Below are positions 1 to 64,000 of a DNA stretch of 64,000 nt, in pieces; the first letter of the stretch is position 1; each line of letters opens with the position of its first letter. The position numbers and the translations under genes were made by a program. Source of the stretch: Lutibacter sp. (GTDB taxonomy: Bacteria > Bacteroidota > Bacteroidia > Flavobacteriales > Flavobacteriaceae); the NCBI RefSeq assembly GCF_030692605.1, contig NZ_JAUYUD010000093.1, forward strand, positions 34 through 64,033, written 5' to 3'. The notes beneath the pieces are model-generated. The model saw nothing but the letters and a program-made list of their open reading frames with translations. It was not told where the DNA came from and did no database searches.

Positions 1-120
1 CTCAATCTCTTCATTTTTAAGTGTTATATATCTCATAATGAGATAAATATACGAAAATTATTATATATACGCAATAAAATACGACATTATTTTATTCTTA
101 TTACTTAAATACAGCTTGTC

Positions 121-1356
121 CTATTCAATTTTAATTGCTTTAACTGGGCTTATTTTACTTATTACAATGGAAGGAATTAGGAGCATTGCCATACATAAAA
201 GCAAGGTTCCAAAATTAAGCAATAGAATGTACCAAAAATTTATATAGACAGGTACTGTTTTTACATAATAAGTATCAGGATTTAAAGTGATTAACCCAAA
301 ATAATGCTGCGTAATAAGAATGGTTAATCCAATTAAATTACCCCAAAACAATCCTCTTAAAATTAAATATGAAGCATTATACAAAAATATTTTTCTAATA
401 CTGGTTGTGGTACTTCCTAACGATTTTAAAATACCAATCATTTGTGCACGTTCCAAAATAAGCACCAACAAAGCTGTGATCATATTAATACCTGCTACCA
501 AAATCATAATGGCTATTATTAAATAAATATTGTTATCAAAAAGGCTAATCCATTCAAAAATTGCAGGGTATTTATCCACCACGCTCTGACTATTTAGCGT
601 AGAAGTTGTTTGATTATAAATTTCCTTGTTTTTTGTTTCTATATCGTCAAAATTGTTAATAATAACCTCAAAACCACCTACCTCGTTTTCCTCCCATTTA
701 TTCATTTTTTGAATATGTTGTATATCGGCCAATACATAATTTTCATCAAAATCTTTAAAACCAGAGTTGTAAATTCCTACCGCTTTAACCACTCTTAGCC
801 AAGGAGCTTTACTAGTGTCTTCTTTTACAAAGAGAATATTAAACTCATCACCAACATTTATTTTTAATCGATTCGATATTTCTTGCGATATTAAAACTTC
901 AAAAGAAATTTCACTTCCTAACTTTGGTAATCTACCTTGTATTAAATAATCCTGAAAAAAACTCCAATTATATTCAGCATCAACTCCTTTAAAAATGATG
1001 CCTTCAAAATCTGTTTCAGTTCTTATAATTCCTGCTTTTGTAGCGAAAACTTGAACATTATTTATCTCACCAACATTTTCAAATTTTGGATAAAATTCTT
1101 GATCTTTTGAAACAGGAGTTAAGGTAATACTAGAATTGTTATTGTCAAAATTGGTAATTTGAATATGACCATTAAAGCCAGCCAACTTTTCTCTGATCTT
1201 TTGTTGAAGACCTATTCCAGTGGCAATGGCGACCATCATTATTACCATACCCAGTGAAATTGCAATAATTGCAATTTTTATTATTGGAGATGATATGCTA
1301 CTTTTATACTTTTTTGCAGCAATAATGCGTTTTGCAATAAATAACTCGTAATTCAC
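121..1356 (-). CDS. FtsX-like ABC transporter permease (LolC/LolE lipoprotein-release type)
   Basis: 411-aa ORF with an N-terminal TM helix, a large extracytoplasmic domain and a C-terminal cluster of TM helices, as in FtsX/MacB-type permeases. A LolD-like ATPase is at 48255-48917. Confidence 0.8.
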   Translation of the reverse strand: MNYELFIAKRIIAAKKYKSSISSPIIKIAIIAISLGMVIMMVAIATGIGLQQKIREKLAGFNGHIQITNFDNNNSSITLTPVSKDQEFYPKFENVGEINNVQVFATKAGIIRTETDFEGIIFKGVDAEYNWSFFQDYLIQGRLPKLGSEISFEVLISQEISNRLKINVGDEFNILFVKEDTSKAPWLRVVKAVGIYNSGFKDFDENYVLADIQHIQKMNKWEENEVGGFEVIINNFDDIETKNKEIYNQTTSTLNSQSVVDKYPAIFEWISLFDNNIYLIIAIMILVAGINMITALLVLILERAQMIGILKSLGSTTTSIRKIFLYNASYLILRGLFWGNLIGLTILITQHYFGLITLNPDTYYVKTVPVYINFWYILLLNFGTLLLCMAMLLIPSIVISKISPVKAIKIE

Positions 1357-1362
1357 TCAAAA

Positions 1363-2610
1363 ATGATTTATAACAGGTTCAAAAATACATATTTCTTATT
1401 GTTTATCGCATTGTTTTTTAGTTTGTTTTCGTGTAAAACAGGAATCAAAGCATCCGAAAAAAATGAGAGTTCAATATTAGTAAAAGATTCAGCAATAATA
1501 ACTGGAGCTAATCAAGTTGAGTTATATAAATCATTTTTAACAAAGAAAAAAATTGCCTTAGTTGCCAATCAAACTAGTGTAATATTTAAGGTTGAACGTG
1601 GAAAATCTAGCGAAAAATTAACGTATACCCATTTGATAGATAGTTTGTTAAGTTTACATTTTAACATTCTAAAAGTTTTTTCTCCAGAACATGGTTTTAG
1701 GGGCGAAGCGGATGCAAGCGAAATAGTAGCGGATGGTAAAGATCTTAAAACTGGTTTGCCAATTATCTCATTGTATGGAAACAATAAAAAGCCTACCAAT
1801 GAACAATTAAAAGATATAGAGTTGGTTATTTTTGATATTCAAGATGTTGGCGTGCGCTTTTATACCTATATATCTACACTTCATTACGTTATGGAAGCTT
1901 GTGCTGAAAATAATATACCTCTTATTGTTTTAGACAGACCAAATCCAAATGGACATTATATAGACGGACCAACATTAGATATTACCCATAAAAGTTTTGT
2001 TGGAATGCATCCTGTTCCGTTAGTTTATGGTATGACTATTGGGGAATATGCACAACTAATTAATGGTGAAAAATGGTTAAAAAATGAAGTTAATTGCAAT
2101 TTAACAATTATACCTTTAAAAAATTACACCCATAACAGTAGCTATAATTTACCAATTAGACCTTCACCAAATTTACCAAATGACAGGGCTATAAATTTAT
2201 ATCCTAGTTTAGGTTTTTTTGAAGGAACTCCAATAAATGCAGGCCGAGGAACGGCACATCAATTTCAACAATATGGTGCTCCCTTCTTTCCGCAATCTGA
2301 TTTCACTTATACCCCACAACCAAATTTTGGTTCTAAAAATCCGAAACATAGTGGTAAACTTTGCAATGGTGTCAATTTAAATAACGTTGAAAAACTTCGA
2401 AAAGTTAATATTGAATATATAGTTGATGCGTATCAAAAAACTCCAAAAAACGTACCATTTTTTGGTCCAACTTTTACAGTTCATGCAGGAAGCACGGAAT
2501 TAGAAATGCAGATAAAAAATGGACTAACTGCTCAAGAAATACAAAAATCCTGGCAACCAAAAATTGAAGAATTTAAAAAAATTAGAGCAAAGTATTTGCT
2601 GTATGAGTAG
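1363..2610 (+). CDS. DUF1343 family lipoprotein (NamZ-like exo-beta-N-acetylmuramidase family)
   Basis: 415-aa ORF with a lipoprotein signal (LFSC). Contains the conserved DUF1343 core FDIQDVGVRFYTYISTLHYVMEACAENNIPLIVLDRPNPNG. Confidence 0.75.
   Translation: MIYNRFKNTYFLLFIALFFSLFSCKTGIKASEKNESSILVKDSAIITGANQVELYKSFLTKKKIALVANQTSVIFKVERGKSSEKLTYTHLIDSLLSLHFNILKVFSPEHGFRGEADASEIVADGKDLKTGLPIISLYGNNKKPTNEQLKDIELVIFDIQDVGVRFYTYISTLHYVMEACAENNIPLIVLDRPNPNGHYIDGPTLDITHKSFVGMHPVPLVYGMTIGEYAQLINGEKWLKNEVNCNLTIIPLKNYTHNSSYNLPIRPSPNLPNDRAINLYPSLGFFEGTPINAGRGTAHQFQQYGAPFFPQSDFTYTPQPNFGSKNPKHSGKLCNGVNLNNVEKLRKVNIEYIVDAYQKTPKNVPFFGPTFTVHAGSTELEMQIKNGLTAQEIQKSWQPKIEEFKKIRAKYLLYE
2521..2610 (+). repeat. 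Direct repeat copy A: the last 30 codons of the DUF1343 gene, repeated at 10788-10877
   Basis: Hand alignment with 10788-10877 gives about 90% identity over 90 nt with no indels. Both copies end in a stop codon in the same frame. Confidence 0.85.
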
Positions 2611-2640
2611 TTTATGGATATGCTTTACTTTTTAATTTAT

Positions 2641-2963
2641 TTATATTAACGTGAGTTCGATATAAGTTAGAACAATACTATATGAATATCAGTTATTTAT
2701 GTTATTTTAAAGGAGGTACGACTGTGGCAATCTGTTTATGGATAGTCAGATTGCTACATTTTACTTAAAAAAAGTAAAATTCAAAATGATGACAAGGTCA
2801 TGAGTTTGTTTTTCAATGGTTCTTTTGTCATGCCGAGAAGTCGAGGCATCACACAGTTGATAAACGTAATGTGATTCCTCCTTTGGTCGGAATGACACTA
2901 ATTTTTAACTCCTAATTATTAGTGGTGTGCGATTATTGTTATATCGAAATCACGTTATATTAG
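2641..2963. repeat. MITE-like unit bounded by short inverted repeats; it encloses copy L of the 110-bp element
   Basis: aacgtgagttcgatataa (2648-2665) is the reverse complement of ttatatcgaaatcacgtt (2939-2956) with 1 mismatch in 18. Internal hairpins are gcaatctg/cagattgc (2727-2754) and attttactt/aagtaaaat (about 2757-2779). Confidence 0.5.
2788..2897. repeat. ~110-bp modular repeat element, copy L (reverse complement of 6349-6460)
   Basis: gatgacaaggtcatgagtttgtttttcaatggttcttttgtcatgccgagaagtcgaggcatcacacagttgataaacgtaatgtgattcctcctttggtcggaatgaca aligns with the reverse complement of 6349-6460. There are about 12 differences over about 112 nt. Confidence 0.85.
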
Positions 2964-3062
2964 TTAAAATCATTCTAAATAGCACTTTAAAAACTAAAAT
3001 TATACTCACTTAATTTTTGATTTTTTTTTATTTTAATTATTTTTAGTTAAAATTAAAAAGCT

Positions 3063-3947
3063 ATGATAAAACGCACACTATTTTTTAGTAATAAAGCAAC
3101 TATAAACACTAAAAATGAACAACTTGTAATAAAAACTAGTAATAGAGAAGTAACTGTACCTATAGAAGATATAGGATTTATAGTACTAGAACATCATGAA
3201 ATTTATATTACCATACCAAGTTTAATTAAACTTTCCGAAAATAACGTTGCGGTAATATTTTGTAATCAAAAGCATATGCCAACAAGTATGCTATTAAATT
3301 TAGATAATCACCATATTCAGCAAGAAATTTTTAAATACCAAATTAATGCAACTGAACCACTTAAAAAACAACTTTGGCAACAAACTATTAAAACTAAAAT
3401 AAAGCACCAAGCACAACATTTACAGTTATTAAATAAACCATTTGAGGTTTTAAATTATTACGAATCAAAAGTTTTAAGTGGAGATACCACCAATATGGAA
3501 GCAGCCGCTGCTGCGCATTATTGGAAACATTTATTTGATTATGATTTTAAAAGAGACCGTTATGGTGTTTACCCAAATTTATTTTTAAATTATGGATATA
3601 TTATTTTAAGAGCCGCAGTTGCCAGAGCATTAGCAGGTAGCGGATTATTAAGTACGTTAGGGATTCATCATCATAATAAATACAATGCATTTTGTTTGGC
3701 TGATGATATTATGGAACCTTTTAGACCATTAGTTGATCTAAAAGTTATTGAGATTATGAATAATTTTGAAGAACAAGAGCTTACAACTGACATTAAAGCT
3801 GAACTTTTAAAGGTGCTTACTGAAACTGTCTATTTTGAAAATGCTAAAAGCACATTAATGGTTGCTTTATCTAAAACTACAAGTTCTCTCCAACAGTGTT
3901 ATACTGGTAATATTAAAAAAATTATTTATCCAGATTTATGGAACTAA
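3063..3947 (+). CDS. cas1: CRISPR-associated endonuclease Cas1 (type II)
   Basis: 294-aa ORF with Cas1 C-terminal catalytic region NYGYIILRAAVARAL...LGIHHHNKYNAFCLADDIMEPFRP. It overlaps cas2 by 10 nt and lies next to the CRISPR array. Confidence 0.93.
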   Translation: MIKRTLFFSNKATINTKNEQLVIKTSNREVTVPIEDIGFIVLEHHEIYITIPSLIKLSENNVAVIFCNQKHMPTSMLLNLDNHHIQQEIFKYQINATEPLKKQLWQQTIKTKIKHQAQHLQLLNKPFEVLNYYESKVLSGDTTNMEAAAAAHYWKHLFDYDFKRDRYGVYPNLFLNYGYIILRAAVARALAGSGLLSTLGIHHHNKYNAFCLADDIMEPFRPLVDLKVIEIMNNFEEQELTTDIKAELLKVLTETVYFENAKSTLMVALSKTTSSLQQCYTGNIKKIIYPDLWN

Positions 3948-4267
3948 ATGGTTATAGAATTATGTGGTTATTTGTATTTTTTGATTTACCTACTGACACC
4001 AAAAAAGACAGGAAAAATGCACAGCATTTTAGAAAAAATCTATTAAAAGATGGATTTACAATGATGCAATTTTCTGTATATGTTCGGCATTGCGCAAGTG
4101 GGGAAAGCGCTGATGTTCATGAAAAAAGAATTAATAAATTACTTCCTCCATTAGGTAAGGTAAGTATCTTAAGAATAACTGATAAACAATTTGGAAACAT
4201 TTTAAATTTTTGGGGAAAATTTGAAGTGCCAAAAGAACCACCTCCCCAACAACTTGAGCTTTTTTGA
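3938..4267 (+). CDS. cas2: CRISPR-associated endoribonuclease Cas2
   Basis: 109-aa ORF with N-terminal YRIMWLFVFFDLPTDTKKDRK, typical of type II Cas2. It is translationally overlapped with cas1. Confidence 0.9.
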   Translation: MELNGYRIMWLFVFFDLPTDTKKDRKNAQHFRKNLLKDGFTMMQFSVYVRHCASGESADVHEKRINKLLPPLGKVSILRITDKQFGNILNFWGKFEVPKEPPPQQLELF

Positions 4268-4273
4268 ACAAAT

Positions 4274-4639
4274 AAAATGCCCCAATCTTGCACTTTCCAT
4301 ACAAAAAAGGAGCATTTTTATTTACGATATTTTACTTTAAAATCTTGATTATTAGAAGGCAACGAGCCAACTAATATCGTTTTCTCTAATCTTTAATCAA
4401 ATCGAAAAATATAAAATGATGAATAAAAACCCAAAAAAGGTCTGTTTTTTCGATTCACAAACACACCCTAAAAAATAAAATGAAGTGTTTGTAAACCACA
4501 TTACAATTTAAAAAATGCCCCAATCTTGCACTTTACATACAAAAAAGGAGCATTTTTATTTACGATATTTTACTTTAAAATCTTGATTATTAGAAGGCAA
4601 CGAGCCAACTAATATCGTTTTCTCTAATCTTTAATCAAA
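4274..4639. repeat. 238-bp-period tandem duplication of the cas2-proximal array flank plus the first 29 nt of a CRISPR repeat
   Basis: 4274-4401 equals 4512-4639 (128 nt, one mismatch at 4297 versus 4535, no indels). Copy 1 ends in a truncated repeat aatatcgttttctctaatctttaatcaaa (4373-4401). Copy 2 continues into the intact first repeat at 4611. Confidence 0.9.
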
Positions 4640-6293
4640 CCACAACATTTTAAATCTTACTAAAAAATTATGAATAAATATCGTTTTCTCTAATCTTTAA
4701 TCAAACCACAACGAAGTTACTGAAAAGACCGCACCTGCATAAAATATCGTTTTCTCTAATCTTTAATCAAACCACAACAGAAAACATTTTGTTGAATAAA
4801 TTAATATCAATATCGTTTTCTCTAATCTTTAATCAAACCACAACAACATTTGCGATGCGACACAATATGATATTAATATCGTTTTCTCTAATCTTTAATC
4901 AAACCACAACACATTGTTCACAATGGCAAACTCTAACTTTAATATCGTTTTCTCTAATCTTTAATCAAACCACAACAGGTGACACCGTAGTGGCAGGAAC
5001 TGTTTTAATATCGTTTTCTCTAATCTTTAATCAAACCACAACCTGCTACAATTTTATATAACGCTTCTCTTTAATATCGTTTTCTCTAATCTTTAATCAA
5101 ACCACAACACCCTGCCATTAAAGCTATAAATGTAAAAAAATATCGTTTTCTCTAATCTTTAATCAAACCACAACATCTTTACAAGTCCAAAACGCCTTTT
5201 CTTAATATCGTTTTCTCTAATCTTTAATCAAACCACAACAGCAAACATTTTGTTGAATAAATTAATATCAATATCGTTTTCTCTAATCTTTAATCAAACC
5301 ACAACACTAAAACCATCGGCCAAAGATGATAATGAAATATCGTTTTCTCTAATCTTTAATCAAACCACAACATACCAACCGTGCATCAAAACCATTATAA
5401 AAATATCGTTTTCTCTAATCTTTAATCAAACCACAACCAGGCGGTGCCTTTGTTACAGTTACAAAAAAATATCGTTTTCTCTAATCTTTAATCAAACCAC
5501 AACTTTAGTTTCCGAATTAAACCAACTTTCTTTAATATCGTTTTCTCTAATCTTTAATCAAACCACAACAACCACCGCAAAACTGTTTGTGAAAGGAAAA
5601 ATATCGTTTTCTCTAATCTTTAATCAAACCACAACAGCATCGGTATAATTAGCAACAAATACCAAAATATCGTTTTCTCTAATCTTTAATCAAACCACAA
5701 CACAAAGAAATTAAAGCTTTATTAGAATCACAATATCGTTTTCTCTAATCTTTAATCAAACCACAACTGCAAAGTCAAGTTATTACTGCAACAACAAAAT
5801 ATCGTTTTCTCTAATCTTTAATCAAACCACAACAAAGATGGCTTATTAGATTTACCTTTTTCAATATCGTTTTCTCTAATCTTTAATCAAACCACAACGA
5901 GCGCGCCATTAACAGGTGAGAAAATAAGAATATCGTTTTCTCTAATCTTTAATCAAACCACAACAAAGACGAAGAAATTTATAAGGAAGCGAAAAATATC
6001 GTTTTCTCTAATCTTTAATCAAACCACAACATCGTGGTATCTACTTCTTGTTCTACTATCAATATCGTTTTCTCTAATCTTTAATCAAACCACAACGGCT
6101 GATTGAACTGCCATAAGAACAATTTTAATATCGTTTTCTCTAATCTTTAATCAAACCACAACGCAATAATGCTTGTTGTACACTTACACTTTAATATCGT
6201 TTTCTCTAATCTTTAATCAAACCACAACCGGTCTCCATACGGTGCAGGATGTTGACTAATATCGTTTTCTCTAATCTTTAATCAAACCACAAC
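4611..6293 (-). CRISPR. Type II-C CRISPR array: 26 repeats of 36 nt and 25 spacers of 29-30 nt
   Basis: All 26 repeats are identical. The plus-strand form is AATATCGTTTTCTCTAATCTTTAATCAAACCACAAC; the crRNA sense, on the minus strand, is GTTGTGGTTTGATTAAAGATTAGAGAAAACGATATT. Repeat starts: 4611, 4677, 4743, 4809, 4875, 4941, 5007, 5073, 5139, 5204, 5270, 5336, 5402, 5468, 5534, 5600, 5666, 5732, 5798, 5863, 5929, 5995, 6061, 6127, 6193, 6258. Strand was assigned from complementarity to the tracrRNA anti-repeat. Confidence 0.97.
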
Positions 6294-6344
6294 AAAACCT
6301 CGCTTCGCTCGGTTTTGTTGTGGTTTGGCTGTTTAAGATTATTC
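6284..6344. repeat. Palindrome made of the terminal repeat and an inverted degenerate repeat copy
   Basis: aaaccacaacaaaacc (6284-6299) pairs perfectly with ggttttgttgtggttt (6311-6326) around the loop tcgcttcgctc. gttgtggtttggctgtttaagatt (6317-6340) is a degenerate crRNA-sense repeat lying on the opposite strand to the array. Confidence 0.85.
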
Positions 6345-6348
6345 TTTT

Positions 6349-6460
6349 TGTCATTCCGACCAAAGGAGGAATCTCATTACGTTTAGCAACTTTGTGATAC
6401 CTCGCCCACTCGGCATTGACAAAAGAACCATTGAAAAAACAAACCCTTACCTTGTCATTC
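6349..6460. repeat. ~110-bp modular repeat element, copy R (inverted relative to 2788-2897)
   Basis: tgtcattccgaccaaaggaggaatctcattacg...ccttgtcattc is the reverse complement of copy L at roughly 89-90% identity. Degenerate related modules are at 6453-6480 (plus strand) and 6527-6559 (minus strand). Confidence 0.85.
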
Positions 6461-6572
6461 CTAAAAAATGAATCGCATTACTATATAAATTGTTATTCCA
6501 ATTATATTAGTTATACGTTTTAATGATTATGAGATTTCTCTCTATCGTTCGAAATGACAAATGCCTGTTTGC

Positions 6573-7074
6573 TTGTCATTCCGACAAAGGAGGAATCGCA
6601 TTACAGCTATTGCTTATGTGATGCCTCGTTTCCCTCGATATGATAAATTATATATTTCCAATATTTCAAAGAACGCAAAGCAAACAACTATTTATTATTC
6701 AATCGCTTGCCCAAAAATGTGATTCAAAGATCTAAAAGTTGGATTAAATGTTCGTATTAAATCCAATTTCTTTTCTCTGCGCCATCCTTTTAGCTCCTTT
6801 TCACGAGCAATAGCCTGTTGCACCCAACCATATTTTTGGTAATATACCAAATGTTTCAAATTGTATTTAGCAGCAAAAGTCTTTTTCCCATGAGCTATAT
6901 TCTCTTTATGCTCAATTAAACGTCTTCCCAAATTATTAGTCATCCCAATATAAAAAGTTGTGCGATAATTGTTTGTAATTATGTACACATAAAATGAATA
7001 TATTCCTTCTGAAAATTCTATCATTCTTTATTAATTTTCAATCTTTTGCGATTCCTCCTTTGTCGGAATGACAA
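6573..7074 (-). mobile_element. GIY-YIG gene cassette framed by perfect 28-bp inverted repeats (candidate selfish or mobile unit)
   Basis: ttgtcattccgacaaaggaggaatcgca (6573-6600) is the exact reverse complement of tgcgattcctcctttgtcggaatgacaa (7047-7074). The 502-bp unit holds a single ORF (6695-7024) and ends 3 nt from the cas9 stop codon. Confidence 0.6.
6695..7024 (-). CDS. Stand-alone GIY-YIG nuclease family protein (YhbQ/COG2827-like)
   Basis: 109-aa ORF with motifs FYVYIITN (GIY), FYIGMTNNLGRRLIEH (YIG plus Arg) and AREKELKGW (catalytic Glu region). No extra DNA-binding domain is present. Confidence 0.85.
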   Translation of the reverse strand: MIEFSEGIYSFYVYIITNNYRTTFYIGMTNNLGRRLIEHKENIAHGKKTFAAKYNLKHLVYYQKYGWVQQAIAREKELKGWRREKKLDLIRTFNPTFRSLNHIFGQAIE

Positions 7075-7077
7075 ACA

Positions 7078-10000
7078 CTATACTTTTTTTATTTTTCCAG
7101 AAACTGAAATTTTTACTTTTATTGGATTAAAGTTTACCCAACCGGTTTTCCCTTCTCCAAAACCTTGAATTCTAATATAATAAGGTTGAAAGTTATTCTG
7201 TATTGATGATTCCGTATTTAATCGAAATTCATAAAATTTAGACGATAATTTCTGAACCCTAAACAAATGTTCTTTCAAATTTTCATAATCGGGATTTTCC
7301 CAATCAATTTCATCATCATCTAAACCCAACAAAAACATATCATTAATATGCAAAGTAGTTACAATTTCTTTTCCATTTATTGGCAATTGGTAAACTTCCT
7401 GTTTTTGCCTTTTACGTTCAACTGCTGTCCAAAAAGTAACAATTTCTTCATTTAAATCATCATTAATATCTTTATAAATTAAAACATGATGGTTATTTCT
7501 AGGGTTTACCCATTGGTTGGTATTGTCTTTTAATTGTTCTGCTCCTCCAATATTTTCTTTCATTCTTACTTTTAAAACAGGCACAGGGTTTCCGTTTTTA
7601 TTGGGCAAAAATATTTGGGGTTGCTTAATTCCATTTTCATCAACTATAAAAAACGCATTATCAGGTACGTTTCCTTTTACGTAACCCCCCATCACATTCA
7701 CTTGTTTTAAAATTAAATTTTTTATGGTTTCATCAACAACTTTATTCACCTGTTTTTCAGTAACTAATGTATCAATAGGCTTTCTAATATGGAAAGCCTC
7801 TGAACCAAATGGCGCTATTCTTTGACCATATACAAATTCTTTATGCAATTGTCCTCTTGCCGCAACACCTGTGTTTTTATATATTTTACCATTCTTTTTT
7901 GTGGTATGGTTTCTTAAGGTAATTGTATTGTTAACCTTTTTATGTGAAACCAATATTTTATGAATCATGTTTTCTGCATCACTGTTAAAACCTTCCCAAG
8001 GCATTGGAAAATCTTTTAAATCGTAATTACGGTTATACCTGTTCCATTTTGATAATTCTTGTAAATAGCTTGTTTTACTGCAAGCCATAACCAAGGCGTC
8101 AACTGCATGATGTCGATGATCTTCCCGTGTTTTTTCGCCATCATCTTCATTTAATATATAATTTAAACCCCACTTTTGGCGTAAATTGGCGGTCATTTGC
8201 CCAGGTGCAACTGTCACCTTTTCACAAATTTGCGATAAATAATTTTTTGCTTCTTTACTTATAAATCTTGTGTCATTTAATTGTCTTGAAGAAAAATCAT
8301 CATCAAATTTTTGTTGAACAAACCTTTTAAACTTTTGATATGATTTAGGATATTCTTTAGTATCCGAAAATAATTTTAAAGCCCGTTCCTTAATTGCTGA
8401 CCAATTCGCTTCATCATTTCCGTAAAATTCAAAAGGAGTTTTATCACCTTTTAACCTATTTTCATCAGCATAACAAAGTGTTTTATTCGCAAAACTATCA
8501 TTTAATGAGCGACTCCAAGGGTGAATATGTTCAATTTGAATTTCACCAGTAAACAATTTATGAAGCGGTATTGAAGCTCCTGTATATGGGCAAGTTTTTT
8601 TACACTCTTCCCACAATTTATATTTCAATAAACTTTCATGAGTTACTCGTTGGCCTTCTTCTTCAATTCTTGCTTTTACCCTATCATTTTCTCTTTCAAG
8701 TCTTTTTTGCTCATTTCTAAGATTATTTCTTTGTGATTTGGAAGCTTTTAAGTCACGAGCCATTTCAACTTTAATTTCATCTAATTTTCCGTATTGATCA
8801 ATTAATTCATTCACCAATTTACGCACTTCAAACAATGCTGTTATTACAATTGGGTTTTTAATTGCCTGAATAGTTTTATCAGCAGTATTATCTACAGGAA
8901 GTTTTTTTAAAATTGTTTTAGCTTCAATGGTTGCTGAATGATGGTATAATTTTTTAAGTTGTATATCAGTAAAATTATATTCATTTTTAAGAACTTCTTT
9001 TATTGTCTCAATAAAACCGCCCGTAATTTTAGTTCTAACAATAGCGGGAATATTGTCTAAAATAAAGTCCTTTTTATTTTTTTCTAATTGTTCCCAATCT
9101 TCCCCAAAAATACTTTTTACGCCACCTAATACAACAGCAATATCATATACAAATCCCATTTCTAAAAACGGCAATATATTATTAATCGCTTTTCTGCTTA
9201 AATTTGAATAACCCTCTTTTAAGTTAAATTTTGAAATAGCAGTTGCTTGCTCTTCATTAAAACCCCATTTATCAATTGCATATACTTTAACTTTATCTTT
9301 ACTATCAAAAAAGTGCAGTACGTGCCAAATATCTTCCTGTTCTTTTTCAGAATATTCGAACCATTTATTGCCAAAATATTTTTTGTTAGAAAGATTTGAA
9401 ATGGTATATGTTCCCACAATCTTATCATCATCTTTGTAATTAAACTTAAACTCTGCACTTATTCTACCAATTGCTTTCCTTAAATCTTTAAATAACGGTT
9501 TTTCCTTTTGTAAAAGAACACCAATCATCTTTTCTCTTTCAAGTTCATTTAGTTTATTCCCATTATATTCAACAGTATTTACCCATTGATAGATACGAAA
9601 CAACTCAAATGGAATTGCACTTAATGGGCATTTTGTCTTTGTTGGCTCAAATGAACAATTACCAACCAAATGTTTTTGAGAACGAAGCGGACGTTGGTGA
9701 AATATAATGCCGTCTTCATTATAGCCATCACTTTTTCTGCCACCAAAAATAGTTTTTAACTCATCCGATAATTCTGAATGATAGTGAACTTGCTTTTTCC
9801 AAATCAATTCAAATTCATCAACATACATTTGTCTTGTTGTATATCTATTTCTAATTCGCTCAATATCTTTTGAGAATGGTTCATTATCTTTAGGATAAAT
9901 TTCAAAAAGATAAGAACCTAAAGTTTTTCCTTTAATACTTTCTCTTGTTTCATCAATACCTATTTTCCCTTCTTTAGGTTTGCCTTTATAAATTGCTCCA

Positions 10001-10464
10001 TCATCCTTTCCAGCACTTCTGCTATTACTCAAAAAACCCCTTCGTTGTATTAAATGATAAAAAATTCGTCCAAGTTCTTCCAATGAAATTTTTTCATTTA
10101 AAGCCTTATTTCTTAATTCGTATGGATTCAAAGCAAACCATCCTTTAAGCTTACTCTCTGGAAACCTTTTGGTATTTTTCCATTCTTCAAAATCTTCAGT
10201 TTGGAGAGGACACATTTTAACCTCTGAAAGGGTCTTCAACAGAATCTTTTTTCTTAACCTTCTTCTAAATAGTTGTCTCCTCACTCCTCTTGCACCAGTT
10301 CTTGAAGCATTTTTTGACATTTCTCTTCCTTCACCATCTCCTAAATTTTCAACTCCCATAGGAAATATCCTGCTTCCAATGCCTAAAATTTTATTTTGTG
10401 TATCATCCACAACCGCCCAACCAATAGAGTTAGTGCCTAGGTCTAGTCCTAAAATTTTTGTCAT
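7078..10464 (-). CDS. cas9: CRISPR-associated endonuclease Cas9, type II-C, compact (1128 aa)
   Basis: Motifs seen: RuvC-I ILGLDLGTNSIGWAVV, Arg-rich bridge helix RRQLFRRRLRKK, RuvC-II IKVEMARDL, HNH IEHIHPWSRSLNDSFANKTLCYADENRLKGDKTPFE, and RuvC-III HRHHAVDALV. A tracrRNA, the array, cas1 and cas2 are in the locus, and there is no csn2 or cas4. Confidence 0.96.
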   Translation of the reverse strand: MTKILGLDLGTNSIGWAVVDDTQNKILGIGSRIFPMGVENLGDGEGREMSKNASRTGARGVRRQLFRRRLRKKILLKTLSEVKMCPLQTEDFEEWKNTKRFPESKLKGWFALNPYELRNKALNEKISLEELGRIFYHLIQRRGFLSNSRSAGKDDGAIYKGKPKEGKIGIDETRESIKGKTLGSYLFEIYPKDNEPFSKDIERIRNRYTTRQMYVDEFELIWKKQVHYHSELSDELKTIFGGRKSDGYNEDGIIFHQRPLRSQKHLVGNCSFEPTKTKCPLSAIPFELFRIYQWVNTVEYNGNKLNELEREKMIGVLLQKEKPLFKDLRKAIGRISAEFKFNYKDDDKIVGTYTISNLSNKKYFGNKWFEYSEKEQEDIWHVLHFFDSKDKVKVYAIDKWGFNEEQATAISKFNLKEGYSNLSRKAINNILPFLEMGFVYDIAVVLGGVKSIFGEDWEQLEKNKKDFILDNIPAIVRTKITGGFIETIKEVLKNEYNFTDIQLKKLYHHSATIEAKTILKKLPVDNTADKTIQAIKNPIVITALFEVRKLVNELIDQYGKLDEIKVEMARDLKASKSQRNNLRNEQKRLERENDRVKARIEEEGQRVTHESLLKYKLWEECKKTCPYTGASIPLHKLFTGEIQIEHIHPWSRSLNDSFANKTLCYADENRLKGDKTPFEFYGNDEANWSAIKERALKLFSDTKEYPKSYQKFKRFVQQKFDDDFSSRQLNDTRFISKEAKNYLSQICEKVTVAPGQMTANLRQKWGLNYILNEDDGEKTREDHRHHAVDALVMACSKTSYLQELSKWNRYNRNYDLKDFPMPWEGFNSDAENMIHKILVSHKKVNNTITLRNHTTKKNGKIYKNTGVAARGQLHKEFVYGQRIAPFGSEAFHIRKPIDTLVTEKQVNKVVDETIKNLILKQVNVMGGYVKGNVPDNAFFIVDENGIKQPQIFLPNKNGNPVPVLKVRMKENIGGAEQLKDNTNQWVNPRNNHHVLIYKDINDDLNEEIVTFWTAVERKRQKQEVYQLPINGKEIVTTLHINDMFLLGLDDDEIDWENPDYENLKEHLFRVQKLSSKFYEFRLNTESSIQNNFQPYYIRIQGFGEGKTGWVNFNPIKVKISVSGKIKKV

Positions 10465-10598
10465 AATGTATGTGTAATTAGCAATTTATATTACAGAATC
10501 TTAAAATTAAACATTTTTACAATAGAAAAAACAATCTGCTTAATATTTAGAATGAGTAAAAATTAAGGTTTAAAAATAAATGCTATTAAATAAATGTA

Positions 10599-10606
10599 TA
10601 TATTTG
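10599..10606 (+). promoter_or_regulatory. Bacteroidota-type -7 promoter box (TATATTTG) for the tracrRNA
   Basis: Matches the TAnnTTTG consensus and lies about 15 nt upstream of the anti-repeat. Confidence 0.5.
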
Positions 10607-10611
10607 AGTTG

Positions 10612-10703
10612 TGAAAAAATTACTCTAATCTTTAATCTTATCACAATAAGGCTATATGCCGTAGATGAAAATCTTAAGTCCTGCTTCGGTGGGACTTTTT
10701 TTT
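10612..10703 (+). ncRNA. tracrRNA (5' end approximate)
   Basis: The anti-repeat ACTCTAATCTTTAATCTTATCACAAT (10622-10647) pairs with crRNA repeat positions 1-25 apart from a 2-nt internal mismatch. It is followed by AAGGCTATATGCCGTAG, which resembles the AAGGCTAGTCCGT nexus of known tracrRNAs. A terminator follows: AGUCCUGC-UUCG-GUGGGACU plus U8 (10677-10703). The gene is divergent from cas9. Confidence 0.85.
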
Positions 10704-10787
10704 GCTTTATTTCAACAATTTTATTTTAAAAAATTACAAAACCAACGTCTTATTCTAAGTTTTAACAACATTACAAGTCGTTAAATT

Positions 10788-10877
10788 GGCTTAACTACTC
10801 AAGAAATACAAAAATCTTGGGAACCAAAAATTGAAGAATTTAAAAAAATTAGAGCAAAGTATTTAATCTATAACTAA
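10788..10877 (+). pseudogene. Orphan 3' fragment (30 codons plus stop) of a DUF1343 gene; direct repeat copy B
   Basis: It translates to GLTTQEIQKSWEPKIEEFKKIRAKYLIYN*, versus GLTAQEIQKSWQPKIEEFKKIRAKYLLYE* at the end of the intact gene. An in-frame TAA lies immediately upstream, so the fragment is not part of a longer ORF. Confidence 0.85.
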
Positions 10878-10924
10878 ATATACAAAACTAAAAAGCCCAA
10901 TGTATTACCATCAGGCCGTTTAGT

Positions 10925-11425
10925 TTATGCGCTTTGTCTTTTTGAAGTTAATGTATTATTAATAATCTTATTCCATTTTTCAACTAGAGCTAGTTCTCCA
11001 TTCATTTGAGTACTCACATCCGTATTATAAAATTCCAAAATTATTTCTCGTTTACTTTTATCAATTATTGTCAAACATAATTCAAGCTTGTCAATAATTA
11101 CATAATCTTCATTATTGCTTTTTAACGTTCTCGAAATAGTATGAACGCTACATTTTTGAATTGAATGAAAATCTACACTATGATTAATTTCAAGATCATC
11201 TGTTTTTCTGTAAAAAAATAACTTGTGTGAGGTTTCACTCATACCAATTATTGTAGTATCCCAAAGATCATATAGAGATATTTTGGTGTCAGCTTCATTT
11301 GCCAAATTTTGAAGCGATTGTAAAATTTGTTTTTCTTTATTTTTTCTACTTCTACTTGCTAATACTATTGGTACAACAAATACCATTATCATTATAGCTC
11401 CTACTAAAAAAGTTCCTAAATCCAT
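10925..11425 (-). CDS. Hypothetical membrane-anchored protein
   Basis: 166-aa ORF with one N-terminal TM helix (FLVGAIMIMVFVVPIVLA). No motif was recognised. Confidence 0.5.
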   Translation of the reverse strand: MDLGTFLVGAIMIMVFVVPIVLASRSRKNKEKQILQSLQNLANEADTKISLYDLWDTTIIGMSETSHKLFFYRKTDDLEINHSVDFHSIQKCSVHTISRTLKSNNEDYVIIDKLELCLTIIDKSKREIILEFYNTDVSTQMNGELALVEKWNKIINNTLTSKRQSA

Positions 11426-11532
11426 TTTTAAATTATTAAATTGTTTTTGATAAATATGTCTTTTAGCTATTAAATAAAAATAGCTATGACTTTTGTTTTT
11501 GAATTAATCCTTAAAAAATCAAAAAAAATCTA

Positions 11533-11910
11533 TTACCAAAAATAATGGAAGGGAAAAATAATATCACTCTTTTTAAACCTATTTATGAAGTTTATAGAGT
11601 TAGATGTGTACTGCGTGTATGTTGAGAAGAAAATTTGTTCTACTACTTCAGGAAATGTTAAGTAATCTTCACAAAATATTCTAAAATTAGATGTTTGCCC
11701 AAAAGTTGAATTTATTGTTAGGTTTTCTAATTGGACTGCATAAAAAAATGATGATACATTATCAATAGAAATATTTTCATTTTTTTCTATTTTTGAAGTA
11801 TCTAGAGTCTTACAATTTTTAACAATTGAATTATCTGCATTATTCCAACTAGAAGAAAAAACGAAAAAGGCTAAACCAAAAAATACGACTATTTTAAATA
11901 CTTTTTTCAC
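11533..11910 (-). CDS. Hypothetical secreted protein
   Basis: 125-aa ORF with an N-terminal signal-like hydrophobic segment. No motif was recognised. Confidence 0.45.
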   Translation of the reverse strand: MKKVFKIVVFFGLAFFVFSSSWNNADNSIVKNCKTLDTSKIEKNENISIDNVSSFFYAVQLENLTINSTFGQTSNFRIFCEDYLTFPEVVEQIFFSTYTQYTSNSINFINRFKKSDIIFPFHYFW

Positions 11911-11996
11911 TTCACAAAAGTATATAAAAAAGTATTCGAATAATTATAAATTTTTACTTTTTCAATTTTTATTAAAACATTAAAAAAAAATCAAAA

Positions 11997-12494
11997 TTAC
12001 ACAGGTAATTTTAGTTTTAAAGCCTCTATAATATTATAAGCAGCAGGACAAATCTCTGTGTTTTTCAACGTTAAATCAGCAATTTGAATAAATTTTCTTC
12101 TATTTGTATGTGGATATTCGCTACAAGCTTTCGGTCGAACATCATATATACTGCACGTATTATCGTTCAAATCTAAAAAAGAGCAAGGTGCAGTTTTTAA
12201 AACAAAAAAATCATCTTCATCACGTTCTAAATAAGTTGTTGTAAAATCTAACACTTTCATTCTAAAATGCTTCGAAATTCGTTCAATATCTTTTAGTGTA
12301 AAAATAGGACTTGTAGTTTTACAACAATTTCCACAATCTAAACAATCCGTTTTTTCAAATTCTTTGTCATGTAATTCTTGCATGACCAAATCCAAATTTT
12401 TAGGTAATCTTTTCTTTAATTTTTGAAAATATTTTTTACTTTCTACTAATTTTTCTTTGGCTAAATCTGGCAACTCTTTTATAAACTCCTTCAT
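11997..12494 (-). CDS. YkgJ family cysteine-cluster protein (CxxCxxCC, UPF0153)
   Basis: Contains CLDCGNCC and a second Cys cluster, CSFLDLNDNTCSIYDVRPKACSEYP. Confidence 0.75.
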   Translation of the reverse strand: MKEFIKELPDLAKEKLVESKKYFQKLKKRLPKNLDLVMQELHDKEFEKTDCLDCGNCCKTTSPIFTLKDIERISKHFRMKVLDFTTTYLERDEDDFFVLKTAPCSFLDLNDNTCSIYDVRPKACSEYPHTNRRKFIQIADLTLKNTEICPAAYNIIEALKLKLPV

Positions 12495-12543
12495 CCTTTT
12501 AATTTATGAGCAAAAATACAACTAAATATTTTTTAAAATTATG

Positions 12544-12551
12544 TATTTTTG
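12544..12551 (+). promoter_or_regulatory. -7 promoter box TATTTTTG upstream of argS
   Basis: Matches TAnnTTTG, 28 nt upstream of the ATG at 12579. It overlaps the TTG start proposed by the ORF track. Confidence 0.4.
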
Positions 12552-12578
12552 CACTTCAAAATATTTCAGCAAAAAATT

Positions 12579-14348
12579 ATGCATCACATTTTAGAGCAAG
12601 CCGTTAAAGATGGTTTTAAAAATAAATATAATGTTTCCATAGATTCTGTTGAATTTCAGGCAACAAGAAAAGAATTTGAAGGCGATATTACTATTGTTAT
12701 TTTTGCATTTTTACGCCATATTAAAGGAAATCCTGTTGAAATTGGAACAAATTTAGGAACCTATTTGAAAGAAAATGTAGTTGAAGTAACTGATTTTAAT
12801 GTGGTCAAAGGATTTTTAAATTTAGTAATATCAGATTCCTATTTTTTACAAAATTTCCATTCCATATACACTACTAATTCTTATGGAATAACGAAACCCG
12901 ATCCGAATGAAAAAGCCGTAATGGTTGAATATTCTTCACCAAATACCAACAAACCCTTGCATTTGGGTCATATTAGAAATAATTTATTAGGGTACTCCGT
13001 TGCTGAAATCATAAAAGCTTCAGGTAAAAAAGTATATAAAACTCAAATCATTAACGACCGTGGTATTCATATTTGTAAGAGTATGTTAGCTTGGCAACGT
13101 TTTGGAAATGGAGAAACACCTAAAAGTACTGGTTTAAAAGGAGATAAGTTAGTTGGCAATTATTATGTAAAGTTTGACCAAGAATATAAAAAAGAAATTT
13201 CACAATTAATTTCTGGAGGAAAAACTGAAGAAGAAGCAAAAAAACTAGCTCCAATCTTAGTTGAAGCTCAAGAAATGCTTTTAAAATGGGAATCTGGGGA
13301 CTCGCAAGTTGTTTCTTTATGGAAAGAAATGAATGAGTGGGTTTATGCTGGCTTTAATGAAACCTACAATGCTCTTGGTGTTGATTTCGATAAAAATTAT
13401 TATGAAAGTGATACCTACTTATTAGGAAAAGATGTTGTAGCACGAGGAATAGAAAAAGGTGTTTTTTATAAAAAAGAAGACGGTTCTGTTTGGATCGATT
13501 TAACAGCTGATGGATTAGATGAAAAGATTGTACTTCGTTCAGACGGTACAGCTGTTTATATGACTCAAGATATAGGAACTGCCATTGAGCGATTTAATGA
13601 TTTCGATTTAAATGAATTGGTTTATACCGTTGGAAATGAGCAAGATTACCATTTTAAAGTACTCTTTTTAATTCTAGAAAAATTAGGCTTTGAGTGGGCT
13701 AAAAATTTATATCATTTATCGTATGGAATGGTTGATTTACCTAGCGGTAAAATGAAATCTAGAGAAGGTACTGTTGTTGATGCTGACGATTTAATTGTTG
13801 AAATGACAGATACAGCAAGAGAAATTTCACAAGATTTAGGGAAATTAGAAGGTTATTCAACTGAAGAAAAAGAAAAATTATATAAAATCATCGGTTTAGG
13901 TGCACTTAAATATTATATTTTAAAAGTAGATCCTAAAAAACGAATTTTATTCGATCCAGAAGAATCTGTAGATTTTGCTGGAAATACTGGTCCATTTATA
14001 CAATATACATACGCAAGAATTCAGTCAATTTTGAGAAAGGCTAGTTTTGATTTTTCAAAAAAAATAATTGAAATCGAATTACATGAGAAAGAACGTTCAG
14101 TAATTAAGCAATTGCAACTGTTCCCTGAAATCATTCAAACTGCCGCTGCTAATCACAGTCCAGCTTTAGTGGCAAATTATACCTATGAATTAGTTAAGGA
14201 ATATAATTCATTCTATCAATCGGTACCCATTTTAGGCTGCGACAATGAAAATGAAAAAATCTTCAGAATTCAATTATCACAAAAAGCAAACGAAGTTATT
14301 AAAACAGCTTTTAGCCTGTTAGGAATTAATGTTCCTGAGAGAATGTAG
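12579..14348 (+). CDS. argS: Arginine--tRNA ligase
   Basis: HIGH-type motif PNTNKPLHLGHIRNN, a KMSKS-like motif GKMKSREG, and a DALR-type anticodon-binding C-terminus. The start was moved to the first ATG (MHHILEQ). Confidence 0.93.
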   Translation: MHHILEQAVKDGFKNKYNVSIDSVEFQATRKEFEGDITIVIFAFLRHIKGNPVEIGTNLGTYLKENVVEVTDFNVVKGFLNLVISDSYFLQNFHSIYTTNSYGITKPDPNEKAVMVEYSSPNTNKPLHLGHIRNNLLGYSVAEIIKASGKKVYKTQIINDRGIHICKSMLAWQRFGNGETPKSTGLKGDKLVGNYYVKFDQEYKKEISQLISGGKTEEEAKKLAPILVEAQEMLLKWESGDSQVVSLWKEMNEWVYAGFNETYNALGVDFDKNYYESDTYLLGKDVVARGIEKGVFYKKEDGSVWIDLTADGLDEKIVLRSDGTAVYMTQDIGTAIERFNDFDLNELVYTVGNEQDYHFKVLFLILEKLGFEWAKNLYHLSYGMVDLPSGKMKSREGTVVDADDLIVEMTDTAREISQDLGKLEGYSTEEKEKLYKIIGLGALKYYILKVDPKKRILFDPEESVDFAGNTGPFIQYTYARIQSILRKASFDFSKKIIEIELHEKERSVIKQLQLFPEIIQTAAANHSPALVANYTYELVKEYNSFYQSVPILGCDNENEKIFRIQLSQKANEVIKTAFSLLGINVPERM

Positions 14349-14511
14349 GTAGTGAGTTTGATAGTGTGAAGTTGAAAGTTGGGAAAGGACAAACTATAAT
14401 TTAGTAAAACCGTAATGAATGAAAATTGTATAATCTGTCATATAAATTATTGTTCGAAAACAATTTAGTAGATTAATACTTCTTTTAATAATTAAAAAAT
14501 AAATAATTACT

Positions 14512-14519
14512 TAAATTTG
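14512..14519 (+). promoter_or_regulatory. -7 promoter box TAAATTTG upstream of lpd
   Basis: Matches TAnnTTTG, 40 nt upstream of the ATG. Confidence 0.4.
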
Positions 14520-14558
14520 CTATGTTAAGCAACATTATTAAATAAAAATACACATAAA

Positions 14559-15947
14559 ATGAAATACGATATTATAATTATAGGAAGTGGGCCAGGAGGA
14601 TATGTTACTGCTATTAGAGCTTCTCAACTAGGTTTTAAAGTTGCTGTTGTAGAGAAAGAAAATTTAGGGGGAATATGCTTAAACTGGGGATGTATTCCAA
14701 CAAAAGCCCTTTTAAAAAGTGCGCAAGTTTATGATTATTTGAAACATGTTGATGCGTATGGTTTAAAAGCAGAGGCGATTGATAAAGATTTTTCAGCAGT
14801 TATTGAAAGAAGTAGAAATATTGCTGATGGTATGAGTAAAGGCGTTCAGTTTTTAATGAAAAAAAATAAAATTGATGTAATTGACGGTTTTGGAAAAATT
14901 AAAACTGGTAAAAAAGTTGATGTAACTGATGCTGAAGGAAAAGTTACTGAATATAGTGCCGACCATATTATTATTGCAACTGGGGCTCGGTCTAAAGAAT
15001 TACCGAACTTACCACAAGATGGTAAAAAAGTAATTGGATACCGTCAAGCTATGACATTACCTAGCCAACCTAAAAAAATGATTGTTGTTGGCTCTGGAGC
15101 AATTGGCGCTGAATTTGCTCATTTTTATAATGCAATGGGAACTGACGTTACCATTGTAGAATTTTTACCTTATCTAGTTCCACTAGAAGATATTGATGTG
15201 TCAAAACAGTTTGAACGTTCGTTCAAAAAAGCTGGTATTACAGTGATGACTAATTCTTCCGTTGAATCTGTTGATACTTCTGGAAAAGGGGTAAAAGCGG
15301 TGGTAAAAACCAAAAAAGGAGAAGAAATAGTAGAAGCTGATGTAATACTTTCGGCGGTAGGTATTAAATCCAATATTGAAAATATTGGTTTAGAAGATGT
15401 TGGAATTGTGGTTGACAGAGATAAAATTTTAGTAAACGACTTTTATCAAACAAACATACCTGGTTATTATGCCATTGGTGATATTGTTCCAGGTCCTGCA
15501 TTGGCGCATGTGGCCTCCGCAGAAGGAATAACTTGTGTTGAAAAAATTGCAGGCTTACATACAGAAAAAATAGATTATGGTAACATACCTGGTTGTACGT
15601 ATGCAACTCCAGAAATTGCAAGCGTTGGATTAACTGAAGAGCAAGCAAAAGAAAAAGGATACGAACTAAAAGTTGGTAAATTTCCATTTTCTGCTTCTGG
15701 TAAAGCAAAAGCTGCCGGAACACCAGATGGTTTTGTAAAGGTAATTTTTGATGCCAAATATGGTGAGTGGCTAGGTTGCCACATGATTGGTGCTGGTGTA
15801 ACAGATATGATTGCTGAAGCCGTTTTAGGAAGGAAACTTGAAACAACAGGACATGAAGTATTAAAAACAATTCATCCTCACCCAACAATGAGTGAAGCTG
15901 TTATGGAAGCAGTTGCCGATGCATATGGTGAAGTAATTCATTTATAA
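14559..15947 (+). CDS. lpd: Dihydrolipoyl dehydrogenase
   Basis: FAD-binding motif IIIGSGPGGY, redox-active disulfide GGICLNWGCIPTK, and C-terminal HPHPTMSE. Confidence 0.93.
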   Translation: MKYDIIIIGSGPGGYVTAIRASQLGFKVAVVEKENLGGICLNWGCIPTKALLKSAQVYDYLKHVDAYGLKAEAIDKDFSAVIERSRNIADGMSKGVQFLMKKNKIDVIDGFGKIKTGKKVDVTDAEGKVTEYSADHIIIATGARSKELPNLPQDGKKVIGYRQAMTLPSQPKKMIVVGSGAIGAEFAHFYNAMGTDVTIVEFLPYLVPLEDIDVSKQFERSFKKAGITVMTNSSVESVDTSGKGVKAVVKTKKGEEIVEADVILSAVGIKSNIENIGLEDVGIVVDRDKILVNDFYQTNIPGYYAIGDIVPGPALAHVASAEGITCVEKIAGLHTEKIDYGNIPGCTYATPEIASVGLTEEQAKEKGYELKVGKFPFSASGKAKAAGTPDGFVKVIFDAKYGEWLGCHMIGAGVTDMIAEAVLGRKLETTGHEVLKTIHPHPTMSEAVMEAVADAYGEVIHL

Positions 15948-15968
15948 ACTTATATAGTTTTTTAAAAG

Positions 15969-15993
15969 TCCAACAAATTGTTGGATTTTTTTT
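15969..15993 (+). terminator. Rho-independent terminator after lpd
   Basis: Palindrome tccaacaaattgttgga followed by T8. Confidence 0.75.
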
Positions 15994-16086
15994 GTTTTAA
16001 ACCATATGAAAAATAAATTTGATAACCTTTTTATGATTTCATATATTTGGTAAAAAATAACGCTAAATAACACTCAAACTATTAAT

Positions 16087-16530
16087 ATGAAAAATTTATT
16101 TTTTATTCTTTTATGCAGTAATTTATTACTTCTTTCTTGTAAAGAAGAACGACAAAAACTACCTCGAAGTGAAGATCCTTCCTCGACTTCCACTGAAAAG
16201 ACAGCTAAAAAGGAAATACATTACATCTGCAATAATAATTGCAAAAATAGTGGTAGTGATGTTGCAGGCAATTGCCCAACTTGTAAAACCCCTTATACAC
16301 ATAATGTAGCTTTTCATAACGATGAATTTCTGAAAAATGGCCCATTAAAAGTTGAAGAACCAACTCAAGGTGGAGCACCAGCTTCTTCAGGAAATACAGT
16401 TGCACCAGCTAGAAATAACGCAGGTATTTATCACTATACATGTAGCAATGCCTGTGCAGGAGGTTCTGGCACTGCAGAAAATTGTTCAAATTGTGGAACC
16501 CTTTTAGTGCATAATCAAGCATATCATTAA
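16087..16530 (+). CDS. Lipoprotein with a duplicated four-Cys motif (putative metal-binding)
   Basis: Lipobox LLLSC. Two copies of the motif are present: HYICNNNCKNSGSDVAGNCPTCKTPYTHNVAFH and HYTCSNACAGGSGTAENCSNCGTLLVHNQAYH. Confidence 0.6.
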   Translation: MKNLFFILLCSNLLLLSCKEERQKLPRSEDPSSTSTEKTAKKEIHYICNNNCKNSGSDVAGNCPTCKTPYTHNVAFHNDEFLKNGPLKVEEPTQGGAPASSGNTVAPARNNAGIYHYTCSNACAGGSGTAENCSNCGTLLVHNQAYH

Positions 16531-16543
16531 AATTAATTAAATT

Positions 16544-16969
16544 ATGTCATTTTCATTTTCAAATTTTTTTAAATCAGATAAACCAAAACCTTCTGAGGTT
16601 AATATTCCTAAAATAGAATTTGGTGGCGGAACTAAATATGCAAGCAATAATGAAAATGATATGTATTTAGATTTTGAAGAATTAGGTGGATTCCCATTTA
16701 TCAAAACAATTATAATAGGACGATTTAATACTGCTACTAAAAGAACAGGTTGTGAGTTAAGTTTCATTTTAAAAAATGAAATTTTAAAATTGCAATCAGA
16801 TAAAAATGACATAGAGTCAACAGAAATAAAAAATTCAAAAGTATACTTTACTGAAATTGATTTTGAATTAAATGATGAAGATTTGAAAAAAATAAATAAT
16901 AACTTAGTGAACGAAATAGTTTACACATTTAAAAACAAAAAAATACACTTTTTACCAATAGATCTCTAA
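16544..16969 (+). CDS. Hypothetical protein
   Basis: 141-aa ORF, 13 nt downstream of the preceding gene. No motif was recognised. Confidence 0.45.
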   Translation: MSFSFSNFFKSDKPKPSEVNIPKIEFGGGTKYASNNENDMYLDFEELGGFPFIKTIIIGRFNTATKRTGCELSFILKNEILKLQSDKNDIESTEIKNSKVYFTEIDFELNDEDLKKINNNLVNEIVYTFKNKKIHFLPIDL

Positions 16970-18558
16970 TAATTCAAAATATGAAATTCTTGATGTAATG
17001 GATTTAATGAAGTTACTAAATCGGGAATCATAGTTAATCCTATTTTCTCATAAACTTCGGAAAAATTACGATATCGTTCTTCTAAACTTTGTTTTGGAAA
17101 TAATTCATTTTGTAAATTACTTAAACGATCAACATACTCAATCATTTTTCTTTTTTGAGCCCTTAGTAATTTCTTCTCCAACATATTAAGGCCGTTAAGT
17201 TGTTTTTTTTCTTGAGCATTTACAGCACCTAAAAAAGACTTATCTGTTTTAATAGCTAGCTCTTTCAACTGTTTAAATTGAACTATAAGATGTGCTTTTT
17301 GTTCAGAAAAATCAATTTTTATATCAGATTGTTCTTTTATTTTTTTAGTTATAAGTGTGTTTTGGTTATTAAATAAATCCAAAATAGTCACACCCAATTT
17401 AGTCGCCTTTTCAACTTGTTTTACAGAAACAAACAAGGCAGAATTTCGTAATAATAAAATTGGAAATGGAATTTGAACAACATCAAAATATTCCTTTAAT
17501 TGAAGCCAGTATGCAATTTCTCCACCTCCTCCTATATAACATAAATTAGGTAAAATGAATTCCTGATAAACAGGTCTCATAATTACATTTGGACTAAATT
17601 TTTCAGGAAAGTTTTCTAGTTCTTTTAAAATTTCAGTTTTTGAAAAAGAAATAGAAGTATTGTGAACAACAAACCTTTCATTCTCATAAATAATTCTTTC
17701 TCTTAATTGATCATCCAAATAAAACAAGTTAATCTCACGAGGGTTTACCTGAATTTTATATTGTTTAGCTAGTTTTTCATTAACATTACTAACACACTTA
17801 TAAGACGTATTATTATGTAATTCATCCTTTACAATAGGAATAAATTGTTGTTTTAAATTGGAGTCATCACCATCAATAATTACCAATCCATAGTCGCCAA
17901 AAAGTTCATTTACTAAATATCGAGTGGCATCGGCTAAATTAGAATGACTGAAATATGCTTTTTTAAATAGTTCTTTCAAATAAATAGCATCATCAGATTC
18001 ATTTAAAAGTGTGGAAAATTCTTCAAAAATCGATTCAAAATTGGATAAAGGCAATCGTCCAACAGCCCCATTGCTTTTTTTATTCCATTTAATTTTTTGA
18101 TTTTTAAAATTGAAAAAATTGATTTCTTCAAAATCGTGATCTTCTGTTGCCATCCAGTATAAAGGCACAAAATCGTACCTTGGAAAATTCGATTTTAAAA
18201 ATTTTGCAGTATTAATAGCTGATACAATTTTATACAAAAAATACAACGGACCCGTAAAAATATTCAATTGATGACCAGTAGTAATTGTAAATGTATTTTC
18301 ACTTTCTAACAAAATAATATTTGAAGAAGTTAACTCACTGCTTTTTGTTGATTTATATTGATTTTTTAAAGCAATTGTTAAAATACTTCTAGATTGATTC
18401 GAAAATGAAGTCTTTTTTAATTCAATCTGATTTCTAAATCCCTCAATATCAGGATGATTTCCATAAAACTCACTTAATCTTTTATGTTTATCTAAATAAT
18501 CACAAATTAAATTTGAAAAATAACCGGTTTCCTTAAAAGGAATATACTGTACCTCCAT
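16966..18558 (-). CDS. bshC: Bacillithiol biosynthesis cysteine-adding enzyme BshC (putative)
   Basis: 530 aa. The N-terminus (FKETGYFSNLICDYLDKHKRLSEFYGNHP) and the length fit my recollection of flavobacterial BshC. Confidence 0.65.
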   Translation of the reverse strand: MEVQYIPFKETGYFSNLICDYLDKHKRLSEFYGNHPDIEGFRNQIELKKTSFSNQSRSILTIALKNQYKSTKSSELTSSNIILLESENTFTITTGHQLNIFTGPLYFLYKIVSAINTAKFLKSNFPRYDFVPLYWMATEDHDFEEINFFNFKNQKIKWNKKSNGAVGRLPLSNFESIFEEFSTLLNESDDAIYLKELFKKAYFSHSNLADATRYLVNELFGDYGLVIIDGDDSNLKQQFIPIVKDELHNNTSYKCVSNVNEKLAKQYKIQVNPREINLFYLDDQLRERIIYENERFVVHNTSISFSKTEILKELENFPEKFSPNVIMRPVYQEFILPNLCYIGGGGEIAYWLQLKEYFDVVQIPFPILLLRNSALFVSVKQVEKATKLGVTILDLFNNQNTLITKKIKEQSDIKIDFSEQKAHLIVQFKQLKELAIKTDKSFLGAVNAQEKKQLNGLNMLEKKLLRAQKRKMIEYVDRLSNLQNELFPKQSLEERYRNFSEVYEKIGLTMIPDLVTSLNPLHQEFHILNY

Positions 18559-18564
18559 AAAATA

Positions 18565-19215
18565 TTAAGCCATTTTTTGAAATAGTGTATAAACATATTC
18601 CCTTGTGTTTCCTGAAGGTTGTGTATACGTATAATTAAATGATTTTTTTAATTTAAAGGCTTTTCCTAATCCTTTTTGCAACATATTTTCATCATAATTT
18701 ACAACATTTAATCCACAACATTTTTTTGCGCCTTCCAAATTAAATTCTGCCAAAATAACATAACCTTCAGTTTTTACAGCATTTCTAATTAAATTAAAAT
18801 AAGCTGTTTGCTGTTCAAATTCTGTAAAAAAATGTAAAACCGCTCTATCATGCCATAAATCAATATTATTTAATTTATTTAATTCAGTTGGATTCGTTAA
18901 ATCGTCCACTATATAGGTAACATTTGCGCTTTTTGGGATCACAATTTTATCTCGTAATTCGCCTAATGCTACAGACGAAATATCGTTAACTATTATGTTT
19001 GTATAACCTTGTTCCAATAAATTATCTATAAGTGTCGTAGCTCCAGCTCCAGCATTAAATAAAATTGCATCTTTAGGTAAATTACACTCAACTATTAGCT
19101 CAATCGAAGGTTGAGGGTTTTCTTCATACCACCCTAAATTTTCAACATTAGTCTTTAAATAGGCATTATTCCAATGTTTTTCAAAATCGCGCAATGAGTT
19201 TTCAGCTATATCCAT
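18565..19215 (-). CDS. Class I SAM-dependent methyltransferase
   Basis: Motif I region ILFNAGAGATTLIDNLLEQGYTNIIVNDIS. Confidence 0.75.
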   Translation of the reverse strand: MDIAENSLRDFEKHWNNAYLKTNVENLGWYEENPQPSIELIVECNLPKDAILFNAGAGATTLIDNLLEQGYTNIIVNDISSVALGELRDKIVIPKSANVTYIVDDLTNPTELNKLNNIDLWHDRAVLHFFTEFEQQTAYFNLIRNAVKTEGYVILAEFNLEGAKKCCGLNVVNYDENMLQKGLGKAFKLKKSFNYTYTQPSGNTREYVYTLFQKMA

Positions 19216-19321
19216 TTAAAACAATGTTAATTTCGATAAAAGTAATCAATTTAGATAGATTCTTATAATTTGCTACATCCTCTAACATATTTTTAACACA
19301 TCCAAATTAATATTATTTATT

Positions 19322-19329
19322 TACATTTG
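19322..19329 (+). promoter_or_regulatory. -7 promoter box TACATTTG
   Basis: Matches TAnnTTTG, 20 nt upstream of the ATG at 19349. Confidence 0.4.
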
Positions 19330-19348
19330 GCTCTTAAAATTTATTATA

Positions 19349-21820
19349 ATGAAAAAATGCATTGTTAACCTATTTTTCTTAGTAGTTATTGGAACCGTCC
19401 ATTCATTTGCTCAAAATATTCAATCTCCTTCTGAATTTTTAGGGTATGAATTAGGTACACGGTTTACGAGACATCATGACGTTGTCGCTTATTTTACTTA
19501 TGTAAGTAATAACTCTAAAAGTGTGAAATTAGAAAAATATGGTGAAACTAATGAATTTAGGCCATTATACATCTCTTATGTTTCATCTGAAGAAAATATC
19601 TCCAATTTAAAAAATATTAGGGAAGATAACTTAAAAAGAACTGGCATTTTAAAGGGAGAGGTAAAAACCGATATTGCTATTGTTTGGCTGAGCTACAATG
19701 TTCACGGTAACGAGGCTTCAAGTACAGAAGCTGCAATGCAAACAATTTATAATTTAATTACCGAAAAGCAAGAGTGGCTCAAAAACACCATAGTAATTAT
19801 TGATCCATGTATTAATCCTGACGGACGTTCCAGATATGTTAATTGGTTTAATGAAACCAAAAACACACCGTATAATACCAACCCAGATGTTGTCGAGCAT
19901 AATGAACCTTGGCCAGGTGGAAGAGCAAATCATTATTTATTCGATTTAAACAGAGATTGGGCGTGGGCAACACAAATTGAAACACAACAACGCTTAAAAG
20001 TTTATAACAAATGGATGCCACATATACATGTTGATTTTCATGAGCAATTTATAAATAACCCATATTATTTTGCACCTGGTGCCGAACCTTATCATGAAAT
20101 AATAACCACATGGCAACGTAATTTTCAAATTGAAATTGGTAAAAATCATGCCAAATATTTCGATAAGAATGGGTGGCAATATTTCACTAAAGAATCATTC
20201 GATTTATTTTACCCTAGCTATGGAGATACCTACCCAACCTATATGGGAGCAATAGGAATGACTTATGAACAAGCTGGACATGGAAGAGCTGGGTTGGGAA
20301 TAATAATTGAAAATAAAACTGAACTTACTTTAAAAGATAGAATCAAACATCATACTACTTCAGGAATTTCTACTGTTGAAATGGCTTCTATGAATGCATC
20401 AAAATTAGTATCTGAATTTCAAAAATTCTTTAATAATTCTAGCTTAAAGTATAAAAGTTATGTTTTACGAGGCGATGATCATAAATTAAAAAAGATAAAA
20501 GCTCTATTGGAAAAACATGAAATCGAAAGCTATTCAACAGAAGAAAAAACTATAAAAGCATTTAATTATCAATCAAATTCAATTAAAAGTTTAAAAACAA
20601 ATTCAAGGGACTTGGTAATTTCAACAAATCAGCCAAAAGGTAAAATGGTCAAGGTATTATTCGAACCAGAAGCGAAACTTTCCGATTCATTAACCTATGA
20701 TATTACAGCTTGGAGTATTCCTTATGCATATGGAGTTGAAGGTTTTGCCAGTGAAACTGAGTTGTTAAAAGGAAAACAAAATGATAATAACAAAACCGAA
20801 CTGAAAAATGAAATTGTTCCTAATACATATGCATATGTAAGCAATTGGAGTGACGTTTCTGATGCTGAATTTTTAGGCGATCTTTTAGAAAAAGATTTTA
20901 ATGTTCGTTATAGCAATGCCAATTTTACAATCGAAGGAACTTCATTTAAAAAAGGAACTTTAATTGTTATGAAAGGTGAAAATGAACACATTCAAAATTT
21001 TGATGAATCAATAACTCAAATAGCGACTTCACTAAATAAAAACCTAATCTCTGTTAAATCTGGTTTTTCTGATACTGGATTCGATTTTGGATCCTCAAAT
21101 TATTCATTAATTAAAAATAAAAAAATAGCAGTTTTATCGGGTGAAAATGTTTCTTCATTGAGTTTTGGTGAAATTTGGCACTTTTTTGAATCTCAATTAC
21201 AGTACCCAATTAATGTTATAAATGTTTCTTCGCTCAAAAGAATTGATTTATCAAAATACAATGTAGTAATTACACCAAATGAATATGTTGCGAATAAAGA
21301 CGATTTAGCTATTCTTTCAGAATATGTTACAAAAGGTGGAACCATAGTAGCAATTGAAAGCTCTTTAAAAAGTTTTGCAAATAAAGAAGGTTTTGCTTTA
21401 AAAATTAAAAAGGATACGCTTGATGACAAAAGTAAACCAAAAGTAAATCTAATACCATACAACCAACAGGAAAGAGAAAGTCTGAAAAACACAATAACAG
21501 GAAGTATTTTTAATGGCACCATAGACACAACGCACCCTCTAGCCTATGGTTATGAAAATAATTATAATAGTTTAAAATTAAATTCGGACGCATATCAACT
21601 GCTCGAAAAAGGAATAAACGTTGGCTATTTTTCGGATAAAACGATTAACATTTCAGGTTTTGCAGGCTCAAATGCTTTAAAAGAAGTTCCAAACTCCTTA
21701 CTATTTGGAATTGAAAGGAAAGGAAAAGGTCAATTAATTTATATGGTAGACAATCCTTTATTCCGATCATTTTGGGAAAATGGAAAGTTGTTTTTTGCTA
21801 ACGCTGTGTTTTTAAATTAA
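19349..21820 (+). CDS. M14 family zinc carboxypeptidase-like protein, secreted
   Basis: Signal peptide. Zn-ligand region NVHGNEASSTEA, plus INPDGR and a later HEQ motif. Long C-terminal extension. Confidence 0.8.
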   Translation: MKKCIVNLFFLVVIGTVHSFAQNIQSPSEFLGYELGTRFTRHHDVVAYFTYVSNNSKSVKLEKYGETNEFRPLYISYVSSEENISNLKNIREDNLKRTGILKGEVKTDIAIVWLSYNVHGNEASSTEAAMQTIYNLITEKQEWLKNTIVIIDPCINPDGRSRYVNWFNETKNTPYNTNPDVVEHNEPWPGGRANHYLFDLNRDWAWATQIETQQRLKVYNKWMPHIHVDFHEQFINNPYYFAPGAEPYHEIITTWQRNFQIEIGKNHAKYFDKNGWQYFTKESFDLFYPSYGDTYPTYMGAIGMTYEQAGHGRAGLGIIIENKTELTLKDRIKHHTTSGISTVEMASMNASKLVSEFQKFFNNSSLKYKSYVLRGDDHKLKKIKALLEKHEIESYSTEEKTIKAFNYQSNSIKSLKTNSRDLVISTNQPKGKMVKVLFEPEAKLSDSLTYDITAWSIPYAYGVEGFASETELLKGKQNDNNKTELKNEIVPNTYAYVSNWSDVSDAEFLGDLLEKDFNVRYSNANFTIEGTSFKKGTLIVMKGENEHIQNFDESITQIATSLNKNLISVKSGFSDTGFDFGSSNYSLIKNKKIAVLSGENVSSLSFGEIWHFFESQLQYPINVINVSSLKRIDLSKYNVVITPNEYVANKDDLAILSEYVTKGGTIVAIESSLKSFANKEGFALKIKKDTLDDKSKPKVNLIPYNQQERESLKNTITGSIFNGTIDTTHPLAYGYENNYNSLKLNSDAYQLLEKGINVGYFSDKTINISGFAGSNALKEVPNSLLFGIERKGKGQLIYMVDNPLFRSFWENGKLFFANAVFLN

Positions 21821-21826
21821 AAAAAG

Positions 21827-22513
21827 TTAATCAAAATCAGTGTCTAAATTTATAAAATCGAGAAACTCTTGTTTAGTTTCTTGATTTTTAAATTTTCCAC
21901 CGTATTCCGCTGTAACAGTACTACTTTCAATATCGCGTACACCTCTTGAGTTTACACATAAATGCTTCGCATCAATTACACAAGCAACATCATCTGTTCC
22001 CAATGCTTCTTGCAATGCTTGAACAACTTGCATCGTCAATCGTTCTTGAACTTGTGGTCTTTTAGCGTAAAAATCAACGATTCTATTCATTTTGGACAAT
22101 CCAATAACTTTTCCGCTAGAAATATAAGCTACATGAGCTTTTCCTACAATTGGTAACAAATGATGTTCACATGTTGAATAAACAGTAATGTTTTTTTCAA
22201 CCAACATTTCACCATACTTATAATTATTATCGAAGGTTGATAATTTAGGTTTATTTGCTGGATTTAACCCTCCAAAAATTTCGTAAACAAAAGCTTTCGC
22301 GACTCTTTTAGGAGTTCCTTTTAAGCTATCATCTGACAAATCCATACCCAAAGTGTTCAAAATATCTCTAACACTTTCTTGAATAAGTTCTACTTTTTTT
22401 TGGTCAGTAATATCAAAAGCATCAGCTCTCAGTGGAGTTTTTGCAGAAGAACTAATGTGGTCATCCCCTATTTCTTCAAATTTATCTGCCATTTCTTCTT
22501 TTCCTTCAAACAT
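21827..22513 (-). CDS. folE: GTP cyclohydrolase I
   Basis: YSTCEHHLLPIVGKAHVAYI and AKRPQVQERLT motifs. Confidence 0.93.
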   Translation of the reverse strand: MFEGKEEMADKFEEIGDDHISSSAKTPLRADAFDITDQKKVELIQESVRDILNTLGMDLSDDSLKGTPKRVAKAFVYEIFGGLNPANKPKLSTFDNNYKYGEMLVEKNITVYSTCEHHLLPIVGKAHVAYISSGKVIGLSKMNRIVDFYAKRPQVQERLTMQVVQALQEALGTDDVACVIDAKHLCVNSRGVRDIESSTVTAEYGGKFKNQETKQEFLDFINLDTDFD

Positions 22514-22550
22514 TTAATTAATTATTAGCCCGCAAATTTACAACAATGTT

Positions 22551-23927
22551 TTAAAGTTGGGTTGTGATTTTTAGTAATTCTTCAAGATTGCAAATTTGCT
22601 GGTCGCCGGTATGCATATTTTTTAAAGTGAAATTATTATTTTCTAATTCATTGACACCTACCATTACAACAAAAGGAATTTCTCTCCTATTTGCATAATG
22701 CATTTGTTTTTTAAGTTTATCACTTTCTGGGTATAATTCAGTTTTTATTCCTTTTGCTCTTAAAACCATTAATGCCTTCATACATAAAGTAGCTTCCTTT
22801 TCACCATAATTTAAAAACAAAACTTTTGGGGTTGGCAAGGCCACATCTTTGAATAAATTAAGTTCTTCAAGCACTAAATAAATTCGATCTAAACCAAATG
22901 AAATACCGACACCACTCACATCTTTTAACCCAAAGACACCTGTTAAATCATCATATCTTCCACCGCCACCTATTGAACCCATTTCAACACCTTTTGGTGC
23001 CGAAACTTCAATAATAGCTCCAGTATAATAATTTAAACCACGTGCCAAGGTTACGTCCAATTCTAATGAAGCTGTTTGCAAGCCGAAATTCTCAACGGTT
23101 GATACCACAAATTTTAAATCTGCAACTCCTTGTTTTCCTACCTCAGAATTGGATAGTAAATCTTCAAGCTGATTTAATTTATCTACATTACTTCCTTGCA
23201 AATTAAATAAAGGTGTTACTTTTTCTATGGCTTTTTTTGAAATACCTTTTTCAAGCATTTCTTTTGCAACGCCTTCAGCTCCAATTTTATCTAATTTATC
23301 TAAGGCTACCGTAAAATCAATTAATTTATCTTTTTCACCTATTATTTCAGCTATACCAGCTAAAATTTTGCGATTATTGATTTTAATAGTCGTTCCAACT
23401 AAATGTAACTTACTAAAAACTGCATCGTATAACTGAACAAACTCAACTTCTTGCCATAAACCTTTGCTACCAACAACATCTGCATCACACTGATAAAACT
23501 CTCTAAAACGTCCTTTTTGTGGTCTGTCGGCCCTCCAAACAGGTTGCATTTGGTAACGTTTAAACGGAAAAACTATATCGTTTTGGTGTTGTACTACATA
23601 ACGAGCAAAAGGCACTGTTAAATCGTAACGCAATGCTTTTTCTGAAATTTGATTAGTTACTTTTAAACTATCTTTTGCTGAAAGCAATGTTTCATCGACT
23701 TTATCTAAATAATCACCTGAATTTAAAATTTTAAAAATCAGCCGATCGCCTTCATCTCCATATTTTCCCATTAACGTAGTAGAATTTTCAAAACTTGGAG
23801 TTTCAATTGGTTGAAATCCATACAGTTCAAAAACTTCTTTTATAGTATTAAAAATATAGTTTCGTTGTGTAACTTCTTTAGGTGAAAAATCACGTGTTCC
23901 TTTTGGAATGCTCGGTTTTTGTGCCAT
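22551..23927 (-). CDS. hisS: Histidine--tRNA ligase
   Basis: Class II motifs: [34 protein letters not shown]. Confidence 0.93.
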
Positions 23928-24032
23928 TGGTATTAATTAGGTTGCAAATATCTAAAATTTAAAAAACTATTTAAAGATTTTCTGGTATTGATTTTCATAT
24001 GATGATAACCAGCACTTATTTTGAATCTTTTT

Positions 24033-24776
24033 TTAATATGATTTTAGATTTCTATTAAATAATTCAATCGCTTTTTCTAAATCTTCAGGAGTATCAATAC
24101 CGATAGCTAACTGACCTGTTTCTACCATTTTAACTTTCATGCCATTTGCTAAAAAGCGTAAATTTTCTAATTTTTCTGTTGCTTCTAAAGCATTTATGGG
24201 CAATTTTGTAAATCGCATTAATGCTTCTTTTCTAAATGCATAAATCCCAATATGCTTAAAATAAGTAGCTAAACTTTTTTCTCTCGGATACGGAATTGGA
24301 GCTCTTGAAAAATACATTGCAAAATTTCTGTCATCTATTACCACTTTAACATTGTTTGGGTTATTTATTTCATCTTCATCTTCCAATTTTATCATTAATG
24401 AAGCAATATCCACTTCATTTAAGGTGTCCTTTTTAAATACTTTCAATAATTTTATAAGTGGTTCAGTTTGTGTAAAAGGTTCGTCTCCTTGAACATTTAC
24501 AACAATATCAATATCCATGGATGCAACAGCTTCAGCAATTCTATCGCTACCAGACTCGTGTTCATTTATACTTTTAATTGCTTTCCCTCCTTTTGAAATA
24601 ATTTCATTATAAATTATATCACTATCGGTAACTACATACACTTCATCAAAAAGATTTGAATTTAAAGTTGCTTCATACGTTCTTAAAATTACAGATTTGC
24701 CTACCAAATCTTTCATTAATTTACCTGGAAAACGACTGGCTTCAAATCGTGCCGGAATCATTGCTATTATTTTCAT
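24033..24776 (-). CDS. kdsB: 3-deoxy-manno-octulosonate cytidylyltransferase
   Basis: N-terminal [13 protein letters not shown], plus NVQGDEP and SGSDRI motifs. Confidence 0.9.
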
Positions 24777-25711
24777 TTATTTATTTTTTGTCTTAAATGA
24801 AACCTTCTCAACCTTTTTATACTTGCATTTAGCTCAAAACCAAGCAATAAAATAATTGCATTTAACCAAACAAACAACATTAGAATAAGTAGCGTTCCAA
24901 TGGAACCATATAGCTCGTTATACGTGGCAAATTTTTCAACATAAATTGCAAATACTTTAAACATAAGTAAGGTAAGTACTGTTGTTAAAACAGAACCAGG
25001 AGTGAAAAACGATTTAAATTTCATCGATTTTGTTCCATAATTGTATAAAAACGAAACTGATACAAATAAAAGTAATGTGAAAAATAGGATTCTACCCCAA
25101 TCGATCCAAAAAACATCGTCATCTACCCAACCTTTCAATTTTAATCTTGAAACACCAATTTCGAAATAAATAACAAGAATTACAGTAATAACTAAAATTA
25201 CCGCAAAAAGTATAGACATACCAATAGAAATAATATATTGTCTAAATGTATTTCTCATTTCATTTACGTGGTACGAATATTCAAATCCACCTAAAATTGC
25301 ATTAACTCCGTTAGTCATTAAAAAAATAGAAGCAATAAAACCAAAAGACATTAAGCCTCCATACCTATTAATTGCTATATCATTAATCACATCTTGTACA
25401 GATTCTGATGTTTTAGGAGGTAATAATTGATCTATCATAAACAAAAAATCGCTCTGAAAACCTTCAATGGGGACAAATGGAATTAAAGTTAAAATAAATA
25501 ATAAAAATGGGAATAATGCCATAAAAAAACTAAATGCAATACCACCAGCTCTTGAAGTTAAAGCTCCTTTTGCAATACCAATTATGTACATTTCTAAAAC
25601 ATCGTATAACGACATTCCCATTAAACCAGGAATTTTTACTTTTTTTACCAAGAGCATTATCCAATTTAAAATTGGAATTTTTTCTAGGCTATCTTCAATT
25701 TGTTTTGTCAT
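24773..25711 (-). CDS. YihY/BrkB family membrane protein
   Basis: Polytopic membrane protein with [17 protein letters not shown], typical of the YihY family. It overlaps kdsB by 4 nt. Confidence 0.8.
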
Positions 25712-26568
25712 TGAACTGCTTTTAAACTTAAGTCCATGTTAAAAACCGAATGTGTTAATGCTCCTGATGAAATATAATCCACACCACATTTAGCGTATTC
25801 TTTAGCTGTTTTTAGGGTTATTCCACCCGAAGATTCAGTTTGGCATTTGTTCCCAATTAGCGCAACCGCTTTTTTAGTTTCTTCATAATTAAAGTTATCA
25901 ATTAAAATTCTGTGAATACCATCATGTTCAAGAATTTCGGAGATTTCTTCCAAATTTCTAGCTTCAACAATAATTTTTAAATCGAGGTTATTTTCTTTCA
26001 AATAAAACTTTGTTTTAGTAATTGCTTTTGAAATTCCGCCTGCAAAATCTATATGATTATCTTTTAGCATAACCATATCATACAAAGCAAATCGATGATT
26101 TTCTCCTCCTCCAATTTTTACTGCCCATTTTTCTAGTGCTCTAATTCCAGGAGTTGTTTTACGTGTATCTAAAATTTTGGTATTTGTACCTTCTAAAATG
26201 GATGCAAACTGTTTCGTTTTAGTTGCAATAGCACTCATACGTTGCATTGCGTTTAAAACTAATCGTTCAGCTTTTAGAATAGATTGAGAACTGCCTGAAA
26301 CATAAAAAACGATATCGCCATAATTAACTTTTTGTCCGTCTTTTATTAAAACTTCAATCTTTAAATTTTTATCAACATAATTGAATATTTGTTCAGCAAA
26401 TTCAACACCAGCAATTATACCATCTTCCTTTACTAATAATTTTGCTTTTCCTAAAGCAGTTTTAGGAATACATGCTAATGAACTATGATCGCCATCTCCA
26501 ACATCTTCTCTAATAGCATTTTCAATTATTATTTTAAGTTCTTTTTCAAACTGCTCTTTTGAAATCAT
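25708..26568 (-). CDS. nadC: Nicotinate-nucleotide diphosphorylase (carboxylating)
   Basis: ILDTRKTTPG, MLKDNHI and ESSGGIT motifs. Confidence 0.9.
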   Translation of the reverse strand: MISKEQFEKELKIIIENAIREDVGDGDHSSLACIPKTALGKAKLLVKEDGIIAGVEFAEQIFNYVDKNLKIEVLIKDGQKVNYGDIVFYVSGSSQSILKAERLVLNAMQRMSAIATKTKQFASILEGTNTKILDTRKTTPGIRALEKWAVKIGGGENHRFALYDMVMLKDNHIDFAGGISKAITKTKFYLKENNLDLKIIVEARNLEEISEILEHDGIHRILIDNFNYEETKKAVALIGNKCQTESSGGITLKTAKEYAKCGVDYISSGALTHSVFNMDLSLKAVQ

Positions 26569-26739
26569 TCTGTTAATTTTTTAATAGTACGAAAATATAG
26601 TATTTTTGGGGAAAACTTATTAATTATGAAAAGAAAAATTACAAAATTTTAGTACTAATTATTGAACTATTCTAAAAAACGAATTAAAATTTTTAAAAAA
26701 CACTTTTGGTAATTCCTATTAAAAGTAAAATTAGATTTT

Positions 26740-27213
26740 ATGAATATTAAAGTAGTTGCTATAGGAAAAACGGATGATAAAAATTTAACTATTTTGATAG
26801 AAGCCTATCAAAATAGATTAAAACATTACATTAATTTTGAATTGGAAATTATTCCAGATGTTAAAAATAGTAAGAATTTAAGCGAAAATCAACAAAAAGA
26901 AAAAGAAGGGGAACTTATAATAAAAAAATTAACAAATTCGGATATTTTAATTTTATTAGATGAAAAAGGAAAAGAATATGGCTCTGTCGATTTTTCAAAA
27001 TACCTCCAAAAACAGATGAATGCTGGAATTAAACAACTTATTTTTGTAATTGGTGGTCCATATGGTTTTTCCGATGAATTATATAAAAAAGCGACAGGTA
27101 AAATTTCTTTATCAAAAATGACCTTTTCACATCAAATGATTCGTTTATTTGTGGTAGAACAATTGTATAGAGCATTTACAATTTTAAAAAACGAACCCTA
27201 CCACCATGAATAA
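26740..27213 (+). CDS. rlmH: 23S rRNA (pseudouridine1915-N3)-methyltransferase
   Basis: 157 aa, SPOUT fold; [10 protein letters not shown]...[13 protein letters not shown]...EQLYRAF...PYH. Confidence 0.9.
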
Positions 27214-27790
27214 ATTAAAATTAGTTTTTGCAACTAACAATGCTAATAAATTAAAAGAGGTGCAGGCCATGTTAACAAACTTTGAAATTGTAAGTCTTGC
27301 CGAAATTAATTGTTTTGACGACATTCCTGAAACAGCCCTAACACTTGAAGGAAATGCTATTTTGAAAGCTAACTTTATTACACAAAAATTTGGATTAAAT
27401 TGTTTTGCTGATGATACTGGCTTAGAAGTCGAGGCGCTAAATAATGAGCCAGGAGTTTATTCGGCACGTTATGCTGGAAAAGAAAATAATGCAGATAAAA
27501 ATATGAAGAAACTACTAAAAGAACTTGGAGAAAATTCTAACAGAAAAGCACAATTTAGAACTGCCATTGCACTTAATTTGAATGGAAAACAATATATTTT
27601 TGAAGGAATTTGTAAAGGAACAATTCTAAAAGAAAAAAAGGGAAATTTTGGATTTGGGTACGATCCTTTATTTGTTCCCAAAGGTTTTTCTACTACTTTT
27701 GCCGAAATGGATATGAATACAAAAAGCACCATAAGCCACAGAGGAAAAGCTATTGAAAAATTAGTGACATTCTTAACTACTAAATCTTGA
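27206..27790 (+). CDS. rdgB: Non-canonical purine NTP pyrophosphatase (RdgB/HAM1)
   Basis: [26 protein letters not shown] and SHRG motifs. Confidence 0.9.
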
Positions 27791-28821
27791 TTAAAAGCAC
27801 TGTGCCATATAAAATTATTTTTCCAGCCTTAGTTGTTACACTTATTTTATTATTTTTTATCAACTTAAGTTTAGGATCTGTTTTAATACCTATAAAACAG
27901 GTTTTTATTGCATTAATTAACGGTGAAGTTGATAAAGATTCTTGGAAATTAATTGTTTTAAATTACCGTTTACCAAAAGCTATTACCGCTATAATTGTTG
28001 GAGCGGGCTTATCTATTAGTGGTTTATTAATGCAAACTTTATTCAGAAATCCGCTAGCAGGACCATTTGTTCTTGGTATCAGCTCTGGTGCAAGTTTAGG
28101 CGTTGCTTTATTAATACTTGGTTCTTCCTTTTTAGGTGCAAATTTAACATTATATGGGTTGAGTGTTTGGGGGCAAGCATTGGCTGCTAGTATTGGATCA
28201 TTTATGGTTTTACTCGCTGTTATGGCTGCTGCAACTAAGGTTAGAAACACCATGTCAATTTTAATTATTGGACTTATGTTTGGTAGTTTTACTTCAGCTA
28301 TAATAAGTGTTCTAGCCTATTTTAGTAGTGCTAACGAGTTACAACAATTTATGTTTTGGAGTTTTGGAAGTCTAGGAAATATTAGCTGGAGTCAAATTAT
28401 AGTTTTAATGGTTGTTTTTCTTTTTTCATTTGTTATGGTTTTATTTATTTTAAAACCTTTAAACAGCTTGTTATTAGGAGAAAATTACGCAAAAAGTATG
28501 GGTGTAAACATAAAAATAACACGAAATGTAACCTTAATTTCAACAAGTTTAATTACAGGTGTAATTACTGCATTTGCCGGCCCTATTGCATTTATTGGTT
28601 TGGCAGTTCCCCATTTAACAAAATTAGTTTTTACAACATCTAATCATAAGATTTTAATGCCCGCCGTGGCAATTAGTGGTGCAATTTTAATGCTTATCTG
28701 CGACAGCATTGCGCAATTACCTAGTAGCGAATTTACTTTACCCATAAATGCTATAACCTCATTATTTGGGGCTCCAGTTGTAATTTGGTTATTACTGAGA
28801 AAACGAAAACTGATTTATTAA
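27787..28821 (+). CDS. FecCD-family ABC transporter permease (iron-siderophore/cobalamin type)
   Basis: About 9 TM segments with FecCD-type conserved regions ([16 protein letters not shown]; [12 protein letters not shown]). The TTG start overlaps the rdgB stop (cTTGA). Confidence 0.85.
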
Positions 28822-29624
28822 TGGGCAACGAAATTTCATATTGTATTACAACTCAAAATTTAAGTATTGGCTATACAACTAAAGATCAACCCATTGTTGT
28901 AGCGTCAAACTTAAATATACAGTTAGAAGGTGGAAAATTAGTTTGCTTATTGGGTAAAAACGGTATTGGAAAATCTACATTGTTAAGAACATTAACCAAA
29001 GTTCAACCGGCTTTAAAAGGAACTGTTCTTATTAAGGACAAACCGTTAAATTTACTGAAAAATATAGAATTATCTCGAGAAATTAGTGTTGTTTTAACAG
29101 AAAAATTGCCTGAAAGTAACTTAACCGTTTTCGAATTAATTGCCTTAGGCAGACAGCCATATACCAATTGGATAGGAAAACTTGACGTCAATGATTTAGA
29201 CAAAATAAATGAAGCCTTAGAACAAACCAACACCACACATTTAAAACATAAATTTTATTATCAATTAAGCGATGGCCAGCTTCAAAAAGTATTAATTGCC
29301 AGAGCATTAGCTCAAGATACAGCGATTATTATTTTTGATGAACCCACAGCCCATTTAGACATTCATCATACTATTGAAACCTTTTCTTTATTAAAAAACT
29401 TAGCAGTTAAATTTAATAAAACCATTATTGTCTCTACACACGAAATAAATTTATCGTTACAATTAGCAGACGAATTATGGCTTATGACGCCTACCAACTT
29501 TATTTGTGGTGAAACAGCTACATTAATAGAAAACAACTCCTTAGACCAATTGTTTGATTCAAACCTTATTGAGTTTAACAAAACTTTAAAGCAATTTATA
29601 ATTAAACCTTCTTCTCATTTTTAA
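28821..29624 (+). CDS. ABC transporter ATP-binding protein (partner of the FecCD permease)
   Basis: Walker A GKNGIGKST, signature LSDGQLQ, Walker B IIIFDEP. The ATG at 28821 overlaps the permease stop (TAATG), so it is preferred over the track start at 28785. Confidence 0.88.
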   Translation: MGNEISYCITTQNLSIGYTTKDQPIVVASNLNIQLEGGKLVCLLGKNGIGKSTLLRTLTKVQPALKGTVLIKDKPLNLLKNIELSREISVVLTEKLPESNLTVFELIALGRQPYTNWIGKLDVNDLDKINEALEQTNTTHLKHKFYYQLSDGQLQKVLIARALAQDTAIIIFDEPTAHLDIHHTIETFSLLKNLAVKFNKTIIVSTHEINLSLQLADELWLMTPTNFICGETATLIENNSLDQLFDSNLIEFNKTLKQFIIKPSSHF

Positions 29625-29632
29625 TATATTTG
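29625..29632 (+). promoter_or_regulatory. -7 promoter box TATATTTG
   Basis: Matches TAnnTTTG, 21 nt upstream of the ATG at 29653. Confidence 0.35.
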
Positions 29633-29652
29633 AAAATCTTATTAATTTTTAT

Positions 29653-30675
29653 ATGAAAAATTCTATTCTTTTTATTGCTTCTTTAACTCTTCTTAGCTGT
29701 GTTAGTAATAATCAAATTACCGGTCAGCAAATTGAAAACTCAACTATAAATTCGGATGTGATAGCTGAATTTGGAGCGAGTATCACCGCTATAGATTTGA
29801 GCAAACATTTATATATTATTGCATCAGATGAGTATGAAGGGAGAGAAACTGGGGAGCCTGGACAAAAAAAAGCTGCTGAGTATTTAAAGAATTTTTATAT
29901 TAATGCTAAAATAGCATCGCCTTATGGTGGGCACGATTATTATCAATCAATCCCAACCGAGCATTTAAGACCTAATTTAAAACCATCTGAAAATGTTTTA
30001 GCATTTATTAAAGGTACCACAAAACCTGAAGAAATTATTGTTATATCAGCACATTATGACCATGTAGGTATTCAAAATGGTGAAATTTATAATGGTGCTG
30101 ACGATGATGGATCTGGAACAGTTGCTGTAATGAAAATTGCTGAAGCGTTTCAAAAAGCAGTTGAGGCTGGAAAAGGACCTAAAAGATCTATTTTATTTTT
30201 ACATATTACAGGTGAGGAAAAAGGATTATTGGGTTCCAAATACTATGTGAATTTTCCCGTTTTTCCGTTAACTAATACCGTAGCTAATTTAAATATTGAT
30301 ATGATTGGGCGGGTTGATGATGCCCATAAAAACAATCCAAATTTTGTTTATTTAATTGGAGCGAATAAATTAAGTTCTGAGTTACATAACATTTCTGAAA
30401 ACATGAATTCTAATATCACTAAATTAGATTTAGACTATACTTATAATGATGAAAATGATCCAAATCGTTATTATTATAGATCTGATCATTATAATTTTGC
30501 AAAAAACAACATTCCTGTTATATTTTACTTTAATGGAACGCACGAAGATTATCATAAACCAACTGATACTCCAGATAAAATAAATTATGAATTATTAGCC
30601 AAACGAGCTCAACTAATTTTTTACACTGCTTGGGAAGTTGCAAATAGAGAAAATCGAATTTTGATTGATAAATAG
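29653..30675 (+). CDS. M28 family aminopeptidase, lipoprotein
   Basis: Lipobox LLSC; metal-ligand regions SAHYDHVG, GADDDGSGTVAV, TGEEKGLLGS. Confidence 0.85.
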   Translation: MKNSILFIASLTLLSCVSNNQITGQQIENSTINSDVIAEFGASITAIDLSKHLYIIASDEYEGRETGEPGQKKAAEYLKNFYINAKIASPYGGHDYYQSIPTEHLRPNLKPSENVLAFIKGTTKPEEIIVISAHYDHVGIQNGEIYNGADDDGSGTVAVMKIAEAFQKAVEAGKGPKRSILFLHITGEEKGLLGSKYYVNFPVFPLTNTVANLNIDMIGRVDDAHKNNPNFVYLIGANKLSSELHNISENMNSNITKLDLDYTYNDENDPNRYYYRSDHYNFAKNNIPVIFYFNGTHEDYHKPTDTPDKINYELLAKRAQLIFYTAWEVANRENRILIDK

Positions 30676-30730
30676 AAGTTGATTGAAAGATGTATTTTTT
30701 TTCTATATTTTTAATTTTGAAACTAATTAT

Positions 30731-31735
30731 TTAATGTAAAATTTTAAACATAAGCTCTTTTAAAATATCGCTTGCTGGTACAGAATTAGCTCCCACACCT
30801 TTGCTTTTAACATCGGCTTCGCGCAAAAATGAAATAATTTGAGAAATTTTTCTCATTGGGTAATTTTTAGCTCCATCGATGTAATCTTTTACAAAAAAAG
30901 GACTCACACCCAAAGATCTTGCAACTGCATTCGACGATTTATCTTTTAAACTGTGATAAATTAATAGTTGAGTAAAATAACTATTAAGCAAAGAAAGTGT
31001 AACAACTATTGGATTTGCTTTTTGATTTTGACCAAAATAATTGATAATTCTATTTACCCTTAAAATATCTTTATCTCCTATTGCTTTTCGTAATTCAAAA
31101 TTATTAAAGTCTTTACTTATCCCAATATTATCTTCAATATCTTTTGGCGAAATAGTTGAATTAACTGGAACTACTACCATTAATTTTTCCAGTTCTTTAC
31201 TAATTTTACTTAAATCATTCCCTAAAAAATCGACCAACATTAATGCAGCCTTTGTATCTATTTTATAACTTTTTTGTTGCAGAATAGCTTTAATCCATTC
31301 TGGAACTTTATTGTCGTACATTTTTTTACTTTCAAAAACAACCCCAGATTTTTGAATGGCTTTATATACTTTTTTTCTTTTATCTACAGTTTTGTATTTA
31401 TAACAAAAAACCAGTATTGTTGTAGGCTGGGGGTTTTCTGCATAATTTGTTAGGTTTTCAAATGTTCTAATTAAATCTTGGGCTTCTTTTATAATTATTA
31501 CTTGTTTTTCACCAATCATTGGGTATCTTTTGGCGTAATCAATAATTTCTGATACGCTTATGTCTTGTCCATAAAAAACCATTTGATCAAATGCTTTTTC
31601 ACTTTCTTGTAAAACAGTATCCTCAATAAAATCTGAAATTTTATCAATAAAATATGACTCTTCGCCCATTAATAAATAAATAGGTTTAATTTCCCCTTTT
31701 TGTATATCAGAAACAATTTTTAAAACCTCATCCAT
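30731..31735 (-). CDS. holA: DNA polymerase III subunit delta
   Basis: 334 aa. The N-terminus (KPIYLLMGEESYFID) and overall HolA-like architecture fit. Confidence 0.8.
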   Translation of the reverse strand: MDEVLKIVSDIQKGEIKPIYLLMGEESYFIDKISDFIEDTVLQESEKAFDQMVFYGQDISVSEIIDYAKRYPMIGEKQVIIIKEAQDLIRTFENLTNYAENPQPTTILVFCYKYKTVDKRKKVYKAIQKSGVVFESKKMYDNKVPEWIKAILQQKSYKIDTKAALMLVDFLGNDLSKISKELEKLMVVVPVNSTISPKDIEDNIGISKDFNNFELRKAIGDKDILRVNRIINYFGQNQKANPIVVTLSLLNSYFTQLLIYHSLKDKSSNAVARSLGVSPFFVKDYIDGAKNYPMRKISQIISFLREADVKSKGVGANSVPASDILKELMFKILH

Positions 31736-31764
31736 AAATTAAAAAAAATTAGCATTTTTGTTGT

Positions 31765-32211
31765 ATGCAAGCGCTTAACTTACCTACGTATAATTTTCGA
31801 ATCAAATGTACCAAAAATAAGTATGTCATATTTGATATTATACGTAAAAAATATATGGTTCTTACACCCGAAGAATGGGTTAGGCAACACATAATTCATT
31901 TTTTAATTGAAGAAAAAAAATATCCAATTTCATTAATTAGCGTTGAGAAAAAATTAACAATTAACAATTTAACAAAACGAACTGATATTTTAGTTTTTAA
32001 TAAAGTTGGTTTGATTGAAATTATTGTTGAATGTAAAGCTCCAACAGTTTCTATTAATCAAGATACTTTTGATCAAATAGCACGTTACAACTTAAAATTA
32101 AAATCTAACTACTTGTTTGTAACTAATGGGTTAACTCATTTTTACTGCTCAATGGATTTTAAAAATGAACAGTATGTTTTTTTAGATAATATTCCAAATT
32201 ATAATTTTTAA
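31765..32211 (+). CDS. HsdR N-terminal domain-containing protein (stand-alone PD-(D/E)xK-like)
   Basis: 148 aa with TDILVFNKVGLIEIIVECKAP (D...E-x-K). From memory, it is commonly found divergent from holA in Flavobacteriia. Confidence 0.65.
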   Translation: MQALNLPTYNFRIKCTKNKYVIFDIIRKKYMVLTPEEWVRQHIIHFLIEEKKYPISLISVEKKLTINNLTKRTDILVFNKVGLIEIIVECKAPTVSINQDTFDQIARYNLKLKSNYLFVTNGLTHFYCSMDFKNEQYVFLDNIPNYNF

Positions 32212-32215
32212 TAAC

Positions 32216-33145
32216 ATGAAAAAGAGTTATTTATATAAAATATTATTCCTATTAATTATTTTTATTGTAGGTATTTATTTTATTCCTGCGCCTAAAGCTA
32301 ATTTCTTTGAATTGTATACAATAAATGATAAAGCATCACAGAGTTTAAAAGAATTCAAATCTAAACCCCTTAAAAAAATTGAGGCAGATGGTATTAAATG
32401 GATATATTACGTTGGTGGAAAAGGAGAAAAAACCATTCTTTTTTTACACGGAATGGGTGGTGCTTATGATTTGTGGTGGCAACAAGTTGTTGCATTTGAA
32501 AAAAATTATAAAATAATAACTTATACCCTTCCTGAAGAAATAAACTCACTAGAAAATGCTACGAAGGGAATTCTAAAAATTTTAGAAACTGAAAATGTCT
32601 ATACTTTTTATGCTGTTGGAACCTCCATGGGTGGTTATATTACACAATATTTAGTGAATACCATTCCTAATAGAGTTGAAAAAGCAGTATTTGGTAATAC
32701 GTTTCCACCAAACCACTTAATTGCTAAAGAAAATAAAGGAAAAAGTAAAATAATTCCTTGGCTGCCAGAGATATTGATTTCAAAATTAGGAGAAAAAAAA
32801 TTAAACGAAGAAATAGTTCCAGCAGCAAAAAACTCAGAATTACTTAAAGCATTTTTACCAAGTTTACACTTTAGTAAAAAACAATTTATGAATAGGTATT
32901 ATGTTGTTATTGATAATTTTGTTGCAAACCCAGCTAAACAAGAAATACAACGAATTCCAAAATTAATAATAGAATCAGATAACGATCCTCTTATTCATCC
33001 TCAATTACGTAAAGAAATAAAAGAACTTTATAAAGATGCTGAAATATATACATTTTATAATGAAGGACATTTTCCATATATTAATGCTTCTGAAAAATAT
33101 AATAAAGTACTGTATAATTTTTTAACAAATAATAAACAAAATTGA
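32216..33145 (+). CDS. Alpha/beta hydrolase
   Basis: HGMGG oxyanion region, nucleophile elbow GTSMGG, and a C-terminal GHFP. Confidence 0.8.
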   Translation: MKKSYLYKILFLLIIFIVGIYFIPAPKANFFELYTINDKASQSLKEFKSKPLKKIEADGIKWIYYVGGKGEKTILFLHGMGGAYDLWWQQVVAFEKNYKIITYTLPEEINSLENATKGILKILETENVYTFYAVGTSMGGYITQYLVNTIPNRVEKAVFGNTFPPNHLIAKENKGKSKIIPWLPEILISKLGEKKLNEEIVPAAKNSELLKAFLPSLHFSKKQFMNRYYVVIDNFVANPAKQEIQRIPKLIIESDNDPLIHPQLRKEIKELYKDAEIYTFYNEGHFPYINASEKYNKVLYNFLTNNKQN

Positions 33146-34140
33146 AAATAGCTATAGTAATCTTAAACTGGAATGGTAAACAATTATTGGAAAAATTTCT
33201 TCCATCAATAATTGCATACAGTACAATACCTTCCGTTGAAATTGTTGTTGCAGATAATGATTCTACAGATGATTCTGTTGAATTTGTATCCAATAACTAT
33301 CCAAATATTTCTATTGTACAAAACAAAAAAAATGGAGGATATGCAAAAGGCTATAATGATGCATTAGAACACATAAATGCCGATATTTTCGCCTTGGTAA
33401 ACTCTGATATTGAAGTAACACCCAATTGGTTAGATCCAATTATAGCAATTTTTGAAAATGAACCTGAAACAACTATCATTCAACCAAAAATATTAGATTT
33501 TAAAAATAAAAGTAAATTTGAATATGCTGGTGCAGGTGGTGGATTTATTGATAGATTTGGTTATCCATTTTGCCGAGGTCGTGTTTTTAATGAATTAGAA
33601 ACAGATACTGGTCAATTTAATGACATCTCAGAAATATTTTGGGCTTCTGGTGCTTGTTTTTTTATAAGAAAAAACGCTTTTAATGAATTGAACGGATTTG
33701 ATGAAAATTATTTTGCACATCAAGAAGAAATTGACTTATGTTGGCGCGCTCAAAATATTGGTAAAACTATTAAATATGTTGGTACTTCAACCGTATATCA
33801 TATAGGAGGAGCAACTTTGCAAGAACTAAGCCCCAGAAAAACCTTTTTAAACTTTAGAAATAGTTTATTTTCACTAATCAAAAATGTTCCAGCAAACTCT
33901 TTATTTCCGATTTTATTTTTTCGGTTGGTTTTAGATGGTGTAGCCGGAATGAAATTTTTAATTGAATTAAGGCCTATACACACTTTCTCAATTATTAAAG
34001 CACATTTTAGCTTTTACTCAAGTTTCTTAAAAATGTTTAAACAGCGAAAATTATCAAATCAAAAAAAACAATACTACCACACTACGAGCATTGTTTGGAA
34101 TTATTTTATACAAAGTAAAAAGACTTTTAAAGATATTTAA
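33142..34140 (+). CDS. Family 2 glycosyltransferase
   Basis: N-terminal KIAIVILNWNG, ADNDSTDDS and a DxD-like region. The TTG start overlaps the preceding stop (aTTGA). Confidence 0.85.
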   Translation: MKIAIVILNWNGKQLLEKFLPSIIAYSTIPSVEIVVADNDSTDDSVEFVSNNYPNISIVQNKKNGGYAKGYNDALEHINADIFALVNSDIEVTPNWLDPIIAIFENEPETTIIQPKILDFKNKSKFEYAGAGGGFIDRFGYPFCRGRVFNELETDTGQFNDISEIFWASGACFFIRKNAFNELNGFDENYFAHQEEIDLCWRAQNIGKTIKYVGTSTVYHIGGATLQELSPRKTFLNFRNSLFSLIKNVPANSLFPILFFRLVLDGVAGMKFLIELRPIHTFSIIKAHFSFYSSFLKMFKQRKLSNQKKQYYHTTSIVWNYFIQSKKTFKDI

Positions 34141-34149
34141 AATTCTTAG

Positions 34150-34770
34150 TTATAAGATATCTAAGCTACCTTTCCCTTCTCGTAAAACAACTACTTCGTC
34201 TCCAGAAAGATCTATTACAGTAGAAGGAATATTATCGCCAAAACCACCATCAATAATTAAATCGACAACATTTTCCCATTTTTCAAAAATTAATTCCGGA
34301 TCTGTCGTGTATTCCAATAAATCATCTTCATCATAAATAGATGTAGACACAATAGGGTTTCCAAGCTGCTTTACAAGCTCTCTTATAATATTATTATTAG
34401 GAATTCTAATTCCTACGGTACTTTTATTTTTAAATGCTTTTGGCAAATTATTATTCCCAGGCAAAATAAAAGTATAAGGTCCTGGAAGGGCTCGTTTTAA
34501 AATTTTATAGGTTGGGGTGTCAATTTGCTTTACATAATCTGAGAGACTACTTAAATCATAACAAATAAAGGAAAAATTAGATTTTATAAGTTTAACACCT
34601 TTAATTTGCGCAATTCTTTCCATCGCTTTGGTATTAGTAATATCACAACCCAAACCATAAACAGTATCTGTAGGGTAAATAATTAATCCGCCTTCGCGTA
34701 AAACTTTTACAACTTTACTAATTTCTTTTTCGTTTGGATTTTCGTTATATATTTTTACAAATTGAGCCAT
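34150..34770 (-). CDS. L-threonylcarbamoyladenylate synthase (YrdC/Sua5 family)
   Basis: YPTDTVYGLGCD, GPYTFIL and VSTSIY motifs. Confidence 0.85.
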   Translation of the reverse strand: MAQFVKIYNENPNEKEISKVVKVLREGGLIIYPTDTVYGLGCDITNTKAMERIAQIKGVKLIKSNFSFICYDLSSLSDYVKQIDTPTYKILKRALPGPYTFILPGNNNLPKAFKNKSTVGIRIPNNNIIRELVKQLGNPIVSTSIYDEDDLLEYTTDPELIFEKWENVVDLIIDGGFGDNIPSTVIDLSGDEVVVLREGKGSLDIL

Positions 34771-34802
34771 AAGTCTAATTTCATCAAATATAGCTTTATT
34801 CT

Positions 34803-34828
34803 AAAAAAAAACCTGCAAAAAGCAGGTT
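34803..34828 (-). terminator. Rho-independent terminator after the response regulator
   Basis: Stem aacctgc/gcaggtt with an A8 run on the plus strand, which is a U-run on the minus strand. Confidence 0.7.
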
Positions 34829-34835
34829 TATCATT

Positions 34836-35531
34836 TTATTTTTCAATGAGTCTAAATCCTTCACCGTGAATATTTAAAATTTCAACATTTTCATCTAGTT
34901 TCAAATATTTTCTAAGTTTAGCAATATATACATCCATACTTCTAGATGTAAAGTAATTATCATCTCGCCAAATTTTAGTCAAAGCCAATTCTCGAGGCAT
35001 TAAATCGTTTTTATAATTAGCCAACAATTTTAATAATTTACTTTCTTTTGGCGATAACTTTTGTGATTCTTCATTATTAAAAGATAAATGACGCAATTTT
35101 GAATTAAAATAAAATCTTCCAATATTGTATTCAAATATTTCTTCTTCAATAGTTTGTTCTGTTTCTTTTCGTTGCATTATTGCTTTAATTTTATACAATA
35201 ATACCTCAGAATCAAAAGGTTTGTTTAAATAATCATCTGCGCCAGCCTGATATCCTTTAAGAACATCTTCCTTCATTGTTTTTGCAGTTAAAAAAATGAT
35301 GGGAATATCCTTATTTGTGGCTCTAATATCTTTCGCTAATGAAAATCCATCTTTACGAGGCATCATAACGTCTAAAATACATAAATCATATTCATCATTT
35401 TTGAACATAATTAATCCTTCTAATCCATCTTTTGCCAATGTTACATTGTAATCATTTAACATTAAATAGTCTTTTAAAACCGTTCCAAAGTTCGGATCGT
35501 CTTCAACCAATAAAATTCTTTTATTTTCCAT
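34836..35531 (-). CDS. OmpR-family response regulator
   Basis: Receiver domain (LLVEDDP...DLCILDVMMP...K) plus a winged-helix C-terminus. Confidence 0.9.
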   Translation of the reverse strand: MENKRILLVEDDPNFGTVLKDYLMLNDYNVTLAKDGLEGLIMFKNDEYDLCILDVMMPRKDGFSLAKDIRATNKDIPIIFLTAKTMKEDVLKGYQAGADDYLNKPFDSEVLLYKIKAIMQRKETEQTIEEEIFEYNIGRFYFNSKLRHLSFNNEESQKLSPKESKLLKLLANYKNDLMPRELALTKIWRDDNYFTSRSMDVYIAKLRKYLKLDENVEILNIHGEGFRLIEK

Positions 35532-35544
35532 ACTAAATTATTTT

Positions 35545-37113
35545 TTAAATTAATGGTAACTTAACTGTAAAGACACTTCCGTGTCCCTTTTCACTTTCAA
35601 TGCTAACATTACCTTGATGAATTTCTACTATTTTTTTTACGTACGCCAACCCTAATCCATGGCCTTTAACATTGTGAATATTTCCGCCTTCTTCTCTATA
35701 AAACTTTTTGAAAATATTTTTTTGAACGCTTTTATTCATCCCAATTCCATTATCTGTTACCTTAAATGTAATATTTTTTCCTGAATTTTCAGTGAAAATT
35801 TCAATTTTCGGAACTTCCGTGGTATATTTTATTGCGTTATCTAACATGTTTACAACCACATTTGTTAAATGAAATTGATTTCCAAGAATAACTGAGTCCT
35901 TAGCATTTAGATCTAACTTAATTTTTCCTCCTCTATCCTTAACCAATAACTGAATATGTGTCATTGCATCTTCAATAATTTCATGTAAATCAACCTTTTC
36001 TTTGGTTACTTCCAACTGATTTTTTTCTAATTTAGAAATTCTTAACACATTTTCAACTTGGCTATTCATTCTTTTATTTTCATCTCTAATCATATTAACA
36101 TAACGCAACACCTTTTCATTATCATCAATAATTTTCGGATTTTTAATTGCATCCAATGCTAAATTTATGGTTGCTATTGGAGTCTTAAATTCGTGTGTCA
36201 TATTATTAATAAATTCGGTTTTTATCTCCGAAATTTGTTTTTGCCTTATTAATTGATACAAAGCACTTGCAAAAGCCAAAATAATGATAAAGACAAATAA
36301 AACTGATAATCCTAATATAGTGGTAATAGAAGATAAGATGTAATTTTTTTTCTTCGGAAAAGAAACATACAATTCAAAATTACTTTCTCCTTCAGCATTT
36401 GCAAATATTGGAATCATGTAACTTTTCCCTTCTTCCTTTCTATAATAACCCGATTTTAATTGAGTTGATAATCCGTTGCTGTAAATTCCATATTTAAAAT
36501 CGGTAATGATACCTCTGTTATCTAACTCGTTACGTAATCTGTAACTAATTTCCCTGTTACTAATTCTTTTATGAATTGGAATTTTATTAATATAAACATC
36601 AAATTGACGCTCTAAATACGATTTTTCTGCGCCCTTAAATCTTCCGACTTTAATATATCTTTCTTCTGGCGGTTCTACAGATCCAGAACCTTCGTCAAGC
36701 ACTTGATTTTTAATTACAACTACTTCTTCTTTGCTGTAAATTTCTTTAAAATCTATAGAATCATCCTCAAAAAAATCAGTTGGAACTTTGTAATTAGCTT
36801 CAACAATACTTTGCGAATAAGTAAATTTTTCATTGTTTGTGGTATCTATTTTTTCATAAATAAACTTCCTTACGTCAGAATCTTTAATTTTTTCACCTTC
36901 TTTATAAATATCTGCAAGTTTTTCATAAAACCCATTAAACTCTCTTTGTTTTATATCTTCAGAAACTTTAGCCAATGCAAATTTTGCGTTAGAACTAAAT
37001 TGTTCTTCCGTAATTTGTATGGTTTTTTTAATCCAAAATACCTGAACAGAAATAATTCCTACTAAGGCGATACTCATTAGAAAAATGATGAGTACAAACA
37101 TTCTCTTCCCCAT
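35545..37113 (-). CDS. Sensor histidine kinase
   Basis: Two TM segments; H-box FINNMTHEFKTP, N-box NAIKY, G-boxes DNGIGM and GHGLGL. Confidence 0.9.
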   Translation of the reverse strand: MGKRMFVLIIFLMSIALVGIISVQVFWIKKTIQITEEQFSSNAKFALAKVSEDIKQREFNGFYEKLADIYKEGEKIKDSDVRKFIYEKIDTTNNEKFTYSQSIVEANYKVPTDFFEDDSIDFKEIYSKEEVVVIKNQVLDEGSGSVEPPEERYIKVGRFKGAEKSYLERQFDVYINKIPIHKRISNREISYRLRNELDNRGIITDFKYGIYSNGLSTQLKSGYYRKEEGKSYMIPIFANAEGESNFELYVSFPKKKNYILSSITTILGLSVLFVFIIILAFASALYQLIRQKQISEIKTEFINNMTHEFKTPIATINLALDAIKNPKIIDDNEKVLRYVNMIRDENKRMNSQVENVLRISKLEKNQLEVTKEKVDLHEIIEDAMTHIQLLVKDRGGKIKLDLNAKDSVILGNQFHLTNVVVNMLDNAIKYTTEVPKIEIFTENSGKNITFKVTDNGIGMNKSVQKNIFKKFYREEGGNIHNVKGHGLGLAYVKKIVEIHQGNVSIESEKGHGSVFTVKLPLI

Positions 37114-37214
37114 TGTTCAAAATTAGTTATTTATCAATATAATTAGACTATTTTAACGTAGATTAACTAAAATAGTATTTTTTTAACAATTTCTTAAGAA
37201 ATGCTTCAAAGGAA

Positions 37215-37796
37215 TTAAGTCTTTATAAGCATCTTATAAATAGTTTCTACTTGTATTTTAGTCTGATCTAAACAGTTATTTTGAATGACAAAATTTGAGT
37301 GTTTAATTTTAAAATCATCCTCTGTTTGGTGCTGCATACGTTGTTCAATTTGAGCAATCGAAAGAAAGTCTCTTTTGGCTATTCTTTCAATTTTAGCTTT
37401 GTAATTTGCAATTACAGTTATTACATAATCGCAAAAATTACTACTTCCACTTTCAAATAAAATGGCTGCTTCATAAATTACAATTGGTGCTTTTGATTCT
37501 TTTATAAATTTTTGAAAATTATCCCGAACTTTTGGATGAACAACTGCATTAATAGCAACTAATATTTCTTTATTGTTAAAAATTAATTCTGCTAAATAAG
37601 CCTTATTTAAAACTTGATTTGAATATGCCTTATCTCCAGCAATTTTTTTTATGAAACTAATTAGTTCCTTGTCAGAATTCATTAACTTTTTTGCCTCATC
37701 ATCTGCAATATACACCGCAGCACCTAAATTTTTAAAAAGTGCTAAAACCGTGCTCTTTCCACTCCCGATTCCTCCTGTTAATCCTACAATTTTCAT
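37215..37796 (-). CDS. coaE: Dephospho-CoA kinase
   Basis: P-loop GLTGGIGSGKST. Confidence 0.9.
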   Translation of the reverse strand: MKIVGLTGGIGSGKSTVLALFKNLGAAVYIADDEAKKLMNSDKELISFIKKIAGDKAYSNQVLNKAYLAELIFNNKEILVAINAVVHPKVRDNFQKFIKESKAPIVIYEAAILFESGSSNFCDYVITVIANYKAKIERIAKRDFLSIAQIEQRMQHQTEDDFKIKHSNFVIQNNCLDQTKIQVETIYKMLIKT

Positions 37797-38761
37797 TTTT
37801 GTATAAAATATTCTATTTTAGTTGGCTCAACTCTTAACGTTGTTATTAAAGGGCTTTTTCGTTTTATAACTGGCGTTAAAAATCGAGTTTGAGTTTCTTT
37901 TAAATATTCATTGTAATCAAAAACAATATCAAAACTTTCAGTTGTTATTTTTTTGAAATTTGAAAGTCCTGTTTGGTAGATTATCTCAATTTCTTTAGGA
38001 AATGTTTTTAAAATAACATCTTGAGGCTTATTGATAAATCGTACAGGAATTTTTATTTTTCCTTCAGTAATTTTGTCAACCTTTCCAATTACTACAACTT
38101 GAGTTCTCGAAATTTTAATTCCCCTTTTTTCTAAATTATTTTTTAAATCTATAGATTCCTTAATATTTTCATAAACGTCATTTATTGTCAACCTTTTTGT
38201 TTCAATAAAATGAATGGTGTCAATAATTTCATTTGGACCTGTAATTTCGATGGAATCTGGCTCTATTTTTAAATTTTCAATTAAATTATAGCCTACTTTA
38301 AAGTTGGCAATTAATCTTGAAACAACAGGAATTTTTTTAGTTTTAGATTTTCCAACATCTATTTTAACAACTTCAGTGAGCACTTTAAGCATCACAACAT
38401 TTCCTTTTAACTGTGAATTAATAAAAGTTAACTGATTATTTGGTACTATATAATAGTTCGATTTCCCTTTAATAAGTTGATCTAATTTTAAATCTATAGT
38501 ACGTTCTAAAATATTGTAATTTAATATTGTTAAACCTGAAGCTCTTATCCATAATTCTACCTCAGATTTTGGCTTGGATTGGAGCAATTTATCCGAAGGT
38601 AGATTGATGTAATTTACATGAATTGTAATTTTTCCATCATATGTCTTAGACAATTCCACAAAAAACCAAACGATACTTGTAACCACAAGTATTAAAAGGA
38701 ATATTTTAAATTTCCTTCTACTATTTAATGATATATGAGTATTTTTTGAAATTCTATCCAT
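37793..38761 (-). CDS. YbbR-like domain-containing protein (putative)
   Basis: 322 aa with an N-terminal TM anchor followed by repeated beta-rich modules. It overlaps coaE by 4 nt. The call rests on context and architecture only. Confidence 0.5.
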   Translation of the reverse strand: MDRISKNTHISLNSRRKFKIFLLILVVTSIVWFFVELSKTYDGKITIHVNYINLPSDKLLQSKPKSEVELWIRASGLTILNYNILERTIDLKLDQLIKGKSNYYIVPNNQLTFINSQLKGNVVMLKVLTEVVKIDVGKSKTKKIPVVSRLIANFKVGYNLIENLKIEPDSIEITGPNEIIDTIHFIETKRLTINDVYENIKESIDLKNNLEKRGIKISRTQVVVIGKVDKITEGKIKIPVRFINKPQDVILKTFPKEIEIIYQTGLSNFKKITTESFDIVFDYNEYLKETQTRFLTPVIKRKSPLITTLRVEPTKIEYFIQK

Positions 38762-38786
38762 TCCGTTTAATCTGGATTAAAGGTAC

Positions 38787-38810
38787 AAAAAAAGTGAGCC
38801 AATGGCTCAC
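38787..38810 (-). terminator. Rho-independent terminator after yajC
   Basis: Stem gtgagcc/ggctcac with an A7 run on the plus strand, which is a U-run on the minus strand. Confidence 0.7.
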
Positions 38811-38832
38811 TTTTAAATTATATCAATGTTAC

Positions 38833-39156
38833 TTATTTTTCAGTAGAAGATAAAACTTTTTTACTTAATTCCATAGAAATAGCTGAACGTTCAAATTTTA
38901 TTTTTCCTGCACCCGTTTCTACAAGCACTGTATTATCGCTATCAATTATATCTATAATTTTACCATGTATACCACTAGTAGTAATAACTTTATTTCCTTT
39001 TGCTAAAGCATTTTGAAATTGTTTTTCGTTTTTTTGACGTTTCATTTGTGGTCTTATCATAAATAGATAGATAACCAAAAACATAAGTATAAAAGGTAGC
39101 ATACTCATTAATGCGCTACTATCTCCTTGTAAGAATATTGTATTAAACATAAACAT
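38833..39156 (-). CDS. yajC: Preprotein translocase subunit YajC
   Basis: FLVIYLFMIRPQMKRQK motif followed by GDKV-like KGNKVITTSGIHGKI. Confidence 0.88.
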   Translation of the reverse strand: MFMFNTIFLQGDSSALMSMLPFILMFLVIYLFMIRPQMKRQKNEKQFQNALAKGNKVITTSGIHGKIIDIIDSDNTVLVETGAGKIKFERSAISMELSKKVLSSTEK

Positions 39157-39173
39157 TTTTATTTATTAAATTA

Positions 39174-39641
39174 TTATTTAGATTCCTTTGCTGTAACTGT
39201 ACCCGAGATACTTAAAGTCTCAGTTATTTTTTCGGTATTAGTTTGTAAAGTAATAGATTTATGTTGTTTTCCAGCTCTTCCTGCTGAGTTGAATGAAAAT
39301 TTTAATTCACCAGTCTGACCTGGTAAAATTGGATCTTTCGGCCAAGACGGCACTGTGCAACCACAACTTGCAGAAGCATTTGTAATCACTAAATCTGCTT
39401 TTCCTTTATTGGTAATTTTAAAAATCCCTTCTGCAATTTCACCTTCTTTAATAGTACCAAAATCATATACCTCTTTGTCAAAAGCAATAATAGCAATACC
39501 TGAAGCTACATTTTCATCTCTTTCAATGGCACTTTCTAATTTTTCAGGTGAAATTTTAGACGATGCGTTATCTTTACAAGAGTAGGTTGCAATACTAAGC
39601 ATAATCAAACTTAAAATTGTTATTTTTTTCATTGGTTTCAT
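39174..39641 (-). CDS. DUF1573 domain-containing lipoprotein
   Basis: SASCGCTVPSWPK signature and lipobox TYSC. The start was moved to MKPMKK because the track start at 39683 overlaps nusB. Confidence 0.75.
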   Translation of the reverse strand: MKPMKKITILSLIMLSIATYSCKDNASSKISPEKLESAIERDENVASGIAIIAFDKEVYDFGTIKEGEIAEGIFKITNKGKADLVITNASASCGCTVPSWPKDPILPGQTGELKFSFNSAGRAGKQHKSITLQTNTEKITETLSISGTVTAKESK

Positions 39642-39663
39642 TTTATTGTTTTTTATTTTAATT

Positions 39664-40602
39664 TTATAATAATCCTCTTCCAATTTTATTTATTCTATCA
39701 TCGGTTGTAAATTCTTTCAAAATTTTATCTAATACACCATTAATAAAAAAACTACTTCTATCGGTTGAATAATCTTTTGCAATTTCAATATACTCATTAA
39801 TTGTAACACGAGTTGGTATTGAAGGGAATTTTAAAAATTCACAAATAGCCATTTTAATTAAAATTAAATCAATTTCAGCAATTCTATCTGTATCCCAGTT
39901 TGGGGTTTTATCTGCAACTTCCTTCTCAAAAGTAGTATGATTCAAAATTGCCTTTTTAAATAATTCAGAAACAAACTTTTTATCGTCTTCATCTTTATAC
40001 AAATTACCTAATTGAAATGTGCCTTTTTCTGTTAATTGACCTAAACTTTTAACAATCCAAGTATTTACAAATGGAATATCATCTACCCAACTAATATTTT
40101 TATCTTCAAAATAATCGGCCAATTTATCATTTGGAGCCAAAACTTTTTTAAACAAAGCCACAACAAAATCTCTATCGTGTTGAAAGCTTTTGTCTTCAGC
40201 TTTTATATAGTTTTTATATAAACTAGAATCCTTGGTTAGCTTCCAAATTTCATCAACATATTCGGTATCCAGTTTCCAATAATTAATTTTATTTTTTTCT
40301 ATATATTCAGCTAAGGAAACACTTTCTTCTAAAATTTTAAAAACCTGATTATCAATAAACTTTGAACTTGGGTTTAGTTCATCTTTTGTTGCTAAATACT
40401 TCTTTTTGGAAATTTTAATATTATTCTTTTCCATATTTTTAACCTCAACAAGAAGTTGCAAAAGTATTGCATACAAATCAAACATTTTATCAATACTCAC
40501 ATATAAGAACTTTTCCTCCTTATCAATGTTATCATTTTTAGATTGTAACACTGCGTATACAGACTGCATCACTTTAATTCTAATATGTCTTCTATTTATC
40601 AT
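39664..40602 (-). CDS. nusB: Transcription antitermination factor NusB (long Bacteroidota form)
   Basis: The C-terminal NusB core contains INEYIEIAKDYSTDRSSFFINGVLDKI. Confidence 0.8.
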   Translation of the reverse strand: MINRRHIRIKVMQSVYAVLQSKNDNIDKEEKFLYVSIDKMFDLYAILLQLLVEVKNMEKNNIKISKKKYLATKDELNPSSKFIDNQVFKILEESVSLAEYIEKNKINYWKLDTEYVDEIWKLTKDSSLYKNYIKAEDKSFQHDRDFVVALFKKVLAPNDKLADYFEDKNISWVDDIPFVNTWIVKSLGQLTEKGTFQLGNLYKDEDDKKFVSELFKKAILNHTTFEKEVADKTPNWDTDRIAEIDLILIKMAICEFLKFPSIPTRVTINEYIEIAKDYSTDRSSFFINGVLDKILKEFTTDDRINKIGRGLL

Positions 40603-40777
40603 CTACAGAACTTTGTTTTTTTTCTTTTTAACTGCGCAAAAATACTACTATTTTTTAAATATTTAATTTAGTTTTTAGTTTTTTAACCATCGTTAAATCT
40701 ATCTTAAAAAAGTTTAATTCAATCATTATTCATGTATCTTCGTAACTTCAAAAAATTGAACTTGCCTTTTTTTATTT

Positions 40778-42532
40778 ATGAAAGCCTTACAGTATTTAAA
40801 TAAATATTTTATAAAATATAAATATCGCCTACTATTAGGTGTTATAATTACCATTTTTTCTAATATTTTAACCCTTGAAGTTCCACGTCTTATAAGGCAA
40901 TCTGTAAACGCTGCAGAAGATTATAGCAACGGCTTAATTACAGATTTAACAGTGGTAAAAACTGAACTTTTAACCAATATTTTATTTATAATAGGAGCTG
41001 CATTGCTTTCTGGTTTTTTAACATTTTTAATGAGGCAATTGATAATAGTTACATCAAGATTAATAGAGTTCGATCTTAAAAACGAAATTTATGCACAATA
41101 CCAACGTCTTTCTTTAAATTTTTATAAAAAAAATAGAACGGGTGATTTAATGAATAGAATTAGTGAAGACGTAAGTAAAGTACGTATGTATTTTGGTCCT
41201 GCCATTATGTATTCTATAAATATGTTGGTTTTGTTTATTGTGGCAATTATTAAAATGTACAATATTGATCCTGTTTTAACTACTTACACCTTACTTCCTC
41301 TTCCCATACTTTCTATTTTAATTTACGTTTTGAGCCGAGTTATTCATAAAAGAAGTACTGTTGTTCAGGAATTTTTATCTAAACTAACTGCAAGTTCTCA
41401 AGAAACTTTTTCAGGTATCAGTATATTAAAATCATACGGAATTGAAGAAAGAACAATGGCCGAGTTTGAAGTTCTGGCAACAAGCGCAAAAGAAAAAAAC
41501 ATAAATTTATATAAAGCACAAGCCCTTTTTTATCCCATTATGATTTTGTTAATAGGAATTAGCAATATTTTAGTTATTTACATTGGTGGTTTGCGTTATA
41601 TTGATGGAACTATAAAATTAGGGGTTATAGCAGAATTTATTATGTATGTAAATATGCTAACATGGCCAGTTGCTGTTGTGGGTTGGGTTACTTCAATGGT
41701 ACAACAGGCGGAAGCCTCTCAAAAAAGAATTAATGAATTTTTGAAACAAGAACCAGAAATTAAAAATAATATAGCAGAACCAACCCAAATTATAGGAAAC
41801 ATAACTTTTAAAAATGTTTCATTCATTTATGAAGACACTAATATAACAGCCTTAAAAAATGTTAGTTTTAATATTGAGCAAGGAAAAACTTTTGCAATTT
41901 TAGGAAATACTGGTTCTGGAAAATCTACTATTGTTAGTTTAATTGCTCGATTATATGATATAAGTGATGGTGAAATATTAATTGATTCGAAAAATATAAC
42001 ACAAATAAACCTAGATAACTTGCGTCAGAGTATTGGATTTGTTCCTCAAGAAGCCTTTTTATTCTCAGATACCATAAAAAATAATATTAAATTTGGAGCA
42101 GAAAATGCTACAGATGAAGAGATTGAAACCGCAGCTAAAAAAGCATACATTCACCATAATATCATCGAATTTAACAAAGGATACGACACTTTTGTTGGTG
42201 AACGAGGTATTACATTATCAGGAGGTCAAAAGCAACGAGTATCTATTGCTCGAGCTATTATAAAACTACCTAAAATATTAATTTTTGATGATTGTCTTTC
42301 AGCCGTTGATACCGAAACTGAAGAAATTATATTAAATAACCTTGCTGAAGTAAGTAAAAATAAAACTACACTTATTGTTAGTCACAGAGTATCTTCAGTA
42401 AAAAATGCTGATACCATTATCGTATTACAAAATGGTCAAATAATTCAGCAAGGCACACACAATGAGTTGGTTAATATAAATGGGTATTATAAGGAGCTTT
42501 TTGAACAACAACTTTTAGAAAAAGATATTTAA
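40778..42532 (+). CDS. ABC transporter permease/ATP-binding fusion protein (MsbA/exporter type)
   Basis: Six TM helices, then Walker A GNTGSGKST, signature LSGGQKQR and Walker B ILIFDD. Confidence 0.9.
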   Translation: MKALQYLNKYFIKYKYRLLLGVIITIFSNILTLEVPRLIRQSVNAAEDYSNGLITDLTVVKTELLTNILFIIGAALLSGFLTFLMRQLIIVTSRLIEFDLKNEIYAQYQRLSLNFYKKNRTGDLMNRISEDVSKVRMYFGPAIMYSINMLVLFIVAIIKMYNIDPVLTTYTLLPLPILSILIYVLSRVIHKRSTVVQEFLSKLTASSQETFSGISILKSYGIEERTMAEFEVLATSAKEKNINLYKAQALFYPIMILLIGISNILVIYIGGLRYIDGTIKLGVIAEFIMYVNMLTWPVAVVGWVTSMVQQAEASQKRINEFLKQEPEIKNNIAEPTQIIGNITFKNVSFIYEDTNITALKNVSFNIEQGKTFAILGNTGSGKSTIVSLIARLYDISDGEILIDSKNITQINLDNLRQSIGFVPQEAFLFSDTIKNNIKFGAENATDEEIETAAKKAYIHHNIIEFNKGYDTFVGERGITLSGGQKQRVSIARAIIKLPKILIFDDCLSAVDTETEEIILNNLAEVSKNKTTLIVSHRVSSVKNADTIIVLQNGQIIQQGTHNELVNINGYYKELFEQQLLEKDI

Positions 42533-42560
42533 AAATTATGTTTTAAGTCAATTATTTTTT

Positions 42561-42568
42561 TAGATTTG
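42561..42568 (+). promoter_or_regulatory. -7 promoter box TAGATTTG
   Basis: Matches TAnnTTTG, 44 nt upstream of the ATG at 42612. Confidence 0.35.
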
Positions 42569-42611
42569 TGTATATCTAATTTAGGATTAATTAAAAAAAT
42601 AAAGAGTACAT

Positions 42612-42974
42612 ATGGAAAATGACCATTTAGAACAAGAAGAGATATTTTCTCAGGTTCTTAGAGCAGGAAGAAGAACCTACTTTTTTGATGTAAGAGCAAC
42701 AAAAGCAGAAGATTACTATTTAACAATTACGGAGAGTAAAAAATTTACACATGACGATGGATCTTTCCATTACAAAAAACACAAAATTTATTTATACAAA
42801 GAAGACTTCGTTGAATTTAATGAGATGTTGCAATCAGCAACTGACTATATCTTAAATGAAAAGGGAGATGAAGTGATTTCTGAACGTCATCAAAAAGATT
42901 TCAAAAAATCGTCTGAATTAGAAGAAAATTCAGGTACTGAAAGCTTTACAGATATAAAATTTGAAGATATTTAA
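42612..42974 (+). CDS. DUF3276 family protein (PUR-alpha-like nucleic-acid-binding)
   Basis: RAGRRTYFFDVRATKAEDYYLTITESKK signature. Confidence 0.8.
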   Translation: MENDHLEQEEIFSQVLRAGRRTYFFDVRATKAEDYYLTITESKKFTHDDGSFHYKKHKIYLYKEDFVEFNEMLQSATDYILNEKGDEVISERHQKDFKKSSELEENSGTESFTDIKFEDI

Positions 42975-42990
42975 ATTTTATATTTAATCA

Positions 42991-43023
42991 AAAAAAAACA
43001 CCTCAAATGAGGTGTTTTTTTTT
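42991..43023. terminator. Bidirectional Rho-independent terminator
   Basis: A8 - cacctc aaat gaggtg - T9, between the convergent DUF3276 gene and sucC. Confidence 0.8.
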
Positions 43024-43040
43024 ATTAAAACTTTAACTGA

Positions 43041-44240
43041 TTATATTTTAGAAAGTACTTGTTGCACTTTATCCGCAGCTTCTTGAAATTCAGTAGCAGA
43101 AATTACATCTAATCCACTTTCATCTATCAGCTGTTTTGCCTCAATTGCATTGGTACCTTGTAAACGTACAATAATTGGAATTTTAATAGCATCGCCCATA
43201 TTTCTATACGCATCAATTATTCCTTGAGCCACTCTATCACATCTCACAATTCCACCAAAAATATTTACAAGAATTGCTTTTACATTACTGTCTTTTAAAA
43301 TAATTCTAAAAGCAGTTTCAACACGTTTTGCATCTGCGGTTCCACCAACATCTAAAAAGTTAGCTGGTTCACCACCCGATTGTTTAATTAAATCCATGGT
43401 ACTCATTGCAAGTCCTGCTCCATTTACCATACAGCCCACATTCCCATCTAAATCAACATAATTTAATCCTGCAGCATTGGCTTCAACTTCAATTTCATTT
43501 TCCTCTCTATAATCACGTAAAACCGCAAGATCTTTATGACGATATAACGCATTGTCATCTAAAACAACTTTAGAATCTACTGCTAAAATTTTATCGTCTG
43601 AAGTTTTTAAAACTGGGTTAATTTCAAATAAAGAAGCATCCGATTGAACAAATGCGGTGTATAAAGACGATACAAATTTTATCATCTCTTTTAATGCATT
43701 TCCTGATAGTCCCAAATTAAAAGCAATTTTACGTGCCTGAAATGGTTGTAAACCAATTAATGGATCAATTTCTTCTGTGAAAATTAGATGTGGAGTTTCT
43801 TCGGCAACAGTTTCAATATCCATTCCACCTTCAGTAGAATACATAATCATATTTTTCCCAGTAGCTCTATTTAATAATACAGACATATAATATTCTTCTG
43901 GACTATTTTCACCAGGATAATAAACATCTTCTGCAATTAAAACTTGATGAACCTTTTTACCCTGAGGAGGTGTTTGTGGTGTTATAAGCATCATTCCAAT
44001 AATATTTTCAGAAATGGTTTCAACTTCAGCTAAATTTTTAGCTAATTTTACACCACCACCTTTTCCTCTTCCACCAGCGTGAATTTGGGCTTTTATAACC
44101 CACCATCCTGTACCGGTTTCCACAGTAAGTTGTTTGGCTGCATCAACGGCTTTTTTCGGGTTATCTACAACAATACCCCGTTGTATGCGAACTCCAAAAC
44201 TATTTAATAATTCTTTTCCTTGATATTCGTGTAAATTCAT
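43041..44240 (-). CDS. sucC: Succinate--CoA ligase (ADP-forming) subunit beta
   Basis: N-terminal MNLHEYQGKELL, plus KAQIHAGGRGKGGGVK and GCMVNGAGLAM motifs. Confidence 0.93.
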   Translation of the reverse strand: MNLHEYQGKELLNSFGVRIQRGIVVDNPKKAVDAAKQLTVETGTGWWVIKAQIHAGGRGKGGGVKLAKNLAEVETISENIIGMMLITPQTPPQGKKVHQVLIAEDVYYPGENSPEEYYMSVLLNRATGKNMIMYSTEGGMDIETVAEETPHLIFTEEIDPLIGLQPFQARKIAFNLGLSGNALKEMIKFVSSLYTAFVQSDASLFEINPVLKTSDDKILAVDSKVVLDDNALYRHKDLAVLRDYREENEIEVEANAAGLNYVDLDGNVGCMVNGAGLAMSTMDLIKQSGGEPANFLDVGGTADAKRVETAFRIILKDSNVKAILVNIFGGIVRCDRVAQGIIDAYRNMGDAIKIPIIVRLQGTNAIEAKQLIDESGLDVISATEFQEAADKVQQVLSKI

Positions 44241-44418
44241 TAGAAATAATGGTTTTTAAAAAATATGGACAAATGTAAGAAATCAAAACTTAAAAATTAT
44301 CTGGAATAATTAAAAGTTTTCAAAATAAGTAGCTAATTCTACGCTTCTGTTTATCAATAATATATTATTCAATTAGATAAAATTAAACTGAGTTAATTAT
44401 CTTGAAATAATAAATTTA

Positions 44419-45114
44419 TTAGCCTAATTTACTAATTTGTTCTAATTTTTCAATATCTAATATTTCAATTTTTCTATCTAAAACATTTAGTATGCCTTCC
44501 CTGTTAAAATTTGACAATGTGTTAATTACACTCTCCTTTGAATATCCTAACAGCGCTCCTAATTCTTTTCTTCCTACTGGTAGTACAAAAATTGTTGATT
44601 TATAAATGATTGAAAATTCCAATAATAATATTGATAAAGCACCCTCAATATTTTTTTGGGATAACCTTGTTATCCTATGAAATAATCCATTTGCTACATT
44701 CGACATATGCTTAATTAATGCCAATGAAAATTCCCCATTGCTTTTTATAAATTTTTCAAATACATCCTTATCTATAAAACCTACTTTGGTTTTTTCTAAT
44801 GCTGTTGCTGTAAAATCAAAATTCTTATATGCAAAACAACATATTAACCCAATAAAACTATGAGGCTGAACTATTGCAAGTGTTGACCATTTATTATCAT
44901 TAACAAATTCTAATTTGACCAACCCTTCAGTCATATATAGTATATTACTTACTAAAACGCCTCTTTTAACAATGGTTTCTCCTATTTTAAATTCAACATC
45001 ACTTTTATGATTTACCAACGTTGCTTTTTCGTCTTCAGTAAGCATATTTAAGCATTCTTCCGCATTTAAAGAATTATAATCAAAATGAGTTTTCTTTTGT
45101 AAAAAATCTAGCAT
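44419..45114 (-). CDS. Crp/Fnr family transcriptional regulator
   Basis: cNMP-binding-like beta-roll followed by a C-terminal HTH (RKELGALLGYSKESVINTLSNF). Confidence 0.8.
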   Translation of the reverse strand: MLDFLQKKTHFDYNSLNAEECLNMLTEDEKATLVNHKSDVEFKIGETIVKRGVLVSNILYMTEGLVKLEFVNDNKWSTLAIVQPHSFIGLICCFAYKNFDFTATALEKTKVGFIDKDVFEKFIKSNGEFSLALIKHMSNVANGLFHRITRLSQKNIEGALSILLLEFSIIYKSTIFVLPVGRKELGALLGYSKESVINTLSNFNREGILNVLDRKIEILDIEKLEQISKLG

Positions 45115-45805
45115 TCAATAAAATATTCGTTAACAACTATAAAGATACATCATAATTAATAAATAAGCCCGCAAAATAACTGATTTTAACGACCTTTAAT
45201 CTATAAATCAAGTGTTTAACCTATCTCCTAAGTTAATTAATTTACCATTAATTATATAAAAAAAAGAAACTGAATATTGCATTATAAAAGTAGAACTAAA
45301 AAAAATTCTCTATAATGTAATATTCCATTAAAACATACTCAATAAACCTATCAACTGTATGTAATAAAATTGCACATAATTTAATTTAAAATTCGTTTTT
45401 GATGGTAATTTTATAGTAGAAAAATAAAATAAAATGAAAAATCTAAATTTTAATTTCATTTTTTTTACACCTATGATTGTGGGTGTTTTGTACATTTTTA
45501 TATTATCATATATTTATTTTTTTATTATGATTTTTAAACTATACGCTAACCTATTTTAAATCATAAATAATAAATTATTTTAATATAATAGTACTTCTGG
45601 TTTTTGATTTTAATGAAATCAGCACTTAATTTTTTTAACCTTTTCTTATTGAAACATAATTTCATAATTAGGTTAAACATTATTTTTTGCACATTTATAA
45701 GCTTTCCTTAAAATAATTCTGGCATTATTAACAAATAATTAAGAATGATTCGTCTATAAGTTAAATATTTTAGCTACTTCGTAGTATACAAGACAAAAAC
45801 TCTAA

Positions 45806-48214
45806 ATGAAAAATATTTTTCTCCTCCTTTTTATTGGTAATATTCTCCTTTTAAATGCCCAAACAAAATCAAAATCTTTTCAAGCATTAAGAATCAGTGA
45901 AACACCAACTATTGATGGTAATTTGAATGAATCTTTTTGGCAAAATACTGAAAATGCGCAAGATTTTGTAATGTTTAAACCGGGTGATGGTACTCCCGAA
46001 AGACCAACTAAAAAAACAATTGTAAAAGTTGCTTACAATGATGAGGCTATCTTTTTTGGTGCTATTATGTTTGATGATGAGGTTTCCAAAATTCCAATGC
46101 AATTTGGAGGTAGAGATCAGTTTGGAAATGTTGATTTTTTTCTAATTAGCATTAACCCAAATAATGATGGACAAAACGATACCGAATTTATTGTTATGAG
46201 TACTGGTGCACAGGGTGACGCTAAAGTAAGTGGAGAAAGAGATGATTTTTCTTGGAATGCTGTTTGGGATAGTCAAGTAAGTGTAAATGAAAAAAGTTGG
46301 ATTGTTGAAATAAAAATTCCCTATTCGGCACTTCGTTTTAGCAATTCTGAAATTCAAACTTGGGGAATAAATTTTCATAGAAAAATTAATTATTTAAATG
46401 AACAATATTCGTGGAATTATATCGATAAAAAAATAGGAGCTCCAACTCAATATTCTGGAAAATTAACTGGAATAACAAATATTGAACCACCAACTCGTTT
46501 AAGTTTTTCTCCATACGCATCCGTATTACAATCAAGTTATGATGGAGATTCTCAATTCGATTATAATTTTGGAATGGATTTAAAATATGGAATTAATGAA
46601 AGTTTCACCTTAGATGCTACCCTAATTCCTGACTTTGGACAAACTGCTTTCGACGAACAAGTATTAAATCTAGGTCCTTTTGAACAACGTTACCAGGAAA
46701 AAAGATCTTTCTTTACAGAAGGGACCGAACTATTTAGTAAGGGAAATCTGTTTTATTCACGTAGAATAGGAAATGCACCTGTTGGATATGATACCGCAGA
46801 AGAAAGTTTAAGTATAAATGAAGAAATTATAGACAATCCTTTTAAAGTAAATATGTTAAATGCCTTAAAATTATCTGGCAGAACAGATAGTGGATTAGGA
46901 ATAGGTGTTTTTAATGCTATTACTGAAAAAACAGAGGCACGCATATTAAATACTGCTACCAACGAAATCAGAAAAATGGTTACCGAGCCATTAGCAAATT
47001 ACAATGTGCTTGTTTTAGATCAACAGTTTAACAAAAACTCCTCTGTTAGTTTGGTTAATACAAATGTTTTAAGAAGTGGTAATTTTAGAGATGCAAATGT
47101 TAGTGCTTTAGTGTTTGATGTTTTAGATAAAAAATCGAAATACAATGTTAAAGGAAATTTTAAACTAAGTAATGTAAATGAAAACAGTACTACAAAAACA
47201 GGATATGCTACATTTTTTGAGTTTGCAAAAGTACATGGGAACTTTCAGTACGAGCTTAATCATTCGAGAAGTAATGATACCTATGAAGTAAACGATTTAG
47301 GATTTCAAAATCAGAATAATTATGCCAATTATTCTGCCGAAGTTTCATATAGAATTTTTGAACCTATAGAACACTTTAATGACTATAAAATTAAATTATC
47401 AACATCTAGGAAATATCAAAATGAACCAAACAACTTTACAGAACATAGAATTGAATTAGAATCCTTTTTTGTAAAAAAAAGTAGATTGGCATTTGGAGGT
47501 GGTTTTGAAACTTTTATTGGAAATAGATATGATTATTACGAACCAAGAGTTGAAGATAGATTTTTTAAGCAAACAGGTTATTTAGCTTTATTTTCATTTC
47601 TTTCAACAGATTATAGGAAAAAATTTGCTATTGATATTCGACCAGTTGTAGCAATCCGTTATCATTCTCAAAATAGATTTATAGAACTTAAAATTTCTCC
47701 TAGATATCGATTTTCAGACAAATTTCAAATTGTTCATTCTTTATTATATTCAAAAGTATGGAATGAAAATGGATATGTTAACAATTTAGATAATGGAAGT
47801 ATTATTTTTGGAATAAGAGATGCAAAAACAGTTTCAAATTCTATTTCTGGTAAACTCAATTTTAATACAAAATCATCTTTAAACTTGGCTTTTAGGCATT
47901 TTTGGTCACCTGTAATATATGAATCTGATTTTTATGAATTGAATTCAAAAGGAACGTTAGATAACAGTTCTTACACTAGTAACCACGATATAAATTACAA
48001 TATTTGGAATTTAGATTTAAGTTATTCTTGGGAATTTGCCCCTGGAAGTCAATTAGTTGCTTTATACAGAAGTTCCATATTTAATGAAGATACTCAATCG
48101 AATTTAAATTTTAATGATAACTTACATAACTTATTTAAAGAACCTGAAACAACTATTTTTTCGCTTAAATTTATTTATTATTTAGATTACAACAAATTAA
48201 AAACTTGGATATAA
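45806..48214 (+). CDS. DUF5916 domain protein with an N-terminal CBM9-like module (outer-membrane beta-barrel-like)
   Basis: Signal peptide; ISETPTIDGNLNESFWQN, typical of CBM9-like modules; a long beta-rich C-terminus ending in an aromatic-rich terminal strand. Confidence 0.7.
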   Translation: MKNIFLLLFIGNILLLNAQTKSKSFQALRISETPTIDGNLNESFWQNTENAQDFVMFKPGDGTPERPTKKTIVKVAYNDEAIFFGAIMFDDEVSKIPMQFGGRDQFGNVDFFLISINPNNDGQNDTEFIVMSTGAQGDAKVSGERDDFSWNAVWDSQVSVNEKSWIVEIKIPYSALRFSNSEIQTWGINFHRKINYLNEQYSWNYIDKKIGAPTQYSGKLTGITNIEPPTRLSFSPYASVLQSSYDGDSQFDYNFGMDLKYGINESFTLDATLIPDFGQTAFDEQVLNLGPFEQRYQEKRSFFTEGTELFSKGNLFYSRRIGNAPVGYDTAEESLSINEEIIDNPFKVNMLNALKLSGRTDSGLGIGVFNAITEKTEARILNTATNEIRKMVTEPLANYNVLVLDQQFNKNSSVSLVNTNVLRSGNFRDANVSALVFDVLDKKSKYNVKGNFKLSNVNENSTTKTGYATFFEFAKVHGNFQYELNHSRSNDTYEVNDLGFQNQNNYANYSAEVSYRIFEPIEHFNDYKIKLSTSRKYQNEPNNFTEHRIELESFFVKKSRLAFGGGFETFIGNRYDYYEPRVEDRFFKQTGYLALFSFLSTDYRKKFAIDIRPVVAIRYHSQNRFIELKISPRYRFSDKFQIVHSLLYSKVWNENGYVNNLDNGSIIFGIRDAKTVSNSISGKLNFNTKSSLNLAFRHFWSPVIYESDFYELNSKGTLDNSSYTSNHDINYNIWNLDLSYSWEFAPGSQLVALYRSSIFNEDTQSNLNFNDNLHNLFKEPETTIFSLKFIYYLDYNKLKTWI

Positions 48215-48254
48215 TTCATTTAATTTAGCCGAAATCTAACTATTATTAAAAACA

Positions 48255-48917
48255 ATGATTGTAGCAAAAAATATTCACAAATTTTACGGAGACTTAGAAG
48301 TTTTAAAAGGTGTTGGGTTAACCATAAAAAAAGGAGAGATAGTAGCAATTGTTGGACCATCAGGAGCCGGTAAAACAACGCTTTTACATATTTTAGGAAC
48401 ATTAGATGCAGCTTCTACAAATAAGGAAACTTCGGTTCTCATAAACAATCAGAATATTATTGAATTAAAAGACAAAGAATTATCCAATTTTAGAAATAAA
48501 CACATTGGATTTATCTTTCAATTTCATCAGTTATTACCCGAATTTACTGCCCTTGAAAATGTTTGTATTCCAGCTTTTATAGCGAATAAAACTAAAAAAG
48601 AAGCAGAATTAAAAGCAAAAGAATTGTTAGTATTTCTTGGGCTTGGTCACCGATTAAACCATAGACCTAACGAACTGTCTGGAGGTGAACAACAACGCGT
48701 TGCAGTGGCAAGAGCATTAATCAATAATCCTGATGTTATTTTTGCTGATGAACCAAGTGGAAATTTAGATACAACATCGGCTAAAAATTTGCACGAACTT
48801 TTTTTTACATTAAGAGATAAATTCAACCAAACCTTTGTAATTGTTACCCATAACCAAGAATTGGCTGCTATGGCAGATCGAAAATTGGAAATGCTTGATG
48901 GAAAAATAATCAATTAA
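48255..48917 (+). CDS. lolD: ABC transporter ATP-binding protein (LolD-like)
   Basis: Walker [10 protein letters not shown], signature LSGGEQQR, Walker B VIFADEP. Confidence 0.85.
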
Positions 48918-48928
48918 TTAGCGTTCTT

Positions 48929-49672
48929 ATGACCGGAATTATAAGTGCAATGCAAGAAGAGATTCAGGCATTATTAAATGTTCTGAAAAATGTTGCGACA
49001 GTTAAAAAAGGGATGAGAACTTATTATCAAGGTACTTTATTTGATCAGTCAGTGGTAATTGCTTTCTCTAGATGGGGTAAAGTTGCTTCGGCTGCAACTA
49101 CCACCCAACTTATAAACGATTATCCTTTAAAAGAGCTTATTTTTACTGGAGTTGCAGGAGCAATTAAAAACAAATTAAACATTGGAGACGTTGTTATTGG
49201 TAAAAATTTATTTCAACACGATATGGATGCAAGTCCTCTTTTTGAGCAATTTGAAATACCAATTTTAAAAAAGAAAGGAATTGCAACCCAAGATGCAACA
49301 GATTTGATAGAAGCCTCCAAACTTTTTCTATCCGATTATTTAAGTTATATAAGTATTAATAATTCTCTTGAATTTAACATTACCAAACCAAAAGTAGTGT
49401 ATGAAGATATTGCAAGTGGAGATCAATTTATTTCTAGTTTGTCAAAAATTAAGCAATTAAATCAAATGCTACCAACAGCGTTTTGTGTAGAAATGGAAGG
49501 CGCGGCAGTTGCACAAGTTTGTTATGAGTACCAAATACCATTTTCAATTATTCGTATTATTTCTGATAATGCCAATGAGAATGCTACAATTGATTTTCCA
49601 AAATTTGCGAATACAATTGCAAGTAATTATGCTCTAGGAATTTTAAAAAAATATTTTGAATTAAAACGTTAA
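48929..49672 (+). CDS. mtnN: 5'-methylthioadenosine/S-adenosylhomocysteine nucleosidase
   Basis: GIISAMQEE, FTGVAGA and CVEMEGAAVAQV motifs. Confidence 0.85.
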   Translation: MTGIISAMQEEIQALLNVLKNVATVKKGMRTYYQGTLFDQSVVIAFSRWGKVASAATTTQLINDYPLKELIFTGVAGAIKNKLNIGDVVIGKNLFQHDMDASPLFEQFEIPILKKKGIATQDATDLIEASKLFLSDYLSYISINNSLEFNITKPKVVYEDIASGDQFISSLSKIKQLNQMLPTAFCVEMEGAAVAQVCYEYQIPFSIIRIISDNANENATIDFPKFANTIASNYALGILKKYFELKR

Positions 49673-49714
49673 CAAACAAATTCATATTTTTATCTTTGAA
49701 AAACCTTAAACGAA

Positions 49715-51667
49715 ATGCATTTTAAGCATCCTGAAATTTTATATGCACTTTTTTTACTTATCATTCCGATACTAGTACATTTATTTCAATTACAACAATT
49801 TACCAAAGTACCTTTTACCAATGTTAAAATACTTCGACAAATACAACAACAAAATAGGAAGAGTGCCAAATTAAAAAAGTGGCTTATTTTAATGTCTCGA
49901 ATAGCAACTTTATTATTTTTGATTGTTGCTTTTGCCCAACCATATTATTCGAATGTAACGAAAATTTTAGATCAAAATATAATTGTCTATTTAGATAACT
50001 CTTTTAGCATGCAAGCAAAAGGTAAAAAGGGTGAATTATTAAAATCAGCCGCCCAAGATTTGATTGAAACTTTTAAAAATACCAATTCAAAAATAACATT
50101 TATTACCAATAATGAAACATTTGAAAACATTGATTTTCCAGTATTAAAAAATGAACTATCAAGTATTAAATACAGTCCTAATGAGCTACCTATAAGTACA
50201 TTATTATTAAAAATTAAAAGTATAATTACTGATACAATTAACACTTCAAATAAAATTATATTAATATCTGATTTTCAGAAAAATAAGTTTGATGAAAAAC
50301 AACATTTTACAAATGTAAACACTTCTTATTCCTTCATAAATTTAGCTCCTACTCAACCCTTTAATATCGGAATTGATAGCGCATTTATTGTTTCTGAAAA
50401 TGGCTCTGAAATCACGTTAAAAGTTGTACTAAAAAGCAATCAAAAATTAAATAAAAAAGTTGCAGTAACTTTTCATAATAACAATTTATTAATTGGAAAA
50501 GGTTCTGCAATATTCTCCAATTCAGATGTTGAAAACGTTACATTTAACTTCCCTACATCAACTAATTTTAAAGGCAAATTATCCATTGATGATGAAGGAT
50601 TAAATTTTGACAATTCTTTATTTTTCACCATTTCAAAACCAGAAAAAATTAAAGTCTTAACGCTTGGTGAAAACAGCCTTTTTTTACAAAAAATGTTTAA
50701 AAATGATGAGTTTAATTATTCTTATTCATCTATCGAAAAATCTAACTACTCCACTATTTTGGAACAACATGTTGTTATTTTAAATGAAATTGACAACATG
50801 CCTAATTCTATAACTACCTCCATAATTGAATATATTAAAAATGGCGGTACAGTTGTTCTTATTCCCTCAACACATATAAATATTACTTCTTATTCTCAAT
50901 TACTTTCCATTTTAAAAATAGGTAATTTAACCAGAAATGAGGTTGGTCGAAAAATAAATACTATCAATTTCAATCATCCCATTTTTAATGGCGTGTTTGA
51001 AAAGGAAATTCAAAATTTTCAATTTCCAACAACAAAAATTCACTATTTAATAAGTCAATCGAACCTATCTCCTATTTTAAAATTTGATTCAAATGCGATT
51101 TTTATTGGCTCTAAAAATATTGATAAAGGAACATTATATTGGATTGCATCTCCCTTAAACGATTTAAATTCGGATTTCACTCACTCTCCGCTAGTAGTTC
51201 CAGTATTTTATAATTTCGCAAAAAACAGTTTAAAAACTAATAACTTATACCACACTATTGCACAAGAAAATAATATCGAAATTTCAATTCAACTCAATAA
51301 AGACGAAGTTTTAACTGTTGCTAATTCGATTTCAGAATTTATTCCTTTGCAACAAATTTTGCATCAAAAAGTTTTATTAAAGGTATCTCATCAAGATTTG
51401 GAACAAGGTTTTTATGAAATGAAAAAAGATAAGAAAGCGATAAAAACAATTGCATTTAATTATAATAGAAACGAAAGTGATTTAGTTTATACCAATATGG
51501 ATTCTTTATTTTCTAATAAAAAAAATGTGAAAATAAGTACCTCTATTAATGAAACTTTTTCCACTTTAAAGGAGCAAAAAGAAATCAATTGGCTTTTTAA
51601 ATGGTTTTTAGCATTTTCTGCCTTATTTTTGCTCATTGAAATACTTATTTTAAAATATTTTAAATAA
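49715..51667 (+). CDS. BatA N-terminal domain-containing membrane protein
   Basis: N-terminal double-TM BatA-type segment (HPEILYALFLLIIPILVHLF) and a C-terminal TM anchor. Confidence 0.7.
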   Translation: MHFKHPEILYALFLLIIPILVHLFQLQQFTKVPFTNVKILRQIQQQNRKSAKLKKWLILMSRIATLLFLIVAFAQPYYSNVTKILDQNIIVYLDNSFSMQAKGKKGELLKSAAQDLIETFKNTNSKITFITNNETFENIDFPVLKNELSSIKYSPNELPISTLLLKIKSIITDTINTSNKIILISDFQKNKFDEKQHFTNVNTSYSFINLAPTQPFNIGIDSAFIVSENGSEITLKVVLKSNQKLNKKVAVTFHNNNLLIGKGSAIFSNSDVENVTFNFPTSTNFKGKLSIDDEGLNFDNSLFFTISKPEKIKVLTLGENSLFLQKMFKNDEFNYSYSSIEKSNYSTILEQHVVILNEIDNMPNSITTSIIEYIKNGGTVVLIPSTHINITSYSQLLSILKIGNLTRNEVGRKINTINFNHPIFNGVFEKEIQNFQFPTTKIHYLISQSNLSPILKFDSNAIFIGSKNIDKGTLYWIASPLNDLNSDFTHSPLVVPVFYNFAKNSLKTNNLYHTIAQENNIEISIQLNKDEVLTVANSISEFIPLQQILHQKVLLKVSHQDLEQGFYEMKKDKKAIKTIAFNYNRNESDLVYTNMDSLFSNKKNVKISTSINETFSTLKEQKEINWLFKWFLAFSALFLLIEILILKYFK

Positions 51668-52924
51668 ATGAATCTACTTCTAAAATCGGCTATCATTGTA
51701 GATAGTACAAGTCCTTACCACTTGCAAAAAAAGGATATTTTAATTGAAAATGGGATAATTACAAAAATAGCATCAGTTATTAAAAATGAGGAAGGTATTG
51801 AAGAACTAAAATTAAAAAATTTACATATTTCAAAGGGTTGGTTCGATACAAGTGTAAGTTTTGGAGAACCAGGGTTTGAAGAAAGAGAAACTATAAAAAA
51901 TGGACTCTTAACCGCCTCTAAAAGTGGTTTTACCAAAGTTGCAGTTAATTCAAACACAAACCCTGTTTTAGATACCAATGCCGACATCGAATTTATTGTT
52001 AATAAATGTAATAATTCCGCTACCAAACTATTTCCAATTGGTAGTTTAACAAAAGGCTCTGAAGGAAAAGATTTAGCAGAATTATACGACATGCAAAATT
52101 CTGGTGCAATTGCCTTTGGAGATTACAACAAGCCTCTAACAAATAGTAATTTATTAAAAATTGCCTTACAATACGTTCAAAATTTTAATGGGTTGGTATT
52201 AAGTTTCCCACAAGACCAAGCAATTGCTGGACACGGTGTTGTAAATGAAGAAATAAATAGTACAAAACTTGGTTTAAAAGGAATTCCAGCCTTAGCTGAA
52301 GAATTACAAATAGCAAGGGATTTATTTATACTAGAATATACAGGAGGTAAATTACACATACCAACTATTTCAACTGCAAATTCAGTAAAATTAATAAAAG
52401 AAGCTAAAAAGAAAAACTTAGACGTAACTTGTAGTGTTGCAGGGCATCATTTGGTTTTAACAGATGATGAATTGGTTCATTTTGATTCAAACACAAAGGT
52501 AATGCCTCCATTACGCACGAAAAGGGATATAAAAGCACTATTAAAAGGGGTGCAAGAAGGTGTTATTGATGTAATTACAAGCGATCATAACCCAATTGAT
52601 GTTGAGCATAAAAAAGTAGAATTTGACAATGCCAAATACGGCACAATCGGTTTGGAAAGTTTATTTGGAGCTTTAAATCCGGTTTTAGAATTAGAAGTAC
52701 TTATAAATTGTTTAACTGAAAATCCTTGCAAAATATTTCAAGTAAAAAATTCAAGTATTAGAGAAGGAGAAAAAACCGATATTACCCTTTTCAACCCTGA
52801 ATATTCTTATAAATTTGAAGTGAACAATATACTTTCAACTTCAAAAAATTCGATATTCTTGGGGAAGGAAATGAATGGAAAAGTCTATGGAATTTTTGCA
52901 AATAATCAATTAATTTTATCTTAA
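51668..52924 (+). CDS. Dihydroorotase-like amidohydrolase; the first metal-ligand motif is not conserved
   Basis: Amidohydrolase fold with TSDHNPI and AGHHL retained. However, DTSVSFGEPG occupies the position of the canonical DxHVHxRxPG. Confidence 0.7.
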   Translation: MNLLLKSAIIVDSTSPYHLQKKDILIENGIITKIASVIKNEEGIEELKLKNLHISKGWFDTSVSFGEPGFEERETIKNGLLTASKSGFTKVAVNSNTNPVLDTNADIEFIVNKCNNSATKLFPIGSLTKGSEGKDLAELYDMQNSGAIAFGDYNKPLTNSNLLKIALQYVQNFNGLVLSFPQDQAIAGHGVVNEEINSTKLGLKGIPALAEELQIARDLFILEYTGGKLHIPTISTANSVKLIKEAKKKNLDVTCSVAGHHLVLTDDELVHFDSNTKVMPPLRTKRDIKALLKGVQEGVIDVITSDHNPIDVEHKKVEFDNAKYGTIGLESLFGALNPVLELEVLINCLTENPCKIFQVKNSSIREGEKTDITLFNPEYSYKFEVNNILSTSKNSIFLGKEMNGKVYGIFANNQLILS

Positions 52925-52939
52925 AAAAATTTAGTTTAA

Positions 52940-53269
52940 ATGGATAATTCTACCATAGAAAATGGAAAAACAATTGCACTGATTAGTTATTTAACTTGGA
53001 TTGGAACTATCATTGCATTTATTATGAACGGCGAAAAGAGAAACTCTTTTGCTTCTTTTCATATAAGACAAATGATAGGATTATCTCTTTTTTCATTTAT
53101 AAATGCACTTTTTATAGTTAAATATATAGGATTTTGGGTGGCTGCAATTATTAGCCTAGTTCTATTTGTTTTTTGGATGATTGGTTTTATGGGTGCAATT
53201 AAAGGGGAGGAGAAAAAAATTCCATATTTTGCAGATATTTTTCAAGAATGGTTCAAAAGCATTGCCTAG
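52940..53269 (+). CDS. DUF4870 domain membrane protein
   Basis: ALISYLTWIGTIIAFI...SFHIRQ signature and three TM segments. Confidence 0.75.
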   Translation: MDNSTIENGKTIALISYLTWIGTIIAFIMNGEKRNSFASFHIRQMIGLSLFSFINALFIVKYIGFWVAAIISLVLFVFWMIGFMGAIKGEEKKIPYFADIFQEWFKSIA

Positions 53270-53294
53270 CTTAATTATAAATGATATTTTTGAA

Positions 53295-53318
53295 GTCGCA
53301 CTTAATGTGCGATTTTTA
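53295..53318 (+). terminator. Rho-independent terminator after the DUF4870 gene
   Basis: Stem tcgcac/gtgcga with loop ttaat, followed by TTTTTATTT. It lies inside the N-terminal extension proposed by the ORF track for the next gene. Confidence 0.65.
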
Positions 53319-53325
53319 TTTCTTT

Positions 53326-53979
53326 ATGAAAAAACAAACTCTAAACTATATTAAGAAAAAGCCAATAATAATTGACTCTAAAACCTCTTTACTCATTTTA
53401 TTACACGGATACGGAAGTAACAAAGAAGATCTTTTTTCCTTTGCTAGTGAATTACCCGATAATTTATTAGTTATTAGCGCTGAAGCGCCAATAGATATGG
53501 GATATGGAGGGTATGCCTGGTACAACATTCATTTTAACAATGCCCAGAGTAAATTTTCTGATCCTAAAGAGGTTCGTGAAGCAATGGAAAATATTGCAAA
53601 TTTTATTGATGAAATTCAAGATAAATATCACATTCTTCCTGAAAAAACATTCCTTTTAGGTTTTAGCCAGGGTACTATATTAAGTTATGCCGTTGCCTTA
53701 AATTATCCGAAAAAAGTACAAAAAGTTATTGCATTAAGCGGTTATATAAATGTCGATTTACTACCACATCAAATGAGTGACAATTCACATAGTAAATTGG
53801 ATTTTTTCATATCTCATGGAAGTGTTGACCAAGTTATCCCAGTAGAATGGGCTAAAAAGGCACCACAAATATTAAATAACTATAATATTAATAATTGTTA
53901 TTCTGAATATCCTGTTGGACATGGTGTTTCACCACAAAACTTTTTTGCTTTCAAAAAATGGATTGAGGAACGAATGTAA
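53326..53979 (+). CDS. Phospholipase/carboxylesterase family alpha/beta hydrolase
   Basis: LLHGYGSN, nucleophile elbow GFSQG and a C-terminal GHG. The start is set at MKKQT, downstream of the terminator. Confidence 0.8.
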   Translation: MKKQTLNYIKKKPIIIDSKTSLLILLHGYGSNKEDLFSFASELPDNLLVISAEAPIDMGYGGYAWYNIHFNNAQSKFSDPKEVREAMENIANFIDEIQDKYHILPEKTFLLGFSQGTILSYAVALNYPKKVQKVIALSGYINVDLLPHQMSDNSHSKLDFFISHGSVDQVIPVEWAKKAPQILNNYNINNCYSEYPVGHGVSPQNFFAFKKWIEERM

Positions 53980-54042
53980 ATACATGTTTTCTTTTTGCCG
54001 TTTTTTGATTACATTACAAATCATTAATCAATTATAAAAACT

Positions 54043-54786
54043 ATGGATATTTTAGGTATTGATGTAGGAGGAACAGGGATAAAAGGGGCTATTGTAAACA
54101 CTGAAACAGGTGTTTTAATTACAAAAAGAAAACGATTTAAAACTCCATCTCCTGCTAATCCAGAAGCACTTTCAGAAATTATTGAAAAAATGGTCCAGCA
54201 TTTTAATTGGAATGGACCAATTGGTTGTGGTTTTCCTACACCATTGCAGCATGGAAAATGTTTAACTGGCGGAAATTTGCATAAAGATTGGAAAGGAGTT
54301 CAGGTTGACAAACTTTTTGAAGAAAAAACAAGAAACCAATATTTTATTGTAAATGATGCTGATGCTGCTGGCCTTGCCGAAATTAATTTTGGGGCTGGAA
54401 AAGATGTAAAAGGTGTGGTAATTATGATAACCTTAGGTACAGGAATTGGCTCAGGTTTGTTTTTAGATGGTAAATTATTGCCAAACACAGAATTTGGGCA
54501 TGTATTGCACAAAAATGGTGATATTTTTGAAAAATATGCCTCAGATTCAGCAAGAGAAAGAGATGAATTGAATAGCAAACAGTGGGGAAAAAGATTACAT
54601 AAGTATTTCAAACACATTAATTTATTATTGTCTCCTGATTTAATAATTATAGGAGGAGGAGCTAGTAAAAAATTTGACAAAATCGAAGCCAGAATAAATA
54701 TAGACACAAAAATTGTACCTGCCGAAGCAGAAAATGAGGCAGGTATAATTGGAGCCGCGCTTGCTGCTAAATACCAAATTAAATAA
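54043..54786 (+). CDS. ppgK: ROK family polyphosphate glucokinase
   Basis: ILGIDVGGTGIKGA, NDADAAG, TLGTGIGS and GGGAS motifs. Confidence 0.85.
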   Translation: MDILGIDVGGTGIKGAIVNTETGVLITKRKRFKTPSPANPEALSEIIEKMVQHFNWNGPIGCGFPTPLQHGKCLTGGNLHKDWKGVQVDKLFEEKTRNQYFIVNDADAAGLAEINFGAGKDVKGVVIMITLGTGIGSGLFLDGKLLPNTEFGHVLHKNGDIFEKYASDSARERDELNSKQWGKRLHKYFKHINLLLSPDLIIIGGGASKKFDKIEARINIDTKIVPAEAENEAGIIGAALAAKYQIK

Positions 54787-54828
54787 TGAAATATTCAATA
54801 AAAGAAATTATTTCTCAAAAAAAATAAC

Positions 54829-55443
54829 GTGACATTATTTAATTTATTAGATATTTTAGGTATAATTTCATTTGCCATTTCGGGTTCTCTTGTGGCAATG
54901 CGGAAAAAATTTGATCCATTTGGAGTTTATATTATTGCCTTTGCCACTTCTGTTGGAGGAGGTACGTTAAGAGATGTCTTAATAGGTGCTCAACCTGTAT
55001 TTTGGATGAAAAATACCTCTGTAATATTCTTTATAACAGGATCTTATGTTTTTGCAATATTTTTTAGAAAATTTTTAAAATATCTAAGCAAATCACTTTT
55101 TTTATTCGATACAATTGGGCTTGGATTATATACAATTATGGGAACAGAGATTGGATTAAAAGCAAATTTTCATCCTATTATAATTGTCTCTATTGCAACT
55201 ATGACCGCCTCTTTTGGTGGAGTTATTAGAGACCTTTTATGTAATGAAGTACCTGTTATTTTTAGGAAAGAAATTTATGCAATGGCAAGTGTATTTGGTT
55301 CATTAGCTTTTTTAATTTTACACTTTTTTAATTTTAACGAATCTGTTTTATATATTTCAACCTCTTTAATAGTTATAACAATTAGGTTAGTAGCCGTAAA
55401 ATTTCATTTATCCATTCCAACTTTTTATATAAAGAAAAAGTGA
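54829..55443 (+). CDS. Trimeric intracellular cation channel family protein (UPF0126/YadS)
   Basis: Two internal repeats with GGGTLRD and FGGVIRD. GTG start. Confidence 0.8.
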   Translation: MTLFNLLDILGIISFAISGSLVAMRKKFDPFGVYIIAFATSVGGGTLRDVLIGAQPVFWMKNTSVIFFITGSYVFAIFFRKFLKYLSKSLFLFDTIGLGLYTIMGTEIGLKANFHPIIIVSIATMTASFGGVIRDLLCNEVPVIFRKEIYAMASVFGSLAFLILHFFNFNESVLYISTSLIVITIRLVAVKFHLSIPTFYIKKK

Positions 55444-56072
55444 TTTTTAGTTCATTTAAAAAATATTTATCAAAATTAATTGCAACACCATTATTAGGTG
55501 AAAATGCACAATTTAAGATGGTTCCAAAAATTAGGATGATGGAATTAAAAGAAAAAATGACATCTAAAAATTCTAAAAAAGCAGCTGTTTTGGTACTTTT
55601 TTATCCAAATGAACTAGGTGAAACATGTTTTTTACTCACTTTAAGGGCAAGTTATAATGGAACTCATTCAGACCAAATTAGTTTTCCTGGAGGGAAAAAA
55701 GATTTACGAGATTTAAATTTGGAAGCCACTGCTCTTCGTGAAACGTATGAAGAAACTGGAGTTCAAATTTCTGATATACATATATTTAAGCAAATGACTG
55801 TCGTTTTTATTCCGCCAAGTAATTTTTTAGTCAGTCCTTTTTTGGGAATTACAAATCGCAGACCTAATTTTATTAAAAATTACGAGGTCGAAGAACTAAT
55901 TGAAGTTAAATTAAGTGATTTACTAGATGAAACAAATGTAAAATATACTACTCTTTCTACTTCATATGCCCAAAACATAGAAGTTCCCTGTTTCATGTTA
56001 AATAATTATGTTGTTTGGGGAGCAACAGCAATGATGCTTTCCGAAATTAAAGAGCTTATTAAATTAATGTAA
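55440..56072 (+). CDS. NUDIX hydrolase (CoA pyrophosphatase-like)
   Basis: Nudix box FPGGKKDLRDLNLEATALRETYEETG. The GTG start overlaps the upstream stop, so the start is uncertain. Confidence 0.8.
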   Translation: MIFSSFKKYLSKLIATPLLGENAQFKMVPKIRMMELKEKMTSKNSKKAAVLVLFYPNELGETCFLLTLRASYNGTHSDQISFPGGKKDLRDLNLEATALRETYEETGVQISDIHIFKQMTVVFIPPSNFLVSPFLGITNRRPNFIKNYEVEELIEVKLSDLLDETNVKYTTLSTSYAQNIEVPCFMLNNYVVWGATAMMLSEIKELIKLM

Positions 56073-56084
56073 ATAATTTTTTAT

Positions 56085-56092
56085 TAAATTTG
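56085..56092 (+). promoter_or_regulatory. -7 promoter box TAAATTTG
   Basis: Matches TAnnTTTG, 26 nt upstream of the ATG at 56118. Confidence 0.35.
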
Positions 56093-56117
56093 CATTATTC
56101 AAAACCAACCAACTTAA

Positions 56118-56930
56118 ATGCCAATTTTTAAAAGAAATCCATTCGGACATATATTATTTTTAAAAAAGTGGCTCATTCGATTTTTTGGAATTGTATCGCA
56201 CGGAAGGTACAGAAGATTCAATAATCTCCAAATAGATGGGTCAGAAATATTAAGAGAATTACCCGAAAAAGGTGTTCTTTTTGTCTCCAATCATCAGACT
56301 TATTTTGCAGATGTTGCCGCTATGTTTCATGTTTTTAATGCTTCATTAAAAGGTAGGGCAGACAGCATAAAAAACATAGGATATATTTGGAACCCTAAAT
56401 TGAATATTTATTTTGTCGCCGCCGCTGAAACTATGAAATCTGGATTTTTACCTAAGATTTTTGCATATGCTGGATCTGTTTCTATCGACAGAACTTGGAG
56501 AGCAGCAGGCCAAGATGTAAACCGACAAGTAAAACAATCAGACATTTCAAATATTGGACTAGCTTTAAATGATGGTTGGGTAATTACTTTCCCACAAGGT
56601 ACCACTAAGCCATTTAAACCAATTAGACGGGGAACTGCACATATAATAAAAACTTATAAACCAATTGTGGTACCTATTGTTATTGATGGTTTTAGACGCT
56701 CGTTCGATAAAAAAGGGTTACTTATTAAAAAAAGAGATGTACTGCAATCTATGGTAATTAAAAAACCAATGGATATTGATTACGAAAATGATACTATTGA
56801 AGAAATTGTTAATAGGATAGAAATTGAAATAGAACAACATCCATCTTTCTTAAAGGTTATTCCAATTGATGTTTATATAAAAGAAGAAGAGGAACTAAAT
56901 GCTAAAAGAAAATTCTGGAATAATTATTAA
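56118..56930 (+). CDS. Lysophospholipid (1-acyl-sn-glycerol-3-phosphate) acyltransferase family protein
   Basis: HX4D-type motif SNHQTYFAD and a FPQGT block. Confidence 0.75.
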   Translation: MPIFKRNPFGHILFLKKWLIRFFGIVSHGRYRRFNNLQIDGSEILRELPEKGVLFVSNHQTYFADVAAMFHVFNASLKGRADSIKNIGYIWNPKLNIYFVAAAETMKSGFLPKIFAYAGSVSIDRTWRAAGQDVNRQVKQSDISNIGLALNDGWVITFPQGTTKPFKPIRRGTAHIIKTYKPIVVPIVIDGFRRSFDKKGLLIKKRDVLQSMVIKKPMDIDYENDTIEEIVNRIEIEIEQHPSFLKVIPIDVYIKEEEELNAKRKFWNNY

Positions 56931-56938
56931 TAAAATTT

Positions 56939-56991
56939 AAAATGGATAATAAATTATAGATTTAAACAATCTTAATTTTATTATCCATTTT
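56939..56991. terminator. Long hairpin between convergent genes (probable bidirectional terminator)
   Basis: Perfect 15-bp stem aaaatggataataaa / tttattatccatttt with a 23-nt loop. Confidence 0.5.
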
Positions 56992-57011
56992 ATGACTAAG
57001 AGAGTGATTAT

Positions 57012-57482
57012 TTATCCTAACCAAGCGTTTAACATCCAAAGTGTTTTTTCTTGCTCAGCTATAAAATCGCTCATCATAGAATTAGTTCCTTCATCATTCT
57101 CATCTGATGCTTCTTTAAGAATTGCACGTTCTATTTGAAGAATTATAGCTAAAGAGTCAATCACTAATTTTACTGATTCCACATCATTAGATATTTCTTT
57201 ACCAACCTTAACTTTTGACAACTTATTATAATCTTCAAAAGTATGAAGGGGAACACCTCCTAAAGTCAATATTCTTTCAGCAATAAAATCAATTTTATCT
57301 TGAGAATCTATGTAAAACTCTTCAAATTTAACATGCAATTCAAAAAAAGATTTTCCTTTAATATTCCAATGCAAACCTCTTAAATTTTGATAATAAACTT
57401 GAAAATTAGCCAATAATTTATTCAAATTAATTATACGATTTTCTGTAGCAGACTTCCCGAGTCCAATAATTGTTGTATTCAT
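57012..57482 (-). CDS. dps: Dps family DNA-protection/ferritin-like protein
   Basis: LHWNIKG, FHELHVKFEE-type region and the ferroxidase-centre pattern. It is divergent from oxyR. Confidence 0.88.
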   Translation of the reverse strand: MNTTIIGLGKSATENRIINLNKLLANFQVYYQNLRGLHWNIKGKSFFELHVKFEEFYIDSQDKIDFIAERILTLGGVPLHTFEDYNKLSKVKVGKEISNDVESVKLVIDSLAIILQIERAILKEASDENDEGTNSMMSDFIAEQEKTLWMLNAWLG

Positions 57483-57582
57483 TTTTTAAAATTTTATTTA
57501 ATCAAATTTCTTAAAAATAAAAATAGTTTTAATATAATTATTATTGATAGTTTTAATATCTTTATCAGGTAAATTTATACTT

Positions 57583-58530
57583 ATGACAATCACACAATTA
57601 AAATATGTATTGGCAGTTGCAGAACATCAAAATTTTACGGTGGCAGCTGAGCATTGCTTTGTTACACAACCCACATTGAGTATGCAAATTCAAAAATTGG
57701 AAGATGAATTAGATACTCTAATATTTAACCGGGCAAAAAAACCAATTCAACTGACAGAAATTGGGCAAAAAATTATTGAACAGGCCAAAATTATTGTGGA
57801 TGAGAGTAATAGATTAAGCAATATTGTAGATCAGCAAAAAGGCTTTATTGGTGGCGATTTTAAATTAGGAATTATTCCCACTGTAATGCCAACTTTACTC
57901 CCATTATTTTTAAAAATATTTATAAAAAGATACCCAAAAGTAAATTTAAAAATTGAAGAATTAACAACTGAAGAAATTGTTAAAAAATTAACGGACGGGC
58001 ATATAGATGTAGCCATTGCTGCAACACCTTTAGAGAATGAAGCTATTAAGGAAAAACCCCTATATTATGAGCCATTTATTGCATTTATACCTCCGGAACA
58101 TAGATTATTTAAAAATAAAACTATAGAAATAGATCAATTAAATATTTCCGACATATTGTTATTGGAAGATGGCCATTGCTTTAAAGAAAATATTATTAAT
58201 TTATGTAGTGCTTTGGGTTCAAAAAATCAACATTTTAAACTGCACAGCGGCAGTTTTAATACCTTAATTAAACTATCTAAAGAAGGTTTAGGAATGACGC
58301 TCCTACCCTATCTCCAAACTTTAGATTTAAATGAAAACGATAAAATTTATTTAAGAGATTTTGATGCCCCAGTTCCTGCAAGAGAAGTAAGCATTATTTA
58401 TCACAAATCACAATTAAAAATTCAACTTATAGATACTTTGAAAAACGTTATTGATAGTGTTATTAGGGGTGTAATTGCATTTAATGATGTAAAAATTATA
58501 AGTCCTTTACAAAAGAAAAAAGGAGCTTAA
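57583..58530 (+). CDS. oxyR: LysR-family hydrogen-peroxide-responsive regulator OxyR
   Basis: MTITQLKYVLAVAEHQNFTVAAEHCFVTQPTLSMQIQKLE HTH region, and DGHCF containing the redox Cys. It is divergent from dps. The start is set at MTITQL rather than the track start at 57544. Confidence 0.85.
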   Translation: MTITQLKYVLAVAEHQNFTVAAEHCFVTQPTLSMQIQKLEDELDTLIFNRAKKPIQLTEIGQKIIEQAKIIVDESNRLSNIVDQQKGFIGGDFKLGIIPTVMPTLLPLFLKIFIKRYPKVNLKIEELTTEEIVKKLTDGHIDVAIAATPLENEAIKEKPLYYEPFIAFIPPEHRLFKNKTIEIDQLNISDILLLEDGHCFKENIINLCSALGSKNQHFKLHSGSFNTLIKLSKEGLGMTLLPYLQTLDLNENDKIYLRDFDAPVPAREVSIIYHKSQLKIQLIDTLKNVIDSVIRGVIAFNDVKIISPLQKKKGA

Positions 58531-58739
58531 AAGCTCCTTTTTTCAATATTTACAATGGCTAAACACGGATATAAATCTGGTTTATTAAACGTAAACTCTT
58601 TTAACCATAAATACAATTCTTTTAATTCATAAGGTAATAACCTGTTAACTGCTTTTTCCAATTCTTTTTTAAACAATTCTTTATTAAAGCTAACTTTTTC
58701 GAGTATTGTTTTGGTATACTCAAACATTGCTCTTGCCAT
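58527..58739 (-). CDS. Hypothetical small protein
   Basis: ORF counted from the internal Met (MARAMFEY). No motif was recognised and the start is uncertain. Confidence 0.35.
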   Translation of the reverse strand: MARAMFEYTKTILEKVSFNKELFKKELEKAVNRLLPYELKELYLWLKEFTFNKPDLYPCLAIVNIEKRSF

Positions 58740-58851
58740 AAATGATGAGGTTTTTAGTTGGTTACTATTAGAACGTACTACTAGGGATTTTATTGTACTA
58801 AAATACAAATAAAATTAAATAAAAAAAAATAAAAACTGATGTTTCCTTTAT

Positions 58852-59118
58852 TTATAATTTATTAATTTTTTTTATCAAATTACTTGCTGTTTCTTCAAGT
58901 TCTTTGTTTATTGCATTAAAATGAGCTCTTTTATCTGCTACCTTTTTTACATTTACTTTTTCAACCAACTTATCAAAAGATTCAATAGCTTCATTAACAA
59001 TAGCCTCAGTGCTACTACTATCAGCTTTCGAATTCATTAATTCCCATGTATAACACTCTTCAATAATATCACCTAAAACGTAATTAATATCCTTTTTTAA
59101 ATTTTTAATACTTGCCAT
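58852..59118 (-). CDS. Hypothetical small helical protein
   Basis: 88-aa ORF, charged and helical. No motif was recognised. Confidence 0.4.
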   Translation of the reverse strand: MASIKNLKKDINYVLGDIIEECYTWELMNSKADSSSTEAIVNEAIESFDKLVEKVNVKKVADKRAHFNAINKELEETASNLIKKINKL

Positions 59119-59329
59119 AATTTATTTTTTTATTTTGCTGCAAATTTACTTTAAATTAGTATAACTCAGCCATCTTAAATCGAAAATATTTCTTAAAAAA
59201 GAAATGATTAAATTTAAGATAACAAATGTAATTCATATTTTATTTCTTCATTTTTACATATTTTAAAAAATTATAGGATATTTTTTAAACTAATGTTACT
59301 AAAACTATTAAAATGATTAATTTTGCCCT

Positions 59330-60355
59330 ATGCAAGCATTTATTGAAAATTTACCAAAAGCAGAATTACATTTACACATTGAAGGCTCTTTAGAACCTTC
59401 TCTGATGTTTAAAATTGCTCGAAGAAATAATATTAATATTCCTTATAAATCTGTCGAAGAAGTTGAAAAAGCCTATCAATTTAATTGCCTACAAGATTTT
59501 TTAGATATTTATTATCAGAGCGCTCATGTATTAGTAACCCAACAAGATTTTTACGAGTTAACATATCATTATTTGCAAAATTGTGCTATTCAAAATGTGA
59601 GACATGCCGAAATAATGTTCGATCCACAAACACATACGAATCGTGGCGTTTCATTTGAGACAGTAATTACAGGAATTTCAAAAGCTTGTAAAGATGCTCA
59701 AGAAAAACTGAATATTTCCACCATTTTAATAATGAGTTTTTTACGTCATTTAAGTGAAGAAGAAGCGTTTAAAACGTTAAATGATTCTTTACCCTATAAG
59801 GCAAAAATTACAGCTGTTGGTTTGGATTCATCAGAGATAGGAAATCCTCCTTCAAAATTTAAAAATGTGTATGCAGCTTGTGTCGAAGAAGGATATATAC
59901 CAATGGCGCACGCTGGTGAAGAAGGTTCCTCGGAATACGTTTGGGAAGCAATTGACGTATTAGGAATTAAGCGAATTGATCACGGAAATAATGCCTTGCA
60001 GGATAAAAATTTAATAAAAGAAATTATAAATCGAGATTTAGCATTAACAGTTTGTCCGTTATCAAATATTGCTTTAAACGTTGTAGATGACTTAAAAAAT
60101 CATCCATTAAAAAAAATGATGGAATTAGGTCTTAAAGTGACTATAAATTCTGATGATCCTGCTTATTTTGGTGGAAATATAAATAAAAACTATATTGAGA
60201 TTCAAAAAGCACTACAGTTGACCAAAGAAGATATTTATCAATTAGCTAAAAACTCTTTTCAATATTCTTTATTAGACAATGCCAAAAAACAATATTTTTT
60301 AAACGAATTAGAAAAATACTATACTCAAACTAAAGAAAAACAATTAGAATTTTAA
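59330..60355 (+). CDS. add: Adenosine/adenine deaminase family protein
   Basis: LPKAELHLHIEGSL, HAGE and INSDDPAYFG motifs. A TAATTTTG box at 59318-59325 would imply a near-leaderless mRNA. Confidence 0.88.
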   Translation: MQAFIENLPKAELHLHIEGSLEPSLMFKIARRNNINIPYKSVEEVEKAYQFNCLQDFLDIYYQSAHVLVTQQDFYELTYHYLQNCAIQNVRHAEIMFDPQTHTNRGVSFETVITGISKACKDAQEKLNISTILIMSFLRHLSEEEAFKTLNDSLPYKAKITAVGLDSSEIGNPPSKFKNVYAACVEEGYIPMAHAGEEGSSEYVWEAIDVLGIKRIDHGNNALQDKNLIKEIINRDLALTVCPLSNIALNVVDDLKNHPLKKMMELGLKVTINSDDPAYFGGNINKNYIEIQKALQLTKEDIYQLAKNSFQYSLLDNAKKQYFLNELEKYYTQTKEKQLEF

Positions 60356-60362
60356 AAACCTT

Positions 60363-60950
60363 ATGAAAAGAATTACAGTAATATTAATCGTATTTTTGGC
60401 AACCACGTTATACAGTTTTGCTCAAAATAACAAAGCTTTAGACACCAGTACAGTTGAAAACCAGTTTAGGTACATTATTGATAACTCTCCAAATTCTTTC
60501 GATAGTAAACTTGTAAAGTTAAATTGGATTAATCAGTTAAAAAATAATGTGATTGATTCAGTTTCAACATTAACCAAGTTACAATTAACTAATACTGATA
60601 TAATTAATGCCCAAAAAATTACACTTGATAGTTTAAAAAATGAGTTTGAATCATCTCTTACTTCCTTTGACACTTTAAATTTAGAAAAACAAAGTATTTC
60701 TTTTTTAGGAATAAATTTTGACAAATCCACCTTTAAAAAAACTATGCTGAGTATAATTATTATATTAATATTGATATTGGTATTTTATATTAGAAAATAT
60801 AATGGAAGTAATACAATAACTGAAGATTTTAAACAACGTCTAATAGACCTACAAGAAGAATTTGATGCTTCTAAACAAAGATCTTTAGAAAGAGAACAAA
60901 TTACAATGAGAAAGTTACAAGATGAATTAAACAAGAAAAAAGAAAAATAG
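60363..60950 (+). CDS. Hypothetical membrane protein with a coiled-coil tail
   Basis: Signal peptide, one TM segment (MLSIIIILILILVFYI) and a charged C-terminus. Confidence 0.45.
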   Translation: MKRITVILIVFLATTLYSFAQNNKALDTSTVENQFRYIIDNSPNSFDSKLVKLNWINQLKNNVIDSVSTLTKLQLTNTDIINAQKITLDSLKNEFESSLTSFDTLNLEKQSISFLGINFDKSTFKKTMLSIIIILILILVFYIRKYNGSNTITEDFKQRLIDLQEEFDASKQRSLEREQITMRKLQDELNKKKEK

Positions 60951-61583
60951 TTGGATAATTTTGAATCTGTAATAAGGACTGAACTTTCTTTTTTAGGTTC
61001 GCAACTTGTAGAAGAAATTCTAAAAGAATCTACGATATTGTATGTTGAAAAAGATACAGAATTGGTTAGAGATGGTCAATTTATTAAAGTAATTCCCATT
61101 GTTTTAAATGGCTTAATTAAGGTTTTTACACGTTATGAAGAAAAAGAATTATTACTTTATTACATTAAGCCCCTAGAGAGTTGCGTAATGTCTTTTTCGG
61201 CTTGTTTAGAAAATTCTCCAAGTCAAATTATTGCAGTAACAGAAGAAAAAACAACTGTTTTACTATTACCTGTTTCAAAAATACATCAATGGGTTAAAAA
61301 TTATTCTAATTTTAATCAATTATTTTTTCAACAATACAATATTCGATATACAGAATTATTAAAAACAATCAATCATTTAGTAAATGATAAGTTAGATGTA
61401 AGGCTTTATAATTACTTAATTGATAAAAAAAATCTAACTCAAAAAAATCCAATTAAAATTTCTCATCGCCAAATTGCAAATGAATTAGGAACTGCAAGAG
61501 AGGTAATTAGTAGAGTTTTAAAAAAATTAGAAAACGAAGAAAAAGTAAAACAACATACCAATGAAATTGAAGTTTTTGAGTAG
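60951..61583 (+). CDS. Crp/Fnr family transcriptional regulator
   Basis: cNMP-binding-like domain plus HTH (HRQIANELGTAREVISRVLKKLE). The TTG start directly abuts the upstream TAG stop. Confidence 0.8.
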   Translation: MDNFESVIRTELSFLGSQLVEEILKESTILYVEKDTELVRDGQFIKVIPIVLNGLIKVFTRYEEKELLLYYIKPLESCVMSFSACLENSPSQIIAVTEEKTTVLLLPVSKIHQWVKNYSNFNQLFFQQYNIRYTELLKTINHLVNDKLDVRLYNYLIDKKNLTQKNPIKISHRQIANELGTAREVISRVLKKLENEEKVKQHTNEIEVFE

Positions 61584-61658
61584 TGGTGACTATTGTCACT
61601 GCAAAACCTATTTCTACATTGTAATTTTGACCTAATTATTAATTAAAAATCTTTTTCA

Positions 61659-61865
61659 ATGAAAAAAAATATGGGAAGTACAGATAAAGTTATCAGGATG
61701 TTGATAGCTGTTGTTATTGCAATTTTATATTTTACAACTGATTTAATTTCAGGCACTTTAGGAATTATTCTATTAATTTTTGCTGGTATTTTTGTGCTAA
61801 CAAGTTTAGTGAGTTTTTGTCCACTTTACCCAATTTTAGGAATGAATACTTGCAAAAAAAAATAA
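61659..61865 (+). CDS. DUF2892 (YgaP-like) small membrane protein
   Basis: Contains DKVIRMLIAVV...FCPLYPILGMNTC, the signature region. Confidence 0.8.
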   Translation: MKKNMGSTDKVIRMLIAVVIAILYFTTDLISGTLGIILLIFAGIFVLTSLVSFCPLYPILGMNTCKKK

Positions 61866-61921
61866 TATTTTCATAAAAAAGAGGTTGACTAAAATTTCAC
61901 TTTTTTAGCCAGCCGCTTTTT

Positions 61922-62332
61922 TTACTCACCACAATACGTTACAAAATTTCGAGGTGTTTCATATAACGTAATTGACAATTCCAATTTCTCATCAATTTTT
62001 GAGCGCAATTTATTCCAAATAACAACCGAAATATTTTCAGCAGTTGGATTTAAGGTTTTAAACTCAATAACTTCTTCATTTAAATTTTTATGGTCGAATT
62101 GCTCTTCAATTTCAATTTCAATTAATTTTTTCAAAATTTTCATATCCATAACAAACCCAGTTTCTGGATGAATTTCACCTTTCACTGAAACTATTAACTC
62201 ATAGTTGTGTCCGTGATAATTTGGGTTTGCACATTTACCAAAAACAGTTGCGTTTCTTGCATCAGTCCAATCAGAATTATACAATCTATGGGCCGCATTA
62301 AAATGTGCTTTTCTACTAACAGTTACTTTCAT
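61922..62332 (-). CDS. queD: 6-carboxy-5,6,7,8-tetrahydropterin synthase
   Basis: FNAAHRL and CANPNYHGHNYEL motifs. Confidence 0.88.
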   Translation of the reverse strand: MKVTVSRKAHFNAAHRLYNSDWTDARNATVFGKCANPNYHGHNYELIVSVKGEIHPETGFVMDMKILKKLIEIEIEEQFDHKNLNEEVIEFKTLNPTAENISVVIWNKLRSKIDEKLELSITLYETPRNFVTYCGE

Positions 62333-62856
62333 TATTTTTTTATATTTATAAAACTATAATATTTCTCAAAAATAATTTTAAACCATTCGGTATAAATTTC
62401 TGGTTTATTTTCAATATCAACATTAACATCATCCAGCGGCATCCACTTATAACTCTCAACCTCTTCCCTATTAATAATCGGATTTTCATTAAAATAACCA
62501 ACCATTATATGATCTAATTCGTGTTCTGTTAAACCATTCTCAAAAGGAGCTTTGTAAATAAACCAAGTCATTTCATTTAACTCACACATAAACCCCATTT
62601 CTTCAAATAACCGTCTTTTTCCAGCTTCAATATTTGTTTCTCCATTACGTTGATGGCTGCAGCAAGTATTTGTCCATAATAAAGGTGAATGGTATTTTTC
62701 AGCAGCCCGTTGTTGTAATAATAATTCATTTTTATCATTAAAAATAAATACTGAGAATGCTCTGTGCAAAACTGCTTTTTCATGAGCTTCCATTTTTGGC
62801 ATTAAACCAATTTGCTCATCATTTTCATTCACTAAAATTACTTGTTCTTCATTCAT
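62332..62856 (-). CDS. idi: Isopentenyl-diphosphate delta-isomerase, type 1
   Basis: HRAFSVF and WTNTCCSHQ motifs, plus a Nudix-like Glu pair. Confidence 0.88.
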   Translation of the reverse strand: MNEEQVILVNENDEQIGLMPKMEAHEKAVLHRAFSVFIFNDKNELLLQQRAAEKYHSPLLWTNTCCSHQRNGETNIEAGKRRLFEEMGFMCELNEMTWFIYKAPFENGLTEHELDHIMVGYFNENPIINREEVESYKWMPLDDVNVDIENKPEIYTEWFKIIFEKYYSFINIKK

Positions 62857-62955
62857 AATTTATTCAATAAATACAAATTTACAAAATAGATATGGGAATT
62901 TTAAACTAATCCTCTTTTCAACTTTCAAACTTTTTAACTTTCAAACTTTAAAACC

Positions 62956-62963
62956 TATATTTG
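62956..62963 (+). promoter_or_regulatory. -7 promoter box TATATTTG upstream of prfC
   Basis: Matches TAnnTTTG, 19 nt upstream of the ATG at 62982. Confidence 0.4.
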
Positions 62964-62981
62964 CACCTCAAATTTTTAGTG

Positions 62982-64000
62982 ATGACTTTTTTAGAAGAAA
63001 TACAAAGAAGACGAACTTTTGGCATTATTTCACATCCTGATGCTGGTAAAACTACCCTAACCGAAAAATTACTATTATTTGGTGGAGCAATTCAAGAAGC
63101 TGGTGCCGTAAAAAGTAATAAAATAAAGAAAGGAGCTACCTCCGATTTTATGGAAATTGAGCGTCAAAGGGGAATTTCTGTATCTACATCAGTACTTGCA
63201 TTTATCTATAAAAATAAAAAAATAAATATATTAGATACTCCTGGGCATAAAGATTTTGCTGAAGATACTTTTAGAACTTTAACCGCTGTAGATAGTGTTA
63301 TTGTTGTAATTGATGTTGCCAAAGGTGTTGAAGAACAAACAGAAAAATTAGTTGAAGTTTGTAGAATGCGTAAAATTCCAATGATTGTTTTTATAAATAA
63401 AATGGATCGTGAAGGTAAGGATGCTTTTGATTTATTAGATGAAGTTGAGCAAAAATTAGGATTGAGAGTTACCCCTTTAAGTTTTCCAATTGGTATGGGT
63501 TACGATTTTAAGGGAATTTATAATATTTATGAAAAAAAGATAAATTTATTTTCAGGGGACAATAAACAAACTGTTTCAAATGGAATAGAATTTAATGATA
63601 TTACTACCCCCGAATTAGACAAAATTATTGGTGAAAAATCAGCAAACACATTGCGTGAAGAATTGGAAATTTTAAGAGAGGTTTATCCAGATTTTGACAA
63701 AAATGAATATTTAAATGGAGAATTACAACCTGTGTTTTTTGGCTCTGCTTTAAATAATTTTGGAGTAAAAGAATTGCTAGATTGTTTTATTGAAATTGCA
63801 CCGCCCCCTAAACCAAAAATGGCTGAAACTCGTTTGATCGACTCCAAGGAAGAAGAAATGAGTGGTTTTGTTTTTAAGATTCACGCCAATATGGATCCAA
63901 ATCATAGAAACAGGTTAGCATTTATAAAAATTGTTTCTGGCACTTTTAAAAGAAATGAACCATATTTACACGTACGACTTAATAAAAAAATGAAATTCTC
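62982..64000 (+). CDS. prfC: Peptide chain release factor 3 (3'-truncated by the window edge)
   Basis: Translated by hand: [70 protein letters not shown]...DTPGHKDF. It is absent from the ORF track because there is no stop codon in the window. Confidence 0.9.

Follow-up and report, generated by a model that had tools for sequence, protein, structure and literature searches.

Between the cas9 gene and the CRISPR array of a type II-C locus in a Lutibacter contig lies a 502-bp unit that consists of one short nuclease gene framed by inverted repeats. Its layout and position raise the question of whether it is a mobile element, a working part of the CRISPR-Cas system, or a nuclease with its own repeats that resides there as a passenger. 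The window analyzed is a 64-kb stretch of this contig. Its sequence comes from a groundwater metagenome, its G+C content is 29%, and its nearest relatives are Lutibacter and other Flavobacteriaceae.

Anatomy of the unit

The unit is bounded by a perfect 28-bp inverted repeat. One arm is TTGTCATTCCGACAAAGGAGGAATCGCA (6573-6600), the other its exact reverse complement (7047-7074), and in a repeat search the arms reach 31 nt with 97% complementarity. The 24-mer core of the repeat occurs exactly twice in the window, with 0 matches in 100 shuffles, and no second copy of the unit is present in the 64 kb. The only sizeable ORF of the unit is intact and encodes a protein of 109 aa (P0001); a 53-aa ORF that overlaps it (6561-6722, +) is without support. 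Exactly 3 nt (7075-7077) separate the cas9 stop codon from the nearer arm. The first-pass annotation had described a stand-alone GIY-YIG gene framed by perfect 28-bp arms 3 nt after the cas9 stop, and both the coordinates and the match of the protein to PF01541 agree with it. No target-site duplication is visible at the unit ends, no Rfam family is found within the window at gathering thresholds, and the exact P0001 protein has no record in the contig index.

Table 1. Features in and around the 502-bp unit, in order of position in the window. R1 is a covariance model of the hairpin module, built from relatives.
Feature	Coordinates	Strand	Evidence
Inverted copy of the two-module composite (2824-2855 (+), sister form; 2868-2899 (-)), upstream of cas1	2824-2899	+	R1 36.4 and 35.6 bits
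cas1 (3063-3947) and cas2 (3938-4267), beyond the array	3063-4267	+	
CRISPR array with about 27 repeat copies at a 66-bp period; lies between cas2-cas1 and the unit	4400-6294	-	Repeat scan
Two-module composite (6347-6378 and inverted sister module 6391-6423)	6347-6423	+	R1 39.8 and 14.5 bits
Degenerate module copy	6451-6479	+	R1 21.3 bits, E 0.001; direct repeats D4, D5
Further module copy, TTC/GAA stem (GTCATTTCGAACGATAGAGAGAAATC)	6528-6561	-	R1 33.1 bits, E 4e-7; also detected by the strict module definition
Right arm of the 28-bp repeat: downstream hairpin module in inverted orientation to the gene	6573-6600	+	R1 47.5 bits, E 2e-11
Weak sister module; with 6573-6600 a two-module composite resembling 6347-6423	6615-6647	-	R1 14.5 bits, E 0.11
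ssn-like gene, 109-aa single-domain GIY-YIG nuclease P0001	6695-7024	-	PF01541, homology to gonococcal ssnA ORF, conserved residues
Upstream SRM-like hairpin module (in the gene's sense), left arm of the 28-bp repeat	7047-7074	-	R1 46.1 bits, E 5e-11
cas9 of type II-C (1128 aa), co-directional with the unit and immediately upstream of it	7078-10464	-	HNH_4 and RuvC_III domains

P0001 and the Ssn family

The Ssn proteins are a family of single-domain GIY-YIG proteins (CDD cd10448; Chenal et al. 2025, Nat Commun 16:2388, PMC11893778). SsnA of Neisseria meningitidis binds a 28-nt hairpin repeat, the NTS (CGTCATTCCCGCGMAVGCGGGAATCYRG), in single-stranded DNA only, and its cleavage is specific for ssDNA and falls a few bases upstream of the NTS (PMC11893778). 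A motif related to the NTS (SRM) is located nearby in 71% of Ssn homologs and on both sides in 42%. The IS-like NTS-ssnA-NTS layout and the parallel to REP/RAYT pairs have already been remarked upon by the same authors, whose study did not demonstrate a mobility mechanism for the Ssn/SRM pairing and whose text mentions neither Bacteroidota nor CRISPR loci (PMC11893778). The pairing of nuclease and repeat that the first-pass annotation suggested had thus already been published as Ssn/SRM. No mobility mechanism has been described so far for such a pairing.

A Pfam scan of P0001 identifies a GIY-YIG domain (PF01541, residues 11-86, E 5.5e-14) and no other domain, and with its 109 aa the protein falls within the Ssn size limit of 150 aa for single-domain GIY-YIG proteins. 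Residues Y13, Y25-I-G27, R35, H39 and R74-E75-K76 are conserved across 87 relatives. P0001 matches two N. gonorrhoeae chromosomes that are filed among plasmids (E 1e-11 against 7.3 Gb). The N. gonorrhoeae ssnA ORF (L127, 1474-1773), which has no in-frame ATG and serves here as a proxy for the N. meningitidis reference CAX49033.1, is 39% identical to P0001 over 88 aa (66 bits, 91% coverage, E 8e-17 at a proteome-sized database of 1e6). It also keeps the GIY and YIG tyrosines, the arginine, the histidine and the glutamate of the REK motif, and it has eight SRM-pattern sites within 750 bp, seven of which fit the strict NTS. Measured against this proxy, P0001 lies within the operational cut-off for Ssn proteins, for which Chenal et al. 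2025 (PMC11893778) require a blastp E-value below 1e-10 against Neisseria SsnA and a coverage of 75% or more. This protein family is very large, with 7983 clusters at 50% identity that match at E<=1e-3 and 1901 that match at E<=1e-10, and the members of these clusters are almost all short proteins.

The hairpin module

R1 identifies nine copies of the module in the window. All are located between 2824 and 7075, and the remaining 59 kb give no score at E<0.1. The module consensus is (T)GTCAT-NNN-GA-S-NNN-S'-GA-N'N'N'-ATC. The 28-nt arm starts with a directional 5' (T)GTCAT tag and finishes with a 3' ATC tail; its stem has eight positions (ATNNN / N'N'N'AT, two tandem G.A mismatches, and C-G or G-C as the closing pair) and its loop is 3 nt long. 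The G and A positions on each side would form the tandem G.A mismatches, a reading to which the folding tool gives no credit. The arms are of one family with the modules at 2868-2899 (-) and 6347-6378 (+), which differ by one inserted C, and the earlier proposal that they share a family with the modules flanking cas1-cas2 and the array is borne out. The composite at 6347-6423 is the outermost module on the array side, and part of it is repeated directly within the unit (D3: 6585-6628 aligns with 6361-6404 at 75%).

Module sites were gathered in 126 related loci with only the fixed letters as anchors. The inner stems (NNN/N'N'N') are complementary by Watson-Crick pairing at 294 of 311 anchored sites, compared with 76 expected if the arms were independent, and at least 10 stem types are represented. 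The loop-closing pair, which played no part in site selection, is CG in 27 of 42 distinct modules, GC in 10, UG in 2, AU in 1, UA in 1, and unpaired in 1. Stem letters differ between lineages yet remain complementary. Because both the inner stems and the loop-closing pair covary, the hairpin is under selection. By nearest-neighbor folding, single modules are no better than shuffles (z -0.9 and -1.6); the composite at 6347-6423 folds as a long DNA hairpin (-10.9 kcal/mol, z -2.7), and the composite at 2824-2899 folds at -15.2 kcal/mol (z -3.7). In the source metagenome run, word depth over 6349-6391, summed over short contigs, is about 1311 against a baseline of 25; therefore the module is highly repeated in that sample, to which other organisms may contribute.

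The module and the NTS have in common GTCATTCC...GGAATC, the total length and the eight-position stem. The published degenerate SRM pattern, HGTCWYN(0-2)YYVSBRHN(0-5)WNVSBRGN(0-2)RNCYNB, matches all NTS variants, and it has 0 matches both in the window and across 80 related flavobacterial loci (583 kb). An SRM on both sides of the gene within 500 bp is consequently not found with the published pattern; NTS-like modules nevertheless flank the gene. The window's inner stem has tandem G.A mismatches where the NTS has C-G and G-C pairs, and its loop is 3 nt; therefore the published pattern misses every flavobacterial copy. R1, the flavobacterial model, leaves the Neisseria NTS copies in L127 undetected even with filters off. 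Because neither description finds the other's repeats, the argument for membership is weaker at the level of the motif, where it rests on the common layout together with the homology between the partner proteins. By these sequence comparisons P0001 is assigned to the Ssn family, and its repeat is classed as a variant missed by the published SRM definition.

Association of gene and module in relatives

One genome per species was scanned, which yielded 80 loci with relatives of P0001 (53-92% identity) in the Flavobacteriaceae and Weeksellaceae. By a strict definition these loci contain 299 modules, compared with 3.6 in shuffled sequence. Up to 300 bp from the gene there are 4.6 modules per kb, compared with 0.157 per kb at greater distances, an approximately 29-fold difference. 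At least one module is present in 71 of the 80 loci, and modules flank the gene on both sides in 49. The nearest upstream module lies in the gene's sense in 35 of 57 cases and the nearest downstream module is inverted in 39 of 63; thus the frame seen in the window is the common one, and this module-gene-module arrangement, with the modules pointing inward, recurs across genera.

The distance to the preceding gene also recurs. Twenty-one loci with a sense module no more than 70 bp upstream of the gene could be scored for stop-codon spacing. In 14 of them the module is found 3-22 nt after the preceding stop codon, and in 20 the preceding gene is co-directional, whatever its identity. The 3-nt distance to the cas9 stop is therefore an instance of a family trait. 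The module is also found 2-5 nt after the cas9 stop in L001, L016, L024, L039, L100, L108 and L036, and in nearly all occupied loci of the window's Cas9 type (type A, below). Among the closest homologs, 64 of 80 are outside any cas context, and homologs in such places mostly have both flanks syntenic between species.

These data bear on the possibility that P0001 is an ordinary housekeeping protein of the UPF0213/YhbQ kind, or a homing-endonuclease cassette, that came by chance to lie between unrelated REP-like repeats. Such repeats are common in intergenic DNA, and P0001 does have weak matches to the UPF0213 protein EF2693 (PDB 1ywl; E 0.009) and to TIGR01453, the group I intron endonuclease family (24.7 bits). 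UPF0213 is matched far more weakly than the NTS-flanked ssnA ORF, however, and the TIGR01453 score is well below its cut-off of 56.05 bits. A DNA-binding extension is absent from the protein, and there is no intron or intein context. The enrichment of modules beside the gene and the two-sided frame are likewise not what a chance neighborhood would give, and this explanation is extremely improbable. The first-pass annotation had compared the unit both to REP/RAYT pairs and to homing-endonuclease cassettes; the first comparison gains from the module density and the two-sided frames, and the second falls with the TIGR01453 score and the missing extension.

The 502-bp unit is instead probably a flavobacterial Ssn-type system, as judged from its sequence, in which a gene for a single-domain GIY-YIG nuclease is paired with inverted hairpin repeats cognate to it. 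By analogy with SsnA, P0001 would bind the hairpin that the module extrudes in ssDNA, for example during replication, conjugation or transformation, and would nick the module strand approximately 3 nt 5' of the tag, a distance that is our reading of the SsnA oligonucleotide lengths in Chenal et al. 2025. For the minus strand, this predicts a nick no more than 1-2 nt from the cas9 stop codon, and for the plus strand one close to 6570. Nuclease gene and repeats behave like a REP/RAYT pair, in which the gene is resident and mostly syntenic and the modules are its satellites, multiplying locally and elsewhere. We infer the single-strand cleavage, the nick position and a part for the nuclease in module spread; the anatomy, the homology with the NTS-flanked ssnA ORF, the association of gene and module, the covariation of the stems and the polymorphic presence of the unit are observed directly.

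The slot between cas9 and the array

A cas context is found in 16 of the 80 loci. There the GIY-YIG gene follows cas9 on the same strand, and the array and an inverted cas2-cas1 come after it; one locus (L040) has cas1-cas2 and lacks cas9. The gap between cas9 and the GIY-YIG gene is 46-77 bp in most of these loci and reaches approximately 370 bp where a parD remnant intervenes. The unit is located behind two types of Cas9, type A (1126-1133 aa) and type B (about 1210-1314 aa), which are 28-43% identical to each other. The cas9 orthologs in L001-L117 have 63-78% identity.

This recurrence could be taken to mean that the nuclease is a functional accessory of the type II-C system, serving for example in ssDNA processing for spacer capture or in a second line of ssDNA defense. 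The same-strand position directly behind cas9, its occurrence in several genera and with two dissimilar Cas9 types, and the clustering of cas-linked copies on the GIY-YIG tree (5 changes against 21 when labels are shuffled) all favor a link of this kind. Whether the link is consistent was assessed by sampling that does not depend on the GIY-YIG gene, in which metagenomes were scanned with Cas9 itself. Together with the window and seven genome loci, this gave 37 orthologous A-type cas9 loci whose junction is readable. Their slots contain an intact GIY-YIG gene in 15, a truncated one in 1 (L088, where it runs straight into a repeat), ParDE in 9 and an HTH gene in 1; the other 11 are empty. In the empty slots the first repeat starts 39-216 bp after the cas9 stop. 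The polymorphic presence and absence of the unit in relatives, which the first-pass annotation had suggested looking for, is directly observed in these counts.

An intact GIY-YIG gene is thus missing from approximately 57% of orthologous A-type loci. Eight B-type loci chosen regardless of GIY-YIG content have ParDE in 6 cases, an empty slot in 1 and a contig end in 1, and neither a GIY-YIG gene nor a nearby module is present in any of the 7 that are informative. The toxin-antitoxin pair is identified as ParD/ParE by PF03693 and PF05016, and in L005, L015 and L020 the GIY-YIG gene takes the place of parE beside a retained parD or a parD remnant. These slot counts indicate that the unit is optional and that ParDE is the commoner tenant. 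PADLOC gives only noise-level matches. With an unrelated toxin-antitoxin pair or nothing in the same slot elsewhere, and with most of the closest homologs away from cas genes altogether, a role as CRISPR accessory is very unlikely. By the test of consistent presence, the unit is an optional passenger in the slot and not a cas-linked accessory.

Gain, loss or exchange of the unit

On the Cas9 tree the slot states are scattered. The presence of the GIY-YIG gene changes 10 times for its 15 rows, compared with a mean of 11.6 for shuffled labels, and at least 9 of the 10 changes are forced by well-supported branches; the distribution does not differ from that of shuffled labels. On the GIY-YIG tree, which is poorly resolved (109 columns), the cas-linked copies form about five groups that mix A-type and B-type contexts.

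Two pairs of sister loci, L099 (occupied) with L101 (empty) and L017 with L105, are 96-100% identical in cas9 until its last 200-300 nt, where identity drops to 33-85%. The haplotypes therefore differ from a point inside cas9 onward, as would result from homologous recombination between locus variants and not from clean insertion. A clean insertion into an otherwise identical empty site was considered and rejected, since the divergence begins inside cas9 and the short spacers flanking the slot differ as well. Of the earlier word "inserted", the presence-absence polymorphism stands, and the clean event that it implies is contradicted by these sister loci.

Several other features point to long residence. 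Lone or degenerate modules persist 2-5 nt behind the cas9 stop in the nominally empty loci L109, L094 and L089. The position of the module, these relics and the truncated gene in L088 favor old residence with decay. On the array side, the last part of the block is an inverted module, and in most loci a conserved gttcWttgacat motif comes next, which the empty loci also have. In the relative X2 (about 93% identical) the unit is present, and the modules that separate it from the array are a different set.

The arrangement has also been weighed as an autonomous transposon, with the GIY-YIG nuclease as its transposase, the nick sites as the ends of the block, and insertion just behind the stop codons of co-directional genes. 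The terminal inverted modules give the block an IS-like architecture. Its left edge abuts the stop codons of A-type cas9 (2-5 nt), of parD (1-2 nt; L005 and L020, which have the unit in place of parE) and of unrelated genes (4-22 nt), and the upstream gene is nearly always co-directional, as described above. The main support is that a nick placed as in SsnA, 3 nt 5' of the tag, would coincide with this left edge. The alternation of presence and absence between near-identical cas9 loci fits as well. Empty and occupied sites differ in their flanks, however, and the exchange in the sister pairs looks like homologous recombination. Copies outside cas loci are mostly syntenic across species, the window has a single copy, and a target-site duplication is not seen. 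Metagenome contigs covering the region contain no excision or inversion joint, although contigs would hide rare forms, and a scan of viral contigs finds no close relative. Taken together, these points make a transposon unlikely. If it were one, the edges at the cas9, parD and unrelated stops and the replacement of parE in three Flavobacterium CRISPR loci would be explained, and it would represent a transposition system outside the recognized transposase classes.

The Ssn-type reading accommodates the same loci by treating the unit as an optional passenger of a cargo slot that extends from the cas9 stop to the array's oldest end; there it would be kept, lost or swapped by recombination and would form no working part of CRISPR-Cas. 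The cas9-array junction of these flavobacterial type II-C loci is in any case a cargo slot, which is occupied by ParDE, by the Ssn unit, by another gene or by nothing.

Relation to known systems

The core pairing of a nuclease with a hairpin repeat is not new, having been published in 2025; the window unit is a motif-divergent member of it in a variable type II-C slot. It resembles the Ssn/NTS-SRM system (PMC11893778) in its single-domain GIY-YIG protein of approximately 100 aa, in the directional hairpin repeat on both sides with a 5' GTCAT tag and ATTCC/GGAAT stem ends, in the IS-like layout, and in the occurrence of repeats without the gene and in clusters. Apart from the stem and loop described above, it differs in its low-GC flavobacterial host and in its position within a CRISPR-Cas locus. 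The activity of SsnA has been demonstrated, whereas the Bacteroidota unit is known here from sequence.

Three further systems share some of these features. The ends of IS200/IS605 elements are subterminal hairpins recognized in single-stranded DNA, and the elements are small; unlike the arms of the window unit, however, these ends share one strand instead of forming inverted repeats, the transposase is of the HUH type, and neither a circle junction nor a fixed target motif is seen for the window unit. Free-standing GIY-YIG homing endonucleases such as I-TevI and the T4 Seg proteins have the same catalytic domain in a selfish-looking cassette, but they possess a C-terminal DNA-binding domain, cut a double-stranded homing site and are without flanking hairpin repeats. 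The ParDE cassettes of the relatives occupy the identical slot from the cas9 stop to the array and are likewise small, self-contained and optional cargo; their proteins are unrelated and follow the logic of an addiction module.

REP elements are reportedly associated with RAYTs, the REP-associated tyrosine transposases of the HUH/Y1 family, in work attributed to Nunvar and colleagues in 2010 and Ton-Hoang and colleagues in 2012. As in that system, the window unit has a resident, mostly syntenic nuclease gene framed by inverted hairpin repeats, and its repeat multiplies in intergenic DNA as doublets that resemble BIME composites and are presumably recognized on single-stranded hairpins. In fold and in chemistry the two proteins are unrelated: the window protein has only a GIY-YIG domain by Pfam, not HUH, and a covalent tyrosine intermediate is not expected.

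Surveys that use the published SRM pattern will under-count Ssn/repeat pairs in low-GC Bacteroidota, in which the whole flavobacterial clade of modules is missed. The flavobacterial modules show which stem positions may vary and could help to define Ssn recognition, the rules of which matter for the proposed use of these proteins as programmable cutters of single-stranded DNA.

Orientation of cas1-cas2 and the array

The first-pass annotation also proposed that the repeats drove the rearrangement of the cas1-cas2-array segment. Relative to cas9, cas2-cas1 is inverted in the orthologous loci L084, L094, L098 and L104, which are free of modules, and likewise in B-type loci with ParDE. Because module-free orthologs share the inversion, the layout is inherited and was not made by the repeats, and flipping of the segment by the inverted modules is ruled out. 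The collinear layout is found only in more distant loci (L107, L120-L124). Across most of the cas-linked loci cas2 is 78-92% identical, and the repeat family is common to all. One repeat family and one cas1-cas2 module are thus paired with two very different Cas9s, which is useful background for the mining of compact Cas9s and for studies of shuffling in CRISPR loci.

ParD/ParE pairs and the Cas9 types

Many related type II-C loci (see the table) carry a ParD/ParE toxin-antitoxin pair directly 3' of cas9, in the slot that separates the cas9 stop from the CRISPR array. No other occupant of this slot seems to be as common. The pair is preceded there by a palindromic operator-like sequence (ttggtgtaaatttacaccaa).

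Features of the window and of related loci (L numbers) compared with it
Feature	Locus	Position
ParD/ParE pair, metagenome loci	L085, L090-L093, L106, L110, L115, L117	just downstream of cas9
ParD/ParE pair, loci with B-type cas9	L128, L130, L132, L133, L137, L139	just downstream of cas9
Inverted repeat copy and hairpin	window	6283-6327
Highly repeated module	window	6349-6391
Two GIY-YIG gene copies	L012 (Flavobacterium aureirubrum)	38-1734
Repeat-internal hairpin insertion	L015 (Flavobacterium branchiophilum)	4500-4700
Repeat-internal hairpin insertion	L108	before first repeat
Repeat-internal hairpin insertion	L090	gap region
Stretch with ssnA-like ORF	L127 (Neisseria gonorrhoeae, NZ_CP119142.1)	1880219-1883473

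Two sets of loci, L002, L006, L008 and L025 on the one side and L001, L007, L017 and L036 on the other, have a common CRISPR repeat family, and their cas2 and cas1 are near-identical (about 85% and about 73%, respectively). The two Cas9 types found among these loci, one of 1128 aa and one of 1286-1314 aa, are just 28-35% identical. The presence of two such divergent Cas9 types beside a common repeat family and similar adaptation genes suggests that the effector gene has been exchanged against a stable adaptation module.

Sequences preceding the array

On the crRNA strand of the window, the stretch immediately ahead of the first repeat holds a degenerate inverted copy of the first 12-24 nt of the CRISPR repeat (cttaaaca.ccaaaccacaac) and, after it, a short hairpin. 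The same arrangement is found at the equivalent place in L017, L083, L007, L100, L016, L039, L091 and others, and is kept in occupied, empty and ParDE loci alike. The inverted copy may serve as a second anti-repeat besides the tracrRNA that lies upstream of cas9.

At the cas9-proximal end of the array, about 30-100 bp ahead of the first repeat, there is also a conserved gttcWttgacat motif (L104, L098, L095, L109, L017, L083, L100, L016, L039 and L134). It is retained regardless of slot content and may be a promoter for transcripts running into the array. The window itself does not have this motif.

Repeated modules and hairpin insertions

The two GIY-YIG gene copies of F. aureirubrum are identical, lie 780 bp apart and sit in a run of 12 same-sense hairpin modules spaced roughly 45-210 bp; gene and modules look to have been amplified together in local tandem. 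One module of the window is highly repeated in the source metagenome, because in run X1, from which the window derives, it is represented by short contigs of 35-44 nt at a depth of 141-650, versus 25 for the locus.

Hairpin-forming insertions also occur within CRISPR repeats, flanked by GTTGTGGTTT and TTGATTAAAGATTAG. In F. branchiophilum the insertion is about 55 nt long and at least two successive repeats carry the same one, a pattern resembling the entry of a small palindromic element into a single repeat that was then copied with its insert.

Gonococcal ssnA-like ORF

PLSDB files two 2.17-Mb N. gonorrhoeae chromosomes (NZ_CP119142.1 and NZ_CP119140.1) as plasmids. The gonococcal ssnA-like ORF lacks an in-frame ATG at its start, the nearby ATG being out of frame; it may therefore begin at a different start codon, or it may be a pseudogene.
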